64,000 nucleotides of DNA from positions 64,001 through 128,000 of the forward strand of contig JAHLWR010000009.1 in NCBI GenBank assembly GCA_019057815.1, in the 5' to 3' direction. Within the stretch, counting starts at the first letter, position 1. Each line of letters opens with the position of its first letter. A program made the translations under genes and the position numbers. A model generated the notes under the pieces. That model saw only the letters and a program-made list of their open reading frames with translations. It did no database searches and was not told where the DNA came from. Source of the stretch: Candidatus Heimdallarchaeota archaeon. Its GTDB lineage: Archaea; Asgardarchaeota; Heimdallarchaeia; Heimdallarchaeales; Heimdallarchaeaceae. Shown one piece after another: positions 1 through 64,000 of this stretch.

Positions 1-58
1 CATACTCTGAAAAACCTAACATCTTCAATTTATCCACTAAATCAGTTTGTTTGCTCAT
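1..58 (-). CDS. TrmB-family HTH transcriptional regulator, N-terminal fragment (runs off window)
   Basis: Hand translation of minus strand from ATG at 58: MSKQTDLVDKLKMLGFSEY, matching the TrmB N-terminal LxxLG(L/F)SEYE pattern. Confidence 0.6.
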   Translation of the reverse strand, partial: MSKQTDLVDKLKMLGFSEY

Positions 59-128
59 CTTCAATATACTTTTGAAAGGCTACATTTATAAAGGTGTTCA
101 TTTACTACTAAGGTAGTAACTAAAAATA

Positions 129-1571
129 TTGGTGAAAAAAATGGCTCGTAGAGATGTTAAATACTTAAATGGATTGGCAATAGTTTCAATAGTTTTTATT
201 GCTATTACAGTAATTCCTATTGGAATCTTCGCAGGTATCGTTTTTAGTAATGGAGGGATTATGACCCAAGAATATTCCGTGGATCCGTATTCATATAACG
301 TTTTTCAAATAGACAATGATGGTCAAATTCTCTTTGCATACATGAAACATGGTGATTCTTATGATTATGATATATACGTACTCTCATATAATTCTTATAT
401 GTTTTGGGATAAAGAAAATGTTAGTACGATAGACGAGTTCGCATATCATTTTGACAGTTTCCGCGCTTTCAAGTTTATAGAAGGTGATTCTGTAGGTGAC
501 TACTATGTAATTGTTTTCAATAATGCTAGTGGTACTATGGAAATACAGATGTTTGTACTTACTACACACAAAGCTATAATGATTACAGTGGGTATTTTAG
601 GCATAATTTGCGCCTTCTTCACAGCTATTATGGTTTTGCTAACTCTTGGCTACTTCATTAAATATCTGATCATCTGGCCCATAACAGGTTCAGGAAGAAC
701 CTATGATTACAGATCGAATGGTTATGACAGAAGAGATCGCGATAGGAGGACAAGAGACAAATACTACAGATATTCCCCACCCTCCGAAAAGACTGCACTT
801 AAAAAAGAAGTTGTTGCACCTGGAGCTGCTCCTGCCGCACCTTCTAGACCTAGCCCACCAGCTCGAACTCGTCACAGATATGAATCAAAACCTTTACTTC
901 CAGCTATAGAAAACATATCTCCAAATTATGTTAAAGCTAGTGGAAGCAAAGAATATCCCAAGAAAAAACATCGATTTATTAATAGGGTTGAAGAAACATG
1001 GGATCAAACTTACTTAGCTGAAAGAGTTCTTTCAGTGATTGCCTTATTCTTCTTCATTCTTGGTCTTGTTGTAACGAATTGGTTCTTAATCGCTGTTGTT
1101 CCACTAACTTTGGTTGGTATAACAATCATCGTTTTCTTTGCAAATCGAAATCGACGCGACAAAGTGATAAGAATGGTTAAAGGAAACAAAGCAATTTACT
1201 TGCGTGACCTTGCCAAATTACTAAACACTTCAACAGAATTCGTAAGAAGCGATACTTGGAAAATCATTAATCTTGGACTTGCACCTTATGCTTTTGATGT
1301 CGAAAGAGGAATAATATTTGATTACACTCAAGTAGATCCCTCTAAGATTAAGAAGAGTAAACCTGTAGAAAAGAGAGAACCAGTTCAAGAGGATAAACCA
1401 GAAGAAGTACCTACCACAACAGTGCAAAAAGAAAAAGCTCCATCAAAGAAAGATTTTGATGTAGTTAAAGGTCCAAGTGAAGAAATCCTTTGTCCATTCT
1501 GTGACGCCAAGAACCCAGCTGATTCAAGCTTCTGCATCAAATGTGGTGCAAGCATGAAACCTGCTAAATAA
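129..1571 (+). CDS. Multi-pass membrane protein with Pro/Arg-rich linker, possible winged-helix/PCI-like segment and C-terminal zinc ribbon
   Basis: 480 aa ORF; hydrophobic segments; low-complexity linker; C-terminal CPFC...CIKCG. Confidence 0.75.
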   Translation: MVKKMARRDVKYLNGLAIVSIVFIAITVIPIGIFAGIVFSNGGIMTQEYSVDPYSYNVFQIDNDGQILFAYMKHGDSYDYDIYVLSYNSYMFWDKENVSTIDEFAYHFDSFRAFKFIEGDSVGDYYVIVFNNASGTMEIQMFVLTTHKAIMITVGILGIICAFFTAIMVLLTLGYFIKYLIIWPITGSGRTYDYRSNGYDRRDRDRRTRDKYYRYSPPSEKTALKKEVVAPGAAPAAPSRPSPPARTRHRYESKPLLPAIENISPNYVKASGSKEYPKKKHRFINRVEETWDQTYLAERVLSVIALFFFILGLVVTNWFLIAVVPLTLVGITIIVFFANRNRRDKVIRMVKGNKAIYLRDLAKLLNTSTEFVRSDTWKIINLGLAPYAFDVERGIIFDYTQVDPSKIKKSKPVEKREPVQEDKPEEVPTTTVQKEKAPSKKDFDVVKGPSEEILCPFCDAKNPADSSFCIKCGASMKPAK

Positions 1572-1574
1572 CTC

Positions 1575-1600
1575 CTTTTTCTTCTTTTTTATCTTTTTAT
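1575..1600 (+). terminator. Oligo-T tract, probable archaeal terminator between convergent genes
   Basis: ccttttttcttctttttatctttttat directly after the 1571 stop. Confidence 0.4.
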
Positions 1601-3432
1601 CTTACGTGCTCTTCCAGACAACGTATTTCATAATCTTTTTTACCAGAAGAATCGAATTTGTCCAAGTTAGGAGTTATAAATGCGTGATCAAAGAAGTGGC
1701 CACCGACAGTATAATATCTCCACCAAATATTTTTCATAATATTAGCAAGTATTTCATTTTGAATAAGAGCTTCTTTTCTATCCTTGTTCTGCGGTTCTTC
1801 AATTTCTTCATATGAATAGTTAAAATCATCTAAATAATCAATGTTGAAGTATTCTTTCACATTACTATTCATAAGGTGACCTTTAAGCGATTTTAACCAC
1901 ATAATATGGTTTCTTTGCTCTGTATCACCCATAACATCCAATCTTGGTGGAATAAAGATAACACCATATCCCCTAGCTTTTTTGAAATCTTCTGCCATAT
2001 ATATTGTGTAATCTGTTTTTTTCTGTTTTGAATCATGGAAATTAGCTATTGTTCCACTAGAACTCCCAACACAGATATATTGTGTATCTTTCCACTTTGA
2101 CCTCTGATAAATATGGTCATGTCCGAGAAAACATGCATTAACACCATATTTTCTAAAAAGTGGTGTTAGGCATCTTTGAGCTGTTTCATCTGATCCTTTT
2201 CTTGAACTTCCGAAGAAACCCAAAGTAAGAATAGAACTGTGAAGGAAAGCTAAACAAAACTGTGGTCCTTTTTGCTGATGTAACCTTGATCTCCAGTCAG
2301 ATAAATCTTCTTCAACCCACGCCCATAGATCACTATCACATCCCATTTTCTCATTTCCCCATTTATCACCATTTGAATCTATGTAAAGTAAGTGAGCGTT
2401 TCCATGGTCAAAGGAATAGTAATGACCTTCTTTGCCATGTTCTCTTGGTGTGTGGATGAAAGCGTGGAAATGTCTACTAGTTCTTGTTTTTTTATTGCCA
2501 GTCCAATGCCCTCGCCAGAACCCACCTTGGTAGTAATCGTGATTCCCTATTGCTGGAACAAAGGGGACAGATGAGAATAGGGGAGAACAACAATTGAACA
2601 AGTCTGACCAATATTCGTGATAAGAGGCATTTTCAGTATGATCTCCTGAAGAAACTACTAAGTCATAACCATTATTGAAAGTATAATTATTCTGATTTGA
2701 AGTTATATGATCTATTAATTTAACTAATCTCTTATTTTGTCTTGGAAAAAGTCCCCACGCTTTTCCCTTTCGAAACCATGCTCCTTTTCCTCCGTGTAAA
2801 TCAGAAGTTGCAAGAAAGAAGAAAGGACTTTTTAAATCTCTGTGACCTGTTTTCAACCATTTTAATTCTGTCGAAGCGACTAACTTCTTGTTCTCATCAT
2901 AGCATTCTATAACATAATAGTAAAGTGTTTTTTCAGCTAGATTGTTTATATACCCTACAAATAATTGAGGTTTAAAAGAAATGGGATGTTCTGGAAATAA
3001 GGAAGAATGAAGCATAAGGGTTAAACCTATTTCACACTTGTTATGATTAAAAATCCTAATTAGACACGTACCTTTAAGTTTGTAAATTCCTTCTGATCCC
3101 TTATCTTTTTCAACAAAATAATTTAGCCTGTTCTTTTTAATATATCCATAATCAATGTATAACATAAATAACAGCTGAGTTGGATCTTCACTCGGTCGAA
3201 GTAAATATGTTTTATTGAATATAATTGGAGCTTTCAAAGGAATGTAGTTTCCTTGTTCTTCCTCTTCAAAGTGCTTAAGACCAACAAAAGGGAATTTGGT
3301 CAAATTTAATGAAGGAAAATTGTTTTCTTCATATATTTTATCTTCGCTAGCTTCTGCGATTTTTAATTTATAAGAAAGTCTTTTAGTAAATCTAGCTTTT
3401 TTTTCAGGTGGAATAACCTTTACTTGTTTCAT
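1597..3432 (-). CDS. Calcineurin-like metallophosphoesterase (purple acid phosphatase-like)
   Basis: Motifs SDLH, SGD, GNHD, FLH, GHDH. Confidence 0.85.
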   Translation of the reverse strand: MKQVKVIPPEKKARFTKRLSYKLKIAEASEDKIYEENNFPSLNLTKFPFVGLKHFEEEEQGNYIPLKAPIIFNKTYLLRPSEDPTQLLFMLYIDYGYIKKNRLNYFVEKDKGSEGIYKLKGTCLIRIFNHNKCEIGLTLMLHSSLFPEHPISFKPQLFVGYINNLAEKTLYYYVIECYDENKKLVASTELKWLKTGHRDLKSPFFFLATSDLHGGKGAWFRKGKAWGLFPRQNKRLVKLIDHITSNQNNYTFNNGYDLVVSSGDHTENASYHEYWSDLFNCCSPLFSSVPFVPAIGNHDYYQGGFWRGHWTGNKKTRTSRHFHAFIHTPREHGKEGHYYSFDHGNAHLLYIDSNGDKWGNEKMGCDSDLWAWVEEDLSDWRSRLHQQKGPQFCLAFLHSSILTLGFFGSSRKGSDETAQRCLTPLFRKYGVNACFLGHDHIYQRSKWKDTQYICVGSSSGTIANFHDSKQKKTDYTIYMAEDFKKARGYGVIFIPPRLDVMGDTEQRNHIMWLKSLKGHLMNSNVKEYFNIDYLDDFNYSYEEIEEPQNKDRKEALIQNEILANIMKNIWWRYYTVGGHFFDHAFITPNLDKFDSSGKKDYEIRCLEEHVR

Positions 3433-3520
3433 CCCAAATATAAAAAGGAGAATCTTTCCTTATTAATCTTTCTTGTTATTAATAATAAGAAAAAGTAGAG
3501 ATAAATAAGAACTAAGCAAT

Positions 3521-4147
3521 TTACTTCTTCTTTTCTAGCTCTTTATCTATTCTTGCTGCTTCGATGACGAACTCTTTGAATCCTTCAGGTTCTTGACCTT
3601 CTTCTATTGTATAAACAAAAGGCTTTCTTTTTCTTTCAACATCTAATTTTCGGGCAATTTTCCCTGCTTCATACTTTTCTCTAACTTGTGAATCTTTGCC
3701 AATCCAGACATAAATGTCATCCCAAGCATCTAGAACAAAAGTATCTCCAGATTTGAAAGATTTCATCTTAATAGGAACTTCTTTGGTTTCTATTTCACCG
3801 TCATCTTTCTGAATGATTCTTAGAAGTTTGTAATCAATGTCCGCTTTCTTCTCAAAGTGTACTAAGAAACCAGGAGTGTCGCCTTCTACAACTTCAAAAT
3901 CTAAAATGCTTTTGAATTCTTCAGGTTCATCGCCTTCTGAAATAGTTTTGATGAGTAATTCCTTATTTCCTTCTTCAACAACCTTTGCCCCCCATGCCCC
4001 AACAGCTTTATCATCAGCATAGGATTTTGACCCAATCCAAATCCAAACATTCAGAGGTGTAATAACTAGATAAACATCTCCATTGTTGAACTTATAAGGT
4101 TCTTGGAGTTTTTTTAGCTTTTTACGAATAACTTGATAAACATTCAT
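3521..4147 (-). CDS. Two-domain gelsolin-family actin regulator (Asgard 2DGel-like)
   Basis: Two gelsolin repeats: FNNGDVYLV..VWIWIGSKS..K..EGDEPEEF and FKSGDTFVLD..IYVWIGKDS..EK..EEGQEPEGF. Confidence 0.9.
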   Translation of the reverse strand: MNVYQVIRKKLKKLQEPYKFNNGDVYLVITPLNVWIWIGSKSYADDKAVGAWGAKVVEEGNKELLIKTISEGDEPEEFKSILDFEVVEGDTPGFLVHFEKKADIDYKLLRIIQKDDGEIETKEVPIKMKSFKSGDTFVLDAWDDIYVWIGKDSQVREKYEAGKIARKLDVERKRKPFVYTIEEGQEPEGFKEFVIEAARIDKELEKKK

Positions 4148-4199
4148 ATTTTATTATATATTTTTACTATCTTAAAAAAATTGTGAATGTACTTATGAG

Positions 4200-4420
4200 T
4201 TATTTTCCCCACTTTTCCCAGATTGAAGGAAAGTGGAAGACAATTTTGAGGACTCTTCCCAACCCAGGAACGTTTAAGGTCGCATAGCATCAAGCAGTAG
4301 CTTAGGGAGCTTCAAGCTCTGGGATTACACCTCCAACACACAGTGTTAACAGAGGTGAGGGGGTTCATCTCCTCACCGGGACTCATTACTGGAGACTTAT
4401 GTTATTGAGAACCTTAGGTA
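4200..4420 (-). ncRNA. Putative omegaRNA (reRNA) of the TnpB
   Basis: ~200 nt non-coding stretch 3' of tnpB with several hairpins (ggtgagg 4354-4360/cctcacc 4371-4377; aacac/gtgtt 4335-4347; gagct/agctc 4307-4319; ggaaga/tcttcc 4235-4259); canonical position for TnpB RNA. Confidence 0.6.
4202..4224 (+). repeat. Inverted repeat, copy downstream of tnpB
   Basis: attttccccacttttcccagatt vs reverse complement of 5941-5963 attttccccacttttcccacatt (22/23; 19 bp perfect). Confidence 0.9.
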
Positions 4421-5893
4421 CTCACTCCAGCTCCGGGGGTAAGCAGATGACTCTGCTTTGTCTGTAGCCATTGGCTCAAGACAGGGAAGACACGAAAAGA
4501 ACTGAGTGGAAAGAACTTTCCACTAACATGGTCTTTAATGGAGTTATATTTTGGTTGCAGAACGTATTTTATCAGTCTTTTAGCTATATTTTTCGCTCCA
4601 TTTAAGTCTGCATTAAGGTTATACCCACAAGTGTTGCAGATGAATGTAGGTTGGTTGGGACGGATAGTGTGATAGGATTCACAACGAGAACAGTAAGAAG
4701 AGGTCCACGATTCACTGATTGTTAGTATCCTATGCTCCTCCCATCCCTGTAAAGAGAGCTTGAATTTGAGTAATTCTGCCACTCTCCTGTAATTCCATTT
4801 GTGGATACTTTTACGGGAACGAGGGTGGAAGTTACCTCTGAAGTGGCTCTTACGGATATGAAAGGGGAAACCTACAACCACGTAGAGATCATATCTCTTA
4901 CCAACAGAGAGTATATATTTTACTAACTTATTGACATAGGTGTGGTCAGTTAGTTTATATTCAGTTCTTTCTCTCTTTCTGAGTTGTTTTAGTTGGTGGA
5001 GAAGATTTTTTTCTCTTGTTTACAGTCAAGCTAGTTTTAGCTAAAATTTTCTGCAGTTCAGTTATTTTTCTTTCTTTTTCCTTTTGCAATTTTTTTCGTG
5101 TCTTATCAGACCAGAATCTGATCTCATGACGGTTGATAACTCCCTTCGGAGTTAAGAGTGCACTTACTGCACGTTTGTTGATTCCTAAATCTATCCCCAG
5201 CACAGCTGGAGGACGAGGAGAAGCATACTTTTCTGGAATGTGAAGCAAGATGAAATGTACCCACCATTCCTTCTTCATTGGGTAGTAGAGCACTTCGAGT
5301 GCCTGTAATTTCCCTTGTTGTAGGTTATATTCATGATAAGGGGAACAAGCGAGAGGTAACCACAATTTCTCGTGTATGTGAGTTTTGTTCTTCTTTGTAT
5401 CAAAGGAGTCTCTTATCCCTACCCACCATCGGGCAATGGAGTTGGAAGGAGAACAAGTAAGAATAAACCTTTTACTATGGGCTAGCTGTGTACGGGGGAT
5501 TTTTTTTAGTGGAGGATTCTTAGCAGGAGCTGAATTGTTTGCTTGTTGACTGTGGTAGATAGCTACAGCATTCTCTCTACATTCCTGTAACTCATTCTGG
5601 GAGCAGCGAGGAAAGCTCTTTTTCAAATCATGTCTAACTGTAAGTCGATTGTGTAGTTTATTCTTCTTATATGTGGTAAGAGTATGATGGTCTAGTTTTG
5701 CTTTACTCACCTTCTTCTTTCCCTTCTTTTTGTTTACTAGTTGCTCTTCATTGTGATAGATCACTCTTAGGTACTGCTTAATTATTCTTGTATCTCTTCC
5801 CGTAATTTGCTCTAGTCTCTTTCTTTTCCGTGTTGTGATTACTTCTGCTTTAATTCTCACTTTTACAGTCGTTCTCACCCCACTTCTCGTCAT
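4414..5893 (-). pseudogene. tnpB: RNA-guided nuclease TnpB with rearranged (Fanzor-like) RuvC; single +1 frameshift
   Basis: RuvC-I VLGIDLG; RuvC-II region YVVVGFP followed by ISESWTS; Zn finger CSRC..CNTC; RuvC-III NADLNGAKNI. Removing one A from the A7 run (5006-5012) fuses ORFs 4961..5893 and 4414..4881 into 492 aa. Confidence 0.9.
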
Positions 5894-5940
5894 TCTTGAA
5901 TCATTATTTCTATTAGATTTTCCTATAAAAAGCTAACTAG

Positions 5941-5963
5941 AATGTGGGAAAAGTGGGGAAAAT
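5941..5963 (-). repeat. Inverted repeat, copy upstream of tnpB
   Basis: aatgtgggaaaagtggggaaaat, ~48 bp upstream of the tnpB ATG. Confidence 0.9.
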
Positions 5964-6042
5964 CAACCATGCATATTAGTGTTATAAAAATATACAAGCA
6001 AAACAATAAATTTTATAAAATACTTCGTTACAAATCATTTTA

Positions 6043-6909
6043 ATGCGTAAGCCAAAGAAAGAATACTATCTAGAATGGGAAGCTGAGAAGATTTTCATTA
6101 ACTTAAAAAACGGAGCTAAGTTAAGAGTTCTCTATTACCCTGCTATTACGAAATCAGAAAATACTCTCAATATCGTTTATAATTCAGGTTTTAATTCATA
6201 TGTTTTTATCTGGCTCGAATCTGTTGAGGAGCTAAGAAAATATCATAATATTTACTTCATCGAAACAAGAGAAAAAGAATTCTGCGAAATGCCAGATAAC
6301 AATCAAGATTACAGCGTACCTATACTTTCTGAAGATTTTAAATATGCACTTGATGAATTAGGACTAGATATTAGTAAGTGCGTTTTTACGGGGTCATCTA
6401 TCGGTTCTAATGGAATATTACACTCCATGGATAAATATCATTTGAAGCCTTTTTTGGCGGTTTTAGCTACACCAATGGCTCTAATGGAAAGAACTAATCT
6501 TATTGATACGACGCTTTGGATGCCTTATTATGTTGCTCAACTGCTTAAACCGTTTTTATACTTATTAATAACTATAATTTTCAGGAATGACAAATCCCAA
6601 GTAAAAACTATGAAACATGGTGTCAGCAGAATGCTCAAGAAAAAAAGTATGGCATGGCTTAGATTAAATCCTCTAAGTAAACCTTACGTAATGTCTGAAG
6701 AACATACAAAAAATCTTCATTCTCCAATTGTTATTGTAAACCCAGAAGCAGATAAAACTCACGATAGCGGTCTAATGACAAAAATAGAATCTTTTCTTCC
6801 CAAAGCGAAATTTGTAACAGTACCTGTTAATTCTGATACTCATAATAAGCGCTTTGCAAAGATTATCTTGGATGAGATTGAAAATCAAAGAAATAAGAAA
6901 GAGAATTAA
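6043..6909 (+). CDS. Alpha/beta hydrolase
   Basis: Nucleophile elbow GSSIG; late Asp and His candidates (ADKTH, DTH). Confidence 0.7.
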   Translation: MRKPKKEYYLEWEAEKIFINLKNGAKLRVLYYPAITKSENTLNIVYNSGFNSYVFIWLESVEELRKYHNIYFIETREKEFCEMPDNNQDYSVPILSEDFKYALDELGLDISKCVFTGSSIGSNGILHSMDKYHLKPFLAVLATPMALMERTNLIDTTLWMPYYVAQLLKPFLYLLITIIFRNDKSQVKTMKHGVSRMLKKKSMAWLRLNPLSKPYVMSEEHTKNLHSPIVIVNPEADKTHDSGLMTKIESFLPKAKFVTVPVNSDTHNKRFAKIILDEIENQRNKKEN

Positions 6910-6968
6910 GAAGTAGTTTTTAGATGAATTTTAGATAAATTTTAATATGGTCTAAATATAGCATATTT

Positions 6969-7613
6969 ATGGATAATAACAAAGATAATGCTGAACTTCT
7001 ATGGAAGGTTATTATATCCAAAATTAAACCATATTTAACAAGTGATGATCTCGTTTTTTTAGACGCAGATAGATATTCTAAGTTGATTATAAGGTTGAGA
7101 GATATTAAAGAGTTAAACGAAAATGAACTATCTTATGCTAGAAAAAACAGAGATTTAATCCTCTTAAGAATGGGACTGATTCATACAATTCCTGATATGT
7201 CGGATCAAGTCTTGGAATTAGCATTACATCAAGTAGCAGTCCGTTTAGCTAAAACATATTATAGCACTAATGTTGTCGAATCAATAGAAGAAGCTGAAAA
7301 AAAAGTTTTAGACTTGGTCAGAAACATTGGACGTGGAGTTGTTTCAATTAGTTTGAATCCTGAAGAAGGAATTATTGATATGCGTAATGTACTTACTAAA
7401 TATAGCAAAATAACGCTTGATAATGCAAAAGATATTGAAAAGATATTATCTAAGCTTAAAGATGATCTAATGGAAATCGGTGTTGTTGGTTCGGTTCTAC
7501 ATGATATTAGCCAAGTATGTCAACAATTAAGGAAAACTAGAGAAGAAGATTTACCTATGAAATCTGATATTTTGGAATCATCTTATGACTGGCAAGAAAA
7601 AATCTTGAAGTGA
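6969..7613 (+). CDS. Hypothetical protein
   Basis: 214 aa ORF overlapping the next start; no recognised motif. Confidence 0.7.
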   Translation: MDNNKDNAELLWKVIISKIKPYLTSDDLVFLDADRYSKLIIRLRDIKELNENELSYARKNRDLILLRMGLIHTIPDMSDQVLELALHQVAVRLAKTYYSTNVVESIEEAEKKVLDLVRNIGRGVVSISLNPEEGIIDMRNVLTKYSKITLDNAKDIEKILSKLKDDLMEIGVVGSVLHDISQVCQQLRKTREEDLPMKSDILESSYDWQEKILK

Positions 7614-8389
7614 ATAAAATGGATATAGAAGAGAGCAATAACGATGAAAATACGCTAAAAGAGATTCCTAAAGTCAAACAAAACGAGAACAAATCTAATG
7701 ATACTATTAACAACGCTGAAGACGCTAAAAGTAAAAGCGAATCGAAAATATATAAAATATTTCAATTATTTACCTCTAAAATTAAAGAAACAATAAATGT
7801 TGAGCTACTTAGACTTGATATAGAGGTGTGGATTTTAAGTAAGCTCAAAGAAGGTCCAACAATCATTGTGGGTGATAAAATAGCAGGATTTTCAGAAGAA
7901 GTAGCTAATCTTGGAAATAAGGTTGTAGTTAGAGATAGTTCTGTAACATATGTCTCACCTAAAGTAGAAATCGGAAATAAAGAACATCTAGCTCACATAG
8001 ATATGAAACCCTTCAAATTTGAAAAGTTTCTTTCAAGTAGGGATCAGTTTTCTAACATTATTCTTTTCTTTATTCTGAAAAAATTAACAAAAGAAGAAAG
8101 GGTTGAAATATTAACCCACTGCAAAAGGATGTTATTTAGAGAAGGTCAATTGATAGTTGTTGATGAGTTTTATCCTAAAAATGTGCTATTATTGCCCTTT
8201 GTAGTCCTTTTAGAAGCTTTAAAGAGTTTTTATGCTAAAATAAAAGGAAGAAAAATCATCACTCCTTTGAGAAATCTAGAGAAATTGACGAAACAATTGG
8301 ACTTCAAATTCTATGATGTTAAATATGATGGGAATGGGAGAATCAGATCACACGTTCTTACCAAAAGATGGGGAGCTTTAATCAGCTAA
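7610..8389 (+). CDS. Class I SAM-methyltransferase-like protein (degenerate motif I)
   Basis: QFSNIILFFILK..CKRMLFREGQLIVVDE resembles the C-terminal half of methyltransferases; GxGxG absent. Confidence 0.5.
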   Translation: MNKMDIEESNNDENTLKEIPKVKQNENKSNDTINNAEDAKSKSESKIYKIFQLFTSKIKETINVELLRLDIEVWILSKLKEGPTIIVGDKIAGFSEEVANLGNKVVVRDSSVTYVSPKVEIGNKEHLAHIDMKPFKFEKFLSSRDQFSNIILFFILKKLTKEERVEILTHCKRMLFREGQLIVVDEFYPKNVLLLPFVVLLEALKSFYAKIKGRKIITPLRNLEKLTKQLDFKFYDVKYDGNGRIRSHVLTKRWGALIS

Positions 8390-8404
8390 TTACTATTCAT
8401 AATT

Positions 8405-8713
8405 CTAAACAGGATATTTTTTAGCATTTTTCTTTAATTTTGTATGTATAGCTTCTTCCAAATTAACCTCAAGTTCATTGGCTAGTGAAAATAAATAGAT
8501 AGCTACATCAGCTAATTCGTCAGATAAATGATCTTTTTCCTCATCCAATTTATTATAAATTTCATCATCTGATAACCACTGAAGCATCTCAAAAAGTTCT
8601 CCAATCTCAATAATCATAGAAAGAGCTAAATTTTTAGGAGTGTGAAATTTTTTCCATTTCCTTTGATCTCTGAATTTTATAATTTCTTGAGTTATCTCTT
8701 TAATGTTAGTCAC
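8405..8713 (-). CDS. MazG-like nucleotide pyrophosphohydrolase (dCTP pyrophosphatase family)
   Basis: FRDQRKWKKFHTPKNLALS..E.GEL.E..QW..DELADV..KYP. Confidence 0.9.
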   Translation of the reverse strand: MTNIKEITQEIIKFRDQRKWKKFHTPKNLALSMIIEIGELFEMLQWLSDDEIYNKLDEEKDHLSDELADVAIYLFSLANELEVNLEEAIHTKLKKNAKKYPV

Positions 8714-8754
8714 AGAAAAATACGAAAAAGAGGAGTATAAAAACTATTTTCTTT

Positions 8755-9846
8755 CTAAATAACTTTCATTCTCCAATTATTTTTATCTTCTTTTTTGCCT
8801 GTTTGAATTCCTATCAACTCTTCATATAGTCTCTTGGTGATAGGTCCTACTTCAAGACCGTTTATCGCATACTCCTTATTCTTAAAGAATAGTGCTCCTA
8901 CTGGAGTTATTGAGGCAGCAGTTCCTGTTCCAAAGGCCTCAGTGCAATGTCCTTTCTCAATTTGGTCGATTAAGATTTTAATTTCAATTGATTCCTCATT
9001 CACAGTATAACCTAGATTTTTTGCAAGATGTATTACTGATTTACGAGTGATTCCTTGAAGAATTGTGCCATCAAGAGGTGGTGTAAAAATCTCATTGTTA
9101 ATCACAAACATAATGTTCATTGCTCCCACCTCCTCGACATAACGTCTCTCTTTGGCATCCAACCACAACACTTGACTGTAACCAGCTTCTTTAGCTATTT
9201 GAGTTTCATAAAGAGTCGAAGCATAATTACCACCGGTTTTTGCTTCTCCTGTTCCTCCAATAGATGTTCTAACATGTTTATCTGCGACATAAATCTTTGT
9301 GGGACTGAATCCTGTTGAGAAGTACGGTCCTACGGGAGACAAGATGATGTAAAAGTAATACTCTCTACTTGCATGTACTCCTAATGCTGTTTCTGTAGCT
9401 ATCATAGTAGGTCTAATGTATAAAGTCGTTCCGGGGGTTTTTGGAACCCACTCTCTATCAATTTTAATTAGTTCTACTATGGCTTTAACAAATAAATCCT
9501 TGTTAACAGCAGGCATACACATTCTTTCAGCTGATACATTGAATCTTTCAGCATTTTCATGTGGTCGAAAGATATACACAGAACCAGATTTTTGATTAAT
9601 ATACGCTTTCATTCCTTCAAAGATTTCTTGACCATAATGAAGTACCATAGCAGCTGGGTCTAAGCTGAAATTTTGGTAAGGCATAATTTTTGGCGTACAC
9701 CATTTTCCATCTTTATACTTCATCAAGAACATATGATCAGTGAAAATTTTTCCGAATGTTAGCTCTTCATCAGGTACTTTTTCCCTTTTTTGTTCTTCTG
9801 AACATAATTGTATGTGTATTTCTTGCATATAATTCATTGAACGCAT
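8755..9846 (-). CDS. ilvE: Branched-chain amino acid aminotransferase
   Basis: LHYGQEIFEGMKAY, YIRP, AKTGGNY, EEVGAMN, ILQGITR, GTGTAA. Confidence 0.95.
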   Translation of the reverse strand: MRSMNYMQEIHIQLCSEEQKREKVPDEELTFGKIFTDHMFLMKYKDGKWCTPKIMPYQNFSLDPAAMVLHYGQEIFEGMKAYINQKSGSVYIFRPHENAERFNVSAERMCMPAVNKDLFVKAIVELIKIDREWVPKTPGTTLYIRPTMIATETALGVHASREYYFYIILSPVGPYFSTGFSPTKIYVADKHVRTSIGGTGEAKTGGNYASTLYETQIAKEAGYSQVLWLDAKERRYVEEVGAMNIMFVINNEIFTPPLDGTILQGITRKSVIHLAKNLGYTVNEESIEIKILIDQIEKGHCTEAFGTGTAASITPVGALFFKNKEYAINGLEVGPITKRLYEELIGIQTGKKEDKNNWRMKVI

Positions 9847-9909
9847 AAGAACTTGTGTTTAAAAGTTTTTGCAAAATTTTACTCGAAAATTCAATATTTT
9901 ACTTTATCT

Positions 9910-10920
9910 TTATTTAGTATAATCTAGTAGTTCTTTGAAATGCGCTCTCAACTTGCTTCTAGAAGGCAATAATCTCAAAGTTCTTGCGATAAAATAACTA
10001 CCACCCCGTAAATAAACAGTAAATGGTTTTAATCTAGGAGCCCAATAGTGTGCCAATTGAAAGAAAATAGCTGCTTTCATCGATTCCTTAAAGTCATTCT
10101 TCTTTATTTTTATTTTATTTTTTGATAGTTCTCTTAAGTAAATATCTATTATTTCATTTAAGGTGATTGGAATTTCTCTTAAGCCAACTTTCATTCCATC
10201 AATCTTAAAAGGGAGAAGATCGTAAAAATGTAATATTTCTAAAGCAGATGGACCAAAAAAGCAATCCTGCCAGTCTATAATATGGAGATCATTTTTGGTT
10301 AACATAAAATTGTAGATCCAAGAATCACCATGGAGCAGAGTTATACCACTTCTTTGCAGAGAATCTAAATACTTGGGCTTTGATATTTCTTTTTTTACTC
10401 GTACAATCTCCTCCATTGTGATTGGTATTACCTCTTCATAGTTTTTGGCTACTAATTTAGCTTTTTTCAAATTATCATATAATTCCTTCTTTTTATGACT
10501 CCATTCGTTTATAGTCAATTTAGGGAAATCTTTGAATCTTTCTTGTTCAATTTTATTATAGAATTTGGAATGAAAACATGCAATCGCTTTCAAGGCATTT
10601 ATTATATCCTCTTTTTTCCATTTCTTTGGATGTAAGCCTTTAGCTACTTTCTCAATTAAAACCCAGAGGACATCACTAGTTTTTGATATGGCTAGAGTTT
10701 TTGGGGCAGGGACTTCATAATTAGGAGTTATTTCTTTATAAAATAGCCACTCATTCAAAGTTGTTTGATTCTTAAATATTGCATTTGTTTTTTCTTTGCG
10801 TATCCTTAATTGATAAGTTTGAGCACTTGATGATCCTTGTAATTTTTTTGTTATTTTAATTTCATCTTTACTGCAATCGAATTGTTTTGAAATTTCACTT
10901 AAAATTGCATCTGATAGCAA
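9910..10920 (-). CDS. Aminoglycoside phosphotransferase/choline kinase family protein
   Basis: LLHGDSWIYN and IIDWQ motifs. Confidence 0.85.
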   Translation of the reverse strand: MLSDAILSEISKQFDCSKDEIKITKKLQGSSSAQTYQLRIRKEKTNAIFKNQTTLNEWLFYKEITPNYEVPAPKTLAISKTSDVLWVLIEKVAKGLHPKKWKKEDIINALKAIACFHSKFYNKIEQERFKDFPKLTINEWSHKKKELYDNLKKAKLVAKNYEEVIPITMEEIVRVKKEISKPKYLDSLQRSGITLLHGDSWIYNFMLTKNDLHIIDWQDCFFGPSALEILHFYDLLPFKIDGMKVGLREIPITLNEIIDIYLRELSKNKIKIKKNDFKESMKAAIFFQLAHYWAPRLKPFTVYLRGGSYFIARTLRLLPSRSKLRAHFKELLDYTK

Positions 10921-10973
10921 TAAATCACCAAGTCAAGAAAATTACTTTTATCTATATTTAATTGTTTCGACAA

Positions 10974-10994
10974 AAGGTCAACAGATAGTTCTAT
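10974..10994. repeat. 21-bp exact repeat, copy 1 (AAC-N5-GTT core)
   Basis: aaggtcaacagatagttctat identical to 27655-27675. Confidence 0.9.
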
Positions 10995-11181
10995 AGTACT
11001 TATATTAAAATTCACCAATCAAAATCACGAGGGATCACATTAAAGGAAGAAGATGAAAGGAAGAATCTATAAAGGATTCAGAATCATTTGAAATAATAAC
11101 AAGTGATTACCATTTTTATTTAATCTTCGTTGACTTAAGATTTTTTTCTGGGAATTTGTTGTATCTCCTTACTAGCTACAT

Positions 11182-11218
11182 TAGTAGAAGTTCCATTCTT
11201 TTGAGTAGAATAGTTCAT
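11182..11218 (+). repeat. Dispersed IS200/IS605 right-end-like repeat, copy A
   Basis: tagtagaagttccattcttttgagtagaatagttcat; similar to 41981-42017. Confidence 0.6.
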
Positions 11219-11685
11219 TCGTCATCATCAAATTTTACAGAGTATTTCCAAATCTTGTCTAATATTTTCTCCTCATCAGTTGACATAGAACCTATCAAAT
11301 CAATAAGGCTATTTAGGGTTGCTTCATGTTTTTGAACATCCCCAAGAACAGTAACTAGTATTTTCTTAGTTGTATCATCAGTCATTTTGTCAATAACAGA
11401 TTTTAATTGATTCTTAACATTCCATTCCAATTCTATAACCTTTTGTATTTTACTAGTAGCATTTTCTTTATCATCAACAGGTATAGCCTGATTTTGACCT
11501 TGAGCTCTATCTAATAGTCCTTTAAAAATCTCAGCATGTTTTTTAGCGTCTAAACCAATTCCATGAAATAATGACTCAAGAAGAGAATTACCAACACAAC
11601 AATCAACTGATACTAATATTTGACCTATTTTCTCTTTAATTTCAAGCATTTGACGAAGTTGCATTATAAAGGCATCTTTTTCCAT
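11215..11685 (-). CDS. Ferritin-like four-helix protein
   Basis: Duplicated E...DxxKH pattern (LEIKE..DAKKH; IELE..DVQKH). Confidence 0.65.
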   Translation of the reverse strand: MEKDAFIMQLRQMLEIKEKIGQILVSVDCCVGNSLLESLFHGIGLDAKKHAEIFKGLLDRAQGQNQAIPVDDKENATSKIQKVIELEWNVKNQLKSVIDKMTDDTTKKILVTVLGDVQKHEATLNSLIDLIGSMSTDEEKILDKIWKYSVKFDDDE

Positions 11686-11871
11686 AGCGATAAGAAATTT
11701 TTTGATATTATAAAAGTTACTAATGCAAGAAAAGTGAAAAACAACTTAATATTAAACCTTAACTATCACCGAATTTCATCCCTTTATTAAGAATTGTTAA
11801 TGTTTCAAAGATACAAATATAAATAAGCAAAAAATCGTCTAGATATCTATATTGAAAAGCAGTGTGAAAAA

Positions 11872-12789
11872 ATGAGTAAGCATATAATTTCAGTTTCTTT
11901 AGGTTCGTCAAAACGAGATTTTAAGAAAGATTATGTTTTAGGTGGGGAGACCATCATAGCGGAGAGAATCGGAACAGACGGGAGTATGAAAAAATATCGT
12001 GAATTGATACTTAAATTAGATGGTACAGTTGATTGTTTTGGTATTGGTGGTTTTGATTTATATTTGAGAAAAGGTGAAAGACGATACAAAATTCGAGATG
12101 TTTGGAAAATCGTAAAAAATGTAAAAGAAACACCTATGGTCGATGGAGGGGGAATCAAAAGCACTATTGAAGGCAATATTATGCAATGTATAGAGGAAAA
12201 ACTTCCTGAAGAAGTCGAGGAAAGTCGAAGTACTCTTAACATGTGTGCAGTAGACCGCTGGGGATTGGCTGAATCTTCTTGGGAATTTGTTGAGCACAAC
12301 AGAAAACTAATAACTTTTGGTGATCTACTTTGGGGATTACAATTAGGAATTGCTCTTCATCGTATGAGTACAATAAAATTAGTTGCTAAAATATTGCTTC
12401 CTGTCGTTTCTCGAATGCCATTTTCAATGCTTTATCCTACTGGTGATAAACAAGAAGAACATAAACCAACTAAAGTTAAATATTTTAAGAGAGCTAAATT
12501 TATTGCAGGGGATTTTCATTTTATTAAGAGAAATATGCCTTTAGATGGGATGGAAGGAAAAATTTTGGTCACAAATACAACAACACCTGAAGATATTGAA
12601 CTTCTAAAAAATATAGGTGTTAAGTATGTTGTGACTTCTACACCAAGAATCGAGGGAAGATCCTTTGGTACTAATGTTTTGGAAGCTTGTATTGTTGCTA
12701 TAAGTGGTGAAAATAGAGAACTTACCACTGAAGAATATGTTGAATTCCTTGATAAATTGTCAATAGAACCACTTATCCAAAAACTGTAA
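11872..12789 (+). CDS. Conserved uncharacterised protein (family often auto-annotated 'quinate 5-dehydrogenase')
   Basis: ISVSLGSSKRD, ERIGTDG, VDGGGIK, LYPTG, IAGDFH, TNTTT, GRSFGTNVLEA; family recognised from memory, function not established. Confidence 0.7.
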   Translation: MSKHIISVSLGSSKRDFKKDYVLGGETIIAERIGTDGSMKKYRELILKLDGTVDCFGIGGFDLYLRKGERRYKIRDVWKIVKNVKETPMVDGGGIKSTIEGNIMQCIEEKLPEEVEESRSTLNMCAVDRWGLAESSWEFVEHNRKLITFGDLLWGLQLGIALHRMSTIKLVAKILLPVVSRMPFSMLYPTGDKQEEHKPTKVKYFKRAKFIAGDFHFIKRNMPLDGMEGKILVTNTTTPEDIELLKNIGVKYVVTSTPRIEGRSFGTNVLEACIVAISGENRELTTEEYVEFLDKLSIEPLIQKL

Positions 12790-12791
12790 GG

Positions 12792-13613
12792 ATGTCTTTA
12801 ATGGAGAAGTACAATGCAATTATCTTTGCTGGACGTACGGAGAGAGACAATGTTTTATGCGAGATGGAAAATGTTTCTAATAAAGGCTTCATTAAACTAG
12901 GAGACAAAATTTTTCTTGAAAGGATAGTTGAGGAATTTGTAAAATGTGAGGAAATAGGTGATATCTATATCAGTGGAATAGCAGAGGAAGATTGGGAAAC
13001 TAATCTGCCTGTTACTTTTAGTGATGATCAAAGCTCCTTATTTAAAGAAGTACAAAATGTTAATAAAAAATATATCACAAAAAAAGAAAATTTCTCTGAA
13101 ATAGTTGTTCTACACTCTTGTGATGGCCCCCTAGTTACTGCAGAAATAATTTCAAGACTTATAAAGAGATGCAAAGAAGCTTCAGGAGGAGAGCTTGATG
13201 GCTTCTTTTATTATTCTTTTATTAAGAATGAAGTTATGGAAAGAAAATTCCCTAATTCAAAAAGAACATATGCTAAATTTAAGGAATTTGAAGTTTGTGG
13301 GGGCGATGTAATAATAATTAATACAAGGAAAATGAGGGATTATCAGAATATTATTGATAACCTTAATGAAAAAAGAAAAAGCGTTCTTGCACAAATAATT
13401 ATTTTAAATCCATTTTTAATCATTCAATATCTACTAAAACGTCTTTCTATTTATAAATTTATGAAATCTGTTAATAGAAGAATTTTCAAAGTTGAAAAAG
13501 GAGTTTACGCTGTTCTGAGCGATGATGCTGAAATAGCAATGGACGTGGATAAACCACATCAATTAGAAGAAGTAAGAAGGTATTATAATGAGAATAAGGA
13601 TATATATGATTGA
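12792..13613 (+). CDS. MobA-like nucleotidyltransferase (NTP_transf_3)
   Basis: AIIFAG, NKG, CDGP, SKRTY, CGGD, MDVDKP. Confidence 0.85.
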   Translation: MSLMEKYNAIIFAGRTERDNVLCEMENVSNKGFIKLGDKIFLERIVEEFVKCEEIGDIYISGIAEEDWETNLPVTFSDDQSSLFKEVQNVNKKYITKKENFSEIVVLHSCDGPLVTAEIISRLIKRCKEASGGELDGFFYYSFIKNEVMERKFPNSKRTYAKFKEFEVCGGDVIIINTRKMRDYQNIIDNLNEKRKSVLAQIIILNPFLIIQYLLKRLSIYKFMKSVNRRIFKVEKGVYAVLSDDAEIAMDVDKPHQLEEVRRYYNENKDIYD

Positions 13614-13662
13614 AGATCTCTTTTGAGTTCCTCCAAGATTCCCTTCATTCATTAGATGAAGA

Positions 13663-13700
13663 CAGCAGAAGTCCTCTTCTTTTAAGCAAGGGTAATACAT
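13663..13700 (+). repeat. Dispersed IS200/IS605 right-end-like repeat, copy D
   Basis: cagcagaagtcctcttcttttaagcaagggtaatacat; shares agcagaagtcc with copy C. Confidence 0.55.
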
Positions 13701-13763
13701 TAAACTACTAAAAACAATAATCATTTTCAAACAATCTTATATAGAACCTAATACTCAAAATTT

Positions 13764-14585
13764 ATGACGACTAAAATGATAAAATTAGATACAGTAGTTT
13801 TGTGTGGAAGAGCAAAAATAGATGATGAGCTCTTACTCTATATTAGAGAAAAAACAGGACAAAAAGAAGTTGACAATAAAGCATTGTTCGAAATAGCTGG
13901 CAAAAAAATTCTCCACTATATCGTTGATGTACTGAATGAAGCAGAAAATATAGGTAACATATTCATAGCAGGACTTTCTAAAGAGGATATCGAATTCAAC
14001 TACCCAGTGACTTATCTAGAATTATCTAAAGAAAGCTCTGTTATAGACAAAATATTCACATGGGTACAAGAGAACCTTCTAAAAAGAGACAAACCTGAAA
14101 CTCCAGTATTGGTTGTAAATGGAGATATCCCTACAATTTCAAAGGAAGGTATTAATTGGATAGCAAAAAAAGTTTCTGAAAGTACTGCTACCTTTCAATA
14201 TACTGTTGTTGGACAAGAAGATATGGATAGGGTTTTTCCTGATTCTAGAAGATCATTTATTAAATTTAAAGATGGAGCTATATGCGGGGGAGATGTTGTA
14301 GGAATTGCACCAGTAGAAATAATAAAACATGCAGATACTATGCGAGAACTAGTTGGAAAGAGAAAATCATTCATTCGACAAGTGATTTTCGTTGCTCCCT
14401 TCAAAGTTTTGAAAATAATGTTAAGAAGAGCAACATTAGATGAAGCAGTTCATATAGCTGAAAAAGCTCTCAAAATGAGTGTCAACCTATTGAAAGTTCC
14501 TTATCCTGAAATAGCAATGGACATTGACAAACCGCACCAGTTTGATATTGTTGAAAAACATCTGTCTCAAAAAAGAAGAACTTAA
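13764..14585 (+). CDS. MobA-like nucleotidyltransferase, paralog of upstream gene
   Basis: VVLCG, NKAL, GDIP, SRRS, CGGD, MDIDKP; same length (273 aa). Confidence 0.85.
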   Translation: MTTKMIKLDTVVLCGRAKIDDELLLYIREKTGQKEVDNKALFEIAGKKILHYIVDVLNEAENIGNIFIAGLSKEDIEFNYPVTYLELSKESSVIDKIFTWVQENLLKRDKPETPVLVVNGDIPTISKEGINWIAKKVSESTATFQYTVVGQEDMDRVFPDSRRSFIKFKDGAICGGDVVGIAPVEIIKHADTMRELVGKRKSFIRQVIFVAPFKVLKIMLRRATLDEAVHIAEKALKMSVNLLKVPYPEIAMDIDKPHQFDIVEKHLSQKRRT

Positions 14586-14597
14586 AAACAGTTTCAG

Positions 14598-15176
14598 GTG
14601 AAGAATTTAATGCCAGAATTAATCAATAAGATAGCTAATTGGGACGAGAAAGTTTCAAAAAAGATAGTCCTATTTTCGGAGAAAAAACTGAAATTTGCTA
14701 GCTTTATTGCTTTATCAGGCAATGTACAACCTTGGTTAATAGTGTCTATTTTATTCCTTATTTTCAATCTATTTATTGATAGATCCTTCAATTTAGTTCA
14801 AATAGCATTCACTTTCTGTACTGGAATATTAACTTCTATTTGTAAATATTCAGTAAAGAGGGATAGACCAAGTGTAACCATCGCTAAAAAATATGTAGGA
14901 AAAGGTGATTTCTTCAGTTTTCCAAGTGGACATGCGGGAAGAATGGGATGTTTAGCTCTTCTATTTGCAGTGAAGTACCCATTTATTGGTTGGGTTTTTG
15001 TACTATGGGCTATAGGAGTAGCATTTTCGAGGGTTGCTCTACAATTACATTATTTCCTAGATGTACTTATTGGACTTTTAATAGGATGTTTTTCTGCAAT
15101 TATAGCTTTTATCTTTTATAGTCAGATTGTGAATCTTCTTTCACCAATAATTGAATGGATGAACAGTTTAATTTAG
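14598..15176 (+). CDS. PAP2-family membrane phosphatase
   Basis: KxxxxRxRP, SFPSGH, SRxxxxxHxxxDV. Confidence 0.9.
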   Translation: MKNLMPELINKIANWDEKVSKKIVLFSEKKLKFASFIALSGNVQPWLIVSILFLIFNLFIDRSFNLVQIAFTFCTGILTSICKYSVKRDRPSVTIAKKYVGKGDFFSFPSGHAGRMGCLALLFAVKYPFIGWVFVLWAIGVAFSRVALQLHYFLDVLIGLLIGCFSAIIAFIFYSQIVNLLSPIIEWMNSLI

Positions 15177-15251
15177 ATATACAATCAACTAGCAAAAGTC
15201 AACTTTTACAAATCGCAGTACGATTCTGAGGTTATAAGTTAATGTTCTATT

Positions 15252-16262
15252 ATGTTTAGAATGTCTAAAAGAGCTGAACTTCTACCACTCAAAGGAAAAG
15301 GAGTTCTAGTTTGTTTCGTTAAATATATAATACATTTAGGCATAATTAAAAACGTGAGTATAAAAAAAGAATTTACCCCTGAAGATCTTGAAGAGCTTTT
15401 AATTTATGACCCATATGAATCGGAGAGACAGCTCGTTAAAATTAAAACAGATAAACACGAATATGAAATCAGTGTTGTAGACCTCAATAAAAAACCAAAA
15501 TACAATTGTACTCTAATATTGGTACACGGTTGGGGCTCAAATCTGCTTAATTATAGATTTTTGCTCAAAAATTTACAAGCATATTTTCGAATTATTACTT
15601 ATGATTTGAGAGGTCACGGTGAGTCAGATAAAAAAGAAAGTGATTATGGTTTACAATTGTATACTAATGAATTATCTTGTGTGATAGATCACTTCAAACC
15701 TAATAATATTGTATTAATGGGTCATTCAATGGGTACAAGCATTGTCATGAATTATCTCTATTTACATCCTGAGATTAAAGCAGCAATATTAACTTCAGGT
15801 TCATCGAATTTTAGAGAACCTTTCCCTCGTATTGTTCCCTTAGTTATGTCTAAGATTGATGAGAAACTCAAAGACCATTTAGTTGAAATCGCTGTTTCAA
15901 TGTTGATGACTAGAGGTTGTCCAAAGGAACTCTTAAACATAGTTAGGGAACAAAATAAAAGAACGCCTTTTCATGTTTATAGAAAAGCTTTGCTTAACAC
16001 TATTTTCACTTGGGAAAAAGATGAAGATTTGAATAAAATAAGAAATCCTATTCTAATTTTGGTAGGAAATAAGGATTTATTAACGCCTGTAAAAGATTCT
16101 AAAAAACTTAATGAAATACTTCCAAAGTCAAGGTTAGTAATTATTCCTGGTTGTGGGCACGGTATTTTAATGGAAAAAGGCAAAGCAGTATCGAATCTTG
16201 TTAAAGAGTTTATAGAATACCAGATTGAACTTGAAGGAATAGACTCGAATTCGAAGGTTTAA
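15252..16262 (+). CDS. Alpha/beta hydrolase (true start probably further downstream)
   Basis: HGWG, DLRGHGES, GHSMG, GNKD, GCGH. Confidence 0.9.
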   Translation: MFRMSKRAELLPLKGKGVLVCFVKYIIHLGIIKNVSIKKEFTPEDLEELLIYDPYESERQLVKIKTDKHEYEISVVDLNKKPKYNCTLILVHGWGSNLLNYRFLLKNLQAYFRIITYDLRGHGESDKKESDYGLQLYTNELSCVIDHFKPNNIVLMGHSMGTSIVMNYLYLHPEIKAAILTSGSSNFREPFPRIVPLVMSKIDEKLKDHLVEIAVSMLMTRGCPKELLNIVREQNKRTPFHVYRKALLNTIFTWEKDEDLNKIRNPILILVGNKDLLTPVKDSKKLNEILPKSRLVIIPGCGHGILMEKGKAVSNLVKEFIEYQIELEGIDSNSKV

Positions 16263-16341
16263 AGACATAAAACATGCGTTAAGAAGGAAAATGATAAAAT
16301 ATTCACATATATTTATATAGAAAAAAGATTGAACAAACAAT

Positions 16342-17787
16342 ATGGAGAGTTTTCCTTATGAACTTGTTGAAAAGACTATCGAGTATGGTCAAGACCTAGG
16401 ATTACCTTACATCGAAGCTAGACTTGTTGATTTGAGCATTAATTCAACCATTTTAAAAAACGGGGTTCCTGAACTTGGATCCCTTGATAGAAGTTTAGGA
16501 ATAGGAGTTAGGGTTTTACGCGAAGGTGGAATGGGTTTTTCAAGTTTCAATAATCTTACTCTCGATTCCATGAAAAAGGCTGTAGACTTTGCGGCTAAAA
16601 TGGCTGGGGAAATAGGATGGAGAAGGAAAACAAAGATAAGTTTCAGCGACGAGAATGTTAATGTTGCTAAATACAGCTCAAAAGGTGACCAAAATAAAAG
16701 ACCCTTAGACGTTGAACCTGAAGAAAAATTAGACTTGCTTTTAAACTTTGATAAAATTATTACAGAAGTAAAAACTGCATCTATTCCTTTCAGATTTTTC
16801 ATGTCTTTAGACGAAACGGAAAAAAAATTCATCTTAACTAGTGAAGGTACAAAAATAGAGAGTGAGATAGATAGAGTACATCTTTATGGTTTAATAACAG
16901 CTGTTAATTCAACTACAGGTAACATGGAACAAGTTTTCTTGCAAAAAGGGAAATCGGGTGGTTATGAGTCTTACGACTACTGGAAAATGGAAGACTATAT
17001 AGAAAATCAAGTAAAAATCTTAAGTAAAATTGTAACTGAAGCCAAACCTGCTCCTAAAGGAAAAATAGATTATGTTCTTGGACCTTCCATGATCGGAATT
17101 GTGTGTCATGAAAATCAAGGTCATCCTAGTGAAGCTGATAGAATATTAGGTCGAGAGGGTGCACAAGCTGGTGAAAGTTATTTAAAACATGAAATGCTAG
17201 GACAAAGACTAGGTTCAGAAGCTGTTACTATAATTGATGATCCAACCCTTGAAGGTTCCTTTGGTTTCTATCTTTATGATGATGAAGGAGTAAAATCAAA
17301 ACCTCGCTTCCTTCTGAAAAATGGACTCTTTAAGGATATGTTTCATAACAGAGAATCAGCTGCTTTTATGAATACATCAAGTACATCTGCAGCAAGAGCA
17401 ATAGGCTATAATAGAGAGCCTATTGCACGGATGGCTAATACTTATCTTGAACCTGGCGATTATTCGAAGGAAGAGCTTATAGAAGATATCAAACTTGGAG
17501 CACTTGTGATTAATTTTACTGAATGGAATATTGACGATCGAAGATATCATTCTAAATATGTTGGTTTGGAGGCTTATCTAATAGAAAATGGGGAAGTCAA
17601 AAACCTAGTTCGACGACCAGTTATCGAAGTAACTACGCCTAAGCTCTGGGGTTCAGTAGATGCTGTTGCTAAAGAGAGTTATTTAGAGTTTGATGGAGTA
17701 ATGTGTGGCAAAGGTGAGCCTACCCAAGGAGCTCCTGTTTATTGTGGAGGTACTTATATGAGAATGCGCGATGTGGAGGTAAGGTGA
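16342..17787 (+). CDS. tldD: TldD metalloprotease subunit
   Basis: HENQGHPSEADR, YDDEG, RMANTY, CGKGEP. Confidence 0.9.
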   Translation: MESFPYELVEKTIEYGQDLGLPYIEARLVDLSINSTILKNGVPELGSLDRSLGIGVRVLREGGMGFSSFNNLTLDSMKKAVDFAAKMAGEIGWRRKTKISFSDENVNVAKYSSKGDQNKRPLDVEPEEKLDLLLNFDKIITEVKTASIPFRFFMSLDETEKKFILTSEGTKIESEIDRVHLYGLITAVNSTTGNMEQVFLQKGKSGGYESYDYWKMEDYIENQVKILSKIVTEAKPAPKGKIDYVLGPSMIGIVCHENQGHPSEADRILGREGAQAGESYLKHEMLGQRLGSEAVTIIDDPTLEGSFGFYLYDDEGVKSKPRFLLKNGLFKDMFHNRESAAFMNTSSTSAARAIGYNREPIARMANTYLEPGDYSKEELIEDIKLGALVINFTEWNIDDRRYHSKYVGLEAYLIENGEVKNLVRRPVIEVTTPKLWGSVDAVAKESYLEFDGVMCGKGEPTQGAPVYCGGTYMRMRDVEVR

Positions 17788-17793
17788 GAACTG

Positions 17794-19146
17794 ATGGAAG
17801 GATTTTTAGAACCGTTTCCGATTATAGAAAATGTTATTCAAAAGCTAGTTTCCTTAAAATTTGATGATTATATAGTTTCTTTTGTAAAAGACGACAGTTC
17901 ACAACTACGTTTCGCAGATAATCAGTTCACTATTGCAAAGAATTGGACTTCGGCTACTCTCAAAATTTTCGGTGTAAAACAACAGAAAACAGTAAGTACA
18001 GAAATCAATAATTTAACAACTGATGTTATTGATAATACTTTAGAAAACTTAGGAAAATTAGCAATTGCACTGCCTATAAATGATAACTATTTGGGAATTT
18101 CTGAAGGACCTTTCAGCTACCCAACTATTGAACAACTTATTGATCCTAAATATGATGATTTTCATAGCAAAGCCGTGGACAATGTAGAATTAGCAATTAA
18201 TACAGCGCTTGAAGAAGGAGCAAAAAGATCCGCAGGAGTGTTGTATTGGAGGAAGATAGAAGAAATTTTCCTATCCTCAAAAGGAGCAACAACCCAACAT
18301 AGCAAGACTAGCTATGAGTTTACTATTAGATCTTTCTTAGATAGCCAAACATCAGGACAAGGAGTCTCAGTAGGTTGTATTTCTGACTCTATCAATTTTG
18401 AAAAAGCTGGAAGACAAGCAGGGGAAATAGCTAAATTATCTGAAGGTGGAGGAGAAGGAAAACCAGGTAAATATAATGTGATTTTAAGTCCAACTGTTGC
18501 AGCGGATATAATAGCAGCTACTCCCAGATCAGCAAACCCATTTAGCGTAGAAATAGGTTTTTCATGGTTGAAAGACAAAATAGGAGAAAAAATTGGTCCT
18601 GAAAATTTAACTGTTTATGATGACGCTCTATTACCTAATGGACTAGGTTCAAAACCTTTTGATGATGAAGGACATCCAACTGGTAGGAATGTTTTAATCG
18701 AGGAAGGAATACTCAAAGGATTCATCCACAATACCTCAACAGCTAAAAAAGCTAATACTATGAGCACAGGAAATGCAGGTTTAGTAAGTCCTGAAAATTC
18801 AAACATCTTCTTTGAACCAGGAAATCATACTTTAGACGAACTTATGGAACTATCAAAAGGTAAACCTACTCTTTATATTACAAGTAATTGGTATACTAGG
18901 TTTACAAGTTATATAGACGGAATATTCTCTACTATACCTCGAGATGGGATATTCTTGATTGAAAACGGAGAAATAGCTAAACCTGTCAGGGAACTACGAA
19001 TAAGTGATTCCATGCTAAATATTTTTAAGAATATCAAAATGTTAGGAAAAGATTTAACCCAAATTAAATGGTGGGAAGTCTATGTACCTACTTTCATCCC
19101 TAGCATACTTATAGAAGATGTTAACATAACTTCAGCAACCAACTGA
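17794..19146 (+). CDS. tldE: TldE/PmbA subunit
   Basis: PFDDEG, STGNAG, no HExxxH; adjacent to tldD. Confidence 0.85.
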   Translation: MEGFLEPFPIIENVIQKLVSLKFDDYIVSFVKDDSSQLRFADNQFTIAKNWTSATLKIFGVKQQKTVSTEINNLTTDVIDNTLENLGKLAIALPINDNYLGISEGPFSYPTIEQLIDPKYDDFHSKAVDNVELAINTALEEGAKRSAGVLYWRKIEEIFLSSKGATTQHSKTSYEFTIRSFLDSQTSGQGVSVGCISDSINFEKAGRQAGEIAKLSEGGGEGKPGKYNVILSPTVAADIIAATPRSANPFSVEIGFSWLKDKIGEKIGPENLTVYDDALLPNGLGSKPFDDEGHPTGRNVLIEEGILKGFIHNTSTAKKANTMSTGNAGLVSPENSNIFFEPGNHTLDELMELSKGKPTLYITSNWYTRFTSYIDGIFSTIPRDGIFLIENGEIAKPVRELRISDSMLNIFKNIKMLGKDLTQIKWWEVYVPTFIPSILIEDVNITSATN

Positions 19147-19220
19147 CAATAGTCTCTGAATATCCTTACCTTACTAGCAATGTTTTTAATTGGAATTCTA
19201 TTAGAGATATCAGTGATTTT

Positions 19221-20189
19221 ATGTCGTTCACTCTTGAAAAGAAACATGTTGTTTTAATAACAAAGATAGGTATCGCAGTTTTCTATGGCTTATACTTATT
19301 AGCCATGATTCTAGGTTTGTTCTTAAACACCGCTTATACAGCTTTTACAAGTAGTTTTTACTCTTTACAAGCTAATGCATTCGGAGCAGCTTGGTCTTAC
19401 TTCCATCTGTTCTCGCTAGTTGCAATGCTCGGATTATTAACAATCTACATAATTTATTTGATTACGGGTAATAAAACAGCACAACTGAAAACTATAGCGA
19501 TATATTTCTTTGGAGCTTATCTCACTTTTGCTGGTATGTCAATGTTTGCTCTAGGTATATTCGCTGGAATTCAATTCGACTTTTTAATTCTTGCTACAAT
19601 GCTTTTCGGAATATCGTTATGGTTAACAACCTTACTTGAAAAAACTGATGTAATATCAAAAGAAAATAGTAAACTGTTTAAAGCTCTTGGATCGTTGTTG
19701 TATTTTGTAGGAATCACAATTTCAAATCAGAGGATAATGTTCTCAGCTAATGCTGAACCAACATCAATACTATATGGAATTCAGAAGGGATTTATAAGTC
19801 AAAAATTCTTCTATCCTACATTACCTGATTGGATATTCGGAGGATTGATTTGGTTGTTTGTGTCTTTATACCTTGGAGCAGAATATCTTAACTCAAAAGG
19901 TATAATAACGACTACTGAAAAAACCAAAACTATTTTGAAAAGCACAATATTTTCGGTTTTCACTTTAGAATTACTACTATTCAGCATATTCTTTATTTTC
20001 TTCGGAAGTATGCAGGGAGTATGTGTTATTCTAATGTTTGTTGGAAGTATGTTCGGTCTTCTTACATCTATAGGTTTAATATTCTTGCTTTTAGATAAAT
20101 GGGGATTGATTCCAACTCCAGGAAAGCCTAAAGAAACTCCTCTACCTGAAGAACCAACAGAAGAACCGCTAACACTACAACAAGAATAA
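19221..20189 (+). CDS. Polytopic membrane protein, unknown function
   Basis: Many hydrophobic segments, acidic/Pro-rich tail. Confidence 0.75.
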   Translation: MSFTLEKKHVVLITKIGIAVFYGLYLLAMILGLFLNTAYTAFTSSFYSLQANAFGAAWSYFHLFSLVAMLGLLTIYIIYLITGNKTAQLKTIAIYFFGAYLTFAGMSMFALGIFAGIQFDFLILATMLFGISLWLTTLLEKTDVISKENSKLFKALGSLLYFVGITISNQRIMFSANAEPTSILYGIQKGFISQKFFYPTLPDWIFGGLIWLFVSLYLGAEYLNSKGIITTTEKTKTILKSTIFSVFTLELLLFSIFFIFFGSMQGVCVILMFVGSMFGLLTSIGLIFLLLDKWGLIPTPGKPKETPLPEEPTEEPLTLQQE

Positions 20190-20197
20190 ACTCAATC

Positions 20198-20230
20198 TCT
20201 TTTTCTTTTTCTTTTTTTCTTTTATTTTTT
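20198..20230 (+). terminator. Oligo-T terminator
   Basis: Long pyrimidine tract of repeated T runs after the 20189 stop. Confidence 0.5.
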
Positions 20231-20358
20231 ACTTAAAACTTAATGCTTCATACTGGTCGAAATCTAGAAATTTGAGGAAAATTAACGTAGGACTAATTTA
20301 TACAAAAATATGGGAAGAGGACACTTCGATCGTATTCTGAAAGAACAACCCATATATT

Positions 20359-21306
20359 TCATTTTGTAACTTTGTTCAGTTTTAAGTTTTGCATCTTATT
20401 ATTACGATTAGAAGCACCTTTTTCTCCTAATATTGCAAGAATTACTGTACCAATTATAATAATGAATATTCCTAGTGAAATCAATATTTCAGATACTGTG
20501 TCTATAGTTTCCCACTCTCTTAAAACAATAACACCGTATAAAACAGGAAGTATTCTTAAAACTGAGTTATAGGTTGGAATAGCTATTACAGCTTTACATC
20601 TCTGATATGATAATTGATTAAAAATGGTTGATGCACCGCTTAAAAATATGAATATAATAATTAAGATCCACATGCTCCAATCTTTGAATATTGTATATTC
20701 TTGGGATCTGATGATTACACTTGCTCCATTCAAAATAATTACCGCTACACCTATAGTTGTACCAGCTACAACACTATAGGCAACACCCACATATTGTTTT
20801 ATCCATAAGATGAATGTTATCAATAAAATAACACTTAGAGCAATTGATACTAATAATATTATAACAGATGGTGTAGAAACAAATAAGTTCCAAAATTCGT
20901 TGAAATCACTTTGTGTACTTGTCTCAAGAGAAAAATAACCTGCTATTACTACACCTATAGCAATTGTAATTAAAGCTGCTCCTTCCTTAATGTTTATCTT
21001 CTCTTTCACAATGAATCTAGAGAATATAGCTATGAATATTATAGAAGTTCCTCCAAGACTAGATATTAGTGATATGCTCCCCCACGAATATGCTAGAGCA
21101 GTTATAGGAACTGCGAGAATAGTCAACATAACACCTAATATCCAAAGAGGTTTAGTTAAAAAATTCTTTAAATTTGGAATTATTGACGTTTTTTCAATAG
21201 ACGGAAGAGATTCACTTACTTTTTTCTGAAGGACATATCCTAGCGAAATGATAATATTACCTAATAGTGCAAGAGGAATAGCAAATATAGCAACATTGTC
21301 AGCCAC
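20359..21306 (-). CDS. DMT-superfamily transporter, NIPA (Mg2+)-like
   Basis: GYVLQKK, PLWILG, FNQLSYQ..AIPTY, ~9 TM segments. Confidence 0.7.
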   Translation of the reverse strand: MADNVAIFAIPLALLGNIIISLGYVLQKKVSESLPSIEKTSIIPNLKNFLTKPLWILGVMLTILAVPITALAYSWGSISLISSLGGTSIIFIAIFSRFIVKEKINIKEGAALITIAIGVVIAGYFSLETSTQSDFNEFWNLFVSTPSVIILLVSIALSVILLITFILWIKQYVGVAYSVVAGTTIGVAVIILNGASVIIRSQEYTIFKDWSMWILIIIFIFLSGASTIFNQLSYQRCKAVIAIPTYNSVLRILPVLYGVIVLREWETIDTVSEILISLGIFIIIIGTVILAILGEKGASNRNNKMQNLKLNKVTK

Positions 21307-21410
21307 AGAAAAGTTAAAGATTTTCTGATTTATAATCCCTTTGGCAAATAGATTTTACAAACAAATCTGTTGTTTTGGTAGGACACTAATAAAATTCTTG
21401 AGTATTAAGT

Positions 21411-24400
21411 TCAAGTCTTTCTTTTTATTCTTCTTCTTTTTATCTGCTCTATATTAGCGTGAATTAATCTTTTCATATTTGGAGTAATTGCTGAGATATC
21501 TGAATCAAATACAATAAAAGGGGTTTTATTTTTCATGTAAATTGGTTTGAGTATAGCTTGTGAAATCTTATAAGGTAAACAATTAATTGGTCCTGTCAAT
21601 ATTAAAGAATCGTAATTAGATTCTTCTAGAATTTCCATACCCTTTCCAATTGTTGGAATAGCTTCACCGAATATTAGAAGGCTGATTAAGGGTTTTGAAT
21701 GTTTAATTATTAATTTTAAGCTATTACGGTCTTCAAGCAATAATCCAGTTTTTTTATACTTCTTTCTTTGTTTCTTTTCAGCTATATACATTATAACAGG
21801 TCCAATCTTACTAATAAAAAACAATTGAGCGTTTCTGGTCCAGAATGTAGATAAAGCTTTAAGAGCTGTTGAAAATTTATATGGATCTCTTTTCCAATTA
21901 TGAGCAGCTACATGAGCAAGATGGAAACTACTGTATAAAGTAAGCTCAAACATATCTGACGATTTAACTATAATACCATGCTTGGTATAAATTTCTCTTA
22001 GTTCTCGCAGAAAGAAAGGACTAAAACGAACAAAGAAATCACCACTTATAAGCACTTTTGGATGCGTTTCTGGAGAACCTTTACGCGGTATTGTTGCTAT
22101 GCGTTCGATGAGTTTTTCAACATTTTTGTCATAATCCTTCAGAACTTTTGTGGTAACTAAGAACTCAGACCAGTACTTATGTAAAAGGTTTAGACTCTCT
22201 TTCTCACCAACTACATGTAATGAGCTTTCTATCTCACTCATAATGTCAGCTAGTAAAACAATCTTGGGATTATAACGAGCTATCTTTAAGAGACCTACAC
22301 CCAAGAAATTTGTCAATTGATCAAATCTAAAAATGAAGAGATTTTCTATTTTGTTATCTTCAATAAATTGCTCCAAATAATGAATATAGCTGAATACAGC
22401 ACATGGGGAACCTCCTGACATCATGTAAAATCCGAGTACATCTTCTGGATTTTTTCTGTTTTCCACTATTGTAAGAATGTTTCCGAGAACTATGGGTAAA
22501 GGTAAGCATTCTTTTCCTGAACAGTATCTTAGACCTTTAATTGGATATTCCAATTTGATATCTGTAGCGTTTCCTACATTGAAACCGTATAGTTCGAATC
22601 CTTTGGTGAATGCAGCTGTATGATACTTAGAAAAACCTGGCATGAAGAGTTTAACTCGTGAATCTCGAATATCAAGCCTCGTACCATCAGAAGTGATAAC
22701 TTCTATTTTTCCATTTGTTTTTTCAACTCTAGAGATTTGGAATGGTTTTGTTTCTTTTTTTTCAGTTAATTTTTGAAAATTATCGATTATTTCTAGAAAG
22801 GCTTCAAGACGTGTTTGAGTACCAGCATCAGCTGTATGAGAATCAAGCTCTAGAAGTAAGAAAGGTTTAGAACTCATCTCACTTTTGACGTAATTTTGGA
22901 TGAAAGCGTCAATTGTACAACTAAAGCTGTTAATATATAATAAGAAGAGGTTATCATTATTTTTTGCTAGATCTATTGCAACTTTAGCATAATTAGCAAA
23001 ATACCAAGGAATATCATCTACTTCATATTTATCAAGAAAATCAAAAGGTATTACTGTAACACCCATACTTGCCAGTTTTTTTGGAATCAATTGTGACGTT
23101 TCTGCTGGAAAAACATTGTAACTTCTACCAACCAATAGAATAGCTATTTCTTTAGATTCTTTTAATCTCTGTAATACCTCTTTTCCCAATTGTAGGAATT
23201 TATCTTCAACTTCCTTCTGTACCACTACAGCTTTTTCATATGCTTCTTCAACTAAATTCTTTGACTGTTTCAATTCCTTAACAGCCATTTTCACTAATGC
23301 TTCATCGCTCTCATACCCCTTAGAATAATCAAGTACAGGATTTAAGAATCGCGTATCACTAAAAGCTCTAGAAATGATATATGGACTAGCTTGAGTTATT
23401 GGGCAGAAAGTTGAATCAAACCACTTTTCACCTTTCGTTAATTTATGAACGTGAGGTAAGAAAATTGTTGGTATTTCCTTCTTGATTAAATCAAATACAG
23501 CTCCGTGCAATATCTGTACGGGATAGCAAAATGAAGCGTTTGTTAAATTTTCTTTGTTCTCATCTATATCTGATAGAATGACCTCGTAACCTAATTCTTC
23601 AAAAAACGTAGAAAATAAAGGAAATAAACTATGAGTGAGTAAAGCTCTAGGAATACCTATTTTTCCTTTGATTTGTTTTGATCTTGTCTTTCTCTTATCT
23701 TTTCTAGCAAAAATTAGTTCATTTCTTTGGTCAACAAGATTTTCCTTTTCTTTTATTTTCTCGGATCCTTTCCATTGATGTTCATATCTAGAACATCGAC
23801 CTCCAAATGGAAACTGACGACCACCTACTTCATATCTTTCAATTTTACAATAGTTTTTACATGATTTGCATATAAAACTCCCAAGATGCTTCAATTCTTC
23901 TTTAACTAGTGATTCAAGACACGTTTTTTTTGGCATTTCTTTTATTTCATACTGTGCGTTCTTTGCTTTCGCTATAAGAGCTATACCAAATGCACCAATT
24001 AATTCTGGGTTAGGTGGTATGATTATTTGTTTTCCTGTCGTTTGGGCAAAAGCATAACCTACAGAGTTATTTTTAGCAACTCCTCCTTGAAAGAAAATTT
24101 TCTTACCTACTGATCTAGAACCTTTCACTTTATTCAAGTAGTTTTCAGCAATTGAGTAAACTAATCCTCCAATTATATTTTCATGACCATATCCTTCTTG
24201 CAACGCCGTACGAACATCAGTATTGATAAAGGCTGCACAATCAGCTTTGAATCTAACAGGATCATTTGCTTCCATTGCAATTTGAGAGAGATCAGAAATA
24301 TCAATGCCTAGATCACCTTTGGAGCTTTCTTCTAGAAAAGAACCTGTTCCTGCAGAGCATGAAGCATTCATCGCATAGTCTACTGGCACACCGTTTTGAA

Positions 24401-25610
24401 GAAACATATATTTTGAGTCTTGACCTCCAATTTCAAATATAGTATCAACATCGGGATCATAATATACAGCTCCTTCTGAATGAGCAGAAATTTCATTAAA
24501 AACAGCTGAAGTCCCAAGATAAGCACCAACTAGTTGTCTTCCTGAACCTGTTACTCCAACTAAATTGACTTTACAATCACCTACTTGCGAGATAATTTCT
24601 TTAATACATTTTCTTGTTGCTTCAATAGGATTCCCGCTTGTTTTACCATAATAAGATGCAATCACAGCTGTATCAGCTGGGTCTACTAATACTGCTTTAG
24701 TAGTTGTTGAACCAACATCGACACCTAATAAAAATTCTGAATCTTGATTAAAATCTTTCTTGTATTCAGTTGATTCGATTATTGTCACTTGATTACTGAA
24801 TTGATGCAAGGAAGGGAACGTGAAAAAACTTTGACTTGTCTTTATTTCTAATTGTTGATGAATGGGAGAATCTTTAACCATAAGAGCTGTTCCATATGCT
24901 TCAAAAACGGAACAAACATCTTTAACCACTACTTCAGCGTCATTAAGCTCTTCTCTAAGTAATTTAACAAAAGCATCATTAAGTGAAACTCCTCCAATCA
25001 GAAGTAAACTTTTAACATCTACCCGAGATTGAAAAATCAACCCCATAACTTTATTCACCATACTAGAAAGAACAGAGGTTAAAATATCTTCAATTGAAGC
25101 TTCGCCTTTATTCAATTTGTGCGTTATATCAGATTTACAATGAACAGAACAACGAGAAGCTAATTCTATTTTTTTACCTTTTTGAGCAAGAGAGATAGCT
25201 TCAGGTAAAGAAATATTTAGTCTTCCGATTTGCTGGATAAAAAACTCTCCACTTCCAGCAGCACATTTATCGTGAGATAAGACGTTAATAATATGTCCAT
25301 TTTCATTTAATACATATAAGACAAAGCCTTCTCCGCCTAATGAGAGGACAACATCAAACTTCTCATTTAATGAACTAATACCTCGTTCAACAGCAACTAT
25401 CTCAGATAAGTCTCCAAATGAACCACTAACACCAAAATAACACTCTTTTGAGCTTAAATTCTCCTCAATAATTTGATTTAAGACATCAATTGGTTTACCT
25501 AAATGAGGTCGCTTGAATTTAGTAAAATTACCTTTGGCGTCTACGTAAACGAGATTAACTGAAATTGAACCGATGTTAACTCCTACATAGTAACTATAAA
25601 TATTAGACAC
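21411..25610 (-). CDS. Fused CoA-dehydratase activase/reductase (2x BadF/BcrAD ATPase + DUF2229/HgdD-like), PlsA/Ger-like
   Basis: GVNIGS..KCAAGSGEF..RCSVH; GVDVGSTTTK..EIGGQDSK..CSAGTGSF; GIPRAL..CYP..FCP; ELDSH..TRLEAF; GKECLP; GPINCLP. Confidence 0.9.
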   Translation of the reverse strand: MSNIYSYYVGVNIGSISVNLVYVDAKGNFTKFKRPHLGKPIDVLNQIIEENLSSKECYFGVSGSFGDLSEIVAVERGISSLNEKFDVVLSLGGEGFVLYVLNENGHIINVLSHDKCAAGSGEFFIQQIGRLNISLPEAISLAQKGKKIELASRCSVHCKSDITHKLNKGEASIEDILTSVLSSMVNKVMGLIFQSRVDVKSLLLIGGVSLNDAFVKLLREELNDAEVVVKDVCSVFEAYGTALMVKDSPIHQQLEIKTSQSFFTFPSLHQFSNQVTIIESTEYKKDFNQDSEFLLGVDVGSTTTKAVLVDPADTAVIASYYGKTSGNPIEATRKCIKEIISQVGDCKVNLVGVTGSGRQLVGAYLGTSAVFNEISAHSEGAVYYDPDVDTIFEIGGQDSKYMFLQNGVPVDYAMNASCSAGTGSFLEESSKGDLGIDISDLSQIAMEANDPVRFKADCAAFINTDVRTALQEGYGHENIIGGLVYSIAENYLNKVKGSRSVGKKIFFQGGVAKNNSVGYAFAQTTGKQIIIPPNPELIGAFGIALIAKAKNAQYEIKEMPKKTCLESLVKEELKHLGSFICKSCKNYCKIERYEVGGRQFPFGGRCSRYEHQWKGSEKIKEKENLVDQRNELIFARKDKRKTRSKQIKGKIGIPRALLTHSLFPLFSTFFEELGYEVILSDIDENKENLTNASFCYPVQILHGAVFDLIKKEIPTIFLPHVHKLTKGEKWFDSTFCPITQASPYIISRAFSDTRFLNPVLDYSKGYESDEALVKMAVKELKQSKNLVEEAYEKAVVVQKEVEDKFLQLGKEVLQRLKESKEIAILLVGRSYNVFPAETSQLIPKKLASMGVTVIPFDFLDKYEVDDIPWYFANYAKVAIDLAKNNDNLFLLYINSFSCTIDAFIQNYVKSEMSSKPFLLLELDSHTADAGTQTRLEAFLEIIDNFQKLTEKKETKPFQISRVEKTNGKIEVITSDGTRLDIRDSRVKLFMPGFSKYHTAAFTKGFELYGFNVGNATDIKLEYPIKGLRYCSGKECLPLPIVLGNILTIVENRKNPEDVLGFYMMSGGSPCAVFSYIHYLEQFIEDNKIENLFIFRFDQLTNFLGVGLLKIARYNPKIVLLADIMSEIESSLHVVGEKESLNLLHKYWSEFLVTTKVLKDYDKNVEKLIERIATIPRKGSPETHPKVLISGDFFVRFSPFFLRELREIYTKHGIIVKSSDMFELTLYSSFHLAHVAAHNWKRDPYKFSTALKALSTFWTRNAQLFFISKIGPVIMYIAEKKQRKKYKKTGLLLEDRNSLKLIIKHSKPLISLLIFGEAIPTIGKGMEILEESNYDSLILTGPINCLPYKISQAILKPIYMKNKTPFIVFDSDISAITPNMKRLIHANIEQIKRRRIKRKT

Positions 25611-25755
25611 CTATAGATTGAATAGATTATTATACAGTTGTATAGTTATATAACAGTATAGGGTATATAAAAACTATTTCTTGTGGATTTAGGAATGAGA
25701 ATATTCGTTATGTAAGTAAAAAATCATGAGAAATATTAGCTTTTAGTTTCAACAC

Positions 25756-26712
25756 TTAATGATTCTTTTTGATATATGTCCATACAGCTTTTGCAATTTG
25801 TATATCTTGAACTGCTACACCTGTAAGATCAACAACAGTAATCTCTTCTTCGGAAGTCCTTTGAAAATTTTTATTGACTATTGCTTTTCCTATTTCAACC
25901 AACTTTTCTTTCTCTATCATTCTATTCTGCATAGCTTTGAAGCTTTCTCCTCTTTCCATACACTGACTTAAACTATCAACAATCACTCTGTTAGCTTTCT
26001 TCAAAATTGCTGAATCTAGCTCTTGCTTTTCTGGAGTATCTGATCCTATAGCAGTTATGTGTGTTCCTTCATTTATCTGTTCTGCTTCTATTAAAGGTGT
26101 TTTAGAGGGTGTACAAGTTACAATTAAATTGCTTGTAGAAGTTATATCTTCTGCATTTAGACTTGTTTCTACCTTAAATCCAAGCTTCTTCATATCTCTC
26201 TTGTAAATATCTAATTCTTCTTGATTAGTTCCCCAAGTAATAATATTTTTACAATCAAGAACTTTCTGAAGATAAATCGGTTGCAATCTCCCATGAGTGC
26301 CAGCTCCAAAAATCCCTATTCTTTTGATTTTTTTAGGAGCAAAATATTTAGCTGCAATAGCTCCAGCTGAGGCAGTTCTAATATTTGTTAGATGTCCTTC
26401 ATCAAGTAGAACACTTAATAATTGACCTGTTTTTTGACTAAAAAGTAGCATTAGTCCATCAAATGCAGGTAATCCCAATTTTGGATTGTCATAGAAACCT
26501 GTAGCAACTTTAATCACGAAAAAATCATCTTTCTTAATGAAACCATATTTAATATGACATTCACCTGGAGGATCATCAAAGACCATTTCTCCCACGGGAG
26601 GTACAGTAACATTTCCTTGCGAGTAAGCAATAAATCCTTCTTCAATTAATTTAATAGGATCTATCTTTTCTAAAATGCTTTTTATCTCTTCTAAATGAAC
26701 TATTTTCGTCAT
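25756..26712 (-). CDS. Ornithine cyclodeaminase/mu-crystallin family protein
   Basis: LTNIRTA, GAG, AIGSD..KQE, DLTGVAVQD. Confidence 0.9.
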   Translation of the reverse strand: MTKIVHLEEIKSILEKIDPIKLIEEGFIAYSQGNVTVPPVGEMVFDDPPGECHIKYGFIKKDDFFVIKVATGFYDNPKLGLPAFDGLMLLFSQKTGQLLSVLLDEGHLTNIRTASAGAIAAKYFAPKKIKRIGIFGAGTHGRLQPIYLQKVLDCKNIITWGTNQEELDIYKRDMKKLGFKVETSLNAEDITSTSNLIVTCTPSKTPLIEAEQINEGTHITAIGSDTPEKQELDSAILKKANRVIVDSLSQCMERGESFKAMQNRMIEKEKLVEIGKAIVNKNFQRTSEEEITVVDLTGVAVQDIQIAKAVWTYIKKNH

Positions 26713-26778
26713 TCTACTCCACTAGTCTTGTGATAGTATAGTTTAACTTTCTCTTGAAGTATTAATATCTTCTTCATT

Positions 26779-27606
26779 TTACCTAGGAAATTCTTTTTCT
26801 ATTTCTTTTAAACAAGATTTAAGGACTTTGTATCCTAATATCAATAATTCACGTAGAGTATTAGATACCTTAAAACCTTCAAAAAAGGCTTTCCATCCTG
26901 TTTTATAGTATGAAGTGTAAAGGTTACAGATATAGCTAAAATCCTTTTTTTCCAGTTCTTCACATATTTTTGTTCTATTAAATGTCCAAACGTCTAATGG
27001 AGAATCATTGAATTGTGTTAATAATCTTACTGGAGTTGGAGAAATTCTCCAGCTCATTCTGCGAACAAGCGTCCAAAGATCTAATCCACTTCTATCTATA
27101 GCACTCATTGGAAGTGTCGATAGATGAGTCTTAAGTTCTAAAATATTATTATTATCTATTGTTCGTATTTCTGAATCAGATTGGATGGGATTCTGTTTAG
27201 GTTTACCAATTAATATTACAACATCCTTTATCCGTGGGTAAACGAAGAACTCTTCATTTTCTAGTTGGTTTAGATTCACAATCTGAGTTCTAGGAACATG
27301 CAAATATTCTCTGTTTTTGGAGCAAAACTGCTCTTCATACTTTCTTGAAATTTCCATTGATTCAAAGAAGGCATCTTCTTGATTAGTAAAAAACGATTCA
27401 CCATCATGTAATTTTACGTGAATATCTAGATCGCCAAGTATTGGAACATAATCAATAATACTATCCCATTCTTTTACTGCTGAACCTTTGCAATAAACAT
27501 AATCTACTTTTTCCTTATAACAATCATTAAAAATCCCCGCCCATATATCTAGACTTGATTTCACGTCTTGCTTCGCTTGGGAAAGAAATTCTGAATAATC
27601 CACCAT
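26779..27606 (-). CDS. Hypothetical protein with Pol-beta-like nucleotidyltransferase signature
   Basis: YVYCKGS...GDLDIHV; start taken at ATG 27606 (ORF track starts at 27645). Confidence 0.55.
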   Translation of the reverse strand: MVDYSEFLSQAKQDVKSSLDIWAGIFNDCYKEKVDYVYCKGSAVKEWDSIIDYVPILGDLDIHVKLHDGESFFTNQEDAFFESMEISRKYEEQFCSKNREYLHVPRTQIVNLNQLENEEFFVYPRIKDVVILIGKPKQNPIQSDSEIRTIDNNNILELKTHLSTLPMSAIDRSGLDLWTLVRRMSWRISPTPVRLLTQFNDSPLDVWTFNRTKICEELEKKDFSYICNLYTSYYKTGWKAFFEGFKVSNTLRELLILGYKVLKSCLKEIEKEFPR

Positions 27607-27654
27607 TATTTGTTCTATCGTAAAGGTCTTTAAAACATATTTCATTTAAGATAG

Positions 27655-27675
27655 AAGGTCAACAGATAGTTCTAT
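27655..27675. repeat. 21-bp exact repeat, copy 2
   Basis: Identical to 10974-10994. Confidence 0.9.
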
Positions 27676-27699
27676 GAGGGATTCCTTTAGTGGATTTCT

Positions 27700-28053
27700 C
27701 TATTTTTTATATCGCCATATATTTCTTTCCAACATTGTTATTTTTTTTATTATATCAGATTCTTTAGTAGTTTTTAAAAAATTCAATAGGGATTCCCCAG
27801 ATACTTGATCAGTTGCAGGATGTATATCAATGATTATTATTCCATGATTATCTTTAATTGCAGGCGTTAAGAACTCCTTATCATGAGTTATTAAAATCCA
27901 TTTCTTTTCCTTACATAATACAATTAATGTGCCATTATCGATACCAAGAAGATTTTCTGTTCTCACAGACTTAACCAAAAAATCTGCGAGCTTTAACCTC
28001 CTAAATGTCTTCATAGAAACATTCTCGTCAAGAAGATACTCCAGTTTCGACAA
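27700..28053 (-). CDS. DUF5615 PIN-like toxin (VapC45-like)
   Basis: YLLDENV..D..ILITHDKEF. Confidence 0.85.
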   Translation of the reverse strand: MSKLEYLLDENVSMKTFRRLKLADFLVKSVRTENLLGIDNGTLIVLCKEKKWILITHDKEFLTPAIKDNHGIIIIDIHPATDQVSGESLLNFLKTTKESDIIKKITMLERNIWRYKK

Positions 28054-28270
28054 TTGGTGTTATCTCCTCGTTATTAATTATTGTTCTTGCAAATCTTAAA
28101 CATGATTTTATATCATCAGTTGATAATTGTGGGTATTCATGTAGTATATCTTCAAAGGAGAGGTCATGCTCTAACATTTCAAGAATTAGATACACAAGAA
28201 TTCTTGTACCTTTGATACAAGGTTTTCCATGACATATATCTGGATGGATAGAGATTCGTGGTTCACTCAT
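28028..28270 (-). CDS. DUF433 antitoxin (VapB45-like)
   Basis: PDICHGKPCIKGTRI.V..EYPQLS..DI. Confidence 0.92.
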   Translation of the reverse strand: MSEPRISIHPDICHGKPCIKGTRILVYLILEMLEHDLSFEDILHEYPQLSTDDIKSCLRFARTIINNEEITPIVETGVSS

Positions 28271-28404
28271 ATTTTGTCACTGGTTATATCATAAAATCTA
28301 TTTACTACTTCTTAAACTTACCCTAATCTAACTAGCAATAGGCAAAAATCAAGTGATTAGAAAGCAAAGTTGATAATCTGTTTAGAGATATAATAAATAG
28401 AAAA

Positions 28405-29337
28405 ATGAAATATATTTTTGGTCCAGTTCCTTCACGAAGATTAGGACGATCTTTAGGTATTAGTCCCATCCCTCCTAAAACATGTAATTTTTCTTGTGTT
28501 TATTGTCAATTAGGAAGAACTTCGAACTTTACAAATACAAGAGAAATGTTTTATCCTCCTGAAGAACTATTAGAAGAAGCAAAAGAAGCGTTAAAACAAG
28601 ATAAGGAAATAGACTTTATAACTATTGTAGGCGATGGAGAACCCACACTTTATGCAGGTTTAGGAGAGCTGATAATAGGTATTAAAAAAATAACCTCTAT
28701 TCCAATTGCAGTTATTACAAATGGAGCTCTTCTATACAGAAAGGATGTCAGAACAGATCTACTAAAAGCTGATGTGGTTCTACCAACATTAGATGCTCCA
28801 AATCAACAGTTATTTAAGATTATTAACAGACCTAGAAAGGAATTAGATTTAAACAAAATTATCGAAGGTATGAGGTCATTCAAGGAAGAATATACTAATC
28901 AATTATGGTTAGAAGTAATGATAGTTAAAGATAAAAACGATAATCCTGAAATATTAACACAAATAAAGAAGATAATAGATAAAATCGGTTTTGACAAAGT
29001 ATTCATCAATGCTCCTATCCGTCCTCCTGCTGAAAAATGGGTAGAGATTCCTTCCTTGGAAAATCTTCAAAACGCAAAGGAGATCTTAGAAGCTGAAGAT
29101 ATTTCACATTATGAAGAAGTATTAATTGAAAATGTAGACAAAAAGTCTGATTCGGAACAGAGAATAATAGAAATAACACAAAGGCATCCCTTACGTGAAG
29201 AACAAGTTTATTCATTGTTTCCAGAACTAAATAAAAAAGAAATAGATAGGATTCTTAACAAAATGGAAGAAAAAGGAATAATCTACTCAGTTGTGTATAA
29301 TGAAAAAATATTCTGGAAGATTTCAAAAAACCGATAA
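28405..29337 (+). CDS. Radical SAM protein (COG0731, TYW1-related family)
   Basis: FGPVPSRRLGRSLG, CNFSCVYC, GDGEPTL, RPPAE. Confidence 0.9.
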   Translation: MKYIFGPVPSRRLGRSLGISPIPPKTCNFSCVYCQLGRTSNFTNTREMFYPPEELLEEAKEALKQDKEIDFITIVGDGEPTLYAGLGELIIGIKKITSIPIAVITNGALLYRKDVRTDLLKADVVLPTLDAPNQQLFKIINRPRKELDLNKIIEGMRSFKEEYTNQLWLEVMIVKDKNDNPEILTQIKKIIDKIGFDKVFINAPIRPPAEKWVEIPSLENLQNAKEILEAEDISHYEEVLIENVDKKSDSEQRIIEITQRHPLREEQVYSLFPELNKKEIDRILNKMEEKGIIYSVVYNEKIFWKISKNR

Positions 29338-29371
29338 AATATTTATAACTCTCATAAAGTGGTGAAACAGC

Positions 29372-30220
29372 TTGAAAAGTGATATAAGATGTATACAATG
29401 TATAAATAGAGCTGCAAAAAGAGCTTTAACGTTTCAATCTTTACCTATTGAAAAAATAGAAGACACAATGAAGCTTATTCAACAATACCTTGAGAATGTT
29501 GATAAGAATCTCACGCCAATGCATATTAGTTTCGGTGTATTTGAGATAATTCGTAAAGAAACAGGTATCCATGATGTACTAAAAGAAAAAAAGGATGAAG
29601 CGAATAAAAGTGCTTTACTTCTAAATGATTATGTTGCGAAAATTATCAAAGAAAGCAATGATTCATTGTATGTTTCAATCAAAGTTGCAATTGCTGGTAA
29701 CATCAGTGACTATGGAATAAGTGAAAATTATAATCTATCTAAAACTGTGAATGAGGTTTTACAAAAAGAACCTGTAATAAATGATTATCATTTTTTGAAA
29801 CAAAAGCTCTCCAAATCAAAAAAAATAACTATATTAGCAGACAATGCAGGAGAGATAATTTTTGATCTGCTTATGATAAAGGAAATTAACAGATTGTACC
29901 AAATCAACAGAATAGATCTAATTGTAAAAAAATATCCCTTCTCAAATGATATTTGTAAAGATGATATCAATAATATTAATTTTGAAGGAATAGATAATTT
30001 AACAGTTTTAGCTATCGATAACAGATTAAATGTTGATTACATTCAAGAAGTAAAAAGTACAATCAAAGGCAGTAATATTATCATTTGCAAAGGACAAGGT
30101 AATTTCGAGCTTCTTTATGATGAAAATTTGAAGCTCTTTTTCTTATTTATTGTTAAGTGTAAAACTGTTTCTAATATTCTTTCGGTTGAGAAAGGTGAAA
30201 TTATCTTATCATATAAATAG
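29372..30220 (+). CDS. DUF89/ARMT1-like damage-control phosphatase
   Basis: CIQC, AGNISDYG, DNAGEI.FD, ND, KGQGNFE, KC. Confidence 0.9.
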   Translation: MKSDIRCIQCINRAAKRALTFQSLPIEKIEDTMKLIQQYLENVDKNLTPMHISFGVFEIIRKETGIHDVLKEKKDEANKSALLLNDYVAKIIKESNDSLYVSIKVAIAGNISDYGISENYNLSKTVNEVLQKEPVINDYHFLKQKLSKSKKITILADNAGEIIFDLLMIKEINRLYQINRIDLIVKKYPFSNDICKDDINNINFEGIDNLTVLAIDNRLNVDYIQEVKSTIKGSNIIICKGQGNFELLYDENLKLFFLFIVKCKTVSNILSVEKGEIILSYK

Positions 30221-30290
30221 GAATTTTCATTAATAAAAACAGCTTTTTAAATGTTTAAGAAAATAGAAGGATAGAAGATTTTGGAATGAG

Positions 30291-31607
30291 ATGGCCATGA
30301 GTTTCGAACGTGATAAAGGTGATGACTTTTTTACGAAATTCGATTTCAAAAGAGCTTTTCATTCCTACTTGAAAGCCAGAGTAAAATTTTACTCTCTAGG
30401 CAAAGATGATGAATTGAGAGCAATTAACATCAAAATATCTAGATGTTTAGCTCTACTTGGAAGGAAAGCTGAAGCACTAGACATACTCGAAGAGATTATT
30501 GAGCAGACCAAGGAGCGAGTATTGTTTGAAGAGCATTTTGAAACTCTTCTAGAACTAGCATCAACAAATTTCTCTTACGGTTGTTATGTTGAAGGTTCAA
30601 AACATCTAAACCAAGTTGAAGAAGAAGTTGTATCAGAATCTAATCCCAAAATATTCTTCCGTTATTGGCAAGCTAAAGCTCAATTAATGGTTGTTTATCA
30701 TGATCTCCCAGAAGCTAGAAAGCTCGTTGATTTTTTGATGGAAAAAGCAAAAAAAATGGGTAATGATCCTTATTATTACGAACTTCAAGTTCTTCAAGCG
30801 CAAATTGATGCTGAAGAAGGTGATGTACTAACAGCTTACACAAATATTGAGGAGGCTTACAAATTTTTCCTATCCACTCCTTTTGAAAGAGCAGCATTTG
30901 AAAAAAAGATTATACTCTCACAATTTGTAGAAGAACCTGATGAAACCATTAGATTAATCGACGAGTATCTTGAAAGATATTCACCTGATGATATTCATCC
31001 TATACTCTTTTCAGCTCAAAGGATTGAATTAGAATTACGTTCAGATAAGATTACACCAAAGATGGCTACAGAAAAAGCTGAAAGAGCTCTTTATTCTGCA
31101 CTTAGTATAGAACATCTTGATCTTTCTGCTAAAATCCAGAGATTACTTGCAGGATTGTATCAAACAATCGGAAAAAACAAAGAAGCTTTCAACTCTTTTG
31201 AGAAAGCTCAGAATTACTTCATTTCTCAGAATATGGAGTACGAAGAAGCAGTAACTTTTTTTGTTTTTCTACCAGCTTTTCTCCATTATTTCTCTACAAG
31301 AGCCTTTGGAGGAAGTTTTCATTTTTATGGTGCTGTCAAATTACCTGAAGCCATAGAAGGTCTAGACATATTCAAAGAAATGCTGAGGATAGAAAAATTG
31401 TTTGAGAAATACAACGATCCAGTTAGAGCAAAGATGACTAAATTCTTTTCGATTTCTCACAAAATATCTCAACAAATAATAGAAAAAGATATAGAAAAAT
31501 CAATCAATGAAATGGAAGAGCTTTATCAATGGATGCTAGATAGAGGAGAGTTGCACTATTCTGAAATGATAGGAAAATACCTAGAACTAATCAGTCTACA
31601 TAAATAG
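30291..31607 (+). CDS. TPR-like helical repeat protein
   Basis: Repeated TPR-like helices (LAGLYQTIGKNKEAFNSFEKA). Confidence 0.7.
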   Translation: MAMSFERDKGDDFFTKFDFKRAFHSYLKARVKFYSLGKDDELRAINIKISRCLALLGRKAEALDILEEIIEQTKERVLFEEHFETLLELASTNFSYGCYVEGSKHLNQVEEEVVSESNPKIFFRYWQAKAQLMVVYHDLPEARKLVDFLMEKAKKMGNDPYYYELQVLQAQIDAEEGDVLTAYTNIEEAYKFFLSTPFERAAFEKKIILSQFVEEPDETIRLIDEYLERYSPDDIHPILFSAQRIELELRSDKITPKMATEKAERALYSALSIEHLDLSAKIQRLLAGLYQTIGKNKEAFNSFEKAQNYFISQNMEYEEAVTFFVFLPAFLHYFSTRAFGGSFHFYGAVKLPEAIEGLDIFKEMLRIEKLFEKYNDPVRAKMTKFFSISHKISQQIIEKDIEKSINEMEELYQWMLDRGELHYSEMIGKYLELISLHK

Positions 31608-31615
31608 GTCTTGCT

Positions 31616-32419
31616 ATGAAATATCACAACCCTAATGATAGAATCCGAATTTACAAGCCTTTATACAAATTTCTCAGTATTTTAAATGATGACTTAGAGT
31701 ATGAAATTGAAGAAGGTAAGTACGATTTCATCATCTTGGATTCTCCAACTACTCATACAAAAAAATCCATCTTAGAAGCTATGCCTTGCCCTATTAAGAG
31801 ATTTATAACTATAGCACTGACAGCAAAGAAGATGGTAGAAGAAAATGAGGTTGACGAGAGAAACATTTTATTTTCACTATCAAAAGTTCCATACTATCTC
31901 TTTCCTGAGTTTAATGAAGAAAATGCAGAACTTTATTCTCAAGCAGAAGCAGAGGAGGCAGAAGAGTTTCTGAATAATTTCTTGAAAATTCTTCCTCAAT
32001 ATACTCCAAGGTTTGATAATAACGTTTCAATTATATTGAAACTGGAATATTATATCAACTCTTATCTATATTTTGCATACTCAATGAATGAGAGCAGATT
32101 TCCATACGGGAGTGATTTTTATGATTTTCTGAGTTTCATGATCCACGAATTTTATTCTATTTTGAAACCCCAAGTAGACATTCCTGAGAAGGAACTTCAT
32201 TTGCTGTGTTCAACGTTGAAAACTTATATAGATTATAGAGTAATTCTCTACATATTTGATCATTATCCTGAGCAAGCTTCAGAGTTAACCTTCGTTTTGA
32301 ATAACATCAAAAATTTACAACTAAGTAAATCTGAAAAAGAGTTACTACATGAGTATCTCAGCGATACAATTTTAATAAATAAAAAAGATAAGCAAAAATT
32401 ATTATTTTCTCTTTCTTAA
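31616..32419 (+). CDS. Hypothetical protein
   Basis: 267 aa ORF, co-oriented with the TPR gene. Confidence 0.7.
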   Translation: MKYHNPNDRIRIYKPLYKFLSILNDDLEYEIEEGKYDFIILDSPTTHTKKSILEAMPCPIKRFITIALTAKKMVEENEVDERNILFSLSKVPYYLFPEFNEENAELYSQAEAEEAEEFLNNFLKILPQYTPRFDNNVSIILKLEYYINSYLYFAYSMNESRFPYGSDFYDFLSFMIHEFYSILKPQVDIPEKELHLLCSTLKTYIDYRVILYIFDHYPEQASELTFVLNNIKNLQLSKSEKELLHEYLSDTILINKKDKQKLLFSLS

Positions 32420-32439
32420 TTTTATTTTCCATAATTTTT

Positions 32440-32485
32440 ATGAAACCACCCCTACCTCAAATGAGCGGACTTCTGCTATGTTCAG
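32440..32485 (-). repeat. Dispersed IS200/IS605 right-end-like repeat, copy C
   Basis: Minus strand ctgaacatagcagaagtccgctcatttgaggtaggggtggtttcat; 29/35 identical to copy B. Confidence 0.75.
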
Positions 32486-33706
32486 CTAAATAATCAGCAG
32501 AAATATCAAAACCAAAGATGTTGTTGTTATTAAATCTGCTGTTGAACTTAAGATTGGAATTACAAGGTTATCAGGGTCTAATCTAAAACGATAAGTTAGA
32601 AATGCAGAAGTCATTGCAAGAATTCCTACAAGAGAGAAAGCAATAATATTTGTAATTATTAAGACTAATAAAAATTTAAAATAAAAGACAGCAGTAAAAT
32701 CTGAAGATATCATTAAAAACCCTAAAATACTGATTATAGCACTAATAATTAACCCTGATGACATGATACCTGCAAAGGGGATATAGAATTCATCAGTTTT
32801 AAGGTATTTAACATTAGGTTTGAAATTTCCAAGATGCAATTTAGTAGTAGTTGTATTTGCTAAAACTGATCCCTATCCTCCCACTGTACTAAGTATGGCA
32901 GGATAAACAACCAATAAGATAGGAGAAGTCCGAATAATTTCTCTAAATAAGGTTAAAACACTTCCTGTTCCAGCTGCAATTATATTCGTAAAGGTCAAAG
33001 TAGGTAAAGCTTGCTTTACGCTTTCTCTGATGAAATCATTCTTTCTATGCTTGATTATTAGGAAAGTTGTTACACTTAATATTAAAACAATTAATGGAAG
33101 CCCAAGATAATAATGTAAATTCGTTTTCCAAGGTCGATATAGAAAGCAGATTGAAAAGAAAACTAGTGTTATAATAATATCATTCACTGATGACATTATT
33201 GGATAAACATACACATCTGGATCTCCATTTTTTCTGAATATCCAGAAAGTAATTGTAAAAGTTAATATTAATGAAATCATAGATCCTATAATGAACGTTG
33301 TCATTGATATTGCCAAAATAGTAAAGAAATTGCATTGTATTCCCATTAAAGTTGATACGAGTGTAGCAACAATTCCTACAAGGATAGAATCATAGACGGA
33401 AATGATAACTATCAAAATGATAAGATGTTGAAATCTATCTGTATTTCTCCTAAAAGAAGGTTTTAAACTTCCTAGGTGTAACCCAGAACCTAGTTTACCT
33501 GTTAATATACCATTTATATCTCCTCTAACTGTAAGCATCAACGGGTATATAATGAAAACCCATCCTATATATTCATAAATATCATTTAATAAAACAGCTG
33601 CTCTTCCAGCAAACAATCCTCCAACATTGAAGATCATTCCCATTAGCACGGATAAAGTAAATGTACTATAGCGTGAAAACTTGGAAATGTTGGAAGCCAT
33701 ATACAC
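32486..33706 (-). CDS. MgtE/SLC41-type divalent cation transporter (two repeats) interrupted by an in-frame TAG at 32873-32875
   Basis: Repeat 1 RGDINGIL..LHLG..DPD...P..SSVND; repeat 2 VGG*GSVL..LHLG..DPDN..P..SSTAD; both ORF-track pieces are in the same frame. Confidence 0.85.
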
Positions 33707-33773
33707 AAAGAGAAAAATATTTCTTAATAAATCTAATCGTCACAAATAAAGTAAGAAAAGAAAGATTGGGAGA

Positions 33774-34136
33774 TTAATCTTGACGTAAACCCAGTTTTTC
33801 AATAATTTCAATTCTTCTTTTTGCCAAATGGAAGAACATTTCAGATATTTCTTTGGTTTTGCTTAAATCAGGATCAAAAATTAACAAATCCTTATAGTAT
33901 TTAGAAATGGGAAGATCAGTTGATGCAAATTCTTCTGCTAGATATTTTGCTTCCTTATAATCTTGATTCATAAGATGATAAGAGAATAGTAAGTTTTTAT
34001 GCGCTTTAAGATCTTCAATAGGTATCAAGTCCAAATTTATCAGAAGTATCCAGGAGAGAATATCAAATAATTTAGGTTCACATTTATCGCAAATCTTCTT
34101 TAAATCGACATATCTATCTTCAGTTACAGTACTCAT
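33774..34136 (-). CDS. Hypothetical protein
   Basis: 120 aa ORF with a gtga RBS-like motif upstream. Confidence 0.65.
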   Translation of the reverse strand: MSTVTEDRYVDLKKICDKCEPKLFDILSWILLINLDLIPIEDLKAHKNLLFSYHLMNQDYKEAKYLAEEFASTDLPISKYYKDLLIFDPDLSKTKEISEMFFHLAKRRIEIIEKLGLRQD

Positions 34137-34176
34137 GGTATCACAACCAAATATAAATTACAGAAAATTTACCTAC

Positions 34177-35439
34177 TTAAATATTTTCGCCTTTACAAGT
34201 GGCTTTTTCTCCCTTCTCTTCTTTTTCATCATAGTCATTCTTATCTTTTTTTGTTTTGAATATTCGTAAACTTACAAAATATACTGGTAATACATACGCT
34301 ACTGCCCATACAATATCTATCAGGTAGTGATGATTCAACCATAAAGCTGAAAACCACATTCCTATAGGCCATAAGAGTACAATGTAACCTACTCTTCTCC
34401 ATTTTCTTATTGCAAAAAAAGCTACTATCAATGCATAAGCGCTATGGATACTTGGAACAGCTGCATATTGATTTGAGCTAAGAGCTCCATAAAGAGTCTG
34501 AAATATAGCTAAACCTGATAATTTATCTAGATCGAGTAATCCAGCAGCACTTCCTTCTTCTCCTGGTAAGGGTGCTACGAAATTAAAACCGTTTCCTTCG
34601 TTCCAAACATACCAAGGGGCTGCTGTTGGAAAAAGTATGAAGGTTATATAAGCGATATGTGATGTGAAAAACATAGTATAGACAAACCGCTTGAACTCAG
34701 TTTTATCTTCTACTTTCCTATACAAAAACACACCAATAACTAGTGGTCCAGTAAAATGATTAGCATAAAATATCCCTGCAAGTATATTCAAGAATTTAAC
34801 TAAATTTGTTTGTGTTTCCACAAAAACTATAGGTCCTGTTCGATTGATTAAATTAAGGACATTTACATATTCTAGAAAACCTTCTTCTGGTCTAATCTGT
34901 TTGAATTCCATGAAAGTAAAAGGGATGATGTCTTCTCCCATAAACCAGCCAGTTAACCATACTTCCATATCAAATACTTCTTTAACATATACTCGATGAG
35001 CTAAAGAGTCAGTTATTACTCTTAACATATCGTAACTTATCCATATTAAGATAAAAGGTCCCCAGTAAAGGATGAATTTTCTAGCATCTCCAAAAAACAC
35101 TGCAAGAATTAAGCAAGAAACAAGAGCATGATCAATACGAAAACCCATAAGGAAAACAGCTAATAATAGATAAACAATGACTATAATAATACCAAAAAAA
35201 CGCATGTACATCTTTTGTTTCTTTATATCTAGATTACTCCACCATATTTCAGTTCTCTCGTAAGGATATTTGATTTTCTGAAAGAAAGTTAGGGCAACAC
35301 CATCTTGTTTTATATCAGTGTCTAAACCATTAGAATTAGAATCTTCACGAAGTTGAGTAGATGGTTCTTCTATTAAAGTGTCTTCCATGCTGTTCAGAGT
35401 TACTGTAATGCTCCCATACTTAAGATAATCGAAAGACAT
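34177..35439 (-). CDS. AUR1/inositol-phosphorylceramide-synthase-like PAP2_3 membrane phosphotransferase
   Basis: YDMLR, FPTAAPWY, AAGL..D, AAVPSIHSAY, HHYLID. Confidence 0.85.
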   Translation of the reverse strand: MSFDYLKYGSITVTLNSMEDTLIEEPSTQLREDSNSNGLDTDIKQDGVALTFFQKIKYPYERTEIWWSNLDIKKQKMYMRFFGIIIVIVYLLLAVFLMGFRIDHALVSCLILAVFFGDARKFILYWGPFILIWISYDMLRVITDSLAHRVYVKEVFDMEVWLTGWFMGEDIIPFTFMEFKQIRPEEGFLEYVNVLNLINRTGPIVFVETQTNLVKFLNILAGIFYANHFTGPLVIGVFLYRKVEDKTEFKRFVYTMFFTSHIAYITFILFPTAAPWYVWNEGNGFNFVAPLPGEEGSAAGLLDLDKLSGLAIFQTLYGALSSNQYAAVPSIHSAYALIVAFFAIRKWRRVGYIVLLWPIGMWFSALWLNHHYLIDIVWAVAYVLPVYFVSLRIFKTKKDKNDYDEKEEKGEKATCKGENI

Positions 35440-35551
35440 TCAATATTTTCTTCTATTACACTTTTTATGTACTATCGAATAGAAGTATATCATCTTAAAA
35501 TCAGAGTATTGATACAGAATCTTTTTTACTATTGTCAACCACTACCATTTC

Positions 35552-37126
35552 ATGAGGATTGTCGTAATCTCTGACACTCACATTGGAGGAAGATTCGACG
35601 AAATGGTCTTTTACGATGGAGTAAAAATCGTTAATTCGTTAAAATGTGATTATTTAATACATTGTGGTGATCTAACAAACGATGGCACCTTAGCACAATA
35701 CGAAGTCGCTAAATTATATCTAGAAACAATTACCAAAAAACCTTTTTTAATTGTTCCTGGTAATCACGATACTAAGAACGTTGGAGATTTACTTTGGGAG
35801 GAAATGATAGGACCTAGATATTTTGTACATGTGGATAATAAGAACAAAGTTAAAATTCTTGGTTTGGATTCTACTGAACCTGATAGTAACACTGGACGCA
35901 TGGGTCCAAAAGGAATTAAACGAATCTATGAAGAATTCGGAGAATTGCCCGAGTATTGGTTGAAGGTTCTTGTTTTTCATCACCAAACATTACCTATTCC
36001 ATATACTGGAAGAGAAAGAAGTGCTATTAATGATGCTGGTGATGCAGTTAAAGCTATTCTAGATTGCAATATTCATATTGTTATTAATGGTCATAGGCAT
36101 ATCAGTAATGTTTACAAGATGTCAGATGGAGCTTTACAAGCGTGGATTGTCAATTGTGGAACGCTTTCCTGCAAAAAGACAAGATACCGTGAAGGGTATT
36201 CAATGTCAGTTATTGATGTAAATAGAGCGAAGAACAATTTGATTATTCGATCAATCATTCTCAAACATGATTCAACTAAAGAAAAGATATCCTTTAACGG
36301 TAAATTTCAAGAAGTTATACCACCTATGACGAAGGAACCTTGGGTTTCTTTAATCCAAATCGGAAATACTGACGTTTCAGCTGGAATGTTCAATACTAGA
36401 ATCTTTGATAAAGCAGTTAATATAATAAACAGTCAGGAAACAGATCTGCTTATACATTGTGGAGAAGTTACAGCTTCTTCCCATCTTTATGAATTTGAAC
36501 TAGCTAAGGAGTTACTAGACCAAATTGATCATAAAAAGCTAATTGTTCCAGGAGTAAAAGATGCTTATCCTTTAGGATATGAGCTCTTTCCTGAATTTAT
36601 AGGTGAAATGAATCCTTCATTTGTTGATGACAAACTACATATTTTGGGTTACAATAGTTGCATAATTGACGAGAAAGAAGGCAGATTAGGTAGAGGAAAC
36701 GCTCGTGAAATTGTCGAAAAACTAGCAACAAACTCGAAAATAGGTGTAGTTGTTTTTAATCATACTATTATTCCTCTACCAAGGACTAAACATGACTCGG
36801 AGTTAATGGATGCAGGAGACGTTCTTGCATCATTAGTTAACAATAGAATAAATTTAGTGTTAACTGGAGCAAAAAACAGAGCGGGTTGTTGGCAGGTAGG
36901 TGATACCGTTTTTGCAAATGTAGGAACTTTGAGTAGCTATAACCTAACGACTAGAGCAGGAAATAGTTTTAATATGATCAACATTTTCAAGACAGACATT
37001 GGTCATTATTATGAAATTGATGAGTATCTGCTTGAGGTGAATAAAAAGCGTAATATAGGTAATTTTCATGTTTCTGACACTGTTGAACCCATGCAAGCAC
37101 TAAGGAAACTGAAATATGAAGTTTAA
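35552..37126 (+). CDS. Tandem metallophosphoesterase (CpdA/Icc-like); first domain intact, second degenerate
   Basis: Domain 1 SDTH/GDL/GNHD/HH/GHRH; domain 2 GNTD/GEV/GVKD/NH/GAKN. Confidence 0.85.
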   Translation: MRIVVISDTHIGGRFDEMVFYDGVKIVNSLKCDYLIHCGDLTNDGTLAQYEVAKLYLETITKKPFLIVPGNHDTKNVGDLLWEEMIGPRYFVHVDNKNKVKILGLDSTEPDSNTGRMGPKGIKRIYEEFGELPEYWLKVLVFHHQTLPIPYTGRERSAINDAGDAVKAILDCNIHIVINGHRHISNVYKMSDGALQAWIVNCGTLSCKKTRYREGYSMSVIDVNRAKNNLIIRSIILKHDSTKEKISFNGKFQEVIPPMTKEPWVSLIQIGNTDVSAGMFNTRIFDKAVNIINSQETDLLIHCGEVTASSHLYEFELAKELLDQIDHKKLIVPGVKDAYPLGYELFPEFIGEMNPSFVDDKLHILGYNSCIIDEKEGRLGRGNAREIVEKLATNSKIGVVVFNHTIIPLPRTKHDSELMDAGDVLASLVNNRINLVLTGAKNRAGCWQVGDTVFANVGTLSSYNLTTRAGNSFNMINIFKTDIGHYYEIDEYLLEVNKKRNIGNFHVSDTVEPMQALRKLKYEV

Positions 37127-37138
37127 AATAAAATTTGT

Positions 37139-38473
37139 TTGTATTTTACAAAAATCTTTATTTATAATAAATGGGTAAACAGTAATTTAATGGAAACAAA
37201 AATAAGCAATCACGAAAATAAAAATCCCTTTCCAGTAAAATTCAATAATATATCAGAGGAGTTTAAACCTTGGAAAGATGAAGCAGAGAAAAGAATCTTC
37301 TCTTTAGCAGCAGGGAAAAGAATTTCAAATATAGCTTTAGCAGTCATGAAAATAGGTTTTGGAAAGATTCTCTATGCAGCTAATGAACTAGGAGCTGATT
37401 TTGAAAAAGATAAACCTTACGTTATTTTTGCACCTGATGGGACTATATCTTTAAACAAAGAGAGAACTAAAAGAGGTTTCTCTTATGGATGTAATGTTCG
37501 AGCAGATTTTGGTGGAATGATTGCGACATGTAATAGTATGCCAAACGCTTGTGGTTATACTTTCAGCGAGTTGATAGATAAACAAGATGATACTACTCTA
37601 AAAACTTGGTTGAAACAGAAACAGCTAGAACTAGGTAAAGAGTATATGCCACAATTGGGAAAAGGAAATCATTTTACAGCTGTTTATAGAGTAAGAGATA
37701 TTTTGACTGGAGAAGATACTGGAAGAAGATTCGTAATGGTTCATAGCAGTGGGGGGTTAGGATCAGAATATCTATACAACTTGACATGGTTAAAAGAAGA
37801 GGAAGGATATCATGAAGTTGAAACTCCTCATGGCTCTATCTCTTTTCTAGAAGGAGAAGCTAAGAAAAGATATCTTAAGATTTATCAAGAAGGGGATAAG
37901 AAAAACGAAGAATACAGGAAAATAGTAATGAATAAACATTTTGGCAAGAAAACTTACAAAATTCTGGAAACAATTACACATCAAGGATTATCGAAAGACG
38001 GGCGCTATCATATGTTAGGTATACAAATCCATCAAGGGTTACTTCCTATTGCTTTCAACCCAGAAGAGGGAATACTAGTTGCAAAACCGAGACCGAATTT
38101 AACTAGAGAATTTATTGATACTTGGGAGTACAAAGAAGAAGTGGAAGCTCTAGATTTGTATAGCGAATTAACTAAAATTGATTTCTGCCCTCATGGTGGA
38201 GGTTATGAATTTAAAGTTCCTATTGAAGGATTTGAGATGTTCTTAAGTCCTGAAGGAATAGAGAGTCTAAAAGTTCATACTTTAACACCAAAAGGTAAAA
38301 AGAAAGAACTCAGTGCGAATTATTTCCGCGAAATAAGAGAATTCTTAGCATTTAGACGAAAACTTCCTCTGATGAGAGAAGTATACAGAGCAGGCTTAGC
38401 TGAACCTATCTTTGATTTAACTCCTCTTATGCAAGTTTACCCCTTAGTTAGTATTGTTGGAGGAACTCTATAG
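37139..38473 (+). CDS. Divergent RtcB-like protein (probable start ATG 37190)
   Basis: Ordered motifs APD, PNACG, GKGNHF, VHSSG, THQG, PHGGG parallel RtcB MPD, DIGCG, GGGNHF, HSGS, HN, HGAG. Confidence 0.65.
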   Translation: MYFTKIFIYNKWVNSNLMETKISNHENKNPFPVKFNNISEEFKPWKDEAEKRIFSLAAGKRISNIALAVMKIGFGKILYAANELGADFEKDKPYVIFAPDGTISLNKERTKRGFSYGCNVRADFGGMIATCNSMPNACGYTFSELIDKQDDTTLKTWLKQKQLELGKEYMPQLGKGNHFTAVYRVRDILTGEDTGRRFVMVHSSGGLGSEYLYNLTWLKEEEGYHEVETPHGSISFLEGEAKKRYLKIYQEGDKKNEEYRKIVMNKHFGKKTYKILETITHQGLSKDGRYHMLGIQIHQGLLPIAFNPEEGILVAKPRPNLTREFIDTWEYKEEVEALDLYSELTKIDFCPHGGGYEFKVPIEGFEMFLSPEGIESLKVHTLTPKGKKKELSANYFREIREFLAFRRKLPLMREVYRAGLAEPIFDLTPLMQVYPLVSIVGGTL

Positions 38474-38523
38474 AAAATTTGTGAATTAATAAAATCACAA
38501 CAATAATTAAAATGGGTTAAAAG

Positions 38524-39276
38524 ATGACTAACTATAAAAGACCTTGGAATATTGCTCATCGAGGTTCTTCAGGAGAATATCCTGAAAATACTCTCTCGGC
38601 TTTTTGGAGTGCTGTAAACTCGAATGCAGATATCATTGAAATGGATTTACAACTAACAGCTGATAATCAAGTAGTTGTTTTTCATGATAGAACAGTAGAT
38701 AGAATCTTTAAATTGAAATCTGGAAAAAGTATTAGAGATTTTAATCTCAAGAAACTTAAGGGGTTAGATGTAGGTTCATGGTTCGTTCCTTCATTTGAAG
38801 GCTTAAAAATTCCTACTCTTAATGAAGTTTTAGAAGAATTACCTGAAGACATTTCATTAATATTAGAAATAAAGGGAAAAGAGGATGCTCTTTTTGAAAG
38901 AATTCTCAACATGCTTGATGACTATGAAAGAAAGCTCGGTTTGGGTTATATATCTGTTAGAGATGAGTTAACGTTGACAAATGTAAGAAATTGGAATAAC
39001 ACCCACAAAATTGGTTTAATGCAGAAAAAGAGATCACCAGCTGAATTATTCAACGTTGTAGATGAGTTTATTGTTGAAATCATACAAATTAGATGGAAAA
39101 AATGGCAAGAAAACGATTGGAATGAATTAGAAAAAAGGAAACTTGTAGTTACAGCCTTTTATGCAGATAAAAATGCAGATTACGAATTCTTATGTTCAAG
39201 AAAAGTTAACGGGATTTTTACCAATTTTCCATCGAGACTTACTGAATTTCTTAATAATCATAGAGCTAAAATGTAA
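38524..39276 (+). CDS. Glycerophosphodiester phosphodiesterase
   Basis: IAHRG..PENTLSAF, EMD, HD, IPTL, EIK, GIFTNFP. Confidence 0.92.
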   Translation: MTNYKRPWNIAHRGSSGEYPENTLSAFWSAVNSNADIIEMDLQLTADNQVVVFHDRTVDRIFKLKSGKSIRDFNLKKLKGLDVGSWFVPSFEGLKIPTLNEVLEELPEDISLILEIKGKEDALFERILNMLDDYERKLGLGYISVRDELTLTNVRNWNNTHKIGLMQKKRSPAELFNVVDEFIVEIIQIRWKKWQENDWNELEKRKLVVTAFYADKNADYEFLCSRKVNGIFTNFPSRLTEFLNNHRAKM

Positions 39277-39338
39277 ATTTATGTTCTACTTTTTAAGGTA
39301 ATTATTAGGATTTTTGATTTTGAATTAGAAAGCTAATT

Positions 39339-41882
39339 TTAAGCTTTTTTAAGTTCTATCTCGAAAATTGTCCCTTTTGGTAGATTATTCTTAACTTTAA
39401 TTGAACCTCCATATTGATCTATTGTCTTTTTGACAATATAAAGACCAAGTCCTGTTCCTGCAGTAGATCCAAATCTGAAACCATGTTCAAATAATTTCTT
39501 CTTGAAATCGTCAGGTATCCCTTTACCACTATCAGCAATCTCTATAACACAGCTATCTTTTGATGAATTTATTGTTATTGAAATTGTATCCGTTTCAGAG
39601 TGTTTTAAAGCATTCCCAACAATATTATCAATTACGGATCCTAGTGCAACATCTGCCTGAGCAATTCCTTTTCCTTTAAGATCGAATTGAATACCTATGC
39701 CTGCATAATTTGAGATAACCTCTTCAGTAATATTCCTTACGTCAACTTTCACCAATTCCCTATCTCCTTTGGTGATAATTTCTTCCACTTCTTTCATTTT
39801 ATCGATTAGATTTTCACTTTTAGTAGTAGTTTTTTTTGCCATGTGTAAAAACGATTCTTTATTACTATCTAGAAAAGCATCAATAGATCCATTGGTGACA
39901 ACTAGGTTATTTCTAATATCATGTCGCAATATTGTATTAATAACTTTCAATTGCTCATTTAATTCGTTTATTTTTTTGTAAGCTTCTTCTTTTTCTCTTT
40001 CATTTTTCTCTCTATCAGTAATATCTTCTATCAATCTAATAAGGTTTGATGGTTTATCGACTGCAGTGTAAAGTTGCCATATGGTTACTTTGACAGGAAT
40101 AAGCGATCCATCTTTTTTGATATATATTTTTTCAATTTCTCCAACAGATATCTCTTTATTGAAAAATTTTTGAGTGAGTTCTCTAGTCTTTACTTTATGT
40201 TCTTCTGGAGTGATATCTTCTAATTTTGTGTCTAACAATTCTTTTGTAGAGTAACCTAGCATCTTAATTAAGGCTGGATTAACTCTTAATATTTTTCCTT
40301 CATTATCTTCAAGCGAGTACCCAAATGGTGAGTTGTTAATTACTGATAGTAGAAGTTCTTCACTTTCCTCAAGGGCTATTTCTGCTTTTTTTCTTTCTGC
40401 TATGTCTTTAAATGTAGTAATAAGCCTTCTCTCTCCAGTTACACTTTGTCCAACAACAGAGCTGAGAGAACACCAAAAAACACTTCCATCTTTCCTCTGT
40501 TTTTGACAAACCAACTCTTGTACTTTTCCTTCTATTTCAAGCTGTTCAACAAATGCTTTTCTGTCCTTCTGATCATAATAGAACTCCTTAGCATTAGTCT
40601 GTAGGAATGCTTCTTTCGACTCTAATCCAAGCATCTTCCATAGAACTGAATTTGCATCAATAATATTCCCCTCAAAATCAGAAAGTGCAATTCCAATTGG
40701 CACACCTTCCATAATATGGCTGATTCTTTGTTCGGATTCTTTCAATCTTTTTTCGGTTTTTTTTCCTTCAGTTATGTCGATAAATGAGGACATCATGTTG
40801 ATAGGAACACCTTCCTCATCAAAAACCATACTTGTTGAGAGTTGTATATCGAAGAGTGTTTCATCCTTTTTTTTAGCAACCAACTCTCCTATCCATTTAC
40901 CTTGTGTCTGTAATAATCTTATGATCTTATCAGCTTCACCATTGGTATCATACCAGAATTCTAAAAGATGTCTTCCTAGTACTTCTGTCTTATCACTAAA
41001 TCCCCACATTTCTAAAAATGTAAGATTGATATAAGTCAGCCTACCCTCAAGATCTGTAATAACTATCGCATTAATTGAAGTAGCAATGGCTTGATTTTTT
41101 AGTCTTAATTCCTTTTCAGTTTTCTTTCTTGTTGTAATATCTTCAAAAATAACTGCAAAATGATCTTTTTCTGGGGAATAAGCAGATATTGAATACCATT
41201 TTTTTGTCGTTTTAAAGAACATATCAGACTGCAGTTTTTTTCCAAATTTAGCTACTTCACCAAACTTTTGAATTAAGTTATTTTCACCACTTGCAATCAT
41301 AGGGAATATTTTAGTAACTTTTTTTCCGATTATTTCTTTACTTGTCAGATTCAAGATTTTCTCATAACTATGATTGACTCTTAAGAATTCAAAATCGATA
41401 GGTTTTCCGTCCTCATCATAAATCATTTTATGATAAGCAAAAGCGCTGGACATCTCAGAGAATAATAGTCTATATTTTTCATCACTTAATTTTTGCTCTT
41501 CCTCTACTTGTTTTCTTTTACTTATATCTCTTCCAACGGTTAAAATAAACCTCTCTTTATCAATCTCAATCAATTTACTTCGAAATTCTATTTCTAGAAT
41601 AGAACCATCTTTACATATTAACTCTAATTCTTCTTGGAGTTGGCCTTTTTTGAGAATATTCTTCCTCAACTTCTCTAGTCTACTTCTATGTTTAGAGGAT
41701 GCTATTTCAAATATCTTTTTCTTTCCTAACTCCTCTTCAGAATAACCAAGACTATCAATAGCTTTTTTGTTTGAGAAAATTATAGAAGATTCTTCATTTA
41801 TAAAAAAAATTACATCGTTTGAGTTATTAAAACATTCATTGATCATGTATTGAAATTCATTGGAAAAAGATTCAGAACTCAT
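39339..41882 (-). CDS. Multi-PAS sensor histidine kinase
   Basis: About five PAS/PAC units ending DITxRK; LRHDIRN H-box; NALKH, DSGKG, GTGLGL. Confidence 0.95.
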   Translation of the reverse strand: MSSESFSNEFQYMINECFNNSNDVIFFINEESSIIFSNKKAIDSLGYSEEELGKKKIFEIASSKHRSRLEKLRKNILKKGQLQEELELICKDGSILEIEFRSKLIEIDKERFILTVGRDISKRKQVEEEQKLSDEKYRLLFSEMSSAFAYHKMIYDEDGKPIDFEFLRVNHSYEKILNLTSKEIIGKKVTKIFPMIASGENNLIQKFGEVAKFGKKLQSDMFFKTTKKWYSISAYSPEKDHFAVIFEDITTRKKTEKELRLKNQAIATSINAIVITDLEGRLTYINLTFLEMWGFSDKTEVLGRHLLEFWYDTNGEADKIIRLLQTQGKWIGELVAKKKDETLFDIQLSTSMVFDEEGVPINMMSSFIDITEGKKTEKRLKESEQRISHIMEGVPIGIALSDFEGNIIDANSVLWKMLGLESKEAFLQTNAKEFYYDQKDRKAFVEQLEIEGKVQELVCQKQRKDGSVFWCSLSSVVGQSVTGERRLITTFKDIAERKKAEIALEESEELLLSVINNSPFGYSLEDNEGKILRVNPALIKMLGYSTKELLDTKLEDITPEEHKVKTRELTQKFFNKEISVGEIEKIYIKKDGSLIPVKVTIWQLYTAVDKPSNLIRLIEDITDREKNEREKEEAYKKINELNEQLKVINTILRHDIRNNLVVTNGSIDAFLDSNKESFLHMAKKTTTKSENLIDKMKEVEEIITKGDRELVKVDVRNITEEVISNYAGIGIQFDLKGKGIAQADVALGSVIDNIVGNALKHSETDTISITINSSKDSCVIEIADSGKGIPDDFKKKLFEHGFRFGSTAGTGLGLYIVKKTIDQYGGSIKVKNNLPKGTIFEIELKKA

Positions 41883-41973
41883 TTTACTTACTCCTCTGAT
41901 ATAATTATCTACAAATTAATTCTCCACTCTATTATATATATATTATTTTACAATAGTATAGAAAAAAGCTCAA

Positions 41974-42017
41974 CTGAACATAGTAGAAGTTCACTTACTT
42001 AAGGTAGGTTAGTTCAT
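41974..42017 (+). repeat. Dispersed IS200/IS605 right-end-like repeat, copy B
   Basis: ctgaacatagtagaagttcacttacttaaggtaggttagttcat. Confidence 0.75.
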
Positions 42018-43555
42018 TTAAAATAGTCTGTTTCTTCATATCCTGGAATGTTGTAAATATATATCTTCGTTTGTTTGAATTCTGTATTTTCTGATAGTTC
42101 CTGAATATATTCATTTAACCTTGTTTCTCCTGTGCCCAAATCGCCTTCAGTATCTGCTACGCCATAAAAATGTAAAGAATTTATAGGTTCTTTTACTTTC
42201 AAAACTTCTGTTTCACCTTCAGGCATATTTGAACTTACTATCTCAGCCGATTCAATAAACATCACACCATCGACATCTCCAGAACTTGTCTTTGTAACTA
42301 AAGCAATTATACCCTTGTTCAAATATTCAGGCAAGTGGGTTTTCCTCTCCTCTATATCAAAAAAACCATTAGCAGGTAAATCTAGTTTTTCAGTGATTTT
42401 TCTGAAAGTGTCTTTAGTTATTTCCATTGTTCTTGTTCGAGTTTTTAGAGGATAAAATACAAACTCTAAATTCTGTTTCGTTATATCTTTATCATTTAAT
42501 TCAACCTTAATAGCTGGAGGAAAAAGGTCAAACATAATTTCTCCTTCGGTAAATCCTAGAGATGTCAAGCTATTTAACTCGATTAGAGATGCGACTAATT
42601 CTTCTTCTTCAGAAGTTACGGTTAACACTTTTTGAAGAATCTGATCAGCATATACCTTCGCTTTTTCTATTTTAGTCACATTATAGAAACTACTAAAAGC
42701 GCTATTTATTGTTAAGAAAAGCAAGTTTTTCTCTGTTCTAGACTGATTTTCAATTTTAGCTATTAATTGATTGATTTTATTGAAGAGAGTATCTAGATCT
42801 TCTTTATATTTGAATGCAAGTGTTTCTAAAGTATATAATAGAGGATTTTGATCCTTATACTGTAAAAGTGCCAGTAATGGTCTTTCCATAATTAGAGAAT
42901 CAAATAATTCTTCTACTAGATTTAATAACTGTGGATAAGCTGTAAAAAGTTCGTTTTTTGTTTTACTGTCCCATATTGGCATAACACTAAGTAAAGCAGC
43001 TATATTATCATAATCTGTAAGCTCAAAAAGTTTAGCACTAACATTTAATATTGTAAGTCTAACCAATTCTTCACTCATTCGATAACCTTGTTGAATAGAG
43101 AATATTTCTCCTCTTTTTCCTGCAGAATAGAAATATTGTACAACCTTTAGTAACTCCTTTGATCTTTTCTCTTCCCAGAGCATTTTTATTACTTCAAGTC
43201 TCTTTTGAAGAGCTTGCACAAGAATCTGTAATTTTCTCCCCTCTTCTGATTCAGTAGCATATTGATTTAACAAATCTTGAACATCACTCATCAATTCAGC
43301 AATTTTACGATCTTTTTCTTGTTCTTCTCTTCTTCTAGCTTCAGCTAAGCGTTCTTGTTCTTCAAATTCAGCAAGTTCAGCTTGTTTAGCTTTTTCTTTG
43401 TTAGCTTCAATTGTATTCATGTCTTCCAAGCCATCAATAGAGCTGATTTCAACTGATTCTATCGAAAAATCATCTAATTTATCTAATTCTTCATATTTTT
43501 CTTCATCAACATCCTCTAACTTGTCAGATTCACGTTCTTCACTCATAACAACCAA
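42014..43555 (-). CDS. Hypothetical protein with acidic N-terminus and coiled coil
   Basis: 513 aa; D/E-rich start then EKAKQAELAEFEEQERLAEARRREEQEK. Confidence 0.75.
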   Translation of the reverse strand: MVVMSEERESDKLEDVDEEKYEELDKLDDFSIESVEISSIDGLEDMNTIEANKEKAKQAELAEFEEQERLAEARRREEQEKDRKIAELMSDVQDLLNQYATESEEGRKLQILVQALQKRLEVIKMLWEEKRSKELLKVVQYFYSAGKRGEIFSIQQGYRMSEELVRLTILNVSAKLFELTDYDNIAALLSVMPIWDSKTKNELFTAYPQLLNLVEELFDSLIMERPLLALLQYKDQNPLLYTLETLAFKYKEDLDTLFNKINQLIAKIENQSRTEKNLLFLTINSAFSSFYNVTKIEKAKVYADQILQKVLTVTSEEEELVASLIELNSLTSLGFTEGEIMFDLFPPAIKVELNDKDITKQNLEFVFYPLKTRTRTMEITKDTFRKITEKLDLPANGFFDIEERKTHLPEYLNKGIIALVTKTSSGDVDGVMFIESAEIVSSNMPEGETEVLKVKEPINSLHFYGVADTEGDLGTGETRLNEYIQELSENTEFKQTKIYIYNIPGYEETDYFK

Positions 43556-43636
43556 TCCAATTGAAACTTGTATTCATTAAGCAATAAATATACAAATATC
43601 ATGTAGGAGCTCTTGATATATATCTGTTATTGCACA

Positions 43637-43656
43637 AAGTGGACAATTGTCAACTT
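43637..43656. promoter_or_regulatory. 20-bp near-perfect palindrome, candidate operator
   Basis: aagtggacaattgtcaactt (18/20 self-complementary), ~80 bp upstream of 43555. Confidence 0.45.
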
Positions 43657-43806
43657 AACACTTTCAATATCATTAGGTTTGTTAATAAAAGCCATATCAT
43701 TTAGATTCATTACAATTCTGTGAGTTAGGATTTTTCTGTAATTTAAATTCTACACTATTAAGTGTACAACTGATTTACAATTCTAAAATCAAAATAGTGA
43801 CAAGCT

Positions 43807-45087
43807 TCATTGATATTCTTTCATTATCTGTAATGTTGTTATATCAGAAATCCAGGGGATTTTTTCGATCAACTTTTCAACCAAGCCATAAGCTTTTCCT
43901 ATACTTCTAATTTTTAAACTAATTAGTAGATCATGCTTTCCTGTAATAAAAGAAACGTTTTCTACTCCTTTGATTTTCATTAATTCTTCAAGTTTTATAG
44001 GTATTCCTTGTTGTATTTTTGCTAGAATTATTGCTCTAATTTCTGACATTGAAAGAGCTATAATCCCTGTTAGTACTAATATTGAACCAGAAATTTTCAG
44101 TATAACAGAAATAGCGTCTGTAAACTCACCTTGAAATGCATCACGAAACCATATTCCTGCAATTGCTACTAAAGGTAATGTTGATACAACACTGACACTG
44201 CTTAAGGATCTAACAATAGACATTTTACCCATTGTAAGAGCTCTAGCGAAAAAGACAACAGCTAAATAAACTAGAAGCATAGAAGCAATTACAGGCAAAA
44301 GTGCAGATTTCCAATTTTGAGTTATTTCTCCTAAACCTTGTTTAACCAGTGTAGGTATTGTAGCTATACATTGACCTATTGTCATTATTATCATTGTCCA
44401 TAATCTCAAATTAACAGAATCAAATAGTCTTCCTTTAGAATCTTTTGTTGTTAATGCTTTCTTCTGAAAGTAGATATATAATGCTGAAAATATTGAAAAA
44501 GGACCAAATACGAGAAATAGTCCCAAAGGATCAAGAGAAACACCACTTGATGAACCTTGTAACGAGGTTACAATAACACCTATAGCTATCATAACAATTG
44601 ATTGAATTTCGATTGTTACTGGCTTTTCTTTATCACTTATAGAATCTGAAATAAGCAAATAGACAACTATAAATTGGCTAAAAGGCATAATAACAGAAGC
44701 TTCAAAACGTGAAATCAAAACAAAATATATGATTGTATTTCCAGTTGCGAATATTCCAGCTAAAAGAGTATAAAGTCCTATACGCCCTTTTGGTAGTTTT
44801 AATCCCCTGAAATTTGGGTCTAAATAGTAACCCAATAAGAAACGTCGATTACTTTTTGATTTAGATTTCTTCACGATAGGGATACAAAGAGTTAAGATTA
44901 AAATAATAGAAACAATTAATCCTATAACCATCTCAAAGGATCCAAAAAGAAATGGATTCTGAATCTTAGTGTTTGCGATTACATCAAGAACTACATATAA
45001 GCTGGTAACAATACCACTACCCAATGCAAGAATATAGAAAGTACTCTTTCTTTTTATCTTACTAATTGGTCTAGTAGCTGGAGACAA
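43807..45087 (-). CDS. EamA/DMT transporter fused to a C-terminal Lrp/AsnC ligand-binding domain
   Basis: About 10 TM segments in two EamA-like repeats, then IKGVENVSFITGKHDLLISL..IPWISDITT. Confidence 0.8.
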   Translation of the reverse strand: MSPATRPISKIKRKSTFYILALGSGIVTSLYVVLDVIANTKIQNPFLFGSFEMVIGLIVSIILILTLCIPIVKKSKSKSNRRFLLGYYLDPNFRGLKLPKGRIGLYTLLAGIFATGNTIIYFVLISRFEASVIMPFSQFIVVYLLISDSISDKEKPVTIEIQSIVMIAIGVIVTSLQGSSSGVSLDPLGLFLVFGPFSIFSALYIYFQKKALTTKDSKGRLFDSVNLRLWTMIIMTIGQCIATIPTLVKQGLGEITQNWKSALLPVIASMLLVYLAVVFFARALTMGKMSIVRSLSSVSVVSTLPLVAIAGIWFRDAFQGEFTDAISVILKISGSILVLTGIIALSMSEIRAIILAKIQQGIPIKLEELMKIKGVENVSFITGKHDLLISLKIRSIGKAYGLVEKLIEKIPWISDITTLQIMKEYQ

Positions 45088-45091
45088 GATG

Positions 45092-45340
45092 TCACTCTCT
45101 GATTATTTCTTTTTCAATAATAGCTGTTTGAGTATCAATTATACCTTCGATAAGATGAATTTGTTCACTTGTAATAAGATATAACTCCTCAAGATTATCA
45201 ATTGTAATTCTAGCCACAATATCCCACTCTCCAGTAACAACTGCTACATTAGTAATATTAGGGATAGATCGAAGCTGATTCAGAACCTCTTGTGTCTTTC
45301 CTAGTTTGACATCAAAGAAAATATACGCAGATACAGTCAT
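45092..45340 (-). CDS. Stand-alone Lrp/AsnC ligand-binding (RAM) domain protein
   Basis: AYIFFDV..VTGEWDIVARI..IEGIIDTQT; no HTH. Confidence 0.9.
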   Translation of the reverse strand: MTVSAYIFFDVKLGKTQEVLNQLRSIPNITNVAVVTGEWDIVARITIDNLEELYLITSEQIHLIEGIIDTQTAIIEKEIIRE

Positions 45341-45458
45341 ATTCGAAATAAGAAATAACTGTAATTAAAAATTCTGTTATAGAGTTAGTGTCATTATCGT
45401 TTAGATTATCTTCCGTTCTATTTATTAAAAAAAAGGGAGGATAATAGGTTTCATTCTG

Positions 45459-46436
45459 TTATTGCTTCTTTTTTTTCAGAAAAGTTATAAGCATAGGAAG
45501 AACCATTAATGTTAATATGATAGTGTAAAACTCGAAGTCAACCCCAATACCAGCTAAACCACCCTTTTGTATAAAATAATCACTTTCAGATGTATATGTT
45601 ATGTTCTCCTTGGATCTATAGGTTTCTATGTGTTCCATGTAACTTTCTAAGATTCCACCTTTACTGTATTCAAATTCACAACTGATTAGATATTTATCAT
45701 AAGGGTAATAATCAACTTTATTATTCACATTATCGTAGATCCCATGGTGTATATTACCAGCGAGATCAAATTCAAATGACCATTTAGTAGTATCATTTGT
45801 AAAAGCATTTTGAGCATTAGTTATAGTATCTTCACCCATTATCTTGTAACTAGAGGTAGAATCTAAGAAATCACTTAATTCAATGTAATGATACGTATAA
45901 TTATGAATTACAGCAAAAATAATCCTTGAAGTGTTAAGTATTTCAACAAATTCTCCATTAAAAGTTCCCCAGTCTGGTTCTAAAAATAGTGATGGGAAAC
46001 CATATTTCCAAAATGGGTCAAAATCAAAATATAAACCAGTTAGAATCGTTTCATTTAAAGAACTATCCCATCTATAATTGAATTCTAACAGAACCTGTGC
46101 AAGAATTAGACCATTTTCTTTAGCACCATAGATTCGCGTATATTCAGATGTGTAACCAGAAGGGGATTTACGCTTTGTTGTGCATGTTTTATTATTTTCA
46201 TCCATGGAAGAAATGGAGATTTTATATTCGAATTCATTTAAATATTCAAATGAATTTACAATAGACTCATTTATCCACTCACCAGATGATTTATGAACAT
46301 TTCTTATTCCATAAATAATAGAGTCGCCAACATTCCAATCTCTAACATTTATTGCATTAATCAAAGGTAAACTACTCAATAATGTAAAGATGAGTATCAA
46401 GTTAATGGTTAATATAACTTTAGCTTTTTTTTGCAT
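45459..46436 (-). CDS. Secreted, C-terminally anchored surface protein (choice-of-anchor S-like)
   Basis: Signal peptide; WNVGD, FLEPDW, YSKGGIL; C-terminal TM + KKKKQ. Confidence 0.65.
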   Translation of the reverse strand: MQKKAKVILTINLILIFTLLSSLPLINAINVRDWNVGDSIIYGIRNVHKSSGEWINESIVNSFEYLNEFEYKISISSMDENNKTCTTKRKSPSGYTSEYTRIYGAKENGLILAQVLLEFNYRWDSSLNETILTGLYFDFDPFWKYGFPSLFLEPDWGTFNGEFVEILNTSRIIFAVIHNYTYHYIELSDFLDSTSSYKIMGEDTITNAQNAFTNDTTKWSFEFDLAGNIHHGIYDNVNNKVDYYPYDKYLISCEFEYSKGGILESYMEHIETYRSKENITYTSESDYFIQKGGLAGIGVDFEFYTIILTLMVLPMLITFLKKKKQ

Positions 46437-46677
46437 TTAAAAACCTCTCTTACTAGTTAATTGGTTTCTAGATGTTTTTTATCTTATTAAAGCTTTGCTT
46501 GATTTAAGCAAATAATGAAGAGAGACTGTATTTAACAAGTAGAAAATCTACCTTTTAAAATCAACAGTTTGATAGAAAAATAATCATAATTCACTTTTTT
46601 GAGGAATTAACATTTCCTAATTTATACCAATATGATTACTCGTCATATTTTTAAGCTCTCAAGTTTTAAAATAACCC

Positions 46678-47790
46678 ATGAAAGCAAGAGGTTTAGGGAT
46701 ACAATTTGATGGTCAACCAGGAAAAAATAATACAATAACTGATGTTGAAGGTGTATTAGTTGGTCATTCTACAATTATAGAGGGGGAAGGAGAGCTTGTA
46801 AGAGGTAAAGGTCCCATAAGAACAGGAGTGACAGCTATATTTCCTTGTGGGAAGAGCTCAGACGAAGTATTTGCTGGTCTATTTTCTTACAATGGTAACG
46901 GAGAGATGACAGGATCACACTGGATTGAAGAAGTTGGACAACTGAAGGGACCTATATGTCTAACTAATACTCATAGTGTTGGTTTAGTTAGAGATTCTAT
47001 AATCGAGTGGTTCATAAATAATGGTTTTTATAAAAAATCTGTTTTTTGGTCATTACCCGTTGTTGCTGAAACTTATGATGGATTACTCAATGATATAAAT
47101 GGTTTTCATGTTAAAAAAGAGCATGTCTTTGAAGCCTTAGATTCTTCAAAATCTGGTAATGTAGAAGAAGGAAACGTTGGTGGAGGAACAGGAATGGTGT
47201 GCCACCAATTTAAAGGAGGGATTGGCACAAGTTCACGTATTCTAGATGAGCGTTTTGGAGATTTCACCGTCGGAGTTCTTGTACAAGCCAATTATGGATT
47301 ACGTGAGCATCTCACTATTTCAGGAGTTCCTGTAGGTAAAGAGTTGAAAGGTGAATCTATGCCTAAATTCCATTTTGACTCTAAGAGTCTTGAGGGAGGA
47401 AATGAAATAGGATCAATTATAGTTGTAGTAGCAACAGATGCTCCACTACTCCCTAATCAATTGAAAAGACTAGCAAAAAGAGTAACAGCAGGACTTGCAA
47501 GAACAGGTGGATACGGTGGTCATACATCAGGAGATATATTTCTAGCATTTTCAACTGCAAACAGACTCAAAAAAGAAACGGATGTAAAAGAAAAAATCAG
47601 CTCTGTTAAGACATTGGATGATCTTTATATCTCACATTTGTTCAAAGCTACTGCAGAAGCAACAGAAGAAGCAATTATTAATGCTCTTGTAAGCGCAGAA
47701 ACTATGGAAGGAATAAACAAAAACATTGTTTATGCATTATCACACGACAAATTGCACAACATATTAGGTAAATATAATAGGTTAAATTAA
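46678..47790 (+). CDS. DmpA/BapA-like P1 (S58) aminopeptidase
   Basis: NTITDVEGV.VGH, RTGVT, NGNGEMTG, PVVAETYDG, GGGTGM, GSII autoprocessing site, SGD. Confidence 0.93.
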   Translation: MKARGLGIQFDGQPGKNNTITDVEGVLVGHSTIIEGEGELVRGKGPIRTGVTAIFPCGKSSDEVFAGLFSYNGNGEMTGSHWIEEVGQLKGPICLTNTHSVGLVRDSIIEWFINNGFYKKSVFWSLPVVAETYDGLLNDINGFHVKKEHVFEALDSSKSGNVEEGNVGGGTGMVCHQFKGGIGTSSRILDERFGDFTVGVLVQANYGLREHLTISGVPVGKELKGESMPKFHFDSKSLEGGNEIGSIIVVVATDAPLLPNQLKRLAKRVTAGLARTGGYGGHTSGDIFLAFSTANRLKKETDVKEKISSVKTLDDLYISHLFKATAEATEEAIINALVSAETMEGINKNIVYALSHDKLHNILGKYNRLN

Positions 47791-47960
47791 TTTGTTAGAA
47801 ACGAGTAACAAAATCATAAGTTAGGTTTATGTAATAATCCAATGTTTCCGATTAGTTTTCTAATAACCCCAAATCTTCTTCAAAATCTTTTATAGATTCT
47901 AGTTAATAGTATTTTCCTCTAGTTCATAGTGTTTCATTGTAGCTAATATGTTTTTAAGAA

Positions 47961-49421
47961 CTACGATTTAAGATAGCGAAATGCAATGAGTAAGTAAAGC
48001 TTAGTGATATCATTCAAAGTGCTTATTTCAGCATATTCGTTAGCATTGTGAGCATTTCTCCCACCTGGTCCTATTACAAAAATATCTTTTATTCCAGCTT
48101 CTCGCATATTTCCAGCATCTGAAAATCCTGTGTTAAATGTGAATATTGGTTTCACTTGATATATTGTTTCAAATGAATTCTTTAAGACCTTCCCAAATTC
48201 CGAATGAGGATTTATTGAAGAGCCTACTCCTATAGTTATAATAGTAAGAGTGATGTCTACTGGTTCTTGTTTAAACTTTTGATTTGAATGTTGTAGATTT
48301 ATATATCCTTCAGGTAATTCAATCCGATATTTCAATTTTGAACAATACTTTACAATCGAATCAAATAATTCTTGAGTCGTTAATCCAGGCATTGTTCTGA
48401 AATCTACATTTAACTCACATCTATCTGGAATAACATTTGTTTTTATTCCAGCTTTTATCTCATTAAAGCTAAAAGTTGTCTTATGTAAATTACCTAAATT
48501 TCTTTTATCTTTATCTAAAGGAACTTTTTCTCCAGTAAATGAACGTATTTTTCTATAATCTGAAAAACTTACTCTTGACAATAACATCTTTACATATTGT
48601 ATTTTTGAAATAGGTGCTTTACATTTTTTAATTTTCAATTTCTTTTCAGCTTTTGCGATGAATCTGACTGCTTTATTTATAGCATTACTTTTTTCTTTTG
48701 GCCAACTACCATGACCTGCAACTCCATGAAAGGCTAATTTTACCCAATGTGGTCCCTTCTCCCCGATTCCTATAGATGGACTAGATAAAGGTTTTATAAT
48801 GCTAGGTTCTGAAATAATCGTTGCATCTGTATTTACAACATCAAAATGATTTTTTGTCATAAATGCTGAACCATATGCTCCGTGAGTCTCTTCATCAGGT
48901 GTAAACCACATTTGTATTTTTCCGCTGAATTTCACTCCTGAATTCTTTAACAATTTCATTGCAATCATTTGACACGCGACACCTGCTTTCATGTCAAAGG
49001 CTCCTCGACCGTAGAGTTTTTCATCTTTAATTACACCTCCTAAAGGAGGGGTGTCTGGGTTCCATTTATCAGGACTATAAGGTACGATATCCAGATGACC
49101 ATTAAATTGAAGCGTTTTTCCGAGAGAATTACCTTTATGAGATACTATCAAATTATAATAGAATTCATCTTCTTTCTTACTTAAAAAAGGAACTTTATAG
49201 AGTTTAGCTGTGAATCCTTCTTTTTCCATATATTTTTTTGTGAATTCGAATATCTTGCTAATATCATAAAATTGAAACTCTGACATGTTAAGAGAGTCAA
49301 TCTTAACTAAGTTTTGTAGAAGATCTATAATTTCTTCTTCATAATCATCCACTAAAGATATTAATTTGCGCTCTTCTTCCGTTATTGGGAATTTTGCTTT
49401 TATTTTCTTTTCTACCACCAT
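47961..49421 (-). CDS. M20 metallopeptidase (ArgE/DapE family)
   Basis: NGHLDIVP, GRGAFDMK, PDEE, SEP, GHGS, AHNANE. Confidence 0.93.
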   Translation of the reverse strand: MVVEKKIKAKFPITEEERKLISLVDDYEEEIIDLLQNLVKIDSLNMSEFQFYDISKIFEFTKKYMEKEGFTAKLYKVPFLSKKEDEFYYNLIVSHKGNSLGKTLQFNGHLDIVPYSPDKWNPDTPPLGGVIKDEKLYGRGAFDMKAGVACQMIAMKLLKNSGVKFSGKIQMWFTPDEETHGAYGSAFMTKNHFDVVNTDATIISEPSIIKPLSSPSIGIGEKGPHWVKLAFHGVAGHGSWPKEKSNAINKAVRFIAKAEKKLKIKKCKAPISKIQYVKMLLSRVSFSDYRKIRSFTGEKVPLDKDKRNLGNLHKTTFSFNEIKAGIKTNVIPDRCELNVDFRTMPGLTTQELFDSIVKYCSKLKYRIELPEGYINLQHSNQKFKQEPVDITLTIITIGVGSSINPHSEFGKVLKNSFETIYQVKPIFTFNTGFSDAGNMREAGIKDIFVIGPGGRNAHNANEYAEISTLNDITKLYLLIAFRYLKS

Positions 49422-49497
49422 ATTGAAACAACCTTAACTAGTTTTTTTCTACTTTTTTGATTTTTCTTTTCATTTCTGTTTACTTTTTTATATTTCT

Positions 49498-51114
49498 TCA
49501 AGCACTATGTTTGTAAATAATTTTCCCTTCAATAATTGTCATTTCGATAGAGATATCCTTGATTTTTTCTTCTTTAATTGTCAAGATATCCTCACCTAAA
49601 ACAACCATATCAGCTAGTTTTCCAGGTTCAATCGAACCAAGTACGTTTTCATCAAATGAATGATATGCAGCGTATGTTGTGTATAATTTCAGTGCCTCAA
49701 TGACTGATATTTTCTGATTTTCACCTATTGGTCTTCCAGCTTTTGTTTTTCTATTTACCAAAGCATGAATAGCCATAAGGGGAGGAAATGGAGCACAAGG
49801 ATGATCGGAATGAGCAGAAATCTTTACACCTGCGTCCAGAAAAGATCTAGCTGCAAACATAGACTCCAACCGTTTTTCTCCAAATGCAGGTATCAACTTA
49901 TCACCATGATAATAGGCATATGGACCAAATATGGTAGGAAATATTCCAAGTTTCTTTATCTTTTCAACTAGTCTATCATTTATAACTGTGCAGTGTATAC
50001 CCCTGTTTCTTGGATCTTTTCGTGGATAGTTTGTTTGAAGCTCTTCCATAATGTCCAAATACATTTCTATAGCTCGATCACCATTTGCATGTGCTGATAT
50101 TCTATAACCTTCTTTGTATGCTTTAGAAAGAACTTCAGTTGCAATCTCCTTAGTTGTTGCCATCACTCCATAGAAGTCTGGTTTGTCCAAGTAAGGTTCA
50201 GAAACAGCTGCAGTTCTAGCAGAAATTGCACCATCAAAGAAGAATTTAATCCCACATAATCTAAGCCAGTCATCACCAAGTCCTCTATATATACCAAGTT
50301 TGTCAAGCTCCTCGAGAAGATCTATTGTTACGTCCATCCTTACTCTAATTGGAAGATTATTGGAGTTTTTGAGATCAATAGCTGCTCGAATCTCAGATTT
50401 ACCAACTAAATCGTAAACACAAGTTAAGCCTGTTGATGCACATTCATTTAGAATTTGTTTAGCTCCTTCATAAGCTTGTTCTCTTGTCGGTTCTGGATTA
50501 CCTTCCGGTCTTAAAATATTGTGAGCTTCCTCATGGAGGCCTCCAGTTAGCTCACCTGTTTCAGGATCTCGATCAAACTTACCTCCAATAGGATCTGGTG
50601 TATCTTTTGTAACTCCTACTAACTTAAAAGCTATTGAATTAGCTATCCAGAAGTGCCCTCCAACAGTTGTAACTAGAATAGGATGATTAGTAGATACTTC
50701 ATCAAGATCCCATCGGGTTGGATGTCTTTTCTCCTTAAGCTTTGAGTCATCTTCTTGATACCCAAAAATCCATTTACCAACAGGAGTTTTACTTACTGTT
50801 TCTTTAAGACATGTCTGTATGTCAGCTATTGATGTAATTCCAGCTTCTTCGCTAAGATCAATATATATCTTCCTTGCGGCACCTACATACAAGAAATGAC
50901 CATGAGAATCAATTATTCCAGGAATTACAGTTTTTCTCTGAAGGTCTATGACATTAGTCTCTTCTCCAGCATATTCAGATATAATATCAAAGCTACTTCC
51001 AACTGCGATTATTCTGCCAAATTTAACAGCCACTGCTTGAACAATGGATTCTTCAGTGTCCATTGTTATAATTTTTCCATTATCTAGAATAAGATCTGCA
51101 TATATCATTTTCAT
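49498..51114 (-). CDS. Amidohydrolase 3 (YtcJ-like)
   Basis: PGIIDSHGH, KFFFDG, HANGDRA, HSD, GSIEPGKLAD. Confidence 0.92.
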   Translation of the reverse strand: MKMIYADLILDNGKIITMDTEESIVQAVAVKFGRIIAVGSSFDIISEYAGEETNVIDLQRKTVIPGIIDSHGHFLYVGAARKIYIDLSEEAGITSIADIQTCLKETVSKTPVGKWIFGYQEDDSKLKEKRHPTRWDLDEVSTNHPILVTTVGGHFWIANSIAFKLVGVTKDTPDPIGGKFDRDPETGELTGGLHEEAHNILRPEGNPEPTREQAYEGAKQILNECASTGLTCVYDLVGKSEIRAAIDLKNSNNLPIRVRMDVTIDLLEELDKLGIYRGLGDDWLRLCGIKFFFDGAISARTAAVSEPYLDKPDFYGVMATTKEIATEVLSKAYKEGYRISAHANGDRAIEMYLDIMEELQTNYPRKDPRNRGIHCTVINDRLVEKIKKLGIFPTIFGPYAYYHGDKLIPAFGEKRLESMFAARSFLDAGVKISAHSDHPCAPFPPLMAIHALVNRKTKAGRPIGENQKISVIEALKLYTTYAAYHSFDENVLGSIEPGKLADMVVLGEDILTIKEEKIKDISIEMTIIEGKIIYKHSA

Positions 51115-51145
51115 GAAATCCTTGTTTTTTCAAATTTGATTATTA

Positions 51146-52375
51146 TTAACTTTTTTTCCTTCTTCTGTACATCAAAAATGCTGTTGCACTTCCAGTTATA
51201 ACAATTACACTACTTATAGGTATAACATAATACATCCAAGTATTTGATGACCCATAATCATCAGATGCTGCAGGGATGATATATTGTTCTAACAAAAATC
51301 TTCTTACGTCACTTAAAGTATCAAAACTTGTGAAAATAACAACAAGGTTCTTTGAAGGAACAACGAATATTCTTTGACCAGCCCAACCCCAAGCAGAAAA
51401 ATGTTTAATTGAACAGGTTCTACAAATCCACCATTGATATCCATAAGCATAATTCAGACTAGATGATGTAACAAGTCTATTTGTTGCTTCTTGTATCCAC
51501 TCTTTAGGAACAACTTGTTGATCTTCCCAAGTTCCATTGTGCAAATATAAAAAACCTATCTTAGCCATATCGCGCGCTGTCAAGGAAAGAGCTTCACCCC
51601 CTCTTGTAATCCCCTGAGAATCGGTGTTCCAGGTATAATTTGTTATATTAAGATAGTTGAACAAATGATTCAACGCAAAAGCTTCCATTGAAATACCTGT
51701 CGCTTTTTGTATTATAGCAGACAAAAGGTGTGAACATCCCGTGTTATAGTTGAATTCAGTTCCAGGACTACTAACCATTGGTTTATCCAGAATATACTGA
51801 ATCCAATCTGACTCGGTTTTAACAGCAGTTAAATCATTAGCAGGACTAAAATAGCTAATATATTCATCCCATTCTAAACCAGATGTCATTGTAAGTAAAT
51901 GCCAAATTGTTATGTTTTGTTTGTCTTCGTCCATATTCTCAAATGTTCTATTTGGAAAGAAATCTAGTATCTTTTGTTGAATTCCTTCTAAATATCCTTC
52001 ATAAATAGCAATACCAATCAATGTTGAAGTGATGCTTTTTGTACAAGAATATATTGGGTTTATTATATTGATTCGATCAGAACCATAATACGTTTCATCT
52101 ACTAAATAGCCATTACGAACTATCAGCATACTAGTTAGACCAATATTGTGGTTTTCTACGTAATCTTTTAGATCACTTATTAATTCGGGATTCATTCCTT
52201 GTTTTTTTAAGCTAGATGTTTGCCAACTGTCAGTTGGCCAATAATTGGGTCCTTCCAGATAAGACACAGGCAAACCTAATATTGAAATCGAGAAAAATAG
52301 AACAATTAGAAATATACTCATAGTCACATATCTGCAATCTTTCGACTTTTTCATAGTATCACCAAGTAAACACAT
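51146..52375 (-). CDS. Membrane-anchored beta-lactamase-fold serine hydrolase (class C/NylB-like)
   Basis: SCTK (SxxK), LLTMTSG, YNT (YxN-like), GWAGQ; N- and C-terminal hydrophobic segments. Confidence 0.9.
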   Translation of the reverse strand: MCLLGDTMKKSKDCRYVTMSIFLIVLFFSISILGLPVSYLEGPNYWPTDSWQTSSLKKQGMNPELISDLKDYVENHNIGLTSMLIVRNGYLVDETYYGSDRINIINPIYSCTKSITSTLIGIAIYEGYLEGIQQKILDFFPNRTFENMDEDKQNITIWHLLTMTSGLEWDEYISYFSPANDLTAVKTESDWIQYILDKPMVSSPGTEFNYNTGCSHLLSAIIQKATGISMEAFALNHLFNYLNITNYTWNTDSQGITRGGEALSLTARDMAKIGFLYLHNGTWEDQQVVPKEWIQEATNRLVTSSSLNYAYGYQWWICRTCSIKHFSAWGWAGQRIFVVPSKNLVVIFTSFDTLSDVRRFLLEQYIIPAASDDYGSSNTWMYYVIPISSVIVITGSATAFLMYRRRKKS

Positions 52376-52414
52376 TTTTGCTGAAACTAAAACAAATATT
52401 ACTGTTTAACATAT

Positions 52415-53707
52415 TTAAGATATATTGAGTCCTTGTTCGATTTTTTCAAGTACTGTAGTAGCTTGATCTTCTGTTATACATAATGGAGGTTGTAAACGGA
52501 GAACATTTCCATAAATACCTCCCAAACCTATTATTACTCCTTCATTTTTCAGGTATTCAACCATCTTTTTCGCTTCATTTGAAGCAGGTGTTTTCGTTTG
52601 AGAATCTTTAACTAGTTCGATTCCAATCATTAATCCTTTTCCACGAATATCTCCAATAATTGGATTCTTTTGTTGCATATCTTTTAATCCATCTTTGAAA
52701 TGCTTCCCAATCTTTACTGAGTTATCGACTAAGCTTTCTTCCTGAATTATAGCAATATTTTCTAATGCTACAGCACTACAGACAGGATTTCCACCATATG
52801 TAGAGAAAAAGTCTCCAAATGCAACACAATTAGCAATCTCACTAGTAACAATAGCTGCACCTATAGGCATACCACCACCAAGCCCTTTCGCTAATGCCAT
52901 TAAATCAGGAGTAAGATTCCAATGTTCGCTAGCAAACATTTTACCTGTCCGACCAAAACCTGTCTGTACTTCATCTAGAATGAATAGTATTTCACGCTCT
53001 CTGAGTATCTTTGTGAGCGTTTTAAAATAAGAATCAGGTGGAATAATTATACCTCCTTCACCCAAAATAGGTTCCATAATAAAAGCTGCAACATCTCCAG
53101 CAGTGTGTCTATCAACTACTTTTTCTATAGCTAATGCTGCTTCAACACCACACTCTTCTGGAGATAGCTTTGATCTATAACAATAAGGAACAGGAGCATG
53201 AACAACTCCAGGAGCATTAGCATATGTACTAAATCCTTTCTTATATTTAGCTTGACCTGTTAAACTTAATGAATAACCCAATCTACCATGGAAAGAGCAC
53301 TCTAATGCAATTAGAGCTGAACCTGCTTTTCCTCTGGAGAAAGCATATTTCTTAACCAGCTTTACAGCATTTTCCACAGCTTCTGTACCACTATTACAAA
53401 GATATGTAAATTTGAGATCACCCGGAGTTATCTCTGCAAGCTTCTCAACTAAAAGCGTCTGAGGTATGTTAAAGAATCGTCCTGAAGTATGAATTATTTT
53501 TGACATCTGTTCTGATGCAGCTTCCACTAATCGACCATGGGCATGACCGACATTTGAAACGGAGATTCCAGCAAAACAATCAATATACTCGTTTCCTTCT
53601 AAGTCTTTGAGTAATGTCCCTTTTCCTTCTGTTAGTACAATAGGAACACGTTCATATCCTTGAACAAAGTACTTTTTATCGCTTTTCATTATCTCTTTAG
53701 AGTCCAT
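52415..53707 (-). CDS. Class III PLP aminotransferase (AGXT2/beta-alanine/GABA-type)
   Basis: NSGTEA, SFHG, EPILGEGG, DEVQTGFGRTG, AKGLGGG, TYGGNP. Confidence 0.93.
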   Translation of the reverse strand: MDSKEIMKSDKKYFVQGYERVPIVLTEGKGTLLKDLEGNEYIDCFAGISVSNVGHAHGRLVEAASEQMSKIIHTSGRFFNIPQTLLVEKLAEITPGDLKFTYLCNSGTEAVENAVKLVKKYAFSRGKAGSALIALECSFHGRLGYSLSLTGQAKYKKGFSTYANAPGVVHAPVPYCYRSKLSPEECGVEAALAIEKVVDRHTAGDVAAFIMEPILGEGGIIIPPDSYFKTLTKILREREILFILDEVQTGFGRTGKMFASEHWNLTPDLMALAKGLGGGMPIGAAIVTSEIANCVAFGDFFSTYGGNPVCSAVALENIAIIQEESLVDNSVKIGKHFKDGLKDMQQKNPIIGDIRGKGLMIGIELVKDSQTKTPASNEAKKMVEYLKNEGVIIGLGGIYGNVLRLQPPLCITEDQATTVLEKIEQGLNIS

Positions 53708-53853
53708 TTCTAACCACCTTAAATTGTTTATTTGGTTTTTATATTTTTCTGTTTAGATAAACATTAGTTTTCTAAACATTTATATTATCACTAGATATTT
53801 AAATATTACTTGAAAGATAAAAGCAAAACTAATAAAGCTGGTAGAGTGAAATT

Positions 53854-55311
53854 ATGACTGTTGAGATACTAAAAAATTACATTAATGGTAAATGGGTGGA
53901 ATCAGAAACTGAAAAAACAAGAGATGTTATTAATCCAGCTAATGGAGAGTTACTAGCTCAAACACCTTTATGTACAAAAGAAGAAGCTCTATTTGCTATA
54001 AAAGCCGCAAAAGCTTCCTTTTGGAGATGGAGAACAACTCCTGCTCAATCACGAATAAGGTATCTTTACGATTTTCGTGATGCTTTGGAAGAAAATTTCG
54101 ATGAATTAGCTGAAATGGTCACGCTTGAACATGGCAAAACATTAGATGAGTCAAGAGGAGAATACCGTCGAACAATAGAGAATATTGAAGCTGCAACGCA
54201 TATCCCTTCTCTTCAAATGGGATATAATTTTGAAGATATAGCTTCCGGTATAGATGAAATGGTAATAAAACAGCCTTTAGGTGTATTTTTCTGTGTTGCA
54301 CCTTTTAACTTTCCTGTAATGGTTCCAGCATGGTTTTGGCCATATGCAATAGCTACTGGAAACACTTATATTGTCAAACCTTCTGATCAATGCCCAATAA
54401 GCATGGTAAGGCAATTTGAACTTCTGGATGAGATAGGTTTTCCAGATGGTGTTATAAATTTGTTGCATGGTGGCTCAGAGGTAGTCAGTACTTTAATTGA
54501 GAGTCCAGATACAGTAGGATTATCTTTTGTTGGTTCAACGAGGATTGGTAAGCTTCTCTATAAAAAATGTGGTGAGATGGGTAAACGAGTCCAGGTTCAA
54601 GGAGGGGCCAAGAACTTCATCACTATAATGCCTGACGCAGATATTGAACGAACTATTCCTAACATAATTACCTCCTTTTATGGTAATACGGGGCAACGTT
54701 GTCTTGCAGGCGGTGTATTGCTAACAGTTGGAGATATTCACGAACCTATAAAAAAATCACTTGTTGAAGCAGCTGTTCAAATAAAAATAGGGAAGGGAAT
54801 AGATGAAGACATACATATGGGTCCTCTTGCTTCAAAATCAGGAATGGACAAAGTCTTGAGTTATATTGAGAAAGGAATTGAGGAAGGGGCAGAACTAATA
54901 CTTGATGGTAGGAATATCAAAGTAGACGGTACTCTCTCTGAAGGATTCTTTATCGGTCCTACAATTTTTGATAAAGTTACTTCTGATATGGTTATTGCTC
55001 AAGAAGAGATTTTTGGTCCAGTGATTCCTATAATCAATGTGAAAAATCTTGACGAAGCCATAGATATAATCAATGCAAATCGCTATGGTAATGCTTCATC
55101 TCTCTTCACTTCAAGTGGTAAAGCTGCTAGAGAATATCAATATCGTGTTCTAGCAGGCAATATAGGAATTAACATAGGTGTTGCTGCTCCAATAGCTACA
55201 TTTCCATTTTCAGGAATGAAAGATAGCTTTAAGGGAGATTTACATGGGCAAGGGAGGAGTGGTATTGATTTCTTTACAGAAGACAAAGTAGTAATATCCC
55301 GATGGCTTTGA
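53854..55311 (+). CDS. mmsA: CoA-acylating (methyl)malonate-semialdehyde dehydrogenase
   Basis: PFNFP, SFVGS, QGGAKN, GQRCLA, EEIFGPV, GINIGVAAP, FSGMKDSF.GDLH. Confidence 0.9.
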   Translation: MTVEILKNYINGKWVESETEKTRDVINPANGELLAQTPLCTKEEALFAIKAAKASFWRWRTTPAQSRIRYLYDFRDALEENFDELAEMVTLEHGKTLDESRGEYRRTIENIEAATHIPSLQMGYNFEDIASGIDEMVIKQPLGVFFCVAPFNFPVMVPAWFWPYAIATGNTYIVKPSDQCPISMVRQFELLDEIGFPDGVINLLHGGSEVVSTLIESPDTVGLSFVGSTRIGKLLYKKCGEMGKRVQVQGGAKNFITIMPDADIERTIPNIITSFYGNTGQRCLAGGVLLTVGDIHEPIKKSLVEAAVQIKIGKGIDEDIHMGPLASKSGMDKVLSYIEKGIEEGAELILDGRNIKVDGTLSEGFFIGPTIFDKVTSDMVIAQEEIFGPVIPIINVKNLDEAIDIINANRYGNASSLFTSSGKAAREYQYRVLAGNIGINIGVAAPIATFPFSGMKDSFKGDLHGQGRSGIDFFTEDKVVISRWL

Positions 55312-55355
55312 TAGATGGTTGCGAGAGAATGATATAGCTTGAAAAAGGTGATTAT

Positions 55356-55775
55356 GTGAGTTTAGGAACTTTAGGGGCAATACTGAAATATGCTATAAGT
55401 CTTGAGAACACAGCAATAATATTCTACGAAAAAGCTAGAACTGGTACAAGTGATCAAGAATTAATCGATGTATTTGAAAGCTTAATAATACAAAATCAAA
55501 AAAGTATCAAAAAATTGAAACGAACTCGTCGTGAACATACTATAGAGATGATTCTTGAGCCAATCAAAGGTTTAGAAAGAGCACAATTCATTATCAAAAC
55601 TCAATCTTCAGAAGGAAGTGATGATAAATTATTACTTGTTTTAGCTAGAACGATGGAAACGAAAATTGAAGAATACTATATTGCTGTAGCTGAAAAAATA
55701 GGTTTTTTAGCTGAAGTTTCTTATACATTTCAACAGCTAGCTGAAAAACACGCAGAGAATCTTTCAATTTTATAA
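55356..55775 (+). CDS. Rubrerythrin/ferritin-like small protein
   Basis: AISLE...FY and ME...YY duplicated helices; EMILEPI. Confidence 0.65.
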   Translation: MSLGTLGAILKYAISLENTAIIFYEKARTGTSDQELIDVFESLIIQNQKSIKKLKRTRREHTIEMILEPIKGLERAQFIIKTQSSEGSDDKLLLVLARTMETKIEEYYIAVAEKIGFLAEVSYTFQQLAEKHAENLSIL

Positions 55776-55875
55776 TTAGCATCTACCATTACCTTTTTCT
55801 TGTTTATATTTTAATATTTTTCAATTGTAATAAGATAACAAAAGTATTTATTAAAACAATCTAGATTCTTAACAA

Positions 55876-56946
55876 ATGAGTTTCTTGAAAACTATGCGCA
55901 AACTCTCCATTCATTTTTTGGTTTACATTCTAATTGTAGGTTTAATTATGGCCTTCAGTGTTCTTATTTTTAAATTTGGTCCGCCAAAGATTGAATTCTA
56001 TGATTATAGTTGGTCTCATCTTGAACCTTATATTCCGGAAACTAATACAACGTACAGTGTTTTATTTGATCAACATTCACATACAAAATATAGTGATGGT
56101 AGGTTAACTGTTAAGCAAAATATTGAATGGCATATTACTATGGGTTTTACAGCTGTTGCAATAACAGATCATAATACTTTATCAAATTCTGATGAAATCA
56201 AACTGTTAGCTGAAGAATACAAAAAGGAAATAATCGTTATTCAAGGAATGGAGTGGACAACAAGGAGAATTCATTTGAATTTTATTGGTATATCAGAATG
56301 GCACCTTAAAATACCTATAAATCCTACTGACATTGAAATACAAGAAGCAATAATAGAGGTTCACAATCAAAACGGCATTGTTACAGCTAATCACCTTCCG
56401 TTTACAGAAAGAACAATAGGAAACAAAATGCCTACAAAAGAGGATCTTCTTTTATGGGGTGTTGATTTTATAGAAATTGTCAATGGAATGGATTTTGATG
56501 AGAAATCTTACTCTTTTTATCTTGAAAATAACGAAACTATAGGTCTAATTACAGGAACAGATATGCATAGTCCTGATAGTTCTGAAGGAGGAAGAGTCTA
56601 TGCATGGACGACACTAAATACAGACAATTTCTCTAAAACAGCAATTATGGCTGAATTAAGAGATCATAATACTTCGTTCATTGTAAATCAGATGGGAGTT
56701 GAAATTCAAGGAATACATAAGATAAGTGCGACTTATATTGCTTTGCAACCTTTTTATGAACTTGGTGAGGGATTAGTATTTTATTATTTTAGATATGATA
56801 ATGTCAAAGATAATTTCAACAGAGTTATTGTATCAGTTTTCATTGTTTATTCCTTTGGAATATTCATTCTGATAGAATTTTTATTATATTTGAGAAATGT
56901 ACTTAAGTATAAACATAAGAAAAAACTTAAATCGAGTTTAAAGTGA
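55876..56946 (+). CDS. Membrane-anchored PHP-domain phosphoesterase
   Basis: DQHSHT.YSDG, ITDHN, GMEWT, NH, GTDMH; terminal TM segments. Confidence 0.9.
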   Translation: MSFLKTMRKLSIHFLVYILIVGLIMAFSVLIFKFGPPKIEFYDYSWSHLEPYIPETNTTYSVLFDQHSHTKYSDGRLTVKQNIEWHITMGFTAVAITDHNTLSNSDEIKLLAEEYKKEIIVIQGMEWTTRRIHLNFIGISEWHLKIPINPTDIEIQEAIIEVHNQNGIVTANHLPFTERTIGNKMPTKEDLLLWGVDFIEIVNGMDFDEKSYSFYLENNETIGLITGTDMHSPDSSEGGRVYAWTTLNTDNFSKTAIMAELRDHNTSFIVNQMGVEIQGIHKISATYIALQPFYELGEGLVFYYFRYDNVKDNFNRVIVSVFIVYSFGIFILIEFLLYLRNVLKYKHKKKLKSSLK

Positions 56947-56981
56947 TACTCATCAATCTTAAGAAGAGTTTTAGTTATTAT

Positions 56982-59153
56982 TCACGGTTTTTCTCTGTTC
57001 TCTTTTCTCTTCATTTCAAGATAGATTTCTAACTCTAAGAGTTCCTTAATAGGTAATGTTATCTGAGCAACATAATTAGATTTTTCATCAGTTTGAATGG
57101 TTGATGTAACAGCTTCTTCGATAAGAACTTCGTTTTTTACTTTTTCTGTAAATTCTTTCCATAATTTCATATATTTTTCATACTGATTATCAGATAAAAA
57201 TAGATGATTCAAAGTGATTTCATCAGTGAAATTAAAGAGTTTTTTCACTTTTTCTAACTCTTTTTTACTAGCTGGTTCATCCTTCTTCGGATCTGGTTTC
57301 AAGAGAACCTGTTCTTCCAAAAAGTTTTGATATTTATCTATTAATAATGTAGTATCCCTAATTATTTTTATCATCAAACGAGGAATCATGAATGAATCAA
57401 TAAAAGATCTAAATTGTCCTTCTTTTTGTTCTAAAGTATCTATGATGTTCGTATTTAGTGGTTGAATTAGATCGCTTCCTTTGGAGCTTAAAACATAATA
57501 TTTTTTGAGCATTTGTGCTGAGCGTACTTGCTCTTCCCTGGACACTTTAATAAGATCCAGATTTGCTAATAGTTTTAAGTGCCCTGTCAAAGCTCCTTTA
57601 GTAATTTTAAGTTGATTACTAAGATTATTTAAGCTTCTTTCTTTCATAAAAAGAAGAAACATTATTCTAAAGGGTGTAGGACCCTTATTATACAAGTTAA
57701 GAAAGTCGCATAAATATTGTGTTCTTCTTAAAAGTTCCCGCGCTTTTGTAATATCAATTTCTGCTAATGCAGACTTACTAAGACTTAGGAACTGTTCTGC
57801 TGCAATAGAATAAGATTGCTGGAATTGTACAGAAGAGAGAGTGTCAGAAAGTTCAGTTAATTCACTAACTAAAATACCGTCACCAAAGTATTTTTTTATC
57901 TCCACAGCAAGGATTTCACTATAATTAACCATGGCAATTTTTGTGAAAAGGTAGTTAACTATTTCTTCTTCTGTTATTAGTTGAAGAATTACTTGAGCTT
58001 TCTTACGGTTTTTTATACTTTTACCAGACTTTAAGATCAAAGCTTCAGCTAAACGATAAGTCTGATTGAATATCTTGTTTTTATATTGATTATTTATTTC
58101 TTGTAATCTTCTTAAATAAGTATCAATATCAGCAGAACTAAGTTTTCTTTTTGTAATGAAGTGTATTAAATCAAAAAGAACATAGACTTCTGGATCAACA
58201 TTTTCGACTTTTTGGGCATAATTTAGAGCTTTTTCCAAAGTGTCTAGCACTAATTGAGGATCTTCTAAATTCTCAAAAATTAAACTTAAACCCATCAATG
58301 AAAAAACTATTCCAAATTTGTAGTTTATGCTTTGATTAATGAGTAAAGATTCCTCATAATGAGTTTGAGCTTGTTTTAAATCATCTTTTTCTCTATGGAT
58401 GTCACCTAAATTGAGCAATGTCCAAGAAATATCCTGTTGATTACCTATTTTCTCTCTGATTTTTAAACTTCTACTTAAGCACTTTTGAGCTTTATCAATT
58501 TCTCCTTTGTTTAGCCATGAATGTCCCAAACTAAATAATGAATGCGCTAAACTCCATTGATTCACCATTTTTTCTCTCATATCTAGACTTTTTTGGAAAT
58601 TATCTATTGCATTATCTATATCTCCTCTTTCACTATAAACCCAGCCTAAAAGATAATATGCTCGAGCCAAATGTGATGAATCTGCAATTTCTTCACACAA
58701 ATAGAAATTCTCTTGAGCAAAAATATAAGCTTGATCTATATCTCCCTTAGCAGTATCTACATATGTTCTATTGACAAGTAATTTAGACTTTCTTATGTTT
58801 ATTCCTTCAAGATTGCAGCTATTAATAAGGTCTTTAGTAGTTTGTACTAAACCTGAAGCATATTCATATTTATTCAAACGATAATTTGCATAGGTTTCAA
58901 ACGATAAAGCATCAATTTCTAGTAATATATCTTCTTGCTTCTTTGATTCTTTGCGAAGTTCTATTGATAATGTAATTGTTTTACTATACTCTCCTAAACT
59001 AGTAAAAACTTCACACTTCTGGTTTAGCAATGTTAAATTCTCTCTACCTGTCAATATGTCCTCTTTCTGAAATTTGTTTATTACATCAAGTGCTTCTTTA
59101 TATGAGCCTTCTGCAATGAGATTTTTAATTTTTATTGATTGATTCTCATTCAT
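56982..59153 (-). CDS. TPR-repeat protein with C-terminal ArsR-like HTH (transcriptional regulator)
   Basis: MalT-like TPR repeats; SLNNLSNQLKITKGALTGHLKLL..KKYY. Confidence 0.85.
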   Translation of the reverse strand: MNENQSIKIKNLIAEGSYKEALDVINKFQKEDILTGRENLTLLNQKCEVFTSLGEYSKTITLSIELRKESKKQEDILLEIDALSFETYANYRLNKYEYASGLVQTTKDLINSCNLEGINIRKSKLLVNRTYVDTAKGDIDQAYIFAQENFYLCEEIADSSHLARAYYLLGWVYSERGDIDNAIDNFQKSLDMREKMVNQWSLAHSLFSLGHSWLNKGEIDKAQKCLSRSLKIREKIGNQQDISWTLLNLGDIHREKDDLKQAQTHYEESLLINQSINYKFGIVFSLMGLSLIFENLEDPQLVLDTLEKALNYAQKVENVDPEVYVLFDLIHFITKRKLSSADIDTYLRRLQEINNQYKNKIFNQTYRLAEALILKSGKSIKNRKKAQVILQLITEEEIVNYLFTKIAMVNYSEILAVEIKKYFGDGILVSELTELSDTLSSVQFQQSYSIAAEQFLSLSKSALAEIDITKARELLRRTQYLCDFLNLYNKGPTPFRIMFLLFMKERSLNNLSNQLKITKGALTGHLKLLANLDLIKVSREEQVRSAQMLKKYYVLSSKGSDLIQPLNTNIIDTLEQKEGQFRSFIDSFMIPRLMIKIIRDTTLLIDKYQNFLEEQVLLKPDPKKDEPASKKELEKVKKLFNFTDEITLNHLFLSDNQYEKYMKLWKEFTEKVKNEVLIEEAVTSTIQTDEKSNYVAQITLPIKELLELEIYLEMKRKENREKP

Positions 59154-59189
59154 TGTGATAACCTCAAACGAGAAACTAATGATTTATAT

Positions 59190-60467
59190 TTATTCCATAT
59201 TATTAATATTCTTGTATCTAATACATGCTACAAAGTAATCTTCCTCAACCTTTTCAAGTTGTGGGTCTATTTTGAAGCAATCACCTTCTGCATATAGACA
59301 TCGATCTTGAAATCTACATCCTTCTGGTATGTAAATACCACTAGGAACTTCTCCTTTAATTGGTAACTCCTCTGTTCTTCTAGCATCTGGGTCAGGTTTA
59401 GGAACTGCAGCAATAAGGGCTTGAGTATATGGATGTAATGGATTCTTAATAAGTTGCTCAGTTTCACCTTGTTCTACAATTCGCCCTAGATACATAACAG
59501 CTATACGATCGCACATGTTACGTGCTAGAGCAAGATCATGAGTAATAAAGAGAAAAGCTGTTCCATGTAATTTAGTTAGTTCTTGCATTATTTTAAGCAC
59601 TCCAACACGTATAGATACATCTAACATGGATACAGGTTCATCAGCAACTATAAATTCAGGATTTAATATGAATGCTCTAGCTACTCCTACTCTTTGCCTT
59701 TGACCCCCACTCAGTTCATGAGCGTATCTATCGAGAAAATCCCTAGCTGGAACAAGCCCAACAGCTTCCATTTCAGCAATAACTTTTTCTTCGATAACAG
59801 CTTCATCTCTATCAATTTTTAAAAGTCTTAATGGTTCTGCTACAATATCTAGAACCCTAAATCGAGGACTTAAAGAATCATAAGGATTCTGGAAAACTAT
59901 CTGAATATCTTTTCGTAATTTTTTAATTTCTCTTTTAGAAAGACTAGCTGTGTTAATTCCTTTAAAATAAATTTCCCCACTTGTTTTATCAAGAAGATGA
60001 AGTAGTAGAAAACCAGTCGTGGATTTCCCACACCCACTTTCACCTACTAATCCAAAGGTTTCACCACGCATTATCTTAAAAGAAACACCATCTACTGCAT
60101 GAACATAAAGTTGTTCTCCCCCTGATAATATTCGTTTCAAGAAAGCTATGTTTGATTTCCATCTATCTTTCGTAAATAGTGCTCTATATGTTTTTGATAT
60201 TATAGTAGCTATAGAGTGATTAAAGCACTTGAATCCACTAGTCAATTTGTTTTGGATAATTATTATAAATGGTTCATCATTTCTTTTTAGATTTATCCAA
60301 GTTTCCTTTAAAAATGGTTTTCGAAGAAAGTTCTTTATAGATTGAGTGATTGCTGATATTTTTTCTGTTGGAATTAAACTAGCAAGAAAACCTTTCATTA
60401 CTGGAAACAATTTTTTCAAATTAACTGCTTCTATTACTATATTATCATCAGTCATTATCTTCCTCAT
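59190..60467 (-). CDS. oppF: Oligopeptide ABC ATPase OppF/DppF with large N-terminal insertion
   Basis: GESGCGKST, LSGGQRQR, DEPVSMLD, HPYT, GCRF..RC. Confidence 0.93.
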   Translation of the reverse strand: MRKIMTDDNIVIEAVNLKKLFPVMKGFLASLIPTEKISAITQSIKNFLRKPFLKETWINLKRNDEPFIIIIQNKLTSGFKCFNHSIATIISKTYRALFTKDRWKSNIAFLKRILSGGEQLYVHAVDGVSFKIMRGETFGLVGESGCGKSTTGFLLLHLLDKTSGEIYFKGINTASLSKREIKKLRKDIQIVFQNPYDSLSPRFRVLDIVAEPLRLLKIDRDEAVIEEKVIAEMEAVGLVPARDFLDRYAHELSGGQRQRVGVARAFILNPEFIVADEPVSMLDVSIRVGVLKIMQELTKLHGTAFLFITHDLALARNMCDRIAVMYLGRIVEQGETEQLIKNPLHPYTQALIAAVPKPDPDARRTEELPIKGEVPSGIYIPEGCRFQDRCLYAEGDCFKIDPQLEKVEEDYFVACIRYKNINNME

Positions 60468-61509
60468 TCTCCTTGTTCTGATACAGATGGCATGCTACAT
60501 ATCCATCTTTAGTCTGTGTATTAATTGGTTCATCTATTCTGCATATTTCCATAACTTGCGGACAACGAGGATGGAATCGGCACCCAGATGGTGGATTAAT
60601 TAAATCCGGGGGAGAACCCTTAATCTCTATCAACGCTTTCTTAGGTCCAGTAACACTTGGAAAAGCTTCAATCAAAGCTTTTGTATATGGGTGCAAAGGT
60701 TCCTTAAAAAGCGTCCGTAGTTTGCCATATTCAACCACTTTTCCAGCATACATAATAGCAAGAGTTTCGCAAACTTCAGCTATAACAGATAGATCATGAG
60801 TAATCATAATCATAGAAAGGTTGAACTTTTTTTGTAATTCTTTTGTTGCTTTAAGAACTTGTGATTGTACAATAACATCTAAAGCAGTCACAGGTTCATC
60901 AGCTATGACTATATCAGGATTGCTTATCAAAGCCATTGCTATGAGTGCTCTCTGTTTCATACCTCCGCTAAGTTGGTGTGGATAGTCCATAGCTCGTGAT
61001 GAATCGATCCCTACGGTTTCAAGAATATTGATTACTCGCTCCCAAGCTTCATCTTCATCAGTTTCAGGTTCATGGATTTTTATTACTTCCAAAATTTGAT
61101 TACCTACTCTATGAACGGGATTCATCGCATTCATTGCCCCTTGAAAGATCATAGTAATATGATGGCCTCTAATTTTTTGCATTTCTTCTTCTGTTAAATC
61201 TAATATGTTTTTGGAAATTTCTCGTTCACTCTTCCGCCTAAATAACCTTTGTAAGCGAGATCTAGGACCTTCTAAATCCATAAAAGCTTGAGCTCTATCG
61301 TACAATATCTCTCCTTCAACTATTCTACCTGGTGTTTGTATCATCCTCATGATGGAAAGACATGTAGTTGTTTTTCCACACCCACTTTCTCCTGCAAGTC
61401 CTAGTACTTCTCCTTTTTGCAGACTCAAGCTAACATCATCAACAGCTTTGACTGTCCCTGCGCGGATTTCATAATATGTTTTTAAATTCTTAATCTCAAG
61501 TAAAGCCAT
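60448..61509 (-). CDS. oppD: Oligopeptide ABC ATPase OppD/DppD
   Basis: GESGCGKTT, LSGGMKQR, DEPVTALD, GCRFHPRC. Confidence 0.95.
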   Translation of the reverse strand: MALLEIKNLKTYYEIRAGTVKAVDDVSLSLQKGEVLGLAGESGCGKTTTCLSIMRMIQTPGRIVEGEILYDRAQAFMDLEGPRSRLQRLFRRKSEREISKNILDLTEEEMQKIRGHHITMIFQGAMNAMNPVHRVGNQILEVIKIHEPETDEDEAWERVINILETVGIDSSRAMDYPHQLSGGMKQRALIAMALISNPDIVIADEPVTALDVIVQSQVLKATKELQKKFNLSMIMITHDLSVIAEVCETLAIMYAGKVVEYGKLRTLFKEPLHPYTKALIEAFPSVTGPKKALIEIKGSPPDLINPPSGCRFHPRCPQVMEICRIDEPINTQTKDGYVACHLYQNKENEEDND

Positions 61510-61513
61510 AGTA

Positions 61514-62461
61514 TTACCTCTGTCTAAGCCTTGGGTTCACAATTTCGTCGAAAGCCATACCAACGAAAGCAAAACTCAATGTGATCAATCCAATAGCTAT
61601 ACCTGGGGGCCAGAAAAGCCACCAATTTCCTGAAGCGAAAGCTGCATGAACTTGTGCATTATGTAGCATTTGACCTAGAGTCCAAGTTAGAGGGTCACCT
61701 AAGCCTAAATAGGATAAGAATGCCTCATAAAGTATTGCTTGCCTCATCGAAGTTATAATCATTGTCAACATTAAGGGGAAAACATTTGGTAAAATGTGTT
61801 TAAAGATGATATAAGTTCTACTTGCACCTGAAGCTTTTGCACCTGTGATAAAAGCTCTTTGTTTAAGCGATAAAGCTTGACTACGTATTAATCTTGCTGA
61901 AACGGGCCAGAAAACGATAATATAGATAGATGCTATAATGAACCATTGAGGAACAATGTCAATCCACGGAATTTTATCAACTAATAATGGAGCGATAGAA
62001 GCAAGAACGAGCATTAATGGTAATGCAGGAAGAACTAGAATAACGTCAGTAATACGCATGATTAAAGTATCAACCCAACCACCGATATATGCACTTGCTA
62101 CCCCAATTGTAGTACCAAAGAGAACTGTTAAACTACCAGCAACTACACCAACAAGCAACGAAACACGTAGACTTTCTAGAAGAATAGTAAAAACATCTTG
62201 TCCATAACCATTAGTACCTAAAAGATGATCCCAATTAGGTCTAACATTTCTATCAATAGTAAAAAAACCGTAAGGGTCATAATCTGTTATATCTGGTCCT
62301 ATAATAGCTAATATAATAATAGTAACCATCATGACTAAACCAATAACACCCATCCAGTTTCTGCTGAAAATTTTTGTTGTGGAACCCCATTTTCTCAGAC
62401 GACGTTTCAGATTATTTGGATTTACAACCATTCTAAACAGATTTGTAGCTTTAATTGCCAT
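61514..62461 (-). CDS. oppC: Oligopeptide ABC permease OppC
   Basis: HLLGTNGYGQD, AKASGAS..IIFKHILPN, NPRLR. Confidence 0.95.
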   Translation of the reverse strand: MAIKATNLFRMVVNPNNLKRRLRKWGSTTKIFSRNWMGVIGLVMMVTIIILAIIGPDITDYDPYGFFTIDRNVRPNWDHLLGTNGYGQDVFTILLESLRVSLLVGVVAGSLTVLFGTTIGVASAYIGGWVDTLIMRITDVILVLPALPLMLVLASIAPLLVDKIPWIDIVPQWFIIASIYIIVFWPVSARLIRSQALSLKQRAFITGAKASGASRTYIIFKHILPNVFPLMLTMIITSMRQAILYEAFLSYLGLGDPLTWTLGQMLHNAQVHAAFASGNWWLFWPPGIAIGLITLSFAFVGMAFDEIVNPRLRQR

Positions 62462-62472
62462 TTTTATATCTC

Positions 62473-63492
62473 CTATTCACTCCTTATCCTAGGGTCAACA
62501 AAACCATAGAGAAGTTCAGCAAAAAGTAAACCCAGCAATGTTAAACCTGCTATAATTATAAATGAACCCTGAAGAAGAGGATAGTCCTTATATAGAATCG
62601 CTTCATATAGCAATCTTCCAGTTCCAGGATAGGTAAACACTGTTTCTACAAGAACTGAACCCCCAATTAAACCACCTATGCTCATACCTATAGATGTTAT
62701 AACTGGGAGAATAGCATTTCTAAAACCATGTCTGAAAAGTATTTGTTTGTCATTTAAACCTTTAGCTTTTGCAGTTTGAATGAAATCTTCTGTTTTAACA
62801 TTAATAAGATTACCACGCATGAACCACGACCAACCTAGAATCCCTGCAATAACTAAAACTGTCAATGGAAGAACTAAATGCCATAATACGTCTAATATCA
62901 CTCGAAAAGTACCTAAACTTTCTATGCCTGGAGTTTTAGCACCAATGAAAGGAAAATAAAAGGGCCAATTGTGTATTCGAGCTTGGTATCCAAAGATAGA
63001 AATGAAAATCATTCCAACAAAAAACAAGGGAATAGCGTTGTATACATTATATGTTAAGACAAATGCAGTATCTGTCTTTGACCCTCTTCTCCATGCAATC
63101 AAAGATCCTAAAAGGATACCTATAACTGCATTAATAATGAATGCTGAACCGAGTAAGAGAAGAGTCCACGGAAGTCTTTCTCCAATTATTTCACTAACAG
63201 GTCTTTTATGAAGAAAAGAATACCCTAAATCACCCTGAAATAGATTCTTCAAGAAGATTAAATATTGTTTCCATAAAGATTCATCCAGTCCCCACCTATC
63301 TAATAAAGCATCTCTTACTTCAGGTGGAACGCGAGGATCTGTAGCAAAAATATTTGCAGGATTACCTGGCATAACATGATAGATAAAAAATACAACTGTT
63401 ATAGCTGCAAAATACGCAACTACTGCAAAAAGAACTTTTTTTGCAATATAACTTTTTAATCCCATTAATATAACACCATCTCTATACTTCAA
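62473..63492 (-). CDS. oppB: Oligopeptide ABC permease OppB (start may be the downstream Met of MGLKSY)
   Basis: MPGNPA, GDLGYS, AKAKGL, ETVFTYPG.G, DYPLLQG, DPRIR. Confidence 0.95.
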   Translation of the reverse strand: MKYRDGVILMGLKSYIAKKVLFAVVAYFAAITVVFFIYHVMPGNPANIFATDPRVPPEVRDALLDRWGLDESLWKQYLIFLKNLFQGDLGYSFLHKRPVSEIIGERLPWTLLLLGSAFIINAVIGILLGSLIAWRRGSKTDTAFVLTYNVYNAIPLFFVGMIFISIFGYQARIHNWPFYFPFIGAKTPGIESLGTFRVILDVLWHLVLPLTVLVIAGILGWSWFMRGNLINVKTEDFIQTAKAKGLNDKQILFRHGFRNAILPVITSIGMSIGGLIGGSVLVETVFTYPGTGRLLYEAILYKDYPLLQGSFIIIAGLTLLGLLFAELLYGFVDPRIRSE

Positions 63493-63560
63493 CTACTTGA
63501 AATACTTTTAAATTTTTCGGGAAAAGATATATGTTTAGTAAAAAAGTGACAATCTAAACA

Positions 63561-63574
63561 TAATTGTACAATTA
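63561..63574. promoter_or_regulatory. Perfect 14-bp palindrome upstream of oppB
   Basis: taattgtacaatta. Confidence 0.35.
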
Positions 63575-63579
63575 AAATT

Positions 63580-63628
63580 AAAAAAAGAATGGACCTAGGA
63601 TTTGGATTATTCAAACCCTAGATTCATT
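63580..63628 (-). terminator. Hairpin plus U-tract between oppA and oppB
   Basis: Minus strand aatgaatctagggtttg..caaatcctaggtccatt c ttttttt: 17-bp stem with two G-U pairs and one mismatch, followed by U7. Confidence 0.7.
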
Positions 63629-63658
63629 TAGTATATTTTTATGGCAACAATTTTGTTT

Positions 63659-64000
63659 TTACTTTCGTCTTTTTCTGAAGTATGTTATTCCAAGAATAAA
63701 GCCTACAGCTAAAACTGCAGTCATTATTTCGAATCCTGGAGCACCTTCATCTGGTTCAATTAGGTGAACTGCCATCCATGATTGCCAGTTGTCTGGACCT
63801 GTAGTATTACCCATAATCCAGCCAGTGAATTTATCTGTTCTGTAAAGGGTTACACCACCAGTAATTCTTATTGGTAAGTATGGTAAATCCTCTGCTATAA
63901 GTACTTGAGCTTCATCTAGTTTTTGTCTAACGATTGCTTCATCAGTTTCATAAAGGACTTCATCAACTAATGTTGTAACTTCCCAACGAACAGAACTGTT
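63659..64000 (-). CDS. oppA: Oligopeptide ABC substrate-binding protein OppA, C-terminal part (not in ORF track)
   Basis: Hand translation ..EAQVLIAEDLPYLPI..KFTGW..GPDNWQSW..EGAPGFEIMTAVLAVGFILGITYFRKRRK*; PGF-TM-basic tail. Confidence 0.9.
   Translation of the reverse strand, partial: NSSVRWEVTTLVDEVLYETDEAIVRQKLDEAQVLIAEDLPYLPIRITGGVTLYRTDKFTGWIMGNTTGPDNWQSWMAVHLIEPDEGAPGFEIMTAVLAVGFILGITYFRKRRK

Follow-up and report, generated by a model that had tools for sequence, protein, structure and literature searches.

The window, by which is meant the whole 64,000-nucleotide stretch analysed here (C30:64001-128000, from a source genome, G000, of 3.7 Mb in 48 contigs), contains a tnpB gene lying between inverted repeats, an arrangement that raises two questions: whether the repeats are the ends of a mobile element and, if so, which enzyme moves it. 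The spread of tnpB-only elements in the absence of a transposase has long been puzzling, and the question was raised earlier for haloarchaea (PMC3119063). An initial annotation of the locus had proposed a non-autonomous element of Fanzor-like architecture, mobilised in trans by a serine or DDE recombinase, in what was probably an Asgard genome. The last of these assignments holds, the homologues and the related records being named Heimdallarchaeota.

The element and its ends

The element and its two ends occupy the following positions, all read in the tnpB sense.

4195..5971, minus strand: whole element, 1777 bp including the CAT core at both ends, with its limits set where homology stops
5941..5971, minus strand: left end (LE), with a CATG tip at 5968-5971, five variable bases and then the core TTTTCCCCACTTTTCCCA
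4195..4224, minus strand: right end (RE), with the inverted-repeat core and then ...AAAATAACTCAT; the element ends at base 4195, and base 4194 is flank

A repeat search between positions 3500 and 6700 ranked the arms 4195-4224 and 5941-5970, of 30 nt and with 87% complementarity, first among the inverted repeats; their score of 20 lay above that of all 200 shuffled versions of this stretch (mean 11.6, maximum 17). The same 18-nt core is found in both arms and consists of two tandem sub-repeats, as the initial annotation had described, each led by a T-run and about 10 bp apart. Moreover, its claim that the repeats enclose only tnpB and an RNA region was borne out by ORF and domain searches, in which tnpB appeared as two minus-strand open reading frames and nothing else was detected between the arms.

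Five full copies, including that of the window, and six miniature copies of approximately 355 bp are present in G000, and the other four full copies are 88-90% identical. The repeat is present in all 11 copies, the contexts of which are unrelated, and homology between copies ends at the outer edge of the repeat, with CATG on the left and ...AACTCAT on the right (tnpB sense), beyond which the flanks are unrelated. The extent of 4195..5971 was assigned because homology with the four full copies and six miniatures stops there. In addition, the same insertion occurs at the orthologous site of a sister species, G001, in a region sharing 94% identity across 4.8 kb. The feature is a non-autonomous mobile element, and the inverted repeats are its true ends; the absence of an internal transposase, the many copies and the gene-less miniatures all agree with the non-autonomous status first proposed. 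That the repeat is merely local to this locus, with tnpB inserted, for example, into the loop of an older palindrome that was never mobile, is refuted by the 11 repeat-bearing copies in unrelated contexts, by the coincidence of homology limits and repeat edges, and by empty sites that lack the repeat, and its probability is negligible. The feature is best explained as a TnpB/omega-RNA transposon, with a putative role for the RNA, belonging to a family that appears to be specific to Heimdall (Asgard) archaea.

The TnpB protein

The gene is represented in the window by two open reading frames.

4961..5893, minus strand: N-terminal piece of tnpB, 310 aa from the ATG, which aligns to intact copies of 488-492 aa
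4414..4881, minus strand: C-terminal piece of tnpB, with the zinc-ribbon (TNB) domain and RuvC-II/III (PF07282, E=1.2e-12)

The identification of the gene as tnpB was confirmed, with the qualification that the window copy is frameshifted, and so split, by one extra base in a homopolymer near position 5012. Open tnpB frames of 501-505 aa are present in the G001 ortholog and in three other G000 copies. The intact protein P0001 (488 aa) matches PF07282 at 50 bits and NF040570 at 77 bits, and the TnpB is called divergent because the latter score lies below the curated cut-off of 100 bits. Residues D231, E390 and D425, together with C397, C400, C415 and C418, are invariant in 12 of 12 diverse clade members, and on the strength of these alignments the clade has the RuvC catalytic triad and zinc ribbon that would be expected of a TnpB nuclease.

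The best PDB matches of P0001 are Cas12f and TnpB; at E<=1 there was no match to any chain named Fanzor, in a PDB set that may itself include none. All homologs found are from Asgard archaea, with identities of 43-89% in Heimdall and 36-42% in Thor and Loki genomes. The clade is compact (approximately 490 aa) and Asgard-only among the homologs found, with a predicted cut-site motif that ends in CAT. A Fanzor is recognised by a eukaryotic or giant-virus host and a place in the Fanzor clade, and neither was indicated by the database matches of this exclusively Asgard set of homologs; nothing here ties the TnpB to Fanzor ancestry.

A putative guide RNA, a promoter-like motif and the miniatures

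Two further features lie within the element, close to its ends.

4195..4484, minus strand: structured RNA (putative omega RNA) of approximately 290 nt, which takes in the 3' end of tnpB and extends as far as the RE tip
5922..5931, minus strand: TATA-box-like motif TTTTTATAGG, read from the sequence, just inside the LE repeat and about 40 bp upstream of the tnpB ATG

In an alignment of 19 copies (A2), the RNA block contains 70 predicted pairs, of which 13 have compensatory changes, with a folding energy of -69 kcal/mol; the region has no Rfam match. The predicted fold extends from the 3' end of tnpB, with which it overlaps, to the right boundary of the element, and the RNA is most likely the guide (omega) RNA of TnpB, in which case the flank below position 4195 would supply the guide. 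The 3' part of the RNA is also complementary to the left-end repeat. The motif TTTTTATAGG is a putative archaeal promoter. In each miniature, approximately 68 bp of left-end sequence is fused directly to the final ~290 bp of the element, so that the left tip, the TATA-like motif and the RNA block are kept. Because the TATA-like motif is retained in them, the miniatures look like promoter-plus-guide-RNA cassettes, a kind of miniature that has already been described (PMC10691335).

Target sites and junctions

For two insertions in G001, the corresponding site of G000 is uninterrupted. One pair is G000:C5 against G001:C17, and the other sets a second site of the window against G001:C157.

35386..35389, no strand assigned: unoccupied target CATG, the orthologous place of which in G001 holds a miniature copy

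In the tnpB sense, one target has the sequence ...ACATA-CAT-AGTG... while empty and ...ACATA-CA(A)G-ATTG...//...AACT-CAT-AGTG... once filled, where the bracketed A is a position at which other copies have T. In both empty/filled pairs the unoccupied target contains a single CAT, and after insertion CAT stands at each of the two junctions; there is therefore no duplication beyond a shared core of 2-3 nt. The initial annotation had reported no target-site duplication, which stands for everything outside the CAT/AT core and requires amendment for the core itself. No paralogous empty sites were found within G000.

Across approximately 30 copies from two subfamilies, the right end terminates in CAT in every case (~30/30), followed by G in 21 copies, by A in about 10 and by T in a single one. 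The base before the left-end-side CAT is T in 0 of 28 sites, the position at which the right end itself has T. The target can thus be written as (not T)-CAT-(mostly G or A), and insertion before, after or within the CAT would fit the sequences equally well.

These junctions bear on the possibility that a DDE cut-and-paste transposase encoded elsewhere moves the element and generates a 2-3 bp (AT or CAT) target duplication, as do IS630/Tc1 (TA) or some IS5 subgroups. This is the route nearest to the Fanzor-like picture of the initial annotation. The CAT at both junctions formally fits a 3-bp duplication, the ends are true inverted repeats with two binding-site-like sub-repeats each, and DDE-linked TnpBs with inverted repeats are known (PMC10691335). 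Nevertheless, an invariant, non-palindromic 3-bp duplication would be unusual, and cut-and-paste footprints would place a T before CAT, where T was never seen.

Relatives sharing the design

Two closed relative genomes, G004 and G007, contain 12-15 copies (at least 12 in G004) of a clade relative at 43-46% identity. Their tips match those of the G000 element, with (C)ATG at the left end and ...TCAT at the right, the latter preceding a G or A, and their inverted-repeat core, TTTTTTACGTAA, is unrelated to the G000 core. Miniatures of 383 bp with these tips are 95-97% identical among six G007 copies, and so are judged to have moved recently. Left and right repeats co-vary between subfamilies (for example in L076). 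In L079, L082 and L100 the ends share only CATGA, which indicates that the long repeat is specific to certain subfamilies.

A comparable arrangement is found in other ordinary-size TnpB families of G000 (F2, F5 and F3), in which the tips are ATG...TCAT and the inverted repeats again consist of two sub-repeats, for instance TTTGTCATAnnGTCAT. A further G000 family, F1, has canonical hairpin ends and terminates in ...GTTCAT. In Thor relatives a giant ORF adjoins tnpB; it was set aside as a candidate, since no homolog was found in G000 and neither Pfam nor PDB gave a match.

The search for a mobilising enzyme

An autonomous partner with the same ends was looked for. Apart from the copies of the element, no G000 locus carries the repeat at up to 4 mismatches in 18 nt. 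An autonomous partner in closed G004 and G007 was likewise rejected, as exact repeat-core pairs there enclose only tnpB units, and unpaired matches are miniature ends or remnants. The proposal of mobilisation in trans by a serine or DDE recombinase is thus upheld in so far as movement in trans fits the data, and is left without its enzyme, in that no recombinase with matching ends was found in G000, G004 or G007. A search of public metagenomes for a circle or tandem junction returned only three chance matches.

None of the serine recombinase (PF00239) loci in G000 carries the repeat motif, and its one IS607-like element, considered as an IS607-type partner, was discarded because its ends are asymmetric and lack CATG. 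Only two serine recombinases are present in each of G004 and G007, both of the resolvase type. The one resolvase-type gene that was checked adjoins an IF-2B-family gene in G000 and in G004, a conserved housekeeping synteny, and the resolvase is 77% identical over its full length between these genomes, although their repeat cores are unrelated. Among 41 relatives, both this IF-2B-linked resolvase (22/24) and the TnpB clade (14/24) were found only in family f1, with 0/16 elsewhere. The host resolvase was rejected as the mobilising enzyme, since it tracks the TnpB clade only at the level of a whole archaeal family and is too conserved to read lineage-specific repeat cores; the co-distribution is a single lineage-level coincidence.

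The same observations can be given a different weight if the mechanism is of an undescribed kind, in which a co-opted, conserved resolvase-type serine recombinase moves all of these elements, or TnpB and the omega RNA help to recognise the ends. TnpB families with unrelated repeat cores share only their tips and overall design; TnpB and its RNA are the only lineage-specific products of each element; the 3' segment of the RNA is complementary to the left-end repeat; and the restriction of resolvase and TnpB clade to family f1 would be in keeping with the first variant. Furthermore, RE-CATG-LE would make a long palindrome with a central AT, like the crossover site of a small serine recombinase. 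Against this, the co-distribution amounts to one lineage-level event, the resolvase also occurs in genomes without the element, and to our knowledge no strand-joining activity is known for TnpB. Such a mechanism is a long shot, and the broader proposition that several Heimdall TnpB lineages have in common a mode of movement that dispenses with an element-encoded transposase and fits none of the IS605, IS607 and DDE modes is just as speculative.

Placement next to a short invariant motif, with no duplication, is the hallmark of IS605. A variant of IS200/IS605 peel-and-paste can be envisaged, in which a Y1 (HUH) TnpA supplied in trans would place the element directly 3' of CAT, and the CAT at the right tip would be the element's own cleavage site. 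Besides the manner of insertion, this variant is favoured by a hairpin near the right tip (CCACTTTCC...GGAAAAGTGG), by the hairpin-ended family F1, which likewise terminates in ...GTTCAT, and by the presence of two Y1 TnpA genes in G000 and one in G007, the genome of the recent miniature burst. It is opposed by the ends, which are inverted repeats rather than same-strand hairpins, with no local hairpin at the left end, and by the differing ends of the Y1-linked elements of G000. Moreover, closed G004 has no match to PF01797 despite its copies of the element, nor was any match found in the incomplete genomes G014 and G024. The Y1 variant is, on this evidence, rather improbable.

The DDE search covered IS630- and IS4/IS5-type genes. 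Within that range, no DDE gene with matching ends was found in G000, G004 or G007. IS630-type genes (PF13358) were not found in closed G004 and G007, and the abundant IS4/IS5-type element of these two genomes was rejected as a partner because it has other repeat ends and makes ordinary duplications of 6-7 bp. Mobilisation by a DDE transposase is thus considered unlikely. Taken with the Y1 result, closed G004 carries the element without a Y1 TnpA, an IS607-type TnpA or an IS630 gene. Asgard Cas1 was also considered as a transposase and rejected; of the three Cas1 loci in G000, one is disrupted and the other two adjoin CRISPR arrays, and none is near tnpB.

A proposed route of mobilisation

The reading preferred here, to which a probability of roughly 0.4 is attached (some of the probability being given to none of the readings considered), is that the element moves by IS607-like conservative double-strand recombination, performed by a trans-acting enzyme, with TnpB and its RNA re-cutting the emptied site. 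It is preferred because of the shared short core, the lack of duplication, the repeated motifs close to the ends and the possible use of one motif as both target and cut site. The element is not filed as IS607, because the defining serine TnpA was not found.

According to this IS607-like scheme, an enzyme encoded elsewhere would bind both ends as double-stranded DNA, through the tips and the paired T-run sub-repeats, and strand exchange would take place across the shared AT (or CAT) core, as it does for the IS607 serine transposase across GG. Exchange would yield a circular intermediate and a scarless donor site. The emptied site, which presents the CAT motif followed by the guide-matching flank, would then be cut by TnpB with its omega RNA, and repair from a sister copy would restore the element. 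The T that precedes CAT at the right end, and never in targets, might serve to protect occupied sites from cutting.

The inverted orientation of the ends, which are not matching same-strand hairpins, and the lack of a Y1 TnpA in G004 count in favour of IS607-like recombination. Counting against it are the palindromic nature of an AT core, unusual for directional serine recombination, the weakness of the long repeat in L079, L082 and L100, and the failure to find either a recombinase with matching ends in the three genomes or a circle or tandem junction.

Which enzyme moves the element is a worthwhile question, and this family offers a well-defined system for its study, with exact boundaries, empty sites, recent miniatures in a closed genome and few candidate enzymes. 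A resolvase acting on CATG tips, or end recognition aided by the omega RNA, would, if true, be a new answer to how solo tnpB genes move. In addition, the element brings the archaeal group closest to eukaryotes into the known range of TnpB elements with inverted-repeat ends, and the compact TnpB clade, at approximately 490 aa, may be of interest to builders of genome-editing tools.

Comparison with known systems

Inverted-repeat-bounded prokaryotic TnpBs have been published, as have solo TnpBs mobilised in trans, omega RNAs that stand alone and TnpB groups linked to Asgard archaea (PMC10691335), and the first of these makes the term Fanzor-like no more than a loose analogy. The initial annotation overstated the resemblance in this respect, the junction pattern being nearer to IS607 than to eukaryotic DDE elements. 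DDE-associated prokaryotic TnpBs have inverted terminal repeats, and eukaryotic Fanzor1 is found in inverted-repeat transposons (PMC10691335, PMC3627910). The Heimdall element resembles both in having a TnpB-family nuclease and an RNA between inverted repeats, with solo copies presumably moved in trans, but differs from them in that no DDE gene with matching ends was found, in the lack of an ordinary duplication and in its archaeal host.

Solo-tnpB (IS1341-type) IS200/IS605 elements have been described, together with derivatives that contain no gene, among them omega RNAs that stand alone (PMC3119063, PMC10691335, 10.1101/2023.03.14.532601). Like these, the Heimdall element is tnpB-only, non-autonomous and placed beside a short motif without duplication, and its miniatures retain the ends and the guide RNA. 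Solo-tnpB elements of that group have same-strand tip hairpins without inverted repeats, whereas the Heimdall ends are inverted repeats; a Y1 TnpA is, moreover, missing from the closed carrier G004, and there is none in the element.

Among Asgard archaea, TnpB groups linked to Asgard Cas1 (aCas1) have been described as Cas1H-Asgard-1/2, with a GTTCACTCA motif downstream of tnpB (PMC10691335). The present TnpB clade is similarly restricted to Asgard archaea, and its Thor and Loki relatives, at 36-40% identity, carry GTTCACTCA downstream of tnpB. However, no Cas1 lies beside the Heimdall elements, in which CATG tips and inverted repeats replace GTTCACTCA.

The IS607 family combines a serine TnpA with TnpB and includes IS607, IS1535, ISC1926 and the C. 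botulinum IStron (PMC6188088, 10.1101/2023.11.20.567912). Its members share a 2-bp core that is the same at each junction as in the target, make no duplication, have short repeated motifs close to the ends and use a cut-site motif that equals the target motif (PMC6188088, 10.1101/2023.11.20.567912). The Heimdall element departs from this pattern in having no serine tnpA, the product of which would have an N-terminal DNA-binding and a C-terminal catalytic domain, either inside the element or elsewhere with these ends, and its closed carriers lack an IS607-type TnpA; in its AT/CAT core, in place of GG; and in its symmetric inverted repeats of approximately 25-30 bp, IS607 termini being unrelated to each other and those of the IS607-like element of G000 asymmetric. 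It agrees with IS607 in placing tnpB and a guide RNA at the right end, in making no duplication, in having the same short core in both junctions and once in the target, in a target motif that plausibly doubles as the TnpB cut-site motif, and in repeated motifs within about 30-60 bp of the ends.

Genes flanking the element

The right end of the tnpB element is adjoined by a gelsolin-repeat gene, and the neighbourhood also contains an ORF for which a search of Pfam gave no match:

3521-4147, minus strand: gelsolin-repeat gene, 208-aa product (PF00626, E=2.7e-20)
6043-6909, plus strand: 288-aa ORF

In genomes of genus g3 (e.g. G009:C42), the interval from the gelsolin gene to the counterpart (homolog) of gene 6969-7613 lacks both the element and the 288-aa ORF, so window 4195-6909 as a whole is specific to the window's own genus.

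Thorarchaeota relatives

In Thorarchaeota, relatives of the element's TnpB are arranged head-to-head with an ORF of giant size (1,717-1,878 aa), which matched nothing in Pfam or PDB and for which no homolog was found in G000, the genome containing the window. The two versions of this ORF are homologous (25% identity, E=1e-104).

L134:2115-7751, minus strand: giant ORF, paired with tnpB at L134:7992-9737
L150: giant-ORF/tnpB locus
L153:2606-7759, with L118, L123 and L138: giant-ORF/tnpB loci

A 7.65-kb block comprising the giant ORF and tnpB is common to L134 and L150, which come from different MAGs, and the flanks are unrelated on both sides, which suggests that the block is a larger mobile unit.

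Recombinases, insertion sequences and tandem arrays

A resolvase-type serine recombinase (240-284 aa), 76-83% identical across three genera, has an IF-2B-family gene as its neighbour in G000 and likewise in the closed genome G004. Among the 41 relatives surveyed, this linked resolvase turned up only in family f1 (22/24 versus 0/16 elsewhere). Closed genome G007 carries about 25 near-identical copies of an IS4/IS5-type insertion sequence roughly 1 kb long, and G004 carries 1-3; the inverted repeat of this insertion sequence is AAGCATGTCCAAAAATT and its target duplications are 6-7 bp. At least 15 loci in G000, on C1, C24 and many more contigs, hold tandem arrays whose period is about 66-70 bp. 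Some of these arrays adjoin genes for serine recombinases, and the arrays may represent CRISPR or a different class of repeat. On C18 and C20, Cas1 adjoins arrays of about 75 bp period.

G000:C1:82593-83312 (L021:1489-2211); G004:C1:83784-84500: resolvase
G007:C1:219976-220979 (L192:1077-2080): example insertion sequence copy
G000:C1:81000-82350; C24:159070-159385; C18:39800-42600; C7:56700-62500: tandem arrays

Remnants and shared end design

Two further sequences in G000 are remnants of the element's own family:

C19:25548-25590: lone right-end-like fragment (…GGACAAAGTGGGAAAAATAATTCATG)
C27:90258-90313: truncated miniature (gene-less short copy)

The end design of the element recurs in other multi-copy TnpB families of G000, with proteins of about 420-440 aa:

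C24:150583, C48:184910, C46:38458, C31:17800, C33:106317, C1:20883, C19:48990, C12:126693, C1:97878

In these families (T)ATG opens the left end, the right end terminates in ...TCAT, and the inverted repeats consist of two sub-repeats, each headed by a T run. The right terminus of F1, a canonical hairpin-ended TnpB family of G000, is likewise ...GTTCAT.

What the first reader, a model, noticed from the sequence alone, without database searches (positions are those of the whole stretch)
4414..5210. TnpB has the Fanzor-type rearranged RuvC active site
Seen: the canonical RuvC-II glutamate position reads VVVGFP (Gly), and a downstream ExxTS motif (ISESWTS) precedes the zinc finger. RuvC-I Asp (GIDLG) and RuvC-III Asp (NADLN) are intact. 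Known: loss of the canonical Glu with a compensating downstream Glu marks Fanzors and a subset of prokaryotic TnpBs. Inference: once the frame is repaired this is a potentially active nuclease. It is relevant to whether eukaryotic Fanzors have Asgard relatives or whether the rearrangement arose convergently.
Basis: partly seen in the sequence, partly recalled or inferred. Interest (0 to 1): 0.75.

Follow-up and report, generated by a model that had tools for sequence, protein, structure and literature searches.

The report
Asgard TnpB with relocated catalytic glutamate
This is a frameshifted copy of a transposon-borne RNA-guided nuclease gene (TnpB) from a Heimdall-type Asgard archaeon whose active site uses a relocated glutamate, an arrangement already known from many prokaryotic TnpBs and from eukaryotic Fanzors, so it is a new member of a known kind rather than a special link to eukaryotes.

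Summary
On the minus strand (5893..4414) lies a 492-codon TnpB gene broken by one extra A in a run of seven (window 5006-5012). RuvC-I Asp (GIDLG), RuvC-III Asp (NADLN) and the C4 zinc finger are intact. Gly occupies the canonical RuvC-II Glu column, and a Glu sits six residues before the first CxxC. Gly and Glu are invariant in 65 of 65 aligned relatives. The genome holds three intact paralogs, and a same-genus genome holds an intact ortholog at the same site (dN/dS 0.13-0.19), so the family is under selection and the break is recent or an assembly error.

Published work treats this "alternative Glu" layout as a major class of prokaryotic TnpBs that has been shown active. Fanzors additionally carry D-P-G in RuvC-I, whereas this family has D-L-G (0 of 112 tree rows have DPG). 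Profile scores to Fanzor2 are lower than to Cas12f/TnpB structures.

The family appears Asgard-restricted. It sits in 1.78-kb elements with 26-bp terminal inverted repeats, a structured 3' RNA module and 355-bp mini derivatives, with no transposase found.

The parts
4194..5971 (-). Whole 1778-bp TnpB-only element, termini 5'-CATG...CATA-3' in gene sense
   Evidence: Similarity to four other full copies in the genome starts and stops here. The same-site ortholog in G003 has the same limits.
5946..5971 (-). Left-end terminal inverted repeat (26 nt)
   Evidence: Reverse-complement match to the right end in all 11 copies in the genome.
5924..5931 (-). TATA-like box (TTTTTATA in gene sense) about 30 nt before the start codon; also kept in the mini elements
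   Evidence: Read from the sequence. Conserved in the left-end part of the 6 mini elements. Promoter function is inferred.
4961..5893 (-). N-terminal reading frame of tnpB (310 aa), containing RuvC-I GIDLG (D235 = 5189-5191)
   Evidence: 82-89% identical to intact paralogs.
5006..5012 (-). Frameshift site: run of seven A (gene sense) with one base more than in all intact relatives
   Evidence: It is the only indel in the coding region relative to the three intact paralogs. The G003 ortholog reads five A then G here and has an open 492-aa frame.
4414..5005 (-). C-terminal reading frame of tnpB. Contains Gly at the canonical RuvC-II position (4870-4872), the alternative Glu (4711-4713), the C4 zinc finger (4627-4692), RuvC-III Asp (4606-4608) and the stop codon at 4414-4416.
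   Evidence: (PF07282, 1.2e-12).
4194..4485 (-). 3' RNA module (putative omega-RNA scaffold). It overlaps the last ~70 nt of the ORF and ends in the right-end inverted repeat (4194-4219).
   Evidence: This is exactly the part kept in the six 355-bp mini elements. The consensus fold has 67 pairs, 10 of them with compensatory changes. No Rfam match. The guide is inferred to lie beyond 4194.

Best explanation
The stretch is the nuclease half of a tnpB gene in a 1.78-kb non-autonomous mobile element of a Heimdallarchaeota genome. The encoded protein belongs to an Asgard-restricted family (about 480-610 aa) of RuvC-II-rearranged TnpBs. Asp235 (GIDLG) and Asp429 (NADLN) are kept and Gly341 replaces the canonical glutamate. 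Glu394, six residues before the zinc finger, is inferred to complete the D-E-D metal-binding triad, as Glu467 does in mimivirus Fanzor2 and Glu323 in Thermoplasma TvTnpB.

By inference from characterised TnpBs, the protein binds the structured RNA made from the element's last ~290 nt. It uses the sequence that follows the right end as a guide and cuts matching DNA next to a short motif, which keeps the element at its site. The six mini elements carry only the promoter-bearing left end and this RNA module, and would rely on the protein in trans.

The window copy is disabled by one extra A. Three paralogs and the same-site ortholog in a sister genome are intact and under purifying selection. The rearranged site was inherited from a wider clade of prokaryotic TnpBs with the same layout and is not a special tie to Fanzors.
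For: Shown:
- Motif positions and their invariance in 65 of 65 relatives.
- The Gly column equals the canonical Glu of solved Cas12f-type chains and of 19 canonical TnpB rows.
- The Glu-to-Asp spacing is 35 residues, against 34 in ApmFz2 (triad D324/E467/D501, passage of PMC11832414). The profile-to-9b0l alignment end-points put D429 on residue 501 and E394 within one residue of 467.
- Three intact paralogs and an intact same-site ortholog. dN/dS is 0.13-0.19 in 10 of 10 paralog pairs and 0.19 for the ortholog pair.
- The Asgard family (50 rows, support 100) is nested in clades of 75 (96) and 78 (88) rows in which every row with residues at both columns has the same layout (2 rows are gapped there). 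In the whole tree the split from canonical rows needs one change.
- The 3' region is structured with 10 compensatory pairs and is retained in the mini elements.

From the literature (passages only): E467A abolishes ApmFz2 cleavage, and TvTnpB with E323 cuts DNA in a TAM-dependent way (PMC10530073). The largest rearranged clade has Glu replaced by Gly (PMC10691335).
Against:
- No residue-level alignment to Fanzor2 was displayed; only end-points and spacing were available.
- No RNA or cleavage data exist for this family.
- NCBIfam's TnpB model scores the protein at 63.8 bits, below its cut-off of 100, so the family is divergent.
- The element has terminal inverted repeats and no known partner transposase. 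This differs from the IS200/IS605 setting in which TnpB homing was worked out, so the guide position and the transposon-adjacent motif are inferred.
- The purine at -1 seen in 11 of 11 own copies fails in a relative.
- The deepest Ealt/Ecan split in the tree has support of only 58.
Confidence: 0.75

Rival explanations
1. The Asgard family is the closest prokaryotic kin, or source, of eukaryotic Fanzors. The shared relocated glutamate and the inverted-repeat, transposase-less element architecture would then reflect common descent through the archaeal ancestor of eukaryotes, rather than cyanobacterial or viral transfer.
For: - Same alternative Glu position as Fanzors.
- Elements are bounded by inverted repeats, like many Fanzor elements (Yoon et al. 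passages).
- The sister group that includes an Odinarchaeia protein scores Fanzor2 at 66.9 bits against 80.6 for the best canonical chain, and touches a Fanzor1 chain at E 0.004.
- No Fanzor-inclusive tree could be made here.
Against: - RuvC-I is DLG; 0 of 112 rows have the DPG that Yoon et al. find near-exclusive to Fanzors and pro-Fanzors.
- The family profile scores Fanzor2 at 47.2 bits against 81.6 for Cas12f, and finds no Fanzor1 at E up to 10.
- No serine recombinase lies beside any of the 80 loci.
- The alternative Glu occurs in several large prokaryotic clades (PMC10691335).
- No eukaryotic cluster appears among the Atlas look-alikes of a homologue.
Confidence: 0.07
2. The family is not a cutting enzyme but an RNA-guided DNA binder or regulator (TldR-like). 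Its guide would be the right-end inverted repeat itself, which matches the element's own left end near the promoter, giving autoregulation.
For: - The last 26 nt of the RNA module are complementary to the left end in all 11 copies.
- Copies are old (dS 0.29-0.43) and stay in place across species, as expected of resident genes.
- In Thorarchaeota, 23 of 80 loci keep the gene beside one giant gene.
Against: - All three catalytic positions and the zinc finger are invariant in 65 of 65 relatives, unlike inactivated TnpB derivatives as described in PMC10691335 (passages).
- The match between the ends is what any terminal inverted repeat gives.
- Conservation runs to the very last base of the element and stops there in every copy, as for a scaffold followed by a flank-derived guide.
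Confidence: 0.07
3. The frameshift is not biological. The extra A in the seven-base homopolymer is an assembly or sequencing error, and the window gene is in fact intact.
For: - It is a single-base length difference in a homopolymer and the only indel in the coding region.
- dN/dS of the window copy (0.15-0.19) is no higher than that of intact copies.
- The ortholog is intact.
Against: - The run also differs from the ortholog by a base change next to it and from the paralogs at further positions, so the site has really mutated.
- Another copy (contig 26) is clearly broken by two insertions and stop codons, so decay of copies does occur.
- Reads were not available.
Confidence: 0.3

Closest known systems
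RuvC-II-rearranged prokaryotic TnpBs ('TnpB2' of Jiang et al. 2023; 'Ealt' TnpBs of Yoon et al. 2023; RIIr clades of Altae-Tran et al. 2023, whose largest has Glu replaced by Gly), including the tested Thermoplasma volcanium TvTnpB
   Same: Gly at the canonical Glu position, the alternative Glu six residues before the C4 zinc finger, D-hydrophobic-G in RuvC-I, NADxN in RuvC-III, a 3' non-coding RNA region ending at the right end, and an archaeal host.
   Different: The proteins are longer (about 490-610 aa against 350-460 aa in the nearest outgroups). They were found only in Asgard genomes in the searches made. The elements have 26-bp terminal inverted repeats and no Y1 or serine transposase nearby. 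Which named RIIr branch holds the family could not be checked because supplements are closed.
Fanzor2 (Acanthamoeba polyphaga mimivirus ApmFz2, PDB 9b0l) and cyanobacterial 'pro-Fanzors'
   Same: Relocated catalytic Glu at the same distance from the zinc finger and from the RuvC-III Asp (35 against 34 residues). Profile match at E 1.2e-11 over the RuvC half.
   Different: RuvC-I is DLG, not DPG. There is no IS607 serine recombinase. The host is archaeal. Fanzor2 scores below Cas12f-type chains (47.2 against 81.6 bits).
DDE-transposase-associated TnpBs with symmetrical ends (DDE-1 to DDE-6 branches, Altae-Tran et al. 2023)
   Same: tnpB lies within inverted terminal repeats, with its 3' end within 250 bp of the element end. 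That paper also describes solo TnpB copies with such ends.
   Different: No DDE (or any other) transposase with matching ends was found in this genome or, for the sister subfamily, in two complete Heimdallarchaeum genomes. Kinship to those branches was not tested.
IS200/IS605 and IS607 TnpB elements (ISDra2, IS608, ISXfa1)
   Same: TnpB with a 3' guide-RNA scaffold, and short non-autonomous derivatives made of the fused ends (compare the PATEs of haloarchaea, PMC3119063 passages).
   Different: Those families lack terminal inverted repeats (PMC6188088 abstract; PMC3119063). ISDra2 TnpB has the canonical Glu and scores only 23 bits with the family profile.

Membership tests
RuvC-II-rearranged (alternative-Glu) TnpB | Canonical RuvC-II Glu replaced by a non-acidic residue (Gly or Pro) | tested here: met
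   Gly341 aligns to the Glu of IQMEDL in 8j3r/8j1j/8j12. The column is G in 65 of 65 family members and E in the 19 canonical rows.
RuvC-II-rearranged (alternative-Glu) TnpB | Conserved Glu six residues before the first CxxC of the zinc finger | tested here: met
   E394-x6-C401. The read-through and paralogs fit the published regular expression. Invariant in 65 of 65.
RuvC-II-rearranged (alternative-Glu) TnpB | RuvC-I Asp, RuvC-III Asp and C4 zinc finger retained | tested here: met
   D235, D429 and C401/C404/C419/C422 are invariant and present in the window copy.
RuvC-II-rearranged (alternative-Glu) TnpB | Alternative Glu reaches the two Asp residues in three dimensions | not testable with these tools
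Only the spacing and alignment end-points relative to ApmFz2 D324/E467/D501 are available.
RuvC-II-rearranged (alternative-Glu) TnpB | RNA-guided, TAM-dependent DNA cleavage | not testable with these tools
   Needs a bench assay. Indirect support comes from purifying selection and a structured 3' RNA module.
Fanzor / pro-Fanzor lineage | D-P-G motif in RuvC-I (Yoon et al. 2023) | tested here: not met
   GIDLG. 0 of 112 aligned rows have P at that position. The read-through fails the DPG expression.
Fanzor / pro-Fanzor lineage | Alternative Glu before the zinc finger | tested here: met
Fanzor / pro-Fanzor lineage | Eukaryotic or giant-virus host (Fanzor), or cyanobacterial IS607 element with serine recombinase (pro-Fanzor) | tested here: not met
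   The 80 best loci are all archaeal, 66 of them titled as Asgard. Serine recombinase queries found nothing within 6 kb in 0 of 80 loci. Two scans of viral contigs gave no DPG sequence.
Fanzor / pro-Fanzor lineage | Groups with Fanzors in a phylogeny | not tested
   No tool yielded Fanzor sequences. The only proxy is profile bit scores to PDB chains: Fanzor2 47.2 against Cas12f 81.6.
IS200/IS605 or IS607 element | Y1 or serine TnpA in the element or family; asymmetric ends without terminal inverted repeats | tested here: not met
   No TnpA lies in any of the 11 own copies (lengths 1766-1778 and 354-357 bp) or in the 80 family loci. A 26-bp inverted repeat is present.
DDE-transposase-mobilised TnpB element | Inverted terminal repeats shared with a transposase-bearing master element | tested here: inconclusive
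   Inverted repeats are present. In this 95%-complete genome, all repeat-bounded pairs found hold only tnpB or are minis. The same holds for the sister subfamily in two complete genomes. A master element sharing only a few terminal bases would have been missed.

The most novel reading that the evidence does not exclude
Asgard archaea (Heimdall-, Thor-, Loki- and a sister group with Odin-archaea) carry their own deep clade of alternative-Glu TnpBs. These sit in inverted-repeat-bounded elements that have no transposase even in complete genomes, and they spawn RNA-only mini elements. This is the same combination of traits (relocated Glu, double-strand-type ends, solo nuclease) that marks eukaryotic Fanzor elements. 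The clade could therefore be the archaeal kin of Fanzors. Alternatively it could reveal a mode of mobility in which the nuclease and its RNA, rather than a classical transposase, maintain and spread the element.
Probability: 0.08. Interest if true: 0.8.

Novelty: new member of a known kind. Interest (0 to 1): 0.3.

Why it matters
The relocated catalytic glutamate has been linked to loss of collateral DNA cleavage and to the origin of eukaryotic Fanzors. An Asgard-wide family with this site is therefore a natural place to ask whether Fanzors came by descent or by transfer. The evidence here points to an ordinary answer. The trait is old and widespread among prokaryotic TnpBs, and this family lacks the second Fanzor hallmark (DPG).

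Two things may still be useful. The first is a set of intact, selected, roughly 490-aa Asgard nucleases with a defined 292-nt RNA module that could be tested as editors. The second is an unexplained inverted-repeat, transposase-less element architecture with RNA-only derivatives.

Tried and rejected
- Fanzor-inclusive phylogeny: no tool returned Fanzor sequences. Two scans of viral contigs, with the family alignment and with an outgroup alignment, gave canonical TnpBs and three alternative-Glu TnpBs, none with DPG. In one search my filter read only 12 of the 80 loci.
- Protein Atlas: it did not hold the paralog. A homologue's look-alikes were Thorarchaeota, phage, Thermoplasmatota and bacterial TnpB clusters, none eukaryotic.
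- Residue-level alignment to Fanzor2: 9b0l ranked 13th, 12th, 16th and 8th in four profile searches. Only the top five alignments are printed, so only end-points were used.
- Programmed frameshift: rejected. The A-run is absent from all four paralogs and from the ortholog, and a -1 slip leads into stop codons.
- aCas1-, Y1- or serine-recombinase association: rejected for the loci examined (0 of 80). The genome has such genes elsewhere but none beside a copy.
- Target-site duplication and empty site: no paralogous empty site in the genome. The intergenic DNA of other genera is too diverged. CATG is palindromic, so repeat and duplication cannot be told apart. The TAM is left undetermined.
- Rfam: no match in 4100-6100.
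- Giant Thorarchaeota neighbour: no Pfam, NCBIfam or PDB match.
- Literature: the search for 'Asgard' + 'TnpB' + 'Fanzor' gave one paper. The search for 'Heimdallarchaeota'/'TnpB'/'terminal inverted repeats' gave none that holds the word Heimdallarchaeota. Supplementary tables of PMC10691335, which may already place this family in a named branch, were closed.
Full report
WHAT IS THERE

Six-frame translation of window 4380-5930 and the ORF list show one TnpB-like gene on the minus strand, in two frames. Frame A runs from the ATG at 5893 to a stop at 4961 (310 aa). Frame B is open from about 5028 to the stop at 4414-4416. Pfam recognises the C-terminal piece as the Cas12f1-like TNB domain (PF07282, E 1.2e-12).

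An alignment with the four other full copies in the same genome shows a single indel in the coding region of the window copy. It is one extra A in a run of seven (window 5006-5012), where the paralogs read AG-AGACAG or AA-AAACAG. Read through with X at that codon, the product is 492 aa.

THE ACTIVE SITE

In the read-through the key residues are as follows:
- RuvC-I Asp is D235 in GIDLG (window 5189-5191).
- VVVGFP places G341 at 4870-4872.
- ISESWTS places E394 at 4711-4713.
- The zinc finger is C401/C404/C419/C422.
- RuvC-III Asp is D429 in NADLN (4606-4608).

In an alignment of 65 relatives that are 34-88% identical to an intact paralog, D235, G237, G341, E394, T397, S398, all four Cys and D429 are invariant.

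Two results show that G341 is the canonical glutamate column. First, a profile of the 65 sequences aligns it to the E of IQMEDL in solved Cas12f-type chains. Second, in a 112-row alignment the states are complementary. 91 rows have G (one has S) at that column and E six residues before the zinc finger. 19 rows have E at the canonical column and P or A at the later one. 2 rows are gapped.

WHAT IS KNOWN ABOUT THIS LAYOUT (passages read with the find mode only)

- Jiang et al. (PMC10530073) describe Fanzors and a group of TnpBs ('TnpB2') that lose the canonical Glu to Pro or Gly and carry a conserved Glu about 45 residues downstream. E467A kills ApmFanzor cleavage. The Thermoplasma TvTnpB (E323) cuts DNA next to an NTGAC motif and lacks collateral activity.
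- Altae-Tran et al. (PMC10691335) count two major clades and eight large branches with an altered RuvC-II. In the largest, Glu is replaced by Gly. Several of these branches are nearly exclusive to archaea.
- Yoon et al. (PMC10711439) define the alternative Glu as lying six residues before the first CxxC. They find that Fanzors and their proposed cyanobacterial IS607 ancestors also have D-P-G in RuvC-I, a combination they call exceedingly rare.
- Schargel et al. (PMC11832414) give the ApmFz2 triad as D324/E467/D501.

The window protein fits Yoon's expression for 'D, not P, G ... alternative Glu' and fails the DPG one. Its Glu-to-Asp spacing is 35 residues, against 34 in ApmFz2. The end-points of the profile alignments to chain 9b0l_P put D429 on residue 501 and E394 within one residue of 467. 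Those end-points are profile 201-443 on chain 288-510 and sub-profile 30-113 on chain 431-510. No residue-by-residue alignment to 9b0l could be displayed.

IS THE GENE ALIVE?

The genome (3.74 Mb, 48 contigs, 95% complete) holds five full copies. Three have open frames of 501-505 codons (contigs 10, 39, 40). The window copy is frameshifted, and one on contig 26 has two insertions and stop codons. All keep the motifs.

Pairwise dN/dS among the five copies is 0.13-0.19 in 10 of 10 pairs, with dS 0.29-0.43.

A same-genus genome (G003) has the element at the same site with the same flanks, 94.7% identical over 2 kb. Its tnpB is an intact 492-aa frame, and the run there is five A followed by G. The ortholog pair has 52 synonymous and 39 non-synonymous differences, giving dN/dS 0.19.

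The family is thus maintained by selection. The break in the window copy is recent, or it is a homopolymer error in the assembly; reads were not available to decide.

WHO HAS IT

- A word-indexed search of 5.8 billion proteins gave 155 hits among 7689 candidates. Of the 120 listed, 23 carry an organism name. All 23 are Asgard (Heimdall-, Thor-, Lokiarchaeota, Promethearchaeia). One more hit is named only 'subsurface metagenome'.
- In one genome per species (185,579 species), 281 stretches encode a relative. The best 80 are 32 Heimdallarchaeota (including two complete Heimdallarchaeum genomes), 33 Thorarchaeota, 1 'Promethearchaeati' and 14 'uncultured archaeon'.
- The gene next to the element is a two-repeat gelsolin, which fits an Asgard host.
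- An exhaustive profile search of 1.84 billion representatives found 13,906 proteins at E up to 0.001 but only 107 at E up to 1e-30.

RELATION TO OTHER TnpBs AND TO FANZORS

I built a quick maximum-likelihood tree (LG+G4, SH-aLRT only). The rows were 93 of 151 representatives (the 58 shorter than 340 aa were dropped), 10 named Asgard proteins and 9 of 32 viral hits.

The Asgard family forms a 50-row clade (support 100). It is nested in clades of 75 rows (96) and 78 rows (88). In these, every row that has residues at the two columns shows the relocated-Glu layout; two short rows are gapped there. The outgroups are 350-580 aa long. Two of ten neighbours looked up carry organism names, one Heimdallarchaeota and one Odinarchaeia.

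The layout needs a single change on the tree, but the deepest split has support of only 58. The trait therefore predates the family.

For Fanzors only a proxy was possible, namely profile bit scores to solved chains:

| Profile | Fanzor2 (9b0l) | Best Cas12f-type chain | ISDra2 TnpB | Fanzor1 |
|---|---|---|---|---|
| Asgard family (A1) | 47.2 bits (E 1.2e-11) | 81.6 bits | 23 bits | none at E up to 10 |
| Sister group (A4) | 66.9 bits | 80.6 bits | 41.1 bits | one chain at E 0.004 |
| Basal alternative-Glu group (A3) | 59.5 bits | 131 bits | 56.2 bits | none at E up to 0.01 |

None of these shows a special affinity of this family for Fanzors. Bit scores are not a phylogeny, however, and the sister group's relatively high score keeps the question open.

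THE ELEMENT AROUND THE GENE

- Similarity among copies begins and ends sharply at window 5971 and 4194.
- The ends are 26-bp terminal inverted repeats that begin with CATG. The window copy and its ortholog end in CATA.
- The genome also holds six elements of 354-357 bp. They are made of the first ~66 nt (with a TTTTTATA box) fused to the last ~290 nt.
- That 3' module (window 4194-4485) has a consensus fold of 67 pairs, 10 of them with compensatory changes, and no Rfam match.
- No obvious target duplication is seen.
- No Y1, serine-recombinase or Cas1 gene lies within 6 kb of any of the 80 family loci. All repeat-bounded pairs in this genome enclose only tnpB or a mini element.
- The Heimdallarchaeum subfamily has its own CATG-initiated repeats. 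Two complete genomes hold 21 and 20 such sites (reversed-pattern controls 0 and 1), and every facing pair is 1.8-1.9 kb apart.
- IS200/IS605 and IS607 elements lack terminal inverted repeats. Altae-Tran et al. report inverted repeats for DDE-associated TnpBs and solo copies with such ends. That is the nearest published architecture, but no transposase was found here.
- Earlier notes of this scan had already flagged the inverted repeats and the idea that the right-end repeat is a self-targeting guide. I confirm the repeats and regard the guide idea as unproven.

HOW IT MOST LIKELY WORKS

Shown: the motif layout, its conservation, selection on the protein, and a structured, conserved 3' RNA region that is also propagated alone.

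Inferred from characterised TnpBs and Fanzor2:
- D235, E394 and D429 bind the catalytic metal.
- The protein binds the 3' RNA.
- The guide is the flank beyond 4194. In the window copy this flank is the promoter region of the gelsolin gene.
- Cleavage of element-free target sites favours retention of the element.
- The mini elements borrow the protein in trans.

Not known: the motif next to the target, the RNA ends, and what moves the element.

VERDICT

The 'Fanzor-type' label is half right, because the relocated Glu is present but DPG is not. The arrangement is a known, common and tested variant of TnpB.

This is a new, apparently Asgard-restricted member family of a known kind, represented in the window by a freshly broken copy. 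Interest is modest (0.3). The open, more novel reading is kinship with Fanzors or an unusual mode of mobility, and it needs the tree, the structure and the bench tests listed under the decisive next steps.

Noticed in passing
L014:1280-1635, L017:1455-1803, L018:1446-1794 (own genome contigs 24, 36, 38; also contigs 1, 9, 37): There are six 354-357-bp mini elements. Each is made of the left end (inverted repeat plus TATA-like box, ~66 nt) fused directly to the 290-nt 3' RNA module and the right-end repeat. They would express the guide-RNA scaffold without the protein.
   Followed up: partly
L079:43-5748 (minus strand); also 22 other loci such as L068, L073, L088: In 23 of the 80 best family loci (Thorarchaeota or 'uncultured archaeon' records), a 1,500-1,900-aa ORF lies upstream and divergent from the tnpB homologue, at a median of 263 bp. 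Some of these ORFs are cut by contig ends. The example scanned has no Pfam, NCBIfam or PDB match. In 8 of the 80 loci an FlpD-like gene follows tnpB (3 of them among the 23), which hints at a fixed chromosomal locus rather than a mobile copy.
   Followed up: partly
L222:2401-4397 (genome G003, same genus): An orthologous insertion of the same element lies at the same site, 94.7% identical, with an intact 492-aa tnpB. The element is therefore older than the split of the two genomes, and its protein stayed under purifying selection (dN/dS 0.19).
   Followed up: yes
window 3521-4147 (minus strand): This is a two-repeat gelsolin gene (PF00626, E 2.7e-20), a eukaryote-like cytoskeleton protein typical of Asgard archaea. 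Its start codon is 47 bp from the element's right end, so the presumed guide of this copy would match the gelsolin promoter region.
   Followed up: partly
Genomes of L028 (CP084167) and L034 (CP084166), whole chromosomes: A sister subfamily in two complete Heimdallarchaeum genomes has its own CATG-initiated 23-nt inverted repeats (21 and 20 sites). Every facing pair is 1.8-1.9 kb apart. A variant repeat (CATGAGATAC...) occurs at eight further sites without an evident partner.
   Followed up: partly
own genome contigs 11 (~32115), 19 (~25549), 27 (~90270): Three lone sequences resemble the element's inverted repeat (2-3 mismatches in 18 nt). None has a partner repeat or a transposase-like ORF within 4 kb.
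   Followed up: partly
own genome contigs 1, 12, 33, 43: Further, only distantly related tnpB genes (419-443-codon frames, about 30% identical in the C-terminal part) are present. The genome also has two Y1 transposase genes, six serine-recombinase matches and three to four Cas1 matches. None lies beside a copy of the family studied.
   Followed up: no
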